A stretch of DNA of 64,000 nt from Trichosphaerium sp. ATCC 40318 (Eukaryota; Protista; Tubulinea), in NCBI GenBank assembly GCA_038496445.1, contig JALMLS010000593.1:124001-188000 (forward strand). Reading direction: 5' to 3'. This document shows positions 1 through 64,000 of this stretch, one piece after another. The position numbers and the translations under genes are program-made. A model generated the notes under the pieces. It had not been told where the DNA came from, searched no databases, and saw only the letters and a program-made list of their open reading frames with translations. How positions within the stretch are numbered: position 1 is the first letter of the stretch; each line of letters opens with the position of its first letter.

Positions 1-11300: not shown

Positions 11301-14300
11301 GTTCTTCTTGACGTTCTAGTTCTTTGGTGATTGCATCTTCAGCTTCTTGTTCTGCGGTCTCAAGCTTTTGCATAGCTGCATTGAGGTCATCAACACGAAT
11401 ACCTTCCTCAGGAACGAATTCTGGGCGTTCATATTCGCTCAACAAAGCAGCAATCTTTTTAAAGAGTTGCTCAAGGTTGCTTAAGTCATTAACATGTTCA
11501 GCAGAAGGACCAGATTTATAACGATTCCATTCATCTGATTGAGCTCTAGCACCGTCAAGTGTGTTGTCAAACTCTTTTGTTAATGTAGGGATGGTTTCTT
11601 CAACCCATTGTGATAGAGCTTTTGCTCCGTTTGTGTACTCTTCTTTGAGTTCAGTCTCATCTTGTAAGAGTTGTCTCAAATTCCTTGAAGAAAAAAAAAG
11701 TTAAGATTAGTTGAACAATTTGTTGATGAAGGGCGGTTGTGCTTACTTTACGAAGTTGTCAAACTTATCCTTCTCACGGTGAAGTAGAGGTAAGGTCCAG
11801 TTTGTATGTGGATTATCACGAATACCCATGGATGCCATCTCAGATTGCAATGTTTGCAAAGCTTCAAGTTGAGCTTTTTCTGGTTGACCATCTTGGTATG
11901 TCTCATTGATTTTTTCGATTGTTACCTAATGAAGTTATAAGTATTTGACGTTACATAGTAGTCTAGAGTACCTGCGGATCTGGTTCTTTATTGTTCTCTT
12001 TAATAGCATCTTTACGATCTTTTAGAGATTGCTCAAAGGCATCAGCCTTTTCTTTGAACTCAAGTCTCTTTGCTTCCATATCACGTTGTCTTTGTAACTC
12101 AATTTCGAATGCAGAGCGACGTCCTTTAAACGCTTCATCAAGCTTATTATGAGCAGCATCAATATCTTCATTAGTGATAACAGTGTATGGATTATCTGTT
12201 GCATTGAGTTCCTCAAGTTGAGTCCAGATATCATCAAGAGCCTTCTTCTTATCGGCAGAACCCTATTTCCAAAAAAAAATAAGAATCACGTGCTAACTTT
12301 TCTGAATGAAAAAAAATCGTACAGTGTTACTATCGTTCTCGTCTTTATCTAATGTTTCTTTAAAGTCCTCAACGGCCTTGAGAGACTCTCCAAAATTTTG
12401 GTCATTGGCGACACCAAGCTATGAGTATTAGTTAGTTTTGGGTAACTAACTATTAAGTTAATGTGTGTTACCTTATCGCGGTTGTAAGACATGAATTCTT
12501 TGGCGAGTTCGGCGAACTTCTTACGCAAATCTTCGATACGTTGTTGTTCGGCGAGTTTTGCTTGAAGATCAGCCAATTTTTTATCGTACAAGTCCTGGGT
12601 AATACGTTAGTTAGTGTTGAGACTACATTATTATAATAATACCTTCAAACCGTTCCATCTGTTGGTCAAGTCTTCAGCACGTTGTTTCTCACAAGCTTCA
12701 GGGTCTAATGCAAGAATTTGATTTGCTAGATCGTTCAACAAGTCTACGCGTGGCTTGGAATTAGTGTATTCATCACCGAAAGCCTGGAAAATAAGCGTAA
12801 GTAAACGATACTCATCGGTTCAACTTCATTCGAGTTTTTCCTGAGTTGAGACCTTAACGTACCTCGCAGAGCTTCAATTTATTTTGTGCGTCAACTAATG
12901 AAGCGACTTGCTCATCAGTGTTGAGGTAAGCTTCCTTCTTATCTTCCCAGGCTTCCAATTTTTTAGCCTTGCTCTCGAACTTGCTCTTCAAAGCGTCTAA
13001 GCGAAAGATTCATTAGTAAAAGGTAACAAACGGGTAGCAGTGAGTGTACCTAAGCTCTTCAAGCGATCAAGTTCGCTGCGAAGCCAGTCCAAACGCTCTT
13101 GTTCTTCTTTTCCTAGAGTGTTCCATACATCATCGAGGTCAGATGGGCTAAGACCATCTGCTGGTTCGAATGGCTTTCTGTCATTTGCCTTAAGCTTCAT
13201 TTGGATACTATTGAAAAGAGATTCAAGATCTACTTTTTCTCCGGCTTTTGGAGGCTATAAAACAAATATTTAGCGTATACACATACAATATAGGTTAACC
13301 GCATACCTTATCGTTTGTTTGGTGGTCATTGAGCTCACCAATTTTCTTTTTAATATCAGCGACAGTGCCATCTGTTGTACGGTCCTTCATCTCTGGTACT
13401 TTAGAGTCAATCCAGTCACGTAGCTAAATATGACGTCATTAGAGTAGCGATTCTTTTTTTTTTTTGTAACACATTTACAATGCGGTCCGAGAAAACTTTT
13501 CAGAAAGTTTTTCAACCGCTTGTCTACGCGAAAGGCAAGAAAAATAATAAAGGACGTTTTTAGTACCTCTTTAGCACGAGTATTGTAGTCCTGTGTCATT
13601 TGTTCAATAGAACTGGCAAAGTCTACCAATTTACCAATACGACGTCCAGCAACCTCTTGTTTGTTGCTGCTAGCGAAGACGTGGTAGAATTGAGCAATGT
13701 AAGTCATTACAGAGCGCTCATCAGGTTTTGGTACATCAACTACATCTTCAACATCCAAGAGTTGAGGAATACCAAGCTCCTTCTCAGCTACTTCGAAAGC
13801 CAACTTCAAGTTTTCTCTTGGGTTTTCCTATTAAATAAGTTTTAACACAAACGGCAACGACTGCATAGTCCCCAAACTAATAACAAAGGAACGTACGTTA
13901 TTCAAGGTATCATAAGGTATCAAATCTGGGCGATGAGCGTGAATCAAGGCGCACAAAGCCATACCGTCCTTTGTAAGTGATTAGCGTTTAATTGGGACAT
14001 AAGGGAAGGAGTGGTATGTACCTGCCAGGAAGTGTGGAAGTTCTTAATACCAGGAGGATCAACTTGGCGGTAACCTTTGGTCTTTTTACGGCACCTGAAG
14101 AGAAAATTATCAATAAAACTGTTTTGATGGCTTTTTTTTTGTTTGTAGTGATCTCCTACGTACCAGAGCAATAGAGCTTCTTTAGCTGTGAGCTCTTCTT
14201 CAGTAATATCATCAATAGAAAACTTTTGGATGATAATCCATACAAGACCCAAGAGGAGCTTTAAGTTTCCATCTACGATATCTATATTGCTATATTAGAT

Positions 14301-14887
14301 AACATGGTGACGTATTTGCTAAAAAAGAAAGTGCTCATTGTACGTATTTGGCAAAAAACCAAAAAAACAAAAAAAACAAAAAAACCAAGTTTAAACTCAA
14401 AATCGTGTAAAACAATCGTACCCTCAGGCCCAATATTCAATAGACGAATCCCCTGAGCTTTAAGGAAGTTCAAACCAGTTGATACATTACCAACCATTTG
14501 AATTCTTATACGAGGGCGCTTTTCGTAGCGGCCCAAGTTCTGGCTTGATATAATCTCCAAGAATTGGATAAGCTTGATACCATCTGGTACAAAAGTAGTG
14601 AGTTTTAGTTTAATAAAGGAGAAACTGTTGTAGAGTGATATTTAATAGCGTTTTTATAGCATAAAACAGCGCTAGCGCGGAAAGTACTTCACAAAAAAAA
14701 AAACCGTTTGTTTACCTTTGAAACCAGTTTGGAGATCATCTATTTTCATTCCACGGCGCATCATGAAGGAATTTATCCATTTTGTGAAAGTCTGTAGTGT
14801 TTTAAGCGTTACTTTGGTAGATCTTGATTCTCAGCTTACCTTTTTTTGAATTCTGACCCATGCGGCCTCTGGTTTACCTTGGGACAT
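8372..14887 (-). CDS. Alpha-actinin/spectrin-family protein: CH-CH actin-binding domain, long spectrin-repeat rod, C-terminal EF-hands; about 28 exons, about 1500 aa
   Basis: [59 protein letters not shown], repeated helical W-containing units, [14 protein letters not shown], and a [10 protein letters not shown]-terminus. Confidence 0.9.
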
Positions 14888-15663
14888 TGTCTGTATAATA
14901 AATTAGTTAGGTACAACTGAGATCAATAAAAGGAAAACGTTTTATAAACCGTATTACGATAGAACGTAGTCGTTTACCGCGATTTTGAGCGTTAGTTTGG
15001 GTTTTGCAGTAGAAGGTAGTAACCGCAACTACAAACCACTTTTTTCGCTAGATATAAGCGATATTGGACTCAAAGGAATACGTACAAGGTGCAACGGTTG
15101 TTGAGGAAGACTATTGTGAATCAAAATGAAAAAATTATGAGTTTTACGAGAATGTGAGTTGTCAAGTTATGTGTTCACGTCAACACATTGCAAAAAGACA
15201 ATTTACACGTAGAAACAAAAGACTGAAAAACCTACTATCCTAAAAAGACATATTTTATTAAATTACGACATCACCTGGTGTACTATGTATTAATTGTTTT
15301 TTTTCCACAATAGTCATTATTGGTGTTAAATCAAGGCGTATTGTTTGTGTATGACACTACTGTAGTATCTTTGTAAATTAGAATTCCAATTGGAATGTAT
15401 TGTTAGATACAGACTCAGTAGTGCGGTAGTCATGCTATGTCGGTTTGTACTATTGCTGTAGTTGAATTGTAAAGAGTGCAACTAATACAAGATTACCCAC
15501 AAAGTTGTTGGTGTATTTTTGGACGACCAGAAAAAGATGTAGAAGAAAGAACTTGGGTGTAGGTTACAAAGATTATGAAGTTATTAAATATCATTTAAAC
15601 AGAGTTACACCATGTACTTATAGAAAGACATTATCGTAGATAATTGATTTTTGTCAAGCTGTG

Positions 15664-17789
15664 TTAGCTGGCTGGAGTATCATCACAGAGGTTCAGGTAT
15701 GCTTCTCCTACTTCTGGTACAACAACGTCTGGGATTTCAGAGAATACTTCAAATCTATCTTCATGTACTTGACCATAAACGTTTACAGAACTTGGAACAC
15801 GCAATCCAAAATCTTCTATCTTTTCAAGGAATTCATCTATATCGATGTCGACGTCCTCTAAATCTTCTGCAATACTGCTGATAACCCCTTTCGTGGCGGT
15901 TATCATATCGTTACTCAACTTTTTGCACGTGTTAGTTGATATTCAACAGATCTTTCGTTACCTTAAATAATGGAACTTGATCACCTATCATTTCAACTTC
16001 GTTTTCTGATTCTTTTTCTTCTTGCACTAATGTCTCAATAGCTTTCCTGTTTGTAGCAATCAATATCTGTCTATCTTTCCAAGCGTGCTTGACACCAACA
16101 CAAACCCGTCCTTCGTCACCAAAGTCGAAGTTCCAGAGTGTAACACCTCAACAAATAATAAGAAACCAAGTGAACTTCTGTCACATGTGTGTTTCAGCGT
16201 ACCTTTAAAGTGTTCCTTTGTAATGTCAATATTTGTACCAGCTACATAGTTACACAATCTGGCAGTACCAAGTGCCATCGTAGCTAGCATTGTATGATAT
16301 AGATCAACAACAATAACTCCAGGAACATCTCGTATACCATTGAGAAAAACTGATTTTTGTTCAGGAGATTTGTTGGTTGACTTTTTCACGCAGTCGTAGA
16401 TGTCAAAATCACTTGTAGAAAAAGTGGCATAAGCATGTTGACCTAAGCCTTAGATAAGGATATCAATTATGTATCTTTAAGGAAGCTTACCAAAGCCAAG
16501 TGTGGAAACAAATGAACTGAATGAAAACCACCTCCCAATGTGGTACAATGGCTTATCTTCAAATTGTTTTTTCATCATTCTATTTAATTGAACATAAGCT
16601 ACACTCCATGGTACAGCGAAGAAGAAGTCTGAGTTTTCAAATATCTGAAGGAGTAAAAGTTAGAGTGGATCGATTATTTTTATGAAATCCTCAAATATCG
16701 AACTTGTTTTACCTTCTTTGGCACTCTAAGGTTGATAGGATGGCAATCAACATGTACAGAAGTAGATAAACTTATTGTTGATGGGTCCTTAAGCGAAGCT
16801 GTGGCTCGAGTTTTCATACCAGTTTGCTTGTCAAGAAAAAACAAAGAAGCAATGTTACTTGGTTTTGTTTCATCTGCATATTCTTTCTGGTCACGTATCA
16901 ACCCAGGCAAATACTCTTGCTGATTCGATGGTAGCACCTTATTGCGTATGTGTTAATGAGGTAATATGAACGTCGATGCGAATGTACCCAAACATCGTTG
17001 TCGTTAGGAGTCGCAACAGCATAATCAGGTGTCAATTCGTTTATTTCTTTTGCAATTTCTTCTCCTGTTCTGTCTTTTGAAGAAAGTAATAAACCTCCTT
17101 TGGTAGACGCAAAGATCTTCACCCGGTTCATATTTTTATCCTTGAGAAAGTTTGCACCGATGCGCATATTATCCATAAAATCCTCTTTATCATCCTTTTT
17201 GACTAACAATTCCATAAATAGCTAATAGCACCATAAATTTACACGTGATTTTTAAACGTACATGTACTACGAAACAATTCTCCAAGTGAGCTATTTTCGA
17301 ATTGTTCCCATATAAAATGCAACTGTGGACCATTTGGTAAATCCACAAGCATAACTTCTTTTAAGTCTGTTTTCTGAAAAACAGCTAAGTCAGTTTTGAA
17401 CCGAAATGACTTTAATACCTTTGAAGTAGCTTCTACTGCTTCATTTGATTCTTCGCAACTTGCTATCATGCTAGTATTATAAAAGGAAGCCAATGCAAGG
17501 CTTGAAAACGATAAACAACCTCCTAGAGCTACCACCGCCGGCGGTTTGGCGTATCTGACCTAGTTAGGCATTGTATTACATATTATAGTACCTGACAGCT
17601 TTAAGAGCGTTTGTAAAAGCTATTGGTATTGTCCTGTTAAACCACATCCACGCTACAGCCTGTTTGACATACTTTGCTACTTAACTATCCTTCCTTAACA
17701 AGCAGTGAGTTCACTGCTCTAATATTCACGTAAAAACTCAACTAGAGCTTCTGGATAAAGCGAGAAGACTATAGGAGTTGTGATGGACA
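15664..17789 (-). CDS. Hypothetical multi-exon protein, no recognisable family
   Basis: A chain of same-strand exon-like ORFs (17239-17535, 16898-17215, 16680-16937, 16060-16389, 15664-15918) separated by GT-AG introns. The start is uncertain. Confidence 0.55.
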
Positions 17790-17884
17790 TTCTCTGGAGC
17801 AAATAAATATCGACCACATTGACTTCTGTCAATGGCAAAGTATGCGATATTTTTTTTTTTTACAAACAGTTATTTATGTGCAGA

Positions 17885-20880
17885 TTACACAGTTTTAAAA
17901 TGTGGTACAACACGCTGTTTTACAACGTAAATTACGCCAATAGCGACTACAACTTCTATGATACCAAGAACCAAAAAGCCGATATTGATATTAGGGTTAT
18001 TTTGTTTAAAGAATGTAAGACTCAAAGACCATCTAAGAAAAAAGTCAGACAAAAAAAAGCAAAAAAAGCAAACAAGTAGAGTTAGAAAATGCTGAAAATC
18101 GTACGTTGCTTCTGTCCATATTTCTTTAGAATCATCTACAATGGTGTAATACCCTGTTGCTTTCTCATAAAGTCCAGTACTGAAGATATTGGTTAGATAC
18201 AATTGTAATAACAATATCAAAGCATCAACGAACCTCATAGCTTTATGCCATCTAACTAGTGATCCAATACAATGTCCTGATTCACTGCATTCCATAAGAG
18301 CCTATTTCGAGAATAAGAAAAAAACTGTTGGACCCAAAAAAAACGAAGGAAAAAAGTATTGCAAATACGAACAGGGCATGAGTGTTTCTTGTCACAAGAC
18401 ATATCCTTGTGGTTAATAGCTCCAAGACGGAACAACCATTCATACAAGAAAAAGTTCCATGTATTTCTTCTATTCTCACTGTAGACACTAGAATAATGCG
18501 TAGGCACAGAGGAGAAACCTAAAAGAAAGAGTTTACAAAAGAAACAAAAAAAAAAAGAAAGGAAATTAAAGAGCAACAACATTTTGTTGTCTAAAAAACA
18601 CTGGTTTCTGTATGTACCTTCTTTAAATATTCCTCTCATTGTAGAACAACTTCCATTAACCAACATACATTCGAGTAATTCAGAAACAATTGTACAGTTT
18701 GCTTTAACATTACTATTAGGTGGCATACCAACTTGATCCCATATAAGTTTAGTAAGCATAGTAGACGCCTCACAAACCAATTGAGAGTCAACTGTTCTAT
18801 CAAAAATACCATGATAGTGACTTAAATAGAAGTAAATAAGTTACCTTCGAAAAAGGAAAAAAGGAAAGTCACTTTCTGAAGTGAATATTGGATTGTTATT
18901 ATCTCCGTACGCATTATTGTATTCAGTATTATGATCAGTAATTACTATAGTCTTAGCAGCCATTTTTTTATCTTGTTTAATAAACGACATTGATGACGAA
19001 GGTGGAAGACCTTTAGTGCTTGTACTCAATTTTAATTCAAGATTTTCAGTATCAGCACCAGCCTAAAGATATCCAAACACTTTAGTACAAGTAATACATA
19101 CCTTACCGACAAAGGAAAGAATAGAATAAAGCAAATCAAATCAAGAACAAACTCAAAAAAAGACAGAAAAACGTACTTGAAGTGCAGCTTCTACAAGAAG
19201 ACTTGTTTTACTGGCATCCTCGTGTTGGTGTATAAACAAAGAACTACCTTATGGGATATAAGATTCAAATAGTCTCATTGTGTGCTCTCAATACAAAAAC
19301 AAAGTTTAAACATACCTCCATTTTTAGTTAATCCAACTTGTTTCAACTCAATGATAGATTCGATTTTAGAGAAATCAATGTTTTTGAAATCAAGGTTTGA
19401 ATAACCTGCAGGAGACTCACAACCACCTGATTTTGCTGTTTTTTCACAAGAGAATGATGATATATCTCTAGCAAATCTGCTTGATCCAACATAGCCGAAA
19501 GTTTCGCCATCAAACCAAGCAAAGATAACATTCTTTGAATACTTCTGTAGGTCGCTTGCACGTGTCAATCTCTGTTTTCAGTTGTTAGTTAGAAAGTTCA
19601 GAAAGTATAATAAGCGTACAAGATATTGGTAGGCACCCATTAAAGCAACAGTCCCAGAAATATCGGAATCAGCACCCAAAGCGTAATCTTGGAAGAAACT
19701 AATTATCTTGTTAAAAAAAATACCTTGATGTTACGCTCTCTCTGTGGCTACAAAAAATACCTTATTGTGTCCATAGATGCGATAACAAGTATGGTATCTT
19801 TATCTTCCTTAATCTCTTCAACTGATGACCATACAGACTGTCCACCAACAGGTTGACATTGACCTGAATAAAACAAGTAAGCAAAAAAAAATTCCACAAA
19901 CATTTTGATTCTTTGTTCTTTTCAAAGTTTTCTCTTCGTACTTCTCCTCAAACATGTTTTTGAGTCATGTGTTGCTTGCATAAATACATTAAGAGTAGCA
20001 GACCACCTAGGCCAGGTATTGTAGTTCCCTTTCTGATTATCTTTGGCTTTCTAACTAATTTTAACAAAAACAAGCAAAAACGACGTTTGGATTGTTACTA
20101 CTTCGTACGTTAATGACTCCTACTGACTCTTCGTTCGTTAAACCCCATATTGGAAACGGGTATTCGTAAAAGAGACTTGATTTGCCCTTATCATTCCAAG
20201 CGTATGTTGTATTCAAACCACTGCGTTCGTTTGGTATTCTAGAATCAGGAGAGAAGCCGCCTAAGACGCCGTTTAGAAAAGAAAAAAAATTTAAGGGGTT
20301 GTGGAAATCGTATATTTACGCTGTGGGGGTAGTCCATGAGTGACGTTTGTCACTATTACACCTTTTATAACGCCTTTTAGATCGTTGATAAACTTTGATG
20401 GATCACTAAGCAAGCTTTTGGGAAGCAGGTTAGTTTTCTTGCGCGTATAGGGTCTTAGGTACGTACTCTGCGAAAATAGTGACGCTCATTACTACAACAT
20501 GATGCTTTAACTTTTTCTTTTCGTCTTTAGATTGCACAAGTTGATTGTACATCTCTTTAGACTCTGCAACGTTTCAGAATTGTCAAGTATACTTTTTACT
20601 TACCGATCCAATACAAATAACCTGTAGAGCCATCCATACCCGCTAATTACATGTAAGGATGTATTATTTATGTAAATTGGCGTACTTGTGCAGCCGATTG
20701 GTTGAGAGTTGTTGAGTAACCTAACGCAAGGAAACCCTGCTACTTCAGTGTATATAGGTAATCCTTGTTCATCTGACGCCCCTTTTTGAAAAAAACAATT
20801 AGACTTGCAATTGAAAGCCGTTACGCACCAGATAACGAAAATAGGCACAATAGTGTCACTACGAGAGCACCAGTCAGCAT
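17885..20880 (-). CDS. NCSTN: Nicastrin (gamma-secretase subunit), multi-exon
   Basis: Signal peptide, PCVRLLNNSQPIGC, GADSDISG, FDGETFGYVGSSRF, GLPPSSSMSF, WTE motif and a single C-terminal TM helix. Confidence 0.9.
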
Positions 20881-21125
20881 GATTGCTGTTCGTTTAACAC
20901 TATGCTTAATCGCAATGACTGGCTTAACGTAATTGATCCGTTGCACCCGTAGTGCATAGCACTACAATTTATACGCCCTTTGTGTGCGATAAAAAAGTCT
21001 CTTGCCGTTTTCTAACGCGGGAAGGTTTATTAACACTTTTTGTTGCACTACCTGGCTACTTCGCAACTATGAGCGCCAGAAAAAAGAGGAAATTGATCGT
21101 AAGTCGCAAATGAAGCTGACATTTT

Positions 21126-21185
21126 TGTCATTTGCGAAAACCACTTTTTTTTTCTTTCAAAATGTTTACGTTTAAAAGAAAGTAC
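21126..21185 (+). promoter_or_regulatory. U6-like upstream Pol III promoter
   Basis: TGTCATTTGCGAAAACCAC-T9-CTTTCAAAATGTTTACGTTTAAAAGAAAGTAC aligns with the U6 upstream sequence TGCCATTTCTTTAAAACCACAA-T7-CTCAATCAAAAGTTCTGTGTTTAAAAATGGTAC. Confidence 0.6.
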
Positions 21186-21199
21186 TTTACCACCCAAAT

Positions 21200-21471
21200 G
21201 CTTCGAATCTCCTCGCCCGAGCTCTCTGCGATACGAACATGCTTCCCCGCGTCGTGCTACCTGTTCACAATCACTATTGCGACAATGCGACCGCGAGCGG
21301 TCCACTAGCGCACACCAGGAGCACGGATGGTGCCCGAGCTGCCACGTTCAAGAGGCAGCCGGTCGGCCTTCACCGGCCTAGTCCATCCGCTTGGATAACC
21401 TTGTGAGCTGCAACATGGTGTGTAACGCGGTTGCCATGGAAAGTTCGTCTCTCCAGGGATACCTTTTTTTT
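21200..21471 (+). ncRNA. Unidentified structured ~265-nt RNA, probable Pol III transcript
   Basis: About 59% GC (153/260 by count) in an AT-rich background, U6-like promoter at U6-like spacing, T8 terminator at 21464-21471, and many nested complementary helices. Confidence 0.7.
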
Positions 21472-22159
21472 CAACACTCACTGCAGCTGCTTAGAGGGAT
21501 GTTGATGGTAAAAAATCGATAATAAATAAGAGTACAGAGGCGATATGTGAGATGTACAAAGAACTATGTAGGTGTAGAAGCTAAACGTCGTAAATGAATG
21601 GTTTCTGAATGCTATAATGCATACTAACATACCTAAAAATAAAACGCCGTTTCGTTTGTAAACAGTTTTAATCCGATTTTTTTTTGAGCTCGTTAACGAA
21701 CACCACTGAATCAGTGGTGTACAAGGGCTAATGTAAATAAAAGGTGCCAAATAGATATGCCACAGCCCGAAAACAGTATTTTATTCTATGGCGTGGTGCA
21801 CCTGTTTGCAACACTTGTTATTGTGTTGTTTCAAATCAGTGTGTTTGCAGACCATCACTCCTTTTACCATTGTACGTTCTCAAAATAGTTAAAAAAGGCA
21901 TGGTTTTCATTAAACGGAATTGACCCAGGATAGATATTGATAAAAAAGAGGTTGATCCCATTTTCGTCATTACTCAAAACCTAAACATTCCACTTTTATT
22001 TGATTAATAACCAATTTGATCGAGTCAAGTGACAAGTTGCATGATTTCGTTTACATAGTTTACCATTTCTGGCTTTAAAAAGTGTATTGTTAATTTTTTC
22101 ATGGTGAAATCCGGTTTGCTGAAGTTAATTGCCGAAAGATCCATGTCTGCTTTGGTGGT

Positions 22160-22490
22160 GGTGTGTCTTCTCTTGATGAGTTCTTTGTTCGCTTTTCTTT
22201 AAAGGATTCAGCGATGTATTTACGTATGTTCCCAACCGGCTTGAGTTGAGACACGCCATTTTACGTAAGTAGAATCTGTGAATAGGTGCATAGGTTGGTC
22301 GATTGGGACGACTTTGACAGCTACTATAGCTGCTTCAAGTTCCGCTGCATCGATGTCTCGCTTAGTGACAGCTCTGCAGGCTAGGTTGAGATTTCTTTCA
22401 CCAAAGTATACTCCAACACAAGCCACATTACCATTTTTCTTTTTGAATTCGTGAACCGTCTGTCCAAACACAGACAGTTTCTTTATGCCA
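22160..22490 (-). pseudogene. Degenerate RNase HI domain, probably a retroelement relic
   Basis: VWTDGS, frameshift in an A-run (22434-22438), then GVYFG...AAELEAAIVA...LFTDSTYV..W..GW, a stop, then ANKELI. The final H..GNE.AD motif is absent. Confidence 0.7.
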
Positions 22491-22601
22491 ATACCAGTCA
22501 ACATCAACGCTACTATCAATGGAGTAGTTACAAGGAAAAGAAAATGGTTGAAAATGGTTAAAAATAGGTTCACTAAAACTGAAAACTCCAAAAAAGCAAC
22601 A

Positions 22602-23959
22602 ATGGACACGTTACCTCCAGAAATCTTTCAAATGATAATGATAGAGCTTCCGCCTGCTACTATCCGCTTATGTAGGCTGGTGTGCCACGAATGGACGTAT
22701 TCATCAAGCAGTGAATCCGTTTGGGAGAAAATAGTACATGAAGAGTTTGGTTCGACTCGCTCGTCATTCTCAGACGTTGATACATCATCAGAAGCGTTCT
22801 GGTTTGATTTTTGCAAGCGTTTAGGTAAATACACAAAAAACTGCGCTGTTTAACTGACAAGTAATCAAGAACACTCTCAAAGTGGCCCACTCATACCAGA
22901 ATGTATTACAACAACCGGTACGCATGTTAACTTTACATAGAGCGACTTTTTGTGTTTTCTCTCCTAAATATAAACAAAGTGTCGATAGTCTATATTCTTA
23001 TGTTTTAAAGGTAGCAGATGGGATTACAACGGGAGTCGGCCAGAAAATGACAAAGAGTATCAGTATGGTCCTCGAAACATGGTAAATAAATCCCCATACG
23101 CCTGCGTTTGTGAAACTGACTATTTTAAAGACATTTAAAACAGGATCTGCTTATTGCACAGCCGCTGGATTAAACAAAAATGTAGATGTAGTGTACACAA
23201 TGAGCGACCTTGTTTTCTTAAAGGGTATCGTTGTAGGACGCCCTTCTGGAATGTACGCCTCCAAACTCAAAAACTTTCTTTTTTCAAAATGTGTCTACTG
23301 CCCTGTTAAGGGTGTGCTAGTGTCTCGGATTTCGTTTGCAGATATCTGCTAGTTCGCTTATGATGCTGATGTAATTTTTAGGTACACAGCACACCTTGAT
23401 TCAGCGCTAATATGGGTTCTTAACGGTATGTCGTCTTTTTTTTTTTTTTTCTTCTTCAAATGTTAAATTTCTTTTATCTAGAAATGCCTAATTTTGACGA
23501 TTACGAAGCATTCAATTCTATGACCGAACCTGAGTATATGGATTACGTCGAAAAAGGAGGAGCTAACCTCCCACATTTAACATTCTTCGAAATAAACGAA
23601 CAAATGGAAGTACGTTTTGCTTCAGAGTAGCTCTTTTTTTTGTTTTGCTATTGAGCCAATAATATCGAGTTTCTAAGCTTTTTAGGACCGTCGTGTCTCA
23701 TTAGATTGTATGGTTAAAGCAGGTAAACATATTTACATAAAACTATTGAGTGCAAATGGCGATCAGGTACGAGAATAAAGCAAAAACCTTTTTTTGTTAA
23801 TTTTATTTACTTACAAAAACTACTTAGCAAAATATTGATATTGGATATCTTATATGCCACGGTGTTCATACTGGAGTTCAAGGAAATACGGCAGCTGAAA
23901 ATCGTTCTGATTATGGTATGAAAATCAGAACTGTCTATCATCAATCAGACAAGGCATAG
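22602..23959 (+). CDS. F-box protein, multi-exon, with an unrecognised C-terminal domain
   Basis: MDTLPPEIFQMIMIELPPATIRLCRLVCHEW...W is an F-box; downstream GT-AG exons run to TAG at 23957-23959. Confidence 0.75.
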
Positions 23960-24416
23960 TTTCTCAGTTTTATCAAACCTCATAAATAAAAATACTCAAA
24001 AAATAGAATTTGATGTACACTTTTTTCAAGCCATACCAAGTCACACGTGATTTTGCTTACACGAAATTTCACGAAATTGTACTTTTGGTATGTATTGTTG
24101 CGTAGCTACGATTACATTGGTTTTTTTTTACTCTCGATAGCAGAATATTTCTCGAGAACTACCTGAAATTAAAATCATGATTTTTATCCAGATTTTTATC
24201 TCCAATACTTCGCTAACAACATCACGTGATCAAAAAAAACCTCAAGAATTTGGATTATTCATACATCGCATAGATAATAAACAACTATCAAGCGCTTTCC
24301 ATAACTACAAAACGAAGTTTTTACTGGCGAACAATTTTCTTATTAGAATTCTTTTGCGTTAGTTGTCGCTAACCAAGGCAACAAATAAAATCTACAACAA
24401 CAAGTTCAACACATCT

Positions 24417-24998
24417 ATGGTAGAGTATAGAATAGTAGTCTTTGGTGTTGGCGGTGTTGGTAAATCAGCTTTAACAATAAAGTTTGTTCATAATTTCTTT
24501 GTGGGTAGCTACGATGCTACAATAGAGGACGGATATAGAAAGATTACAACAATTGATGGAGAAAATGCAGTTATTAATATTCTCGATACTGCCGGTCAAG
24601 AAGAGTACTGCGCGCTTAGAGAGACGTACATGTGTTCATCAGATGGTATATTATTGGTATACGACATTACAAACCAGTCCACGTTTGATGATTTGGAGGA
24701 ATTTGTGAGGCAAATACAAAAAACAAGAGGGATAGACAACTTACCTTGTGTTGTTGTTGGAAACAAGTGTGATTTGTACAAAGATAGGCGTATTGATACA
24801 TTAGATGGTAAATACTTTGCTACACGTTTTAATATGCCTTTCTTTGAAGCTTCGGCAAAGAGGAATATTAATGTAGAAAACCCATACTTTGAACTTGTTA
24901 GGGAGATAAGAAAAATAAGAAAAAATGCTGATGAAGAAAATACGAAAAAACCAAGAAAGAAAAAAAGATATGTTAAGCGAAACTGTTCAGTAATGTAG
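24417..24998 (+). CDS. Ras-family small GTPase, intronless
   Basis: GVGGVGKS, YDATIED, DTAGQEEY, NKCD, EASAK, a polybasic tail and CSVM CAAX box. Confidence 0.95.
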   Translation: MVEYRIVVFGVGGVGKSALTIKFVHNFFVGSYDATIEDGYRKITTIDGENAVINILDTAGQEEYCALRETYMCSSDGILLVYDITNQSTFDDLEEFVRQIQKTRGIDNLPCVVVGNKCDLYKDRRIDTLDGKYFATRFNMPFFEASAKRNINVENPYFELVREIRKIRKNADEENTKKPRKKKRYVKRNCSVM

Positions 24999-25904
24999 AC
25001 TAAAAATTCACCAAGAGTTTGTAAATAATGATTCATGTAAATAAATAGTAATTACAGAAAGACAGGTCTACTACAATATGCGAGTCGCACGAAAAAGCAA
25101 TCAGCTTCTTGTTGATTTCACATCAACACAATAAATAGTTAATCAAACCTTAGTTATAGTGTAAATATATATGTACACCACACAGCACAACAATCACGTG
25201 AGTTGTTGGTATTCACGAACAAGCAAAACTTAGGTCAATAGTGATCTTTCCAGCAGAAACTAGATTGTTTTTACTACAAGTCAAACAACTTTAATGAGAC
25301 AAGATTATGTTATCTTTTCGTACTGTTGCACTAGTGACTTACAATATATAGGTTTTTATTTGTCTTAGCTTCTTTTTTTTTAATGGCTTCGAAATAAACA
25401 AAGATTAAGAATAACCACATTGCAACTCTTGAAAAAGAATGTGCAGTTTTGAAGAATGAGAAAGAGAGAGAATAGAAATGTGGTTATGCTTCAACAACAA
25501 TTAGATGAGCAAAAAGAAGAGAATGTTAGGTTGAAACAATTAGTGTTAGAATACTGTGTAAAACAGCAATTGGACACGGCAACCTTGAAAACAAACTTAG
25601 GACTGCAATAAAAAATAACGAAGACCATGTCACGCAACAAATATGCAACGATTGGAAATGGTTTAGGTTATGAGTAACGACTTTTAGCGGGTATTTCTGT
25701 ATAATTTAACACGAGTTGCGAGTTCCGTCAGATCCACATGCTTCTCTTTGTTTGACTTTTTACAATGTTACACCAACTTAAAAATGGGATTTTCGGTCAA
25801 TCTTTTATGGATAATCCGCAAACAACTTATTTTTTTCTTTGAAAAAATTTCAAAATGAGAACATCTTTGTTATACTTGACTGAAGTCTTGGTATTTATTT
25901 TGAA

Positions 25905-28900
25905 CTAATAAGACATGATTTTAAAGCGTAATTTGATCTCTCCATGTACTCTATCATATTTATACGATCTTGCTTTAAGAGGAAACCATCGTTCTGAGTT
26001 TCCATTGAAATCACCTTTTGATAAGTCTATTTCACCCATAAAGTCATCTTTACCGAATGTATCCTTATCTATAACACCAAGTTAATCAAACGAAATATAT
26101 CTAAATATAGAGCAAGTGCACATACCAAAAACCTTGAGTACAATATGATCATGCTCCCTAACGTTCAAGCTAAAGAAGAACAAGTTAATAAAAAATCAAA
26201 AAAAAATCAAGTTAGTACAATTCAAAATCCTGGTGCCAGTGAGGTTCACGTGTGTTTTTAACATATGAAGTTTTACGTTTAATACCGTTATGTACTAAAA
26301 CACAATAAGGATCAGCAGATCCAAAGGTATCCTTTTTAGCAAGACGTCTGCCTTCCATAACTAAAAATTCGTCAAAAAAAAAATGCCTTTTTTCATCAAA
26401 ATAAATTACCTGTTACAACCAATCTTTGAATAGGAAACTTGGATTTTACTTCAGTTGTAACTGTTCTTACTACTGTATTTGTTTGTTGTGGAGGGTACTG
26501 TTGGACTAAACAAAAAATGAGCTACAACGTGTACATTGTGCATGACTTACCCATGACCGACTGTTGCCTGTAGTATGATTGCCAAGCTTGCAATCGTGCG
26601 GCTTCTTCTTGTGCAGCACGTTGAGCTGCTTCTTGCTGCGCAGCTCTACGCTTTGCAGCTTCTTGCTCTTCCTAGCATTTATTTAGGTAATGTTGTAATA
26701 TAACAAACCATACATAGTATTGTTTCCAAGCGGCTTGACGTTTTGCCTCTTCTTGTGCTCTTTGTTGCTCCTACAAAGATGTTAGTGTACCGCATCGTAT
26801 AAGTCATGTACATCAATGAGTCTTCTTTGCCTTTCAGCTTCAAGACGTTGCCTCTCTTGTGCGGCCATGTGCGACTAGTTTCATCATTAGTGACTAATGT
26901 CTAAGCAATAAAAAGTACCATTTGTGCTTCCCAAGCACGTTGTTGTTGAGCTTCAAGCTCTCGCTGTCTTCTCTCTTCTTCTTCTCTTCTTCTCATTTCC
27001 TCTTCCCAACGTCTTCTTTCTTCTTCTTCTTTACGCATTTGCTCTTCTTCCCAAGCCCTACAAGTATTAACAACTCACCATTAAAAAGGTCACTGTACCT
27101 GCGTCTGTTTTCCTCTTCAAGAGCCTTTGCTTCAGCTTGTAGCTTGGCTTCATCCTCTTTATCCTTAAGCAATCTCTCACGCCTCTTCATATCGGCTTCC
27201 CACTGTCTAAGACACGTATAAGCCTTCACTCATTTAAAGAAAAACCCCTTCGACGTACCTTCGTCTTTCTTCTTCCTCAAGCCTCAACTGCTCTCTTTTG
27301 GCTTCCAACCTTGAGAAGTAGTAGTCAACACCACGAGTTATTAGACAAAGAGAATACTACATACTGACGAAGTTCTTCTTGCTTTCTCCGCCTTGCTTCT
27401 TCTTCTTCATGATTCCTACGGCGTCTTTCTGCCTCTTCTCTTTCCATTTGCTCACGCCACTTCTTCTCAGCTTCACTCAACTCTCCCATGACACGAGCCT
27501 TTTCATTGGCCATTTTTTCACGGTTAGCAGCCTCTTGGAGCTCCCATTGTCTTTAACAAATACGTTAGAATAAGGTTAACCATATATCTCAACGGTACCT
27601 TCGTCTTTCGGCTTCTTGTTGTTCCCACTGTTTGTGTTTTTCTTCTTGTTCTTTATCCCATCTTGCCTTTCTCTCAGCTTCTTCTCTAGCCCATTTCTCC
27701 TGCATGAGCCTTTCAGCTTCTTCAAGGATTTTTTTTTGTCTAGCGTCATCATCTTCCACTTCAAGACCTGGATGCTTATTGAACAAATATGCCGTAAAAG
27801 CCAAGTTTAATTTATCATTTCCCTAATACCTAAATTAAACAACTTTTTTATCGTTTTGTGGGTTTTTTGGTGTTGTACCGCTAGGATATCCTCAGGCGTA
27901 ACGAATTTACCACAATCGAGATCCTTTGCATACTTGCAAACCATCTCAGCACGTTTTCTTGGATCAGGTTCTCTTTAAATAAACAATCAGCAAAAACTGA
28001 AGAATCAAATTTCTCTTTACTAACCTGTGTGCACCCTCAGGTACAACATTAGGAGCAATTGCATTAAGCAACACCAAGTAATTTTCACCATCCTATTAAC
28101 AACAACATTTAAAACCACAAAAAAGACGAAGAATCCAAATAAAAAAGCGAAAAGACCAGATTTCTCTGAAACATAAAAAAAAAAAATGTTTCAAAACTAA
28201 ACAACACAAAAGAAAGATATGTTCAGTAAAAGGTAATTCAAAACAAAAGACTAAGGGTACCTTGATATCATTAGAAAAGTTTTTGACACGTCTTGAGTGA
28301 CCCTTTCTCTTCAACTGGTAGTTAAACCAACGTAACAGATTAATCTCTGGTGCCACGTTTATAAATGTATTCAAATCTTCAGAAGGATCAAGCATAGCAA
28401 CAAGTTCTGGATGCTCATCAAGATTAACTTGACTAAGAAGACCAATCTACAAACAACAACGTTAATGAGATGATTTGGTTTTTTATGGCACACGAAAGGA
28501 TTGGTGCCCTGATTTTACGATCAAAACGTGCCTTTACAACTTGCCACACCAAGCCAAGAATTAAATGAGGAGTTCCAGCCGTTAAATCACTGGCACCTAT
28601 GTTAATGACGTTACAACCAATTTGTTTAGCACCCTCGATAGCGAGAGTGTGGTTTGTATTGGTTTCCCAAGTGTTGGCGTTGGGTTTTTTACAAATCGAC
28701 TTTTCTAGGACTGTATGGGCTTTTACAGCATTTATCAATTTACTATGTGCGTCAGACCCACGTTTTATCGGGTTCGTACGGTAAAAGTAATCCCTTAGCG
28801 CAAACGCGGAATAGGGCGTCTGTTGCAGGGTCTATAGGTATGTCTCCAGCCGATGTTAGGTCAGGATCGTCTAACCGCTTTCAATAAAATGATAAAAACC

Positions 28901-29113
28901 GCATGAAAGCGTTACCTTTAAGCATGTAGTTAATGTAGTCTGCAAATGAACGTGTTTCTTCCCTAGAATACGAGTGAAAACCACCATGCGCACCAACATG
29001 CCGATGAACCTATAAAAACGCGTTAGATTCGCTAGTATGCCAACGAAAAATAAAATTGGGGTACGCACATCAGCTGGTGGCGCTTGATTCCACTGAGGGT
29101 TGCCTGATTGCAT
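25905..29113 (-). CDS. Fimbrin/plastin-type CH-CH domain + E/R/K-rich helical linker + C-terminal C2 domain
   Basis: HSYSREETRSFADYIN, AKQIGCNVINIGASDL..GTPHLILGLVWQ, PEINLLRWFNYQL, GNDKLNLAFTAYLFN, then ER/K-rich exons, then C2 (LAKKDTFGSADPY...DKDTFGKDDFMG). Confidence 0.85.
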
Positions 29114-29394
29114 ACGTTGTACAAGTAGTTAGTCGTAGAAGGAACTAAGCTAGCAGATGGCTTAGTATCCTAATTCATGAAAAAAGTGTTGACTTGACAC
29201 AAAACGAGTTGGCGGTTCATCTATTTTGGACGGCAACACGTGCGTACAAAGCATCACTTAACGCCGGCAACACTAACAATGGAACTGATGCTTGTAGGTA
29301 AAACACGCACCCTCCTCTAGGGATACTTGGACATTGACTTGTTGCAAAAAAAACCAAAAAACTAAGTAGTTTATTCATGAATCATGACACCCAA

Positions 29395-30678
29395 CTAAAG
29401 TTGTACACTAAAGAATCTATCACTGTTGGTAGTACTAATAACTTGATATTGCTTTAATTCTCCTTGTTCATTCCACTCCTTATAATCACTCGTTCTTTTT
29501 CCATGTTCAAACGTGCCTTCTACATGTGGCTTCCCGTTGTTGTACCATTGACGACACATACCATGATTTTTGCCGTTTATTTTAAAACTTTCCACGTGTT
29601 TCTGTCCGTTGGGGTGCCAGTAATTGTACTCTCCATCTTCGATACCATTAACCATAGAACACTCTACCCTTGGTTTTCCGTCGCTGTAAAATTGTTTAAA
29701 TGACCCATTTGGTTTTCCGTTTTTTAAAGTGCAAATGAGCTCAATTTTACCGTTATTGTGCCATTGTTTGCACTCTCCTTGGCCGATTCCATCTACAAGA
29801 GGGTGCTCCATAGATAATACACCAGATTCATGCCATTTTTTGTACTCTGTGGCGGTCCGTTCTAGCTTAATTCGACCACTTTGATACCAGCTTTTTTCAG
29901 TAATTTTTTTACCATAGTGCATGTGCTGTATGCTCATTGCTTCGCCGCCTGGGTAGAATGTTTTGAATTCCCCGTGTTGTTTGTTGTGAACATAGTTACA
30001 GGTTAATTGAAGTTGTCCGTTTTCATAAAACTGTTTAAAGTCTCCATGAATCTCATCTTTATGCTTCATACAGTCAATCATAATTTTTCCACTTTTGTAG
30101 TACTGTTTGAACTCGCCTTCTTCGTAACCTTCAACAAACTTGACGTTAACTTTAAGGTTCCCATTTGGATACCATTCACGTAAATCACCGTGATGTTTGT
30201 TTTCTTTAAAGGTCATCTCTTTTCTGAGCTTGCCGTTTTCAAACCAAAACAGAGATTTGCCATGACTTTCGCCGTTTCTCATCATTGATTGCGAACTCAT
30301 TCTTCCTGATTTAAACCAAGTTTTAGCCTCTCCATGGGTTTACCATCTTTGAACTCGCTGCGCTCTCGTAGTATTCCATCTTCATCCCAAATTGAGTTGA
30401 TGCCGTTTCGTCTTTCGTGCTTAAATACTTTGCCGTTTTTGTGCCAAATTATCCATAGACCGCTATGGTTTAGTTCGTTATCATAATGTGTATTGGTGGC
30501 AGCCTTTTTAGCAGAAGAGAAAATTAGAAGGATCACGTTTCAGATCAATATTAATACGTACTTGTCTAGAAAGAACATGATACTTTGAGTATGTTTCTGC
30601 GTTGTAGGTGCATATATGCTTTTGTAATTCATGTGGCAAACTCAGCAGAGTGCTCTTTGGTTGGTTTTGTACGTTCAT
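29395..30678 (-). CDS. F-box + MORN-variant repeat protein; apparent 1-nt frameshift at 30336-30338
   Basis: LLSLPHELQKHIC (F-box-like), intron 30504-30561, then many HG..K.WY.NG repeats. One extra C in the AAACCC run would restore KPHGEAKTWFKSGRMSS in frame. The start is uncertain. Confidence 0.75.
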
Positions 30679-31248
30679 TTGTTTTTTTGTGGCTAGAAGT
30701 ACGTCCATACTTAATATCAAACCGAAGTATGTAATTAAGGCGAGCACGTTTAAGCTGACATTTCAGGTCATTGACCCTTGACTATTCTGTTAACTATTAT
30801 ATTTTGAAGCAGAATATAAATATCCTGGTGGTTTCTGCACTGTTCGAAACTTTGTCTCGATTTCGAAGAAATCACGTGTTTGCAGAGAAAAAATTTACTC
30901 AAAAGGGCCCTGCCAGTTTACAATACGCGAGCAATACAGCCATTCTAAAAATAAAACTTACTGGCATTTCTGTAAATAGACAAGAGATTTTTTGCAAAGC
31001 AATGACATCTGCAATAATAAACCAAAGACAAAATAAAAAACCAGTACCAGACATAAATTGACATTTTGTAAGGGTGGATATCAGTGTTACCTTTCCAGAA
31101 AAACATGAGTTGTAGATTTGTTAGAACCTGAACTCGGTTACTCATAACCTAAATAATTTCAATGCTTTATTTTGATAAAATGGATGCTATCATACACCTA
31201 GTTCACAGTACTCAATTTGAGAATTATAATATTCAAAATTTAAAGTGC

Positions 31249-31298
31249 AAAAAAATGATTAGCTTCTCGTTATTGCGTGTCATCCTTGCGCAGGGGCC

Positions 31299-31330
<32 letters not shown>

Positions 31331-31356
31331 ACATATGCCTTCCCCGAAGGGTCGGC
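31249..31356 (-). ncRNA. U6: U6 spliceosomal snRNA (copy 2)
   Basis: Identical to copy 1 except for one extra G in the 5' stem-loop; about 100 bp of upstream sequence is also conserved. Confidence 0.98.
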
Positions 31357-31774
31357 AGTAGAGCGACTTGTCGTACCATTTTTAAACACAGAACTTTTAA
31401 TTGAGAAAAAAATTGTGGTTTTAAAGAAATGGCATTGCCTTTGCAAAAAATCTGTAGATGTCTGTGGTTGAGGATCACAAAGCATCTCGAGGCCTATGTT
31501 ACTAGCATTCTCCAGAATACCATAGAACATATGCTGGTGTCCAGATTTTGTTTAAAGTAAAATGTATCGTTTGTAGTGAGCGATAGTAAAGAAATGTTTA
31601 ATTGTCTGCAACCTTCTGATACAACAATCGATTTTTTGTACCTAGCACGGTAAACAATAATTCACAATTATACTAACGTCAAACCGGCGTCAAGTGCAAA
31701 ACAATGAGATTACACTAGTAATACTATATTTTTTCTTTTTTTTTTTTGAGTGACACGTGATTAATTATCTTTTT

Positions 31775-34744
31775 TTATGTTGTTGCACGCCAGCCTTTTG
31801 GTTTGAGTAAAATTACAATGATACTAATGTTATCCATAGATCCAAGTTTATACGCTTCAGCACGTAACATTTCAGCGGCACCTTGTGCATCCAATGTCGT
31901 TGGCTTCCTCCACTTTGGTACAAACGTTCGACGGCTAATACAATCATGTGTTAAAATACAACAAAGCCATAAGTGATAAGAAACCATTTAACATACCCAT
32001 AGCCCCGCCAAGGACGTGCTGGAAAATTTCTTGATTTTTTCTTATGATGTAAAACTTCTGAACAAAAAAAATCCAAGTTAGGAACTTTCTAAAAAAAAAG
32101 AACATGAAAGTACCTGTTTCCTCACCAGATTCATCATCTGGTGTGCCGTTTAGGAAATCTTCTACGAATTCTGTAGCATGTTCATCAGTCATAACATCCC
32201 ATAATCCATCACAAGCTAATAACAGTAAACAAAGAGAGTTAGTGGTAAGAGGACATTAAAAAGAGTGCAATACCTAATATTACAAACTCATCGTCGTTAC
32301 ATAGTTGAATACGATTTACACAAGGATCAGCAATTACAGATGGGTGTAGGAACCAATCACCAAAAGCTCTAGAAACAGCCAATACACCACCAACACGTGC
32401 ATCAATTACAACACCACCTACACTCTTTTTTTTTGTTAGATAAGTTACCGTTAAATAAAAAAAAAGTATATCCGTACTTGAACGCGTATGAGCTCATCTG
32501 TATCTGTTGGTTTATGATCAACAGATATTCTATATGTTTTGTTTCCACGACGTATGACACCTCTAGAGTCACCTACATTTCTTTGTTACTACAGACCGAT
32601 ATTTTCTCGATACTGCGGGCAGACTCTTTTAAAACTTTAATGTATTTTTTGTTACATTGAAAAACTGCTTACCTGCGTTTGCCATGTACAATACATTGCC
32701 TTTAAAAAATGCTGTTAATGCTGTAGATCCAATGTATTGAGCCCAATGGAGCATTGTTATATCAATCTCCCAGTAAGTTTTCCTTGAATGAGATGTTAAT
32801 TTCTACAGCTCATTGTAAGATTTTAAATCTGTACCTGTAAGCTTGTAAAACGTCGCCATCACATTCTTCAAGTTTACATCTAAATGCAGTAGCAAACGTC
32901 ATTCCAAGGTAATCTGCAACCTTAATTGTCAGCCACAAACAGCTTTGATGTAATTTGGCAATGTTCTTTTAAGATATTGGGTTATTAACATGTTACCTGT
33001 TTACCACCATGCCCATCAAAAACACAAAATAAATCAGTATCTTGTTGACCATCAAAATCGCCCATAATGAGAAGTTTATCCTCCTGTATAATGTCATTAG
33101 AAATCAGTTAAATAAGTCATAACTTTTTTTGTGTTTTTTTTTGGTTTTTTTTTCAAAAATAAAGATAGTACCATTGTTGGACGTCTACCTATTGTATCCG
33201 CCCAACCAACATCGAATCTTGAGCTTTTTGTTGGTTCAGGGGTCATACAATTCTTAAGCATATTTGTCCACTACATAGTATTGTTTTAGGCCTAATATCA
33301 TACCATCTTTTAATCTTGGAATACGTACTGTAAACTCAACTGGAATAGAAAAATTGAAAGTCTGTTTTTTGTAAGGAATGACATCTAAAATATCTTCTTG
33401 AATGATTTGAGCTGCAATATTATTACGATTAAGTAATGGTTGTAATTTATCATCAATAAGACCCTCATCAAACTCATTACCTTTAAAAAACACCATTAGA
33501 AGATAATATAGAGCGTGTCATTCAAGTCAACCATTGCGTTGACTTTTGGCCCAGAAAAACAAAAAAAAATTGGGCGACATTTTGACCGCAATGGTTGACT
33601 TGAATAATGAGCTTAATACAATGGTAAGAAGGTTAAATATTTAAATACATACCACGTAAGTCTAAAAATAGTAAATGACATGCATCTTTGACACATGTCA
33701 CAATTCTATCAAATCCTTTCTCCGTTATATAATTATGTCTAAAGTCAATTGTTGTAAGGTATCTGTTCTTTTCAATAAGCTTCACAAGCCCAGGTACAGC
33801 TAAATCATCGCCGCTCACTTTACGTAAACCAAGATACTGTATAGTAGAATTACAATGAAGACCCTGAAAGAGCATTTGCAAGCCCTACAAATAAGAATCA
33901 ATGAAACGACATTAACAATTTTTTGAGAAAAAAAAATAAGAAAAAAAAAAGCCCATGCGCTAGCGTAGGTATCACGATCCTAGCTATAACTGTAAGGGAG
34001 TTATTCATAGATATCCCGGCTATCCCTACTCAAACACGTGTTTGACGCAACGAATTTACCGAAATAACGTACAACGCTTCTCAAGGAATTATCAGAAAGG
34101 TCAACGCGAACCAAATGGTGATTAATTAAAAATAATTTTTTAAGGACTACACATGATATACTCGGTATTTCACAGCCTACCTAAAACAATACAGGTTACT
34201 ACCATTGTCATAGACGTAATACAAAGTCGTTTTAAAAAATTTTGCGAACAAATGTGTATGACACTGACGTCAAACGTACCAAACGGAGCCCTGTAATGGC
34301 TTGATGATACTGAACTATTTTACACAAGGCGTGGGTGGCTACTTCCTAAGATAAATATTTGTTTGAGCTGTTTCATGTGTTATGTAGTTTTTACGTACGC
34401 CAACGTACGCGCCACTCAGATCCAGAGTGAAAGGGTACGCAAATTTATCAACCTACGCCCAAATCGTCATTTATGTCATCAAAGAGGTTTAACTATTCGT
34501 TACCTTATTCATTGCGCTAATAAAATTTGTTTCTGCCTCACTCCAACGGGAATCGCGTGTTTCCTTAAGACAATCCATAAACACCTCCCGAAACGCCGTT
34601 AAAACACATTGGGCACCTATACACGTCAAATGTGACGCCAGATGAACCATTTTTTGTAAAAGCACCGAAAATTTTAAATTGTTCTGAATTAGCCGTACCT
34701 TCACTTGAGGGCCTACCAACAACTTTGTTGACAACGTTACCCAT
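31775..34744 (-). CDS. PP2C/PPM protein phosphatase with N-terminal RNI-like leucine-rich repeats
   Basis: IGRRPTM-ED, VFDGHGG, ANAGDSR, GVLAVSRAFGD, LACDGLWDVM, GSMDNISIIVI; LRR exons such as LTTIDFRHNYITEKG; starts MGN. Confidence 0.85.
33520..33605. repeat. Intronic hairpin / MITE-like element with 19-bp perfect inverted repeats
   Basis: ATTCAAGTCAACCATTGCG (33520-33538) and CGCAATGGTTGACTTGAAT (33587-33605), with an inner GCCCA/TGGGC pair, inside intron 33481-33652. Confidence 0.8.
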
Positions 34745-34950
34745 GCCAAGCGCTCTCACTCCAAACCCTCCTTAATAACGACTTTATAAACCAACACACT
34801 ATTGTAGGCACCACATTGGCACTACTTGATCGCTTTTGGGGGTAACTGAAGTGATTGTAGCCAAATAAAATGTCGAAGAAAGTTCTTGAAAACTGTTAAC
34901 ATTTGGGAAGAAAAAAAAACGTGACATGTGGCACAATCTTAACGTTTTTA

Positions 34951-36780
34951 CTACATGGAAAATAATGGTACAAAGGTCGAGATGTCATAAGGCGCGTACA
35001 ACATCAGAAGACGGTGCCATAAGCGATAAAGACGGAAACACCTGCGATTGCTTTGACAATAGGGCCGTTGCTCCGCTTGGAGAGTAAATATCCATATCAG
35101 GCCTAATTGAGCACGTGAGTACAAAAAATCTTGATTGGCTAAAACCGACCTGTAAAACGCTATTGTAGCTGCAATTGCTGATTCAGAGCCGTCCCACCAG
35201 TAAGGAATTGGTACAACGGTGATACCTTAAAGGTTATTGTAAGCATCAAGATAAACTGAAATCTCTTACCATGTTGTTGGCAAACAAGCTTTTTTTCTCC
35301 ATCTCGTTGTTCTCTCATTGAAGCTAGTCCATATAATCGTGGGTTATCATAGTAGTGTTGTTCACCTTGATATTCTACTGCAATACTATATTTTGGAACA
35401 AACACATCAAGAGTCACTACTCCAAAGCTGTTGTCTTTAGGCATACCGAGCTGATATTCTTCTAATACTTCAATACCATTGAGTACCTTTTGAACCACCT
35501 GGAACAATGTCCTAACATCTCTTAGAGAATAACAAGCAAGCAGGACAATACCTTTGAACAGCCTTTTTTGTCAGTTCAGTAAAATGTCCTAACGACCATG
35601 ACATGCTGGGGTACATCACGTTTAATAGACTAGGCCAATGCTTAAGCATACCCTTTCCACATAAGGAAGCAACTTGAGATTGAGATATGCGATACCTAAT
35701 ATAAAACGTAAATCACGTGCAAAACCATGTGCAAGTATCGTACCAGTTTTCAGGCTCGTTAATACCAAGCATTGATTCAGCTTTCTTCAGGAACCTGACA
35801 TATTCTGATAGTGACTGTCGTGTGCGAGGCACTGGCTTTATGAGGTTACTACTACTTTCAGGATAGATAAACGAAATAGCATCAAGCAGTGATCCACCAT
35901 AAAACCTATAATCAGTCAAGTTAGTACTAAGCTTTCATACACTTTAATACGTTCTTTTCAATAATTTGAAACACTTCAGCAGGAAGGTCTGATTTAAAGA
36001 CTGTTTGCCATACATCTAAGGTTGAAGTTCTCAAATCACGTGAAACTGTATCAAACAAATGACGATGATAGGCTTTTGTAACATTTGATGGTTTATCAGA
36101 AGCTTGACGTTTGTTAATATCACGTGATTGTTGTTTTTTATGTCGGTTGATTGATTGTGCATGAATTGATTGTGGAGGTTCAGAATACTCAAGAGTAAAG
36201 TCATACACTGCCTGTATTGTATTCTTGATAGATTTATGTCGATTTACAATTGCAGAGGCGCCTAGTTTTGATAGTTGATGACGTGACACACGTGCCCAAT
36301 CATGATAAGTGTAACAATTCAAACGAGCACTTATACAATCCAATTTATAACGTTGATGTGAAATGTCATTCCAATACTTTTTAGGCATGTTTCTTTTGAC
36401 AGGTGTGTTAAATTAGAGTAGCTCAGTACTACAAACGTACTGTGAGGTGTCTTGTCCTGCAATTGAAGGGAAAGTTTCAGTGATAGCGTGGTGTAATGAG
36501 CCATTGTACCTGGCAGATGTAAAAACAGTGTTAACCACTATGCTTAGTACCTGTCAAGTATGGGTTGACCTCCGTGCCGCACAAAATCGCCGTGTGTAAC
36601 GTTAAACCATTCATTTGGCGATTTTATGCTTAATTTTGCCCCAATGCGCTCCATAAAGCGTTTATTGTACGTAATTTGAGCATTGGGCATTTGAGTACGT
36701 TTTTTTTTAGAAATTGCTTCTACACCACCGCTAGACACTCTAGTCGCTGTTCTCCTGATAGCACTACTATGTAGACGCAT
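34951..36780 (-). CDS. Repeat protein with a C-terminal RAP/PD-(D/E)XK-like domain, possibly organelle-targeted
   Basis: R/S-rich N-terminus; W-containing repeats (EWFNV...GG..L, YW.D...QR, ENWY); C-terminal LDVFVPKYSIAVEYQGEQHY...RDGEKK..C...GITVVPIPYWW. Confidence 0.65.
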
Positions 36781-36952
36781 TATGACCTACATGTAGGTTT
36801 ACCCTTTCAATGACTTCAAAACAGCCAACGAAACAGCAAGTCTAGTAATCCAAACGCTTAAGTTGATGCTGACAAATGGTGGGTAACAAAATATCTGACG
36901 TTTAAGTAATTTTACAATATTGTACAACTGTTTTTTCTCCAACTGACCTCTA

Positions 36953-39231
36953 CTATTGTTGAATAGAATGGCTTCTCTGAGGATAGTGTTGGTTTTGATG
37001 GTATGTACCAGGAGGAGGTACTTGAGGAGGCATCTGAGAAGATGACATCCTTTGTTGTTGGAATTGAGCCTGTTGAAATTGCAAATGAGGTTGCATTTGA
37101 GGCTGCATTTGAGGTTGTTGATACATGTGTGGTTGATGTGGATGCGGTTGAGGACGCATGCCTTGAGGTTGGTTTGGGTGCGCTGGTAGTTGATTACGCT
37201 GTTGACCACTACCGTACCCACTAGAAAGAGTTAACGGCAAGAAATGATAAACTAAATTTTCGTACGGTCTTGGGGGAATGTAAGGGCCAGTTTGCATCGA
37301 AACAGGGCGCTGGGGTTGGGCAGCCATAGGTTGTGATGGTGCATCATGCATCGATACTGGTCGAGGAGGACGATTTTGAGCCTCTGCGTGTTGTTGTGGT
37401 GGACTATAGAACTGAGGTTGTTGAATATTTTGATGAGACTGAGGAGGACTTTGCTGGGCTTGGTTGGCACGTGATGGTTGGCGTATAGTTGGTACAGCCC
37501 AACTAGGTGCACTACCTTGCCTAGGAGGACTGACTGCACTAACTTGTCTAGGTGGTAGAGAATTGGAGCGTTGAGTAAAGAGTCTATCATGTGAAGAACC
37601 CTCAAGAGGTTTTGGTTCACTGGACAGAAAAGAATTCTTGTACTGGCCGTTTTTCAAGATTGCGCCTTGAGGTAGTTGTTAATCAGTATATTTTTTATCT
37701 TCATGGAAAGTGAATAAGTTTTTGTTTTGGCTTACCTGCAGGTCCTGTAGGAATATATAGTTCTTTTGCTTGAGGTGTTATTTTTAGTACAACTGGTGGG
37801 TTATAGCATTTTAAGTTAATGCAATCAATAGCACGAATATCGTTTGCTACTGTCTGATCATTTCCGATCTGTCCTCCCTTCTGTAGAGCTACAAAAGAAA
37901 TTTAGTTGAAGAAAGAACGCCCACGGCATTACTATTTTACATCAATGGGTAATTGTAAAACGAACCTGTTGCTACAAACACAGGAGAGTATAAATCATAT
38001 AACTCTGTCTTTGACATTTTTTCTTTAGCACCAATACCAAAATCTCTCAACATTTCTTCTGCAGATGGACGTAATTCTTTCAACATGTCAATTAGCTCTA
38101 TCGGTATGCCTTTCTCATGTGTATCCCAAACCCATTCCATCATTTCTGCCTTATCTAGTACTGACATTGGAGCCTTACTACTAGCCCACCAAATACCAGC
38201 ACCATGATATTGATGAATACGTTCAAGAAGTCTAAAAATATTTACACCAGGTTTTCTATCTTCTCTAAAAGCGTCAAGCATTTCATCCTTATTGGATGTA
38301 ACCTCAACAACATAAAGCTCTGATTCTTGTGTCCACTTGTTTGGTAATGATACTATAAGGCCTACATGTACAAATGGCGTCCCTGTAGTGAGCTACAGAA
38401 CAAAAAAGCAATAAATAAATAATTTTGTAATAACAACAAGTGTAGCGCAAAATTTCAAGAAAATCGGGAAAATTATAAAATACCTTGACAATAGAAGGAA
38501 CAAGGCCAACATCACTGTATGCAATTAAGTCTCCAGTTTTGAACTGAGACATGTACTGAGCGTAATAATAGTGGTGGCTATCGGGGCTAGACAGACTACG
38601 GAGCAAGTCCTCAAATATAGCGTTAAAAAATGGAAATAATCGTTTGGATGTAATACCGGTCGCGTTGCGACTATTAATCGGACATGGATATCCCCAGAAG
38701 CGTTTTCTTTTTTAGATTTCGGTTTTTTTCTATTTTGTAGTTTCCACTTGCAATCCTCCGGACATTCCTCTATAGCACCAGCGAGCTGCCTACGAGTATT
38801 GTTATATAGTGGAGGATGACGTCAACTGCTCACTTTGTAAACTGACCACAAAACTTATCCTTCGATAGCACCTGAAATAACAGCTCCTGCGTTGGGGACT
38901 CTCTAAAGCGCGTAAGGATATCATAGAAAGGTTTGAGGCGTACATATAAAAAAACTGCTCCCACTTGGGCGTAACACTCTTTTTGATCACCCTAGTTTTA
39001 TATGACTGCTTCGCAGCCTTTATTTTTACATATGGATCGCTAGTTCCTTATTTTTACATCAGCAAAAATATCAACAGTGTTTTGTTACTAACCACTACTA
39101 CTACTTGTAACGGGTAGGCCCGTTGCCGAAACGACTGCGGAGGTTTAGGGTGAACAATGGTATAAACGTTGTTGCATACCGTATACTATTATCTTACTAT
39201 CCACAGCATTATAATCTCGAAACTTGGACAT
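36953..39231 (-). CDS. C2 domain + permuted papain-like (NlpC/P60) domain + P/Q-rich tail
   Basis: SDPYVKI...KTRVIKKSVTPKWEQ (C2); KTGDLIAYS...PFVHVGLIV (permuted NlpC/P60 N-lobe); low-complexity tail 36953-37657. Confidence 0.65.
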
Positions 39232-39383
39232 ACGCAAGTTGCGGGTAAGTTAGAGTTTTTGTGAAAGTCAAATTTCATTCGAGCGAGATTTCGTCGGCAA
39301 AAAAAGTCAGCAAAGGTCAAAATTGAGTTTTTAATAAATCTTACAAATACGTTCTACTTAACATTGATTTACAATCGCATGCA

Positions 39384-41864
39384 CTATTTTGAGGTATTAA
39401 GCGGACGTTTTGCCCGCTTCCCAAGGGCTTGCTTAAGTTCTGCCATTGCAGCCATTGGCAGGCGATTATTTACATGGCTGTCCTTTTCAGGTGTGCGTTG
39501 AACGTTATTTCCATACGTTTTGGTTCTTAGAGCTGAGCCTATTGTCGGTGAAGACAACCGTTGTTGATGTTTCAGTTTGGGTGTAGTACTAACAACAGGC
39601 ATACTACCTCTTTGTTTTTGAGACTTTAAACTGGAAATCTTTGATTTATCGGAAGGCTCGCTTGCTGTTCTTCGTCGCCTGCAATTGATTAAGTAATTCC
39701 GTGTACGTAATAGATACGTACCTGTGGATACGCTGTTTACGCTTATTTCTGTTGACAGTTAAATATCTTTTGTTGTCCATCTTCTGCCTGTTCGCATAAA
39801 ACTCACCAAGGTGTTGTTTAACGCGTTCTGCTTTATCCACAGCTGCTTTACGCCTTGCATCTATGCGTATAGGGTTAGGTACAAATCAGAATTATCACAA
39901 ACATACCAGAGCGTTGTGATGTCTTCTTTATTAACTTCTCTTTTGCTGCAGATAGCGCTTCAAGCCATGCAGTTTTTTGCATATCTGTGGCCCAGGATAG
40001 TATTATCCTGTCTTCTTGCCCTGCATTTGTGACTTGCGCACAGTGATTGTACTCTAAATGAAAATATAAGCAAATTGCGCTATGTAACACGTGCTTTAAG
40101 AAATACATACCACCAGCAGTATGTACATCATCAATATTGACATTTATAATGTCAAGTTCTATTTGGAACTTCCACATTTGTTGTGGCTTTGCTGTAGCTG
40201 CAGCAAGAAAATTGGTAGTAAGTTTTAGTTGTGATGCTAATAATAGCTTATCACTAAGTAATACACAAAGCCTAGGCTTCTCTTTTCCTCTGACTACCTC
40301 AGATATTACATCTTCACGAAGAACGTGTCTATTTTGTGACACAACATGCTATAAAGAGTTCAGTCAGGAGAAGAAATTAAAGATAAAATAATAATAAAAA
40401 AAATGTTTTCTACGAAAAAAAACTCACCGGTGGTAAGTCTTGTATCTTCTCAAAGGTTTTCAATAGCTCGTGCACACCATGTGCAAGCTCTGCCTTTTCA
40501 TTAATATAGTCTGCCATCTCAACAATCTACAGAAAATGAGTACGAAGTGAAATAAAAATAAAATTCCATTTTTGGGTAAAATCGTTTTTTACCTTTTTGA
40601 GCGCTAACTGAAGGCTAGCATAATCTCCATGCGTTTTCCATGTTTTTTTAAGAAGCTAATGACGAAGGAATAAGCATTGTACGGTTGAGAAAAAAGTAAA
40701 ATAAAAGACTTACTTGTTGAAGTAATAACTGATAACGTGGAACTCTTTGTATTGGATTTATAAGCATACTAAGTAATTTTACAAAATCAGCTTCTCCAAA
40801 TTCTTTCTACAAACATTCAACAGGTGAGTACGTAAAAGAACAAGCAAATAAAAGTGACATTAACATACCACACATAATTTGGAAAAAAGATCAATTTGAA
40901 GACATTTCTTCAAGCTAGCTTCTATGCCATGATAATAATCAACATAAATTGTATAAGAACGCAGCATCTTGGCCTACAGAAGAACAAATATAAGCAAATG
41001 ACAAAAAGAATTAATCAATGAACATCTCTCTAACATACCAAGCTATCAAAAACATCACCAAGGCGTTGTGTAGCTGACCATGTTTGTATACGCTCTTTAA
41101 AGAGAAAAAAAAAATGTCAACTTGATTGCAAAGCACGTTTATTTTGCCTACCTGTGAGCTTTTCTAAAAATTGTGTATTCACCATGACAATAATTTCTAT
41201 GTTAGGCAGAAGCTGTATTAGGTGTTTTGCTGGTACTTTTAGCTCTGCTTCCTGGCTAAGAGGTTGTAGGAATTTCTAAAAGAGTCGTCAGAGGAGGGTA
41301 TTGCTATGTGTGCTCTTATAAAGGACGTACAACTGCTTTGGTCATGTTGTCCAAATATGTTTTTTCTGTGTCTATCATCTCCTTGGCAATGTATGTTCTT
41401 GTTTTCTGTAGTTTAGTGCGCTTCTTTAGCAATTGTACGGCATTCCACCTGAATTTTAGTCAATTCGTGGTTTAGCATTTTAAACGTGCCTGCGAAGGTG
41501 ATTTTGCGCTTGGATTATACGAGCAGCATTTATCGGGTCTATGTAATGCTTTTCGATTGTTACCGGTTCTAAGTCTTTGTCTCTCTTGAAGTTTCGTCGC
41601 TTTTGCGTGACAGTTAGCTTGTCCTGTGCGTGAGGTGAGCAATTTAGCTATAAAACTAGTATTTCATGATTTACCCTTGCATGCGCTTGATAAGATCGCG
41701 GGGTTGGCGCACACTTCGTGGGCCTCTTCGCCTTTCTTGTTGGGGACTGAATGGATTGCCTGGAGTTAGACGATGACGCTGAAATTTACTTAGACCATGT
41801 AGTTTGAATAATACGTACTAGAGTTTGATCTGGATAGTGGTGGAACAATTTGTGGTGGTTCCAT
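39384..41864 (-). CDS. RhoGEF (DH-PH) with an IQ-like motif
   Basis: AARIIQA, IAKEMIDTEKTYLDNM, LIIPIQRVPRYQLLL..LLKKT...HGDY..L..AL, and the PH segment RLCVLLSDKLLLA...W. Confidence 0.9.
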
Positions 41865-42119
41865 TTTGAATTTAATCAGTAATACCTTATTTTACCTATC
41901 GTACTACATTAACATACATAGTAGCGATGCTTTTATAAGTCTGTAAATGTAAATTAAGGATTTGTCTTATTTGGTCTTCTTTTATTCAAATATCGTATAT
42001 TCCAGTTTTACTAATGAATACGACACTGCTAACGCAAAAATACCATCCATAACTATACGTACAAACGGTATTTAAGCGTTTTTATTTTATTCCAAAAACA
42101 AACTACTAATGATGTCGTA

Positions 42120-44419
42120 TTATAACTTGCTTGTTATTTTCTTCTTATTTTGATGTAATTGCTTCACAAACGTTACAAACCCAGAATCTGAAGGAAAAGT
42201 TTCACTTTTCGGAGGTGCTAAATCCCATATTTCATCCAACCTTTTATCTGGAGGAAATAGCTTATTAAGACCTCTTGGGTTAGGTTTGTCAAGGGAATTT
42301 AATAATCTACGAATCCTAATAGTTTTGTTAAGAAATAGAACTCGAATTTGGTCAAGTATCACGTGCCTTACGCCAGGTATAATAAAACCAATACGAGGAA
42401 TAACTCTTGCGTCTTTTTGTCGATATGTTTTTATCCTTGTGTTTGATGCTATCATGCCTAGCGCCTCCATAGTGTCAGCTTTCACCAAGATACCTAGAGG
42501 AGTTAATTATGTATGTAAGGTTTTTTTTAAAAGCTAGAAGCGTACCTCCTGACGCTCCAGCGTAGATCTCAGCATCAGTTTGAATTACTGCTGGCACTTT
42601 TTTGTGGAATGTTATTTTTGAGATAATACCTTTCCTGACACTTATGCGTTCTCCTTGAGAGTATCCGATAGCAAAAACACGTGTTCCAACCTCACTTAAT
42701 ATCAGAAGCACAAAAGAATTTGATCAACGCTTACCTTTGGGTCTTGTGTACACCATTTTATTTGTTCGTAATTATCATCTATTGGTGTACCTTTTGTTGT
42801 TGGCATATGTATGAGAGAAAGATCGCTTGCTGCTGTCCTTCCTCTCCATAACATTTTACCAGTTGTATAGTACCGGCCTTCCTGTAGCGAAGATATTAGT
42901 TCAACGGTTCTTTGTGAGCCTTGTTTATACCTCAAACTGTAGGCCTACTTTGCTACCAACTTTAACGGACTTTGTTAGTTCACCGAAAATGTGGCTGCAC
43001 GTCATAACATCAGTAAAATGTCAAGGAAAAAGAGATAGGTAAGACAAATAGAAATAACGATCGCTTGGATACAGTTCTTAGCTATGCGTATACCAGTAGC
43101 TTGAAAAGATTGAAATCTTATCAAAGGTATACTAGACATCAGTTTTAGGAGTGCACGAGGCTTGTTTTGAAGAGTGACACGTGAGGTATTGAAAAAACTC
43201 TGTTTTTTCATGTCTAGCATTATTGCATAAGCTGGAACAGCAAATGACAAACTTAGCCGTGGATCGTCACCAAAAGCAATTGGAGGTAGCTAGGAGCACA
43301 TTAGATATTATTCATTCAAGTGTCTTACCATTATACCCACCAAGCTACCCTGCATATCAAATACTGGACCACCTATCAACAGAAGAGTTATTTCAAAGAT
43401 GGTACTTTCATTTTTACCTTCTTCTCCAGGAAGTACTGTTCTATCAAGTTGAAGCAAACCATCTGGAGGTGTACTCCGACTACTGCCTGTCCTAGACACT
43501 TTATTCACTATGGAACATCTTAGAGCTTGATTGCAAAACTGTCCTTCTAGCTATTAGCAGAGTCGTCAACGTAAAAGAACCAAACCTTCATCAATGAGCG
43601 CAAGTGGGCTAGATACTGCTACAACGTCCTCTCCCTAATCCAGTAAGTAAGAGCAAAATGAGGCAATACTTTACCTTGTACACGCTTGATGAGTCTCTGA
43701 TGTTAAGAATTGGCAACACTCTCAACTTTGGAGGTACTTTAGATAACTGTAGGATGCATACAGAGTCGAAAAAATGTGCATTCTGTATTACAGTGAATAA
43801 CTACCATACTATAGTTTTTTTTTAAAGTCTCTTACCATGTCACCATGTGATTCTGCATTGCAATGATCATAACCTAACTGTGCACGTGAGAAAACAAAAA
43901 AAATCTGGTATTTTTACTGTTACCTGCCACTTGGAAAAGAATCGATCAGTAACATTTGTGAGCGCTAGAAAGGATTCTTTAATGCGTTGTACGCTTATAA
44001 TATTGCAATCAACCCAAAATGGACTGCTATACGTTAAAACGTCGTTTAAACATAAAAAAACGCTCACCTGTCGTTTGTTTTCGCTTGTAACTCTATCTGT
44101 GATATTAGAGGCATTATTTCGCTTGTAAAGTACCTGTTCCGTCAGCAAGTTGACTAGAAAGCGCATTCCTAAGTCGTTGAGTACGTATAACAGGTTTGGC
44201 ACTGTACCAAAACGGAACTAGTATAGTGGCACTAGTCAATAATAAACCGGTTCGAGCGTCCAGTACAACAGCCGAACAACTGATGCTTGTACGTCCACCA
44301 CTTGCTTTAAAGAAACCACGGCCTTTGGCAGCCCTTAGCGTACTATCTCGACCGCTTATTCTAATTGCTACGCCATATTGTATGGCTGCTGCATGCAAGC
44401 CACCGCTTGATGTGTTCAT
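42120..44419 (-). CDS. Peroxisomal leader peptide-processing protease (TYSND1/DEG15-like)
   Basis: Two trypsin-like domains (second with TCSHI, DLSLI, GASGG) and a C-terminal PTS1 SKL. Confidence 0.85.
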
Positions 44420-44503
44420 TGTACAATTTCACTATTAAGAATTTAATAGACTTCACAATAGTCAGAGCGGACACCACCATAACGTTGGTAATATCCTCAA
44501 TAC

Positions 44504-46779
44504 ATGTTTACGCGCTTAGCATGCAGGACACCTACAACTACCTACCGTCACTCCAAACGGTATAAATGCGCCAGGATACGCGTAAGAAGAGCTAATGTGG
44601 CAGTTAACAGGATTATACAACATTATTGTACTACAGTTGTAAATAAGGACTATGAAGAAGAAGTACAGCGTAAAATGGCTGAATACGTTAAATCTGCGCC
44701 ATTTGCCGCTCTTACGTTGGATTACACACACGAAACACCTGAACAAACTCATCAAAGACTCACTGAAGGCTTATTCCGTGCTATAGACGTTTATAAAGAA
44801 AAAGCAGCAAAGGGCGAGATTCTCCCAGAGCTTTTTTCAGGAAATGACGATCTATCAGCTACAAATGTCATGGATGTACTAGCAGATAAGTCAAAGTATG
44901 ATATGTGCCTAGCAAGCTTCGATTTGATGCGTGCAATGATAAGATACGATGAGTACGTTTTTCCTATGATGTGCTAAAGATAGCTCGCTAATTGTCTTTC
45001 TTTTTGTTTTGTTTCTTTTTTTTCTCGTTTGGTTTTCGTCTACCAATGCTCATACTGTATCATTTTATACTCTAGTATGTATTGTATACTGTGCTAAAAG
45101 GAAAGTTTTGATGCAGGGCAATCAAGCTAGCAAACAGTTCAAACTTTTTTTCTTTTGTTTGTTTTTTTACTATGTTTAACATTGGATGTAGTTGGCAAGC
45201 GCCTTCGTTTGTGGTTTCAAACAAGAATGATTTACAGCACTTTTTAATAAAAGATACCTTGGGAGCAGAAGGTGAAAGAGATAAAGCAATGACATTGTTT
45301 ACTGATACCACAAGGTTCTATGATCACAGCGATAAAAGTAAGTTCAAAAAAGGAAAATTATAAGATCTACTGGAACAATGATGCTTACTTCTATTGCAGC
45401 AAGTGTTTTACCTGTTAGCCTTCATAAATTTGCAGGTACTTGTGTACATATATACAATCATAGAACAATCAAATTTTATACTCAATGCTGAGCTCACAAT
45501 GTTTAAGACAAATACTCTTTAAGTCATGATTTTTTTTTCTCTGTTTTTTTTCAACAAATGTCCAACTTCTTCGTTCTCAAAGCACATATAGTTTGTAGTA
45601 CCATATGATATCCTAACGTTCTATTACACTTTAGGACATGAATTGTTTAATACTATCCATGAAACAATCATTGAACTGAGTCTATCTGAAAAGAAGTTAT
45701 CTGGACTTTGGATAAACAAGGGTGATGCATCAACTGCTGTTCATCTTCCATTAGATGTAAAAGAATCTAAATGGATATCTTACCTACTTCGTTTACAACA
45801 AGGTATGATTATTGAGGATTTATTAAAGCAAGATACAAGTGAAGATTACAGATGGCAGAGTTTTTTCCGTGAAGCAACATTCTACGTTGTACTTGTTAAG
45901 ACTGCGGAGAAATCAGCAGTCTTTGTACCAGCCAATATGAAGATAGGTACAAAAGACACAGAACAACAAAATACTAGGTTTTTCAGTGTACGTACAAAGA
46001 TTTCTGATGTTGTTAGAAATTTCGAAAAACTGGTTTTTTTTTTTTGTTTTGAAAAGGTATGTGGCTATTTATTTGGATGTCTCACTATCCAGTCACAATG
46101 ATATCAATTTACACGAGTATAATCAAATTGCAAGACATAGAGCATATTTACGTTTTAAGGTTTTGAACCTTTTCATCGCCGTGACCATGTGTTTTTACCA
46201 AAGGTCCTTTTTTGGTTTTTTACAAGTTGTTAGGTTTTTACAACTCCAGAACATGCGCTCCAATCAGCTTTATCTGTACATACAAAGGTTCGTAGAGATG
46301 GTCGCAATATGATAATTGCAGAATATACAGGTATAGTCTTAGAATAAGAGAAATTTCCCTGCGTCTGTCACATAGCAAAACTAAAACAACCCGAAAGGTC
46401 AAGAAATAGCTATGTTGGCAGAAAAAATGAAAGAAAGATTTCCAGCTGGTATCAGCGTAAATATGACTACGTCAGACAGTGGCATCATAGCCAATGTACC
46501 TACAACATCTATTATTACTGCTTTTATCAGTAACACATTCTTTTAGTTTATAAGAAGAGACTCAGAGTACACAGGCTTTTACGGCTTTGAACCACGTATG
46601 TTTTTATTTTTATTTTACACCAATTGTCTTTTCTTAAAACTTTCTCACTGAGTTGTTGATGAATAATTGTTTTTGCTACAGATATCGTGTTAGAAGGATA
46701 TCACCTTGCTGAAAAAGCAAAAGAAAAAGTAGTCAGTAAGCACGTGGAAATGCAATACAAAAAGGACCCGGCTGAGTGA
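44504..46779 (+). CDS. Hypothetical multi-exon protein, possibly mitochondrial with helical (PPR-like) segments
   Basis: R/T-rich N-terminus without acidic residues; chained exons 44504-44950, 45062-45110, 45260-45340, 45636-46300 and onward to TGA at about 46777-46779. Confidence 0.45.
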
Positions 46780-46988
46780 AAAAAACTCAAAAAAAAAATC
46801 CAATAAAGTCATACCTTGTAATTACTCTTAACAGTATGCTGAGCTTTTTCTTTTTTTTTGTGAGACAAGGAATTGGTGTGAGACTATAATTGCTATAAAA
46901 AGCTTATATGTTTGATATCATAATATTTATTTACAAGCATACAAAATATATCTCTTTGTTCTTTTGGTTTTGTTGGTTTTTGTTTTTT

Positions 46989-49900
46989 CTATGAAAAGCT
47001 CAATATGGGTTCATCTTCAAACTCTTCTTCAGTCTCAAAGTTTGTTTCAGTCTCACTCTCGCTCACATGTTCCTCTTCAATTTCTGTAACGATTTCTTCT
47101 GTATTCGTAACAGCTTGAACCTGAAAAGAAGAAAAAATTAGCAAAAAAGAGTTGAAAGAAAAAACCATCCGCAAAACGTGGAATAAAATCAAAAAGAACA
47201 AAGAGAAGGGGCTGATACAACAAAAGATATCAATCCAAAGAAGAAACATCTGCTAAACAAAAAAAGAGAAGAATTTGAACAACTTGAGAACAAGTTGAAC
47301 TATAGTTTACACTGCTCAATATCGTTCCTTGTGTTGAACTTGTGTTCTTTAGAATTTTCAAAAAAAAAAGGATGATGTTTTACAGCAGAAAAGAAAAAAA
47401 GAAGAAATGAAGTAGATTCTCAATTGTACCTCCAAGGCTTTGTTTATACTATCAAGTAAATCTCTAATCATCGTTGACTTCTTTTGATTATACTGTAATA
47501 ACTCCTTCACTTGCTCATTTGCTGTATTATTAGTTTCTGTTATAATAACAGTTGATTTTTCAATCTCAACTTGTGCTTTAGTAGTCTGTTTAGTCTTCTC
47601 AACAAGTGTCTTGTGTTGTTCGTTCAACCAACTCATATAATCTTTAAGTTCTCTACAGTTAACTGTTAGACACTAAAGGCTAACCCTACGGTAACGAGGT
47701 CGTACGCATTATCCTGCTTAAGTTGTTCAAGCTCGTTCTTAAGTCTTTCATTAGTGTCGGCGATCTCATCAAGTTGCTATAAAGTCGCATCAGTCTTAAT
47801 CAGTTCTGGTCTTGAAGATGCTTGTGTACCTCTTTTAACTCTGCCACGGAGGTACCTTCAACACCTAGAGTACTGGACATAGCTGCTTGAAGGGCTCTAG
47901 CCTATTTGTACTTGTAAGAAATAACTGAGAAACAATAGGCTTATGCACCTTTTTTTCGGCTTCTAGTAATGCTTTTTCAAGTTCTTGCATTTTGTTTTGA
48001 AGCTCTTCGTTCTTTATCTCAGCGTCCCTAAGCATATCCCTTACATCAAACTCTCCACCATCTTCACCAGACTCCACTTGTAAAGTGAGCTGTGCGATAC
48101 GTTTGGAATAAGATACGCTCTTTCTTTTAATTTGTTGCAAGCTGGCCTAATTAAATAAGTTAAGACGTATTTTTCTAACAAGGGATTAAGTCTTAAAAAC
48201 CACGTTACCTTTGTAGCTTTTAGTACTTCCATCAACTTTGCCATTTCCTTAGATATCGATGCAACTGCTCCATCACGTTCAGCAACCAAGTCTCGGCATC
48301 TAAAAAAAAGAGAAGAGGATCAGTTGTTTGATTGGTTTTTTTTTTTTGCAAACCTTTTTTCTAGTTCCAAGTTCTTCTGCTCCAACGACATTAGGTCACT
48401 TTCTTTTCCTTCTTTGTACTCAATAAACTCTTGATCCTTCTCTTCTACAATCTTTTCAAGTTCTTCTGCCTTTTGTAAATGTCCTGAGAGAGATTTCGAT
48501 TGTTTTATGAGCTTTTGTCTCATATTATCTGCTTTTTTCTTTTGATTCTCAACTGCCTTTTGAGAAGACTCAAGCTTTGTCTCTGCTTCAGCAAGTTGCT
48601 CTTTTAGGTCTTGTATATCTTTTAAACTAGATTCAACGAGCTAATAGAGTATAAGTCAATCATAAAACTCCTTACGAATAATAATAAACATACGACATGC
48701 TTCTCAGAAATTACACCAACATGTCTTTCAACTTCGGACTTGTGTGATTCAAGGTCATCATCCTTTGCCTTAAGAACTTCTTTAAGCTTCTTAACTTGGA
48801 CATCAAGCTCCTCCTTCTCCTAAAAACAGATTTAAGTCTCAACAGAAGCAAGTCTGAAACAAAAATTGTAAAAAACCCAAAAAACTGCCTTTCGTACTTT
48901 TTTTATTTCACCAATTGTTTTGTCCTTCTCAATACTTTCAGCAGTTTGAGTATCAAGCATTTTCTGCTGATCAGCTGTTTGCTCTTGTAAATTATCAACA
49001 AGTATTTTACGCTCTTCTTGTCCACGTGTAAGCGCATCAACTTGTTCTTGAAGTGTTGTATTCGAAGCAGTAAGCTCAGTAACATTATTCAACGCTTCTT
49101 GAAGTTTCGCTTCCAACTCCTTCCGCTCATTATCTTTCTTTTCAATCTCCTCCATATCAGCTACAAGCATAACCATTAAGATAGACAGCACATCCATAAA
49201 GCTTTAGGCAACTTTAAGCCAAACAAAAGGTACGTACAATTAATTTTTGATTGCTTTTCATTAACTGAATCTGTCAACTCTGCCACTGATTTCTCAAGCG
49301 CTATAATCTTTTCTTTACGCTCCTTTAGTGTAGTTTCTGATTCATCAACCATTTTAGCAAGTGCATTAGCACGAACCTTAGCGTTATTCGCTAATTGTGT
49401 TGTAACAGTAACTTGTGTAGTTGCTTCAGTTAACTTTGTAACACTTTCTTCATAAGCAATCTCTTTTTCCTGTAAAGAATCTTCAAGACCTTTAATAATA
49501 GTATCCTTTTCACTATCGGTCTTTTCTCTTGTTTGAATGATAACAACATACTCCTGAACTTTCTTTGTGGCAAACTCAAGTTGGTCAGTCAGTTTTTTAA
49601 TCTCTTCATCTTGATTGGTAATCTTAACTCCTTTCTCACCAACCTGACCTTCTAACTCTTGTACAAGCACCCTAAAAAAATCAATCAAAAAATCAAACAA
49701 AAAGAAATAAAAAGATGAATAAAACGAACTTTAGTCTATCCAACTCGCCGTTATCCACAGGGACTGGTGCTGGTTTCGGTTTAGGTTTTGGAGCAGCTTT
49801 TTTTGGTGCAGGTTTTGGAGCTTTAGCAACAGGCTTAGCGGTCTGATAATGGCAATGTTAGAGTTATAATTTATAATGTAATAAGTTCATTAACGTACGT

Positions 49901-50847
49901 TTTTAAAGTACGATACATATGTCATGATAACTGTCTCATCAGGTACATTAGGATAAACATCTTGAGGCTCCAAAATTTGTGGAATGCTTAGCTGTTTCAA
50001 AAAAAAAATCGTTTAGAAACACGTGAGTAATAATTAGTGGTACCTCTGCTTCAGCAATCGTAAACGCGCGTTTCAAGTTATCTAATTGAGTGTCCTATAT
50101 TGTCTTAATACTACAGACACTAACACAGCTTTTGTGTGCGGTTCCCTACCGGTTTGAAGGTGTTCAAGTCAACAGCGTCTGGAACGAAGGAATGTGTCAA
50201 ACAAGCAAATGCCATACCATCTTGGAAGCTAAGGGGTTGTATTGTAAGTGATTAAAGCGTCAGTGAAGGGTTTAGTCTTTTACCTTGTACTAAAGTTCTT
50301 AACGTCACACTGAGGGTAGTCAGTAAGCCGTGTGTTAGACCAAGAGAGTAGCGCTGAACGAGCAATATTTTGAAACTTGAGAATAAGAGTCCAAATTAAA
50401 CCCATTACTAGCGTTGTTTTACCGTCGTATATGTCTGTCTCGTGTCAACAAAAAAAAAAAACTTTTTGGTTGTTTTTTTTTAGAATTATTACCTTGTGCG
50501 CCACACGTAATTCTGACACCGTGTTTATTTATAGCGTCCAGTAGGCGTGTTAATTTGCTTATATGCTGCATTTTAAAGGCAGCAGTGACACGTCGTTTCT
50601 TTTTTTCTCTCCATTGGAATGGTAGGTCCTCGCCCGTTAGTAGCTCTATCAAATGGAACAAGTATAACTCTGTTCGAAGATCCTCCACTACATCTGTTAA
50701 AGCCAGCTCTCTACGCGCCAGGAATGTATTAACCCAGTTACCGTATACCTAATTAACGTTAAGAGGAGTATTTTTTTTCGCTAAAACCTTTTTTTGGGAG
50801 GCAACACGCTCTTGGTTCGCGTTTTTAAAGTTATCATCTAGGCTCAT
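46989..50847 (-). CDS. CH-CH actin-binding domain + long coiled coil (cortexillin/interaptin-like)
   Basis: QKKVYGNWVN, LVMGLIWTLIL, SALLSW, FQDGMAFACL, PDETVIMTYVS, a P/K/A linker, then heptad E/K-rich exons. Confidence 0.8.
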
Positions 50848-50976
50848 GCTAAGAGCTACAGCGTTTGAGCGAAGGGACTAACGAAACTACAAATAAGTGC
50901 GGTTGATGTGATATTTAAGACATAATTAATTCACAGCCGTCGATACTACATGCGAAGTCTGTAAATATAGGACCTA

Positions 50977-53228
50977 ATGGAATTCGATCACCCAGGAGAA
51001 GAAACAGACGATGTTGATGTTGAAGCGCTATTAAAGCGGTTAAACAATCAAGACGCCTCTTTAGATACTGTAGACCTCAGGTACGCGTGATGAAGATAAA
51101 ATTTAATAAAATGCAGCCCCAAAGACGCAATTAGTACCATTTGCTCTCACTCACCATATATAACAGGTATAAGGCTCTATCAGAAGAGGCTCTTCAGGTA
51201 ACATTACTAATGATCAAAAAGTCATCTTAATCACCTCTAGAACATTGTTGCTGCCTTGGAACTTAATAAACACGTTCATACGCTGTTGTTGTGTGGTAAT
51301 GATTTAGGAGCAGATGGAACCAAACGCCTAGCGAAGTACGTACAACACGTAGTACCGAGAGATGGCTACTTTTGCTCAACTCACTTTTCTATCGCCTGGT
51401 GGCACAAACCTATTTTGAGAAGATGTACTGACAACATTTCATTTAAGCTTACTACAAAGAAACGAAAAAATTGTGTCAGTAGACTTGAGATTCACCGAAC
51501 TCGACGACGAAGGCGCAAAACATCTTATTAAAGGCCTAGCACACCGTACCGCACCTATAACATCAATGCCACTCCTTGGGAACCAGCTAAGGTTCGTACC
51601 AATCTATTTTTTAAACGTTGATTAACCATCCTAAAGTTCAGCTGTTTCACGTCAGTTAAAGGCATGTATTAAACGAGCAAATTCTGCCAGGAGATCTCCA
51701 AAAGTAGCTAGAGTAGTCGGTAATCAACCGCCTGGCACGCCTCCAGGAAGTCCAAAACGTGTCAGGACGCCTATAACTACGAGGAAGGCACCACGTGTTA
51801 AAGTTTCTGGTTCTCTTGCAGAACTTCGGGAGAAGTATCCCGATAATCCAGAGTTTATAGATGTTGTCTTACAAATGCGTGAGAAAATACGCAAAGCTGA
51901 GAAAGCAGCCAACGATTACAAGGTATGAAGAATCTACGGTTTGTTTTCTTTTTACGTAGTTTAACGTGTATTGTGTAGGAACAACTCGACAATATTAAGA
52001 AAACCAAGGATGAGGCACATGAAAAAACATTGGTGTTAAACCTTAAAAATGTTCAAGTACTTACTCCTTTGTTTGTCTATCTATTCATTCAATAACTCCT
52101 TCTGTAGATAAACGAAAAAATAGCTGATTCTGGTGGTAGTACAGCAGGTATTTATGGTTGCCTTGTTGATGGGTGGCATTGCGTAATGAAGGTAGGAGCT
52201 TCATTTTTTTTTTTGGTTTAGACTGTTCTTTAACAAAAAAAAAAGGAGCTTGATATGCGTGGAGTTAATGACGAAAAAGTATCGAAGTTTATGAATGAAA
52301 TTAAACTTCTTGAGCGATTACCTGGTCACCCTAATATAGTGGTAAGTATTACTTACATTAATCAAAATTGTAACAAATCTCACGTGTTTTTAGCGCTATT
52401 TGTTTCATCAACAAAAAAATGATAAATTGCGGTTGTTTATGACACATTACACTGATTCTCTCCGTGGTGTTGTAAGAAGACGTAGGGATGATTTTGATAG
52501 TAATGCTGTTGATCACTTTCACCCGAGAGATATTGCAAAATACATGGTAGAGATTGTTACAGGACTACAAATGCTTCATGATGCCAAGGTTTGCCAACAC
52601 TTTTTTTTGAAAATATAAAAATTTATTATTTACAATTTGGTTTTTAGGTCATTCACCGTGATATGAAAACAGATAATATATTCGTTCTATTGGATGTACA
52701 CAATGAAATACGTCAATTAGCAATTGGTGATTTTGATACAGCAAAAGATATCAATCCAAAGAAGAAAACATCCGGTAAACAAAAAAAGTATAAAATGGAT
52801 TCTTACTTACTGTTGTTTTTTTTCAGCTAAAACAATCATTGGTACACCATGTTATATGGCACCTGAGGTGTTTAAAGCAGAGACAAGAGGATCTTACACA
52901 TTCCATGCAGATAGTACGCGTCTAGTTGCTTACAAGGTTTCTATCTAACACCACCTTTCTTTAACCAATAGTTTGGTCATTTGGAATGATTTTATACGAG
53001 TTAATGACATTACGTCAACCGTATGAAGATGAAGATTGGTATAATATTCCTACCCTTGTGAGTGAGGGAAAACGACCACAAATACCACATGAAGAGCGTT
53101 TTGAAGAAGAAGGGTGGAGCAGATTGCTTGCTGTCTATGAAAAGTGTACCCAGCTCAAACCAGCATCTAGACCAGATAGTACACAACTAAAGGAAGAACT
53201 ATTCAAAATTAATTGGGAGTTGAGATAA
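50977..53228 (+). CDS. Ser/Thr protein kinase with N-terminal RNI-like LRRs
   Basis: VHTLLLCGNDLGADG; HRDMKTDN, IGDFD, IGTPCYMAPE, VWSFGMILYEL. Confidence 0.85.
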
Positions 53229-53620
53229 AAAGCAATTTTCACAGAAAAAAAATAAATAGCTTTCTTTTTCATTGTTATTACACTTGCAACCTATGAATTG
53301 TATGTTATTAATAAATACAATTAAGAAACTGTACACCAAATGATTTGTTCTTGTGTATAATTTAAGTGCTCCCGAAATACTTGCATATCTTCGCAATGAT
53401 GCACTTTCCTTGCTTTATTTTTTGACTATTTACTAAAGGTTTATTTTGTTGTTACTTCCGACAGAGTTGGTTTGTATACTTAAGATGGATTACGCTGTAA
53501 TTGCGGTAAACAAGGGTATTGGAAAGCAATGGATAGAATGACTTTGTGTTAGGTAGTTGTACTTTATTTTCGGTTTCTTTTTTTTACTAAGTGGGAATCT
53601 TATATAGAGATAATCTTTAT

Positions 53621-54939
53621 TTAGTATTGCTCTTGCTCTAGCTGAGACAAATGGTTGCCTATGTGAACTAACTTGGCACGCATTACAGTGAGAGCAGATA
53701 GAACTATTTCAGGTGGTTTTAATTGACCAGTAGCCTAGGCACAAATGAGTTAACAAACAGGTAACAAAACGGAAACAAAATATAACAAACTTACCTCTAA
53801 ATAAAAATGGAATTTATCAGGTTGCCTATCCACTTTAACAAGATTTGGCCGCCCTAATCTCTTTGACTCTTTGACGCATTCATAGCAAAACATACAAGCA
53901 GCAGCATCCTTAATAAGGAAAAAAAGTGTCAATGGTACTCGTCAAATCCATCGTATATTCTAAAAACAATACCTCGATTTCTATTTCTTCTGTTACGTTA
54001 TCATATCGATAAACTCCAGTAGGACACTTCTTTACCCATTCTTTTTTCTCTTGTTTTGTTAATCCTTCCATAGTGCCTTTATTTAGCCGAATATCAGGTT
54101 CATACCGAAATGTTATGCTACAAACATGTCAATTTGATAAAAAATCTTTTTTCTTTTTTTTTAAAGCATTACCCTGATGCTGGAGCAAACTTTGCGTGTT
54201 GCTTGCCAATACCTAATTCATCATGTCAAAATTAACATAGAAATTTTTCAAAAAAAAAAGAAAAAGAAGTCACGTACCTCGCTTGGCAATACAACGAACC
54301 TTTAGCTCTTGATTTTTTTGTAATTTACAAATAAGGATACCAGGGTCATTTTCAGTTAGAGTTGCAATATCAGCTGGTGTCACAGCTATAAATCAATAAC
54401 GTTAGTGTCATGTGTCATTTTTATTTAAATCTGTAAACGTACTTTCTCCTTGTGCAACGGCTACAGGACGTAAATCACGTGTTGTTACTTCTCTTGTTTC
54501 GTTTTCTTCACAACGAACGTCAATGAGTAATTCTCTATCGTACTCATCATCACGCTCCTCTGCAACACCTTGTAGCTCCTTTTTTAACAGTATTTTAGTG
54601 AAACGCGGTTAAAAATGTTTTGCTTACCTCTACAAACTCATGTGAGTTGATATGACTGCTTGTAAGAGGTATGAGGCCGAGACGGTGGGAAATAAATTCA
54701 TCATGCAACACTGACGAGTTCTTCTCAAAGAAAACGAACTGTATTGCCATTGTTGGCACCTCTGCTATAATAATGCGCCTGAAATTGTTTGAGCGCTAAA
54801 AATTTAGCGAGGCATGTCTGTACCGTATAGCATTAGCAATAGACGCGTCGGTATTAGATAGCAAAAACGTTAGCGTATCATCTGAAGTGAATACACGAAG
54901 TATTCGCGGTGAGCGCTGTAAGTTACGCGTGCTTTGCAT
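53621..54939 (-). CDS. RPB3: RNA polymerase II subunit RPB3
   Basis: [50 protein letters not shown]...GIGKQHAKF. Confidence 0.85.
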
Positions 54940-55481
54940 CTTGCGGCTGTACAAACATTTAAATAGCTGAACGAAAAGGTAGAGAAAACTCTTGAGGTGA
55001 AAAAAAAAAAAACCAGCCAAAAAAATAAAAATAAAGCAAGGCAAAAAAGTCAGAATAAAGTCACGAATAATATTCCTTTTTACAGTTGGAATTATTAATT
55101 TTGGCGAGCGCAACTACAAACTTGGTCGTTGACAAAACCGTATTGACAAAAACGCACTGTCATCGTACGTGCATACTGCCTATTGCAGCTTGTCAAGTGT
55201 TGTTCATTTACCCCCACACGTAGCTCTAAAACTTCATCACGTTTGGGTACGTTTGGCACTTGTATTATTACTAGCGCTAGAAAGAATTCAATGTGTACAA
55301 CAGAATGTTCTGGGGTGTAAAAACAAGCGTGTAGCGTGACCACGTTACCTAAATTAACGGTGACGCGCGTCAATAAGTATTTTACTGCGCCTAGTAGCAC
55401 ACATTACCAGTTGTAAAAATTATTGCTAATATAACCTAACCATCTTGGTAGATGAAACGTGTAGAGTAAGATAACATTACA

Positions 55482-58254
55482 ATGAAGAGCCCTACAAAGC
55501 CTGATCAACAAAATCATTATTTGTGCGTAACTATCTGTCATTTTCTTCTAACTACCTACTCTTTTGCACACTGACAGTATCAATTTAGGTCCAAGCAACG
55601 CGAAGGTGGATCACCATACAAGCAGTATGTCTATGTTCCCAAAAACCGTAACTCTGGTGCACCAGGAACAACATACCCAGAAGAAAAACGAAAGTACGGA
55701 ACAACAACGGGTTTTTTTTTTGATTTTATCTTTTTTTTTTTGCTCTCTTTTTTGGTCGTTTTTGGACGCCGAATTTCTCGTTTAAGTGTTTTTTTTAGTA
55801 AACCCGCATTCTCTTTTCTTCAAAAAAACTGAAAAAACCGTTTCACTTCACAGTGAAATAATTGTTTTATTCCTTTTTAGATCATACCCTCCTATAGCCA
55901 ATCACCACCATCAACAACATGGTTTACCAGACCAACAGAGGAACCACCGTAATTCATTTCCACTACCAATGGTTTACCCACCAAAATTCATACATTATCC
56001 CATGCAATTCCCACCACCTGTATCTCCTCCTCGTAGGCCACATCCTCATGGTGTAAACCGACCTCCTCATTCACACAATGGCCGACCTCAGCACCCACCA
56101 CATCCACCACACCCTCATTTTCATCCAGACATGGTACAACCCCGTTTTTTGCATCTTCGATTTTTTTCTTTTTTTTTTTTGAGTTCCTGATAACTATTGA
56201 ACCTGAGGCTAACTTGCTACCTATTTAGCATCGGGCACGCGCTAGTTCTCAACCGTCACCTCTTCACAACGTTCCTCAATACCCTATGGTTCAACCAAGA
56301 AGAAAGTCACTTACACCGACTGGACCTCTTGGTGCTCCTCCTGGAGGTTCACCAAAGGGTATGTGGGGTCCGCCACCACCACATCATATTGCCAAAATAA
56401 GTAATGTATCAATGAGGCCTGTAGCACCGTTTTTTTATCCTGGACCGCCGCCACCTGGCATGTCGTTGTATTTTAGGTAACGTCGTTTTCTTCAAAAGAG
56501 TTCACCCACTGACTGTTATTTTTTTAGACCACCTCCACATGGTTGTTTCCTTCAACCAGCACAGCCTTCAGCACCACCTAATTCCGGTGAAACATTGACA
56601 TTTGTTCCGCGGCCGTTCCCTGTGGAAGAGTACGTATAAGAAAACCAAATATTTGTCACGTGTTGGGTCATTTTTTTTGTGTATTTTTTTTTTGTTTTTC
56701 GCTTTTACTATTTACTTTTCTCCTTCTTTTTCACTACTTATAATTTAACCTCTAGGACGAGTCCTCTTAAGAGAAATAAAACAAAAGTTTACAGTATTGG
56801 AGATTTGACACTATCGGAGCTGAAAGCCGAGTTTAGAGCTTATGCTATACTAAATATGGTTATCAAAGATAATCATTCAGAGGAGCGATATGCTGTTATT
56901 AATTTTGCTAAAGTAAAAGGTAACTACTCTTTAACGGTTTTTTTTTTTCTCGTTTTATTGTTGATGTGTTTTGTAGAGTTATACAGAGCGTTTCAAGTGA
57001 AGCATGAGCAAGAAATCGTTGTTCAGCGAAAGAATAGGGAAGGAGAAATGATGGATGTTACTTTTCGTTTGAAACTTGAGATTATTGAGCAATCTTTGGA
57101 TCCAATGTTTCAATTGAAGCAAGAGGAGATTGAGAGAGTACGTTTGTTCGTTTTTTTGGTTTTAGTCCATTAGTTAGTTAATATGTCGCTTAGTTTCCGT
57201 TGATTCAGTTTCAAGGAAAAACATTTGTGATAGAAACTCCAGAGTGAGTACCTCGCGAGAAATAATTTTTTTTTGTTTTTGTATTTTTTTTTTTGCTATT
57301 TTTTGCTTTTTGTATTCACGTGATTTTTTTCAAAAGGCAAATAGAAGGAGCAGTTTATGCCTTGCTAAAACGAGACCCAACAACGATAGAAATACGCGAT
57401 AATGTTATTCTGGTACGTCTAATACAGAAAAAAAACGTTCAAAATCTTCTTTTTTTTTTTCTCTTTTTTGTTGTTTTTTTTTTAGCTAACTATCATTAGG
57501 GTATGGACTTGGAATGGAGGCCTGTGTTTAATGTTGGCAAATACAACCGTACAGCGCTTCTACAGCTTTCTACAGGGACTGTATGCGTGTTATTCAGAAT
57601 CAACATTCTACGCCAGGTAAAAATAATAGTTTGGCCGCAATTACCCACTAACTCGTACTGTAATAGGAGCATGACGTAGATTTTCCAGGGGAACAATATA
57701 AACTTCCGCTTCTGGTTACCCAAATATTAGAAAACCCTTTTATTCGTAAAGTTGGATGTGGACTCATTGGAGACTGCACACGGCTAAAAAATGATTTTGG
57801 TATTGAAGTACGTTTTTTTTTGTGAATGCTACTTTTCGTTAACGGTTTTAAAAGTGTGCTGGTGTCGATGACATTGCTGAATTACCAATAATAAAGAGGT
57901 GTCGACCAAGGTAAGTAAATTAAAGGGGCGAGGTTTTTTGGGTAAAAAAATTTTTACACGTGCTTATTTTTTTATTATTAGATCGCTGCAAGCCCTTACT
58001 GCAATATTTTTGGGAGGTCATATGTCAAAGAAGCAACGTGTATCTGACTGGGAACGGTTACCTCACCTTACTCGAGATCAAATCATTTATGCAGGTAAGA
58101 AATCTCACGTGATTTTCACGTGTTTTTTTTTTTTTTTGTTGGTTTTTTTCCTTGCTTTTTTGTTTACTTTTTTGTGATAGCGACTGACGCATGGTGTGGA
58201 CGTGAAGTGTATATAAAGATGTCACAAATGCCATATAGTTTAGTGTACTCATAA
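55482..58254 (+). CDS. DEDDy 3'-5' exonuclease (WRN/EXD2-like) with Pro/His-rich N-terminus and RRM-like segment
   Basis: GMDLEWRP, LLQLST, KVGCG, SDWERLPHLTRDQIIYA-ATDAW; RNP-like YAVINF. The start is uncertain. Confidence 0.75.
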
Positions 58255-58458
58255 TAGAGAAAGCGAAACAAAGACAACAAACAAACATTAATGATAATGA
58301 AATTTAACTTTTTAGTTTACAAGTATAGAGTATTGGATAAGAAATAATAATTTAAAATAAAACACAGAGAAAATGTTAGAAAATATTTTATTGTTCGTTG
58401 TTGTTGTTAGTTAGCTTGTTAGCTTGTTAGCTCAGTTTTGTTTTTACATTTTTTTTTT

Positions 58459-59342
58459 TTACATTTTTCCTTGTTGTGATCCAATTTGGATTGTTACTGG
58501 TTCTGGAATATCTAGTTTTGGCATTGTGATTGATAGAATGCCGTTAATTAGAGATGCCTTTGTGTTGGTGGTATCAATGTTACGTGGAAGTCTTACTTCT
58601 CTTTGAAATAGACCGCTGGTTGATTCTTTTACAGAGTATTGACCACCGTTCATGTCTTCTACTAAAGTTGTTTTTTCACCTTTGATCTATTGATGATGTT
58701 AGTCTTCTGTTTATGAAGAGCTACTATAAACTACGTACAGATAAAGTATCGTCATTGACTGTAATTTTAATGTCTTCCATGTTAACACCAGGAAGTTCCA
58801 TATTGACCTTTAGTTCTTTTTCGGCATCAACAACATCTGAAAAGTTGTTAGACGAGATGGTAGATTAAAAGTGTCTTGACAGTACCTGTCTTTGGCCAGT
58901 ATTGTTTTTTGTTGCTGTTGCATGATCTGCGTGGGAACAATGGGAACCTGTTTCTGAAGGAAGGGAATCTACGAGTAGGGAAGAATGAACGCCTTCCAAA
59001 GAAAGCGTCAACGAGTTGGTTGATTTCATCGAAAGAGTTTGATATCAACTCATTATTTGTAGGTTCTTCCTCGTCTTGGTTTTCTTCCTTTGGTGTAATG
59101 TTTGGTTGTTTGTTTTCCAATTCATAAATATCTTTTGTATCTGTTGTATCTTCTGTATTTTCTACGTCTTGTTTCTTTTCAACTTGTTCATTTTTCTTTT
59201 CCCACGTGTCACTTTTTATCTCCTCCTCAACTATGCTAAGTGTTGCTGCTTTTGCATCCTTGGGATCAGTCAAGTCTGCTTTAATACATTGCGTAAATAA
59301 GACTGCGATGATGCAAAGAATAAAAGTTGCTTGTGTGTTCAT
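58459..59342 (-). CDS. Small heat-shock protein (HSP20) with an N-terminal signal peptide
   Basis: MNTQATFILCIIAVLFTQCIKA; DVVDAEKELKVNMELPGV..EDIKI, GLFQREVRLP...ASLINGILSITMPK. Confidence 0.85.
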
Positions 59343-59986
59343 GTTGGTTGGATTGTTGTTTTTTGATAGTACTCTTTTTGCCTTAATATGGTGCCACGTC
59401 ATGGTGAGTGGTTTTCATCCACGTCATGTGCTACACAATTTTTCAGGCCTCTCAGAACCACAAACCAGCCTTCAGGTTGCATGGGGCGGTAGTAGAATTA
59501 AACGAAACACATTACACTTTAAACACCAAGGAATTTCGCACCTCGTGAAATTTCGCAGTTTTCGACGGAATACTATTCACTGATACTCTTTTTGGTGTTT
59601 TTTGGAGATTCCAACGGCCTAAAAACTAAGAATGAGAAGTTGAGTACAGTTTACTACAGTAGTTAGCTAAAGTATAGTAAACATCAGAATTTATGGTGAG
59701 TAAGCAGCACGGTGTACACAACATGTAATTGCTTTTATTCTAATTTTATACAATCTCGTTTCTTATATACATACGCGTAATAGCGCGGGTGGATCAATGC
59801 GTATCCAGTGTGTAGCCTTTGGTGCTTAAAAAATGGCTTTGAGCTTTGGTTGAAGGGAGCTAGCCGGCGGCGTGATAAACGTCATGAAATATTTTAGTTT
59901 ACAACTATCGATATTGGCATAATTGGCTCAATTGACTCACCATCATCGTCACCCTACGTTTGTAAGTTTTATTTCACGTAAATTTA

Positions 59987-60281
59987 CTAGTTTTTAATTA
60001 CCTCGTCCTCAAAATCCTCTGGATCGTATATAACGCGTAGGAGTAGCGAACAGCTTGGGCATGTAGCTATTTCTTCACCATCTTGTAATTCTTCCTTTAA
60101 AAACGTACTGTTAGTACCTAGCATGCGTTTTCTTGCGTACAGTGGATATTTGGAATTTATCACCACATGGGCAAGGATAAGTGTACATATCTGTTTCCTC
60201 GTCGTAATCAAAGTCTTCTATCTCAATTTCATCGTAAATGGCTTCAGGCTCAGAAGCAGAATCACTGCCGTGTACGGACAT
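59987..60281 (-). CDS. DPH3: Diphthamide biosynthesis protein 3 (CSL zinc finger)
   Basis: YDEIEIEDF...[37 protein letters not shown], with one intron. Confidence 0.95.
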
Positions 60282-60420
60282 TTGTGTTAATAGTTTGTAC
60301 ACCTAATACACTTGTAAAGTAACCGGCGTGGCTTGTTTGTGTAATTGTAAACTAACTTTGACTGAGCCTTTCCTAAACACAACAATTTGCGAAGCGAACG
60401 TGCTAACGCGTGCTACTGCC

Positions 60421-62985
60421 ATGACAGACTACGTAGCTGACTTTGAAGGTGGTCGGCAAATGAATAGGCCGCCAAGAAAACGCAGGGGTAAAAAAGAGAG
60501 GCGTAGGGACAGCCCACCGCGCGAGCAACAAAGAGTGAGACTAGTTGTAGGCAACACAAACGAAACTATACCAGATGTACGTTTGGGATAAAAATACTAA
60601 GCTTACATACCTTTAGGATGAAGTAAACAGGTTAACCGAATAAACAGTAAATAAAAAACTTACAATTAGCTTTAGTAATCGATGGACCATGTTCGTACGC
60701 GAAAAGAAGGGAGTAGACTGTATTAGAAGCGTTAGGTTTTATTTGCACCCCACATTCAACCCAAATCGCATTGACGTGCAGGAAGCTCCTTACCAGATCA
60801 CACGGAGGGTATGTAGCTGTAATTAACCACTTTTTTATTATTATTTTGGAATCATGACACAGACCTTACAAGCAAAAGGGTTGGGGCGAATTTACTATTG
60901 GTGTAACAATATACTTCAAGCGAATGTATCAAAACAAACCAATGAAGATTTCACACACTCTGAACTTCTCTAACCCGACAAAAGCATGGTCTAAATATGA
61001 CCTTATTCTACGCCTAAAGTTCGCTCCGGATAGAGGATACAAGCGTCGACTGAAAGGGATTTTGGATAAGGGCAAGAGGAGGTCACGTAGAAACTCAGAT
61101 AGCCTACAGTACAATGAAAGATCCGAAAAAGAAGAAAAGTCAGATGTGGTAATAGAAAAAGATGAAAAGCCTCTTGAACTGCTTATTGAATTCGATGATG
61201 AAAAAAAACTCTTGCGCACTACTCTAGACTCCTTTGATAATGTTGTGGAGCGTATAAAAGGGAAATTTGATCCAGAGATGGATGTCAGGGTTGAATACTT
61301 TTCAGAGAGGTTTAAATCATGGTTGACACTTGAGGATATTGATTCAGTCAAAGATGGACAAACTCTGCGATTGTGTAAACTACAGACTAAAGAAAAGAAC
61401 TTGGAGAGGAGTATTTTAACCTCATCCCTTGGTGAGCAAACACTTATAAAAAAACAAGATTTATCTCTTGGAAAACAACTCGGTAGAGGTGCTTTCGGGT
61501 GCGTTTGATTAATTCTCACTTAAATTCAAAAAAAAAAAAAGAGATGTTAAGTTACTAATCCTTGTAATCAAAGGACGGTTTTTAAGGCTGTGTGGAATGG
61601 TACAACAAAAGTAGCTGCAAAAGTTGTTACTGTCAAGGAGGAACATGAACGTGGTTTATTATTGTCAGAGATTGCATCTATAATGGGCACACCACCACAT
61701 CCTAATATTGTTTCGGTACATGCCTTTCTTTTTTTTTTTTCTGTTTTTTTGAGCTGTTGAGAAAAACTCTTAATGACGGGGTGGTGGAGTACTTATTTTT
61801 CTTAAATAGTTTTACGGTGTATGTGTAGAAGGTAATAGCGTTACTATAGTAACAGAGATTGTGGAGGTACGACATGGATCCGACAATCTAAGATTCCGTA
61901 TCATTTCTTTTTTTTTTTGGTTGTGTTTTTGTGTTGATTTAAATGTAGCCTGGTTCATTGCTTTCTGTATTACATACTGGAAAAGAATTTAGTATAGGAG
62001 AGCTTCTAGATATTGCTCAATACGTTATTTGTGGTATGGCTCATATAATTTCAAATGGAAGCATACATAGGGACCTTGCTGCAAGAAACGTGCGTATTTT
62101 TTTTTGAACTGCTTTTTTTTTGTTATTATTACCCTTTCTCGTACTTGTTGTTTATTTTTTTATAGGTTCTGGTACTTAGCTCTCAAGAGCAGGGTTTGTT
62201 AAAGGTATATATGCTAACTTTTTTTTCTTTACAAAGCTTGGAGCAACAGCAAAAGGCTATATTGTCAAATTATGTGATTTTGGCTTAGCACGTGGCTTGA
62301 ATGATGATAAATCTTATTATATGAGTCAAACCAACACAATGCCTATCAGGTGGTGTCCTCCTGAGGCTCTCGTCCATAAACGCTTCTCAGAAGGTACATA
62401 ATTGCAATCCGGTATCTTAATTCATCGCGCTCACCTATTTTTATAGCAAGTGATGTTTATAGTTTCGCTATTTTTATGATTGAACTCTTCACTGCTGGAG
62501 GTGACCCTTATCCTGGTTTACAGACCAAAGATGTTGCCACTATGATACTTGAAGGTGCGTTGCATGGTAATACGGTTGTGCACTTGTCTGATAAGGTTAT
62601 CTGAAGGTGGGAGACCAAAATGTCCTAAAGACTGTCCGGAAGATGTGTTCGCTGTTATAACAAAATGTTGGGCTCAAGAGGCTTCTGATCGCCCTACATT
62701 CTTAGAAGTTCATAACTTGTTTCAACCTCTATTGGTTAAGTATGGTACGTACAAAAAATAAACCAAAAGAGCGCTGTATAGTAACATGCTTCTAATGTTG
62801 TTTTCTTTTTTTTAGGAGTTCAAGATATTTCTGGATTAAATATTGTCGATTCACTCTATTCAAATGAATCCTATGACAATGAAATGATCGATGATTGTGA
62901 GATTCATTCTGATGAATGTTATAATTTGAGTGATTATAACACTCCCATGGATGTGGATGGAGCAAACCTGTACAATACTAAATAA
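60421..62985 (+). CDS. YEATS domain + tyrosine kinase-type catalytic domain
   Basis: LVVGN, RWTMFVR, VRFYLHPTF, APYQI, GWGEF (YEATS); LGRGAFG, VAAK, HRDLAARN, DFGLAR, MPIRWCPPE, SDVYSF, CW...RPTF (kinase). Confidence 0.85.
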
Positions 62986-63401
62986 AATAATAGTAAATCA
63001 AAAAAATCTTTAAAAACTGTTCAAGAAAGTACTTCTGCTTCCAAATTGTCACGTGATAGTCTTAAAAACGAATTATAGTCTGTGGTTGTTGAAACACTGA
63101 TGCGAAGATAGTTTGTAAAATCTATCTCTATTGTTTGAACCAAGTACAAAACGGGACAATATGGTCTATTGTGGAAACAATGTCAAGAGATTACTGATGA
63201 CACGAAAGGCACCTTAACAATCAACGAGACCTCCCAGTTAACAACGAATAGCATGCTATCGAGAAACACCAAGACCAGTATTGACTGATCGAAGTGATAC
63301 ATTTTGTACAAAATTCGCTTTAAACACGTGCTGTGACGTTCTACATTTGACTTCGCGAGAGAAACACTATTACATAGCACTTTAAACTTAGTTCAGTTGA
63401 A

Positions 63402-64000
63402 ATGAGCACCAATCGTGGTAAACCAGGCTCCAAGCCCTCAGTTAGAGTTATTTCGCGCATTGAAGTCGCTAAACACAACAAACCGGATGATTGCTGGATA
63501 ATTATACATGGTAAGGTTTTTGATGTAACAAAATACCTCCCAGAGCATCCAGGTGGCGGTGATATTGTTTTTAAAAGAGCAGGTAAATAATAATTACGCT
63601 ATTCCACCAGAAATACTCACTGAGCGCAGGGAGAGATGCTACAAGTGATTTTGACGCTATGTACCATTCTCCTAGAGCAACAGAGGTACTCAGAACTCTC
63701 TACGTTGGAGAAGTACAAGTACGCCTAACAATAACGCCTTTGATACCTCATTCACTGTTTTCAGGGATCTGCAGCAGCAACTACATTATCTCCATTCGGG
63801 AGAGGCATTAGCGGTATAAAAAGTGCGTCTGCTCCTTCAAACAAAGGTGGACCTTATGGTCTAGGCGTATACAAACCGGTACGTTCCAAATTGACGTTCA
63901 TAAACGAAACACAACTGTTTTATATTTGGCTCGTCTCACACTTGCGTAGAGAGGTGAGAGAAGTGGTCCATACGGTTTAGGTCCATACAAAGTAAGGCGT
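63402..64000 (+). CDS. Cytochrome b5 heme-binding domain protein, 5' part (continues beyond the window)
   Basis: [32 protein letters not shown]...[15 protein letters not shown]. Confidence 0.85.

What the first reader, a model, noticed from the sequence alone, without database searches (positions are those of the whole stretch)
21126..21471. Unannotated ~265-nt structured RNA gene behind a U6-type promoter
Seen: an intergenic island of about 59% GC, head-to-head with nicastrin, ending in TTTTTTTT (21464-21471). Its upstream region copies the U6 promoter of this same window: CATTT..AAAACCAC, a T-tract, TCAAAA, GTTTAAAA, GTAC. The box-to-TATA gap is 25 nt versus 27 nt in U6, and U6 spacing predicts a start near G21200. 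It folds as a long rod with nested pairings: TCTCTG 21223-28/CAGGGA 21454-59, ACGAAC 21233-38/GTTCGT 21443-48, CCGCGT 21247-52/ACGCGG 21425-30, GTTCACAA 21263-70/TTGTGAGC 21401-08, CGGATGG 21324-30/CCATCCG 21383-89. The rod is capped by two hairpins (GCTGCC 21338-43/GGCAGC 21354-59; GGTCGG 21361-66/CCGGCC 21373-78), with a side hairpin at 21289-21302. Several G-U pairs favour a + strand RNA. Known: type 3 Pol III promoters drive U6, 7SK, RNase P/MRP RNA and plant/ciliate telomerase RNA. I see no Sm site, no C/D boxes, no intact SRP helix 8, no correctly ordered RNase P/MRP CR-I/CR-V, and no TTAGGG-type template. Inference: a novel or very divergent Pol III RNA (telomerase RNA with a non-canonical template, 7SK-like or SRP-like).
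Basis: partly seen in the sequence, partly recalled or inferred. Interest (0 to 1): 0.9.

Follow-up and report, generated by a model that had tools for sequence, protein, structure and literature searches.

The report
Orphan U6-promoter small RNA gene
An amoeba genome carries what looks like a gene for a roughly 265-letter non-coding RNA behind the same outside promoter as its U6 genes; it matches no catalogued RNA family, and I could not test whether it is expressed or conserved.

Summary
At 21200-21463 (+) lies the only G+C island in the 64-kb window: 59% G+C, against 30% just upstream and 37% overall. It sits behind a promoter that copies the two U6 genes of this window block by block: CATTT/AAAACCAC at about -63, a T tract, TCAAAA, GTTTAAAA at -30 and GTAC. 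The box-plus-TATA pattern occurs three times in the window (0.06 expected), at the two U6 genes and here. The body has no TTT at all and runs into T8.

The "long rod" is only partly supported. The whole RNA folds little better than shuffles (z -1.5). The apical Y-shaped domain (z -3.6) and the 5'/3' closing duplex (p about 0.01-0.05) stand out; the middle is ambiguous.

Rfam gives no match even at E = 10. There is no TTAGGG-type template, no 7SK GAUC motif, no Sm site, no C/D boxes and no H/ACA layout.

Verdict: probably a real RNA polymerase III gene for an orphan structured RNA, one of several such candidates that the scan noted in this genome. No sequencing run was listed and no close relative is available, so expression and covariation remain untested. 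The telomerase, 7SK-like and SRP-like readings are not supported.

The parts
21129..21144 (+). Distal promoter box CATTTGCG-AAAACCAC (DUSE/PSE-like), AAAACCAC at -63..-56 of the predicted start
   Evidence: Same box upstream of both U6 genes at -66..-59. With the TATA it occurs only at the 2 U6 genes and here; 0.06 expected by chance.
21145..21162 (+). T9 tract and TCAAAA block between the box and the TATA
   Evidence: Shared with the U6 promoters at matching offsets (-43..-38 here, -44..-39 in U6), read and aligned.
21170..21185 (+). GTTTAAAA (TATA-like, about -30) followed by GTAC
   Evidence: Identical GTTTAAAA in both U6 genes, with the first T at -30 of the Rfam-defined U6 5' end.
21200..21463 (+). 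Predicted RNA body, 264 nt, 59% G+C, no TTT run
   Evidence: Only G+C island of the window; sharp composition edges; no T run of 3 or more; no Rfam match; no Pfam match for its ORFs; single copy in the window.
21223..21252 (+). 5' strand of the closing stems (TCTCTG, ACGAAC, CCGCGT)
   Evidence: Pair probabilities 0.97, 0.97, 0.80. Duplex with the 3' strand is -28.2 kcal/mol, reached by 14-45 of 1000 shuffles.
21425..21459 (+). 3' strand of the closing stems (ACGCGG, GTTCGT, CAGGGA)
   Evidence: As above. The 5' half alone folds no better than shuffles (z +1.1), so its partner is the 3' half.
21289..21302 (+). Side hairpin GACCG-CGAG-CGGUC
   Evidence: Pair probability about 0.87 over its five formable pairs; not significant on its own.
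21320..21392 (+). Apical Y-shaped domain: stem CGGATGG/CCATCCG carrying hairpin A (GCTGCC/GGCAGC) and hairpin B (GGTCGG/CCGGCC)
   Evidence: Folds at -34.2 kcal/mol against -23.9 +/- 2.9 for shuffles, z -3.6, 0 of 300 as good. Hairpin A has pair probability 1.00.
21464..21471 (+). T8, predicted Pol III terminator
   Evidence: First T run of 3 or more after the predicted start. The U6 genes end in T7.

Best explanation
An independent, single-copy gene for a non-coding RNA of about 265-270 nt, transcribed by RNA polymerase III from an external (type 3, U6-like) promoter.

Inferred mechanism:
1. The factor that reads the AAAACCAC box at about -60, and TBP at GTTTAAAA at -30, place Pol III so that it starts at G21200.
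2. The T-free, G+C-rich body is transcribed, and the enzyme stops in the T8 run. This leaves an oligo-U 3' end of the kind that La-type proteins bind.
3. The 5' part (21223-21252) pairs with the 3' part (21425-21459) and closes the molecule.
4. A stable three-way junction with two hairpins (21320-21392) forms the far end and is the likeliest protein-binding platform.

The RNA is best read as the stable scaffold of a small ribonucleoprotein of a family not yet catalogued. It is one of a set of U6-promoter-driven orphan RNAs in this amoebozoan.

Shown here: the promoter copy, the composition island, the T-free body, the terminator, the local structure statistics, and the absence of known-family signatures.

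Inferred, not shown: transcription itself, the exact ends, the protein partners and the function.
For: - The promoter blocks match the two Rfam-confirmed U6 genes in order and spacing, within 1-4 nt.
- The match is confined to discrete blocks with unrelated spacers. That fits functional constraint rather than a recent duplication of a U6 promoter.
- Box plus TATA occurs 3 times against 0.06 expected.
- This is the only G+C island in 64 kb. Its edges coincide with the predicted start and with the T8.
- There is no TTT in 264 nt of body, while the window has about 11 runs of T4 or longer per kb.
- Apical domain z -3.6; closing duplex p about 0.014-0.045.
- The 5' half is not self-structured.
- No ORF in the island has a Pfam match, and there is no tRNA.
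- In dictyostelid amoebae, an upstream element about 60 nt before the start (DUSE) marks small non-coding RNA genes read by Pol II or Pol III, and T runs follow the Pol III-type ones (PMC7919456, read).
- Earlier notes of this scan, unchecked by me, report similar orphan RNAs with this promoter elsewhere in the genome, some with RNA support.
Against: - There is no expression evidence. No sequencing run was listed for the stretch.
- Two exact 22-mers of the RNA are absent from the JGI contig collection. The tools fetched a transcript contig of this species from JGI data. I had no positive control showing that this sample is among the contigs scanned, or that it keeps short non-polyadenylated RNAs.
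- There is no conservation or covariation evidence, because no close relative is available.
- The whole-molecule folding z-score is only -1.5.
- 'No TTT' has a probability of about 0.11 given the composition.
Confidence: 0.7

Rival explanations
1. A highly divergent member of a known Pol III or small-RNA family (telomerase RNA, 7SK, SRP RNA, RNase P/MRP RNA, vault or Y RNA) that Rfam models built on other lineages cannot see.
For: - Type 3 promoters drive these families in other eukaryotes (established knowledge; plant and ciliate telomerase RNA, PMC12133305).
- The overall shape recalls SRP RNA helices 5, 6 and 8: closed ends, and an apical three-way junction with two hairpins.
- A GNAANNUC match (GAAAGTTC, 21439) resembles P/MRP CR-I.
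- Protist homologues of such RNAs often escape covariance models.
Against: - No Rfam match for any of these families, even at E up to 10 on 281-501 nt with lax filters.
- No TTAGGG-type template: best 7-mer has 1 mismatch, best 8-mers have 2.
- No GAUC, and no 3' terminal hairpin as in 7SK.
- The CR-I-like motif sits at the 3' end, in the wrong order for P/MRP.
- Hairpin B is 6 bp with a CCUUCA loop. I saw no GNAR tetraloop and none of the helix-8 loop motifs, judged from my recollection of SRP RNA.
- At about 265 nt it is well above vault and Y RNA sizes.
- Unchecked earlier notes place the SRP, RNase P and MRP RNA genes elsewhere in this genome.
Confidence: 0.12
2. Not a working gene: a silent relic, or a G+C-rich fragment that happens to lie behind promoter-like motifs.
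For: - No RNA evidence.
- Whole-molecule fold is not significant.
- No homologue found anywhere.
Against: - Box plus TATA is expected 0.06 times per window, yet it lies exactly one U6 spacing ahead of the only G+C island, which ends exactly at a T8.
- The T-free body and a strongly stable apical domain are not expected of drifting sequence in a genome of 37% G+C.
Confidence: 0.12
3. Part of a protein-coding transcription unit: an upstream exon or 5' leader of nicastrin on the - strand, a small coding exon, or a G+C-rich element of the shared divergent promoter.
For: - The nicastrin ATG lies only about 320 nt away at 20880 (-).
- An 85-codon ORF on the - strand overlaps the island.
- The transcript contig of nicastrin is cut off at its 5' end at 20537, so its leader is unseen.
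Against: - The ORFs have no Pfam match, and neither exact ORF product is on record.
- Neither 22-mer of the island is in the scanned JGI contigs.
- This reading explains neither the U6-type promoter on the + strand nor the T8.
- No other exon in the window reaches this G+C content.
Confidence: 0.05

Closest known systems
U6 snRNA genes of the same window (type 3 / external Pol III promoter)
   Same: Same promoter blocks in the same order and spacing, a purine start about 30 nt after the TATA, and a T-run terminator.
   Different: The RNA itself is unrelated to U6. It is 265 nt against 107 nt and 59% G+C against 45%, has no U6 sequence, and has no significant complementarity to U6.
Dictyostelid small-RNA genes with the DUSE upstream element (Class I RNAs, snRNAs)
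   Same: A conserved C-rich box about 60 nt upstream of the start, a G start and a T-run end; both are amoebozoan (PMC7919456).
   Different: Class I RNAs are 42-65 nt and carry a conserved 11-nt motif. This RNA is four times longer, carries an added TATA at -30, and shows no family resemblance.
SRP (7SL) RNA
   Same: Size of about 270-300 nt. The 5' and 3' parts pair into a long helix capped by two adjacent hairpins. It is made by Pol III and ends in oligo-U.
   Different: No hit to any SRP model. I saw no helix-8 motif, no GNAR tetraloops and no Alu-domain loops. An SRP RNA gene is noted elsewhere in the genome (unchecked).
Plant and ciliate telomerase RNA (Pol III, type 3 promoter)
   Same: Promoter type, size range and U-tail (PMC12133305).
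   Different: No template for TTAGGG-type repeats within the RNA, and no large single-stranded template loop in the predicted fold.
7SK RNA
   Same: Type 3 promoter, a few hundred nucleotides long, oligo-U 3' end.
   Different: No GAUC-GAUC 5' hairpin motif. The 3' end is paired with the 5' part rather than forming its own terminal hairpin. To my knowledge 7SK is known only in animals.

Membership tests
Pol III gene with external U6-type (type 3) promoter | Upstream proximal/distal box at about -55 to -65, shared with the organism's own U6 genes | tested here: met
   AAAACCAC at -63..-56 here and at -66..-59 in both U6 genes.
Pol III gene with external U6-type (type 3) promoter | TATA-like element at about -30 with U6-like spacing to the box | tested here: met
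   GTTTAAAA at 21170-21177. The box-to-TATA gap is 25 nt here and 27 nt in U6.
Pol III gene with external U6-type (type 3) promoter | Run of T as terminator and no internal T run | tested here: met
   T8 at 21464-21471; no run of 3 or more T in the 264-nt body.
Pol III gene with external U6-type (type 3) promoter | A discrete transcript made by Pol III | not testable with these tools
Telomerase RNA | Template of about 1.5 telomere repeats | tested here: not met
   Against CCCTAA permutations, the best 7-mer has 1 mismatch and the best 8-mers have 2. The TTAGGG telomere is taken from unchecked earlier notes.
7SK RNA | 5' hairpin with paired GAUC motifs, and a separate 3' hairpin before the U tail | tested here: not met
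   No GATC anywhere in the RNA. The 3' end pairs with the 5' part. No Rfam hit.
SRP RNA | Helix 8 with conserved internal loops and a GNAR tetraloop; match to an SRP covariance model | tested here: not met
   No SRP family at E up to 10. The second apical hairpin is 6 bp with loop CCUUCA.
RNase P / MRP RNA | CR-I then CR-V in 5'-to-3' order, forming the P4 pseudoknot | tested here: not met
   The only GNAANNUC match is at 21439, next to the 3' end. No Rfam hit.
H/ACA RNA | Two independent hairpins separated by an ANANNA hinge, with ACA three nt from the 3' end | tested here: not met
   ACACCA (21312) and AUACC-U8 exist, but the halves folded apart give -22 and -53.2 kcal/mol against -93.7 for the whole. 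The 5' half has z +1.1.
Box C/D RNA and Sm-class snRNA | RUGAUGA and CUGA boxes; Sm site AU4-6G | tested here: not met
   None of these motifs is present.

The most novel reading that the evidence does not exclude
The RNA is a founding member of an uncatalogued class of mid-sized (about 200-350 nt), G+C-rich Pol III RNAs. In this amoebozoan lineage they share the U6 promoter and form their own ribonucleoproteins. Possible roles are a functional analogue of 7SK, vault or Y RNA outside animals, or a telomerase RNA with an unexpected template.
Probability: 0.3. Interest if true: 0.7.

Novelty: new variant of a known kind. Interest (0 to 1): 0.5.

Why it matters
If it is transcribed, this RNA adds an unclassified, sizeable Pol III product to a poorly studied branch of amoebae. 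Taken with the similar orphan loci the scan has noted in this genome, it suggests a lineage-specific repertoire of small ribonucleoproteins. That repertoire can be found from sequence alone: a U6-type promoter, a G+C island in an A+T-rich genome, and a T-run. The same recipe could be used to hunt for RNAs that may still be unidentified in this species, such as the telomerase RNA. On its own, with no transcript, no homologue and no partner, this is a well-founded gene prediction rather than a discovery of function.

Tried and rejected
- **Rfam.** Searched at gathering score over the whole window and at E up to 10 on 501 and 281 nt. Only noise came back: rli38 and Ms_IGR-8.
- **tRNA or tRNA-derived origin.** ARAGORN finds nothing. 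The box-B/T-loop-like GCTTCGAATC at +1 has no matching T-stem or acceptor partner.
- **H/ACA layout.** Rejected on energy.
- **Complementarity to U6.** Not better than shuffles.
- **Coding exon.** No Pfam match.
- **Relatives through the neighbouring Ras gene.** Best hit is only 57% identical.
- **Exact look-ups of three window ORFs.** None is on record.
- **Relatives through nicastrin.** The only near-identical hit is a transcript contig of this same species. The next hits are about 51% identical. Their contigs L002-L004 show no G+C island, no promoter copy and no similarity to the RNA.
- **Metagenome scans.** Two exact-22-mer scans found nothing.
- **Earlier findings by sequence.** Blank.
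- **Paralogues in the window.** None.
- **Not attempted.** A search with full-length nicastrin for distant annotated genomes. Synteny at 40-50% protein identity is too unlikely to justify the cost.

Full report
**What is in the sequence**

The window averages 37.3% G+C. The stretch 21200-21463 is 59.1% G+C. The 100 nt before it are 30% and the 100 nt after the T8 are 38%. It is the only place in the 64 kb where 150 nt reach 55% G+C. T8 lies at 21464-21471. The body has no run of three T, although the + strand has about 11 runs of T4 or longer per kb. Given the body's composition, that absence alone has a probability of about 0.11.

**The promoter**

Rfam finds two U6 genes at 6105-6211 (-) and 31249-31356 (-), scoring 106 and 105 bits. 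Their upstream regions are nearly identical to each other.

The candidate's upstream region shares these blocks with them, in the same order:

| Block | Candidate coordinates | Offset in candidate | Offset in U6 |
|---|---|---|---|
| CATTT | 21129-21133 | -71 | -75 |
| AAAACCAC | 21137-21144 | -63..-56 | -66..-59 |
| T tract | 21145-21153 | | |
| TCAAAA | 21157-21162 | -43..-38 | -44..-39 |
| GTTTAAAA | 21170-21177 | G at -30 | G at -31 |
| GTAC | 21182-21185 | -18 | -20 |

The spacers between the blocks differ. So this is not a recent copy of a U6 promoter but the same set of elements.

AAACCAC-N22-32-TTTAAAA occurs three times in the window, on either strand, against 0.06 expected. None of 100 shuffles reached three. 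The three sites are the two U6 genes and this locus, and a looser pattern gives the same three. U6 spacing places the start at G21200 or C21201.

The - strand has no such promoter and no T run at the far side, so the + strand is the transcribed one. A box about 60 nt upstream of small-RNA genes, serving both Pol II and Pol III genes, is known in dictyostelid amoebae as DUSE. There too, T runs follow the Pol III-type genes (PMC7919456).

**Structure**

The whole RNA folds at -93.7 kcal/mol, z -1.53, and 11 of 200 shuffles fold as well. The other strand gives z -1.01. Energy alone therefore supports neither the rod nor a strand.

Within the fold, two parts stand out:
- The apical domain 21320-21392 is a 7-bp stem carrying two hairpins. 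It gives -34.2 kcal/mol against -23.9 +/- 2.9 for shuffles, z -3.6, with 0 of 300 as good.
- The duplex between 21220-21259 and the last 50 nt gives -28.2 kcal/mol, reached by 14-45 of 1000 shuffles.

Pair probabilities are 0.97, 0.97 and 0.80 for the three outer helices and 1.00 for hairpin A. They fall to 0.57 for the stem under the junction, 0.23 for hairpin B and 0.09 for GTTCACAA/TTGTGAGC. The middle has competing pairings, for example CACACCA 21311-21317 with TGGTGTG 21416-21422.

The 5' half alone folds worse than its shuffles (z +1.1). A two-hairpin model costs about 19 kcal/mol more than the closed form. The picture that holds is closed ends, an ambiguous middle and a well-defined Y-shaped tip.

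**What it is not**

- No Rfam family matches at gathering score, nor at E up to 10 on 501 or 281 nt.
- There is no tRNA.
- There is no GATC, no Sm site, no C or D box and no box A. The only GNAANNUC lies next to the 3' end, in the wrong order for RNase P/MRP.
- Against permutations of CCCTAA, the best 7-mer has one mismatch and the best 8-mers have two. That this genome's telomere is TTAGGG-type rests on unchecked earlier notes.
- ORFs in the island have no Pfam family.
- The sequence is single-copy in the window and unrelated to the other structured RNA at 1152-1414.

**Surroundings and organism**

- Nicastrin lies head to head with the candidate. Its exons match Pfam Nicastrin. The ATG is at 20880 (-), followed by a signal peptide and then an intron.
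- A JGI transcript contig (L001, sample 3300016894) matches 14 exons of the window at 98.7-100% identity. A transcriptome of this species is therefore public.
- The next-best nicastrins are about 51% identical. One of those clusters includes the protosteloid amoeba Soliformovum irregulare. The organism is therefore an amoebozoan with no close sequenced relative within reach of these tools.
- Downstream of the candidate lie an RNase H-domain ORF (-) and an F-box ORF (+).

**Expression and conservation: not testable here**

- The look-up of sequencing runs listed no run for 21100-21600, and its cap is one call, so read laying could not be used.
- Two exact 22-mers of the RNA are absent from the JGI contig collection. 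I had no control showing that the species' sample is in the scanned set, or that it keeps short non-polyadenylated RNAs. This is at most weak evidence against a polyadenylated transcript.
- The neighbouring Ras gene has no relative above 57% identity.
- Distant nicastrin contigs carry nothing like the RNA.

**Context from the scan (unchecked AI notes)**

The same genome is reported to hold SRP, RNase P and MRP RNA genes elsewhere. It is also reported to hold about ten other orphan RNAs of 110-570 nt with the same promoter layout, two of them with RNA support. The scan has therefore found this kind of locus before, on other DNA of this genome. That fits the reading given here but is not independent evidence for this locus.

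**Verdict**

This is a well-founded prediction of a Pol III, U6-promoter-driven gene for an orphan structured RNA of about 265 nt (confidence 0.7). The mechanism of transcription is inferred from the promoter and terminator. A role as a ribonucleoprotein scaffold is inferred from the closed ends, the oligo-U tail and the stable apical junction. The telomerase, 7SK and SRP readings each fail a defining feature.

Interest is moderate. The locus is probably real and unclassified, but nothing yet shows what it does.

Noticed in passing
window 1152-1414 (+): A second orphan structured RNA candidate, already noted by the scan. It folds at -94.2 kcal/mol against -73.2 for shuffles (z -4.25, 0 of 200 as good). 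ATACCAC plus a T run lies about 65 nt upstream, with no TTTAAAA at -30. It ends ...ACAGTTTTT, which looks like an ACA box followed by a T run. No Rfam match at E up to 10. It is unrelated in sequence to the 21200 RNA.
   Followed up: partly
window 6105-6211 (-) and 31249-31356 (-): Two U6 genes, 25 kb apart on the same strand. They are nearly identical over the gene and at least 100 nt of promoter, which suggests recent duplication or gene conversion.
   Followed up: partly
window 30983-31008 (+): An isolated copy of the far-upstream U6 promoter segment (AGAGATTTTTTGCAAAGCAATGACAT) lies on the opposite strand, about 350 nt from the second U6 gene. It has no box, no TATA and no gene behind it, so it is probably a remnant.
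   Followed up: no
window 21200-21209 and 21215-21223 / 21332-21340: The RNA begins with GCTTCGAATC, which resembles a tRNA T-loop or box B. It also holds a 9-nt direct repeat, GCCCGAGCT, whose chance probability is about 0.14. Neither led anywhere.
   Followed up: partly
window 17879-20537 (-) and L001: A public JGI transcript contig (sample 3300016894) of nicastrin matches 14 window exons with about 6 mismatches and one gap in 1.7 kb. It comes from the same species, possibly another strain or allele. It fixes the intron-exon structure of the gene but lacks the first two coding exons.
   Followed up: partly
window 22247-22444 (-) and 22485-22853 (+): An RNase H-domain ORF and an F-box ORF lie head to head about 1 kb downstream of the RNA. 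The RNase H gene runs towards the RNA's 3' end.
   Followed up: no
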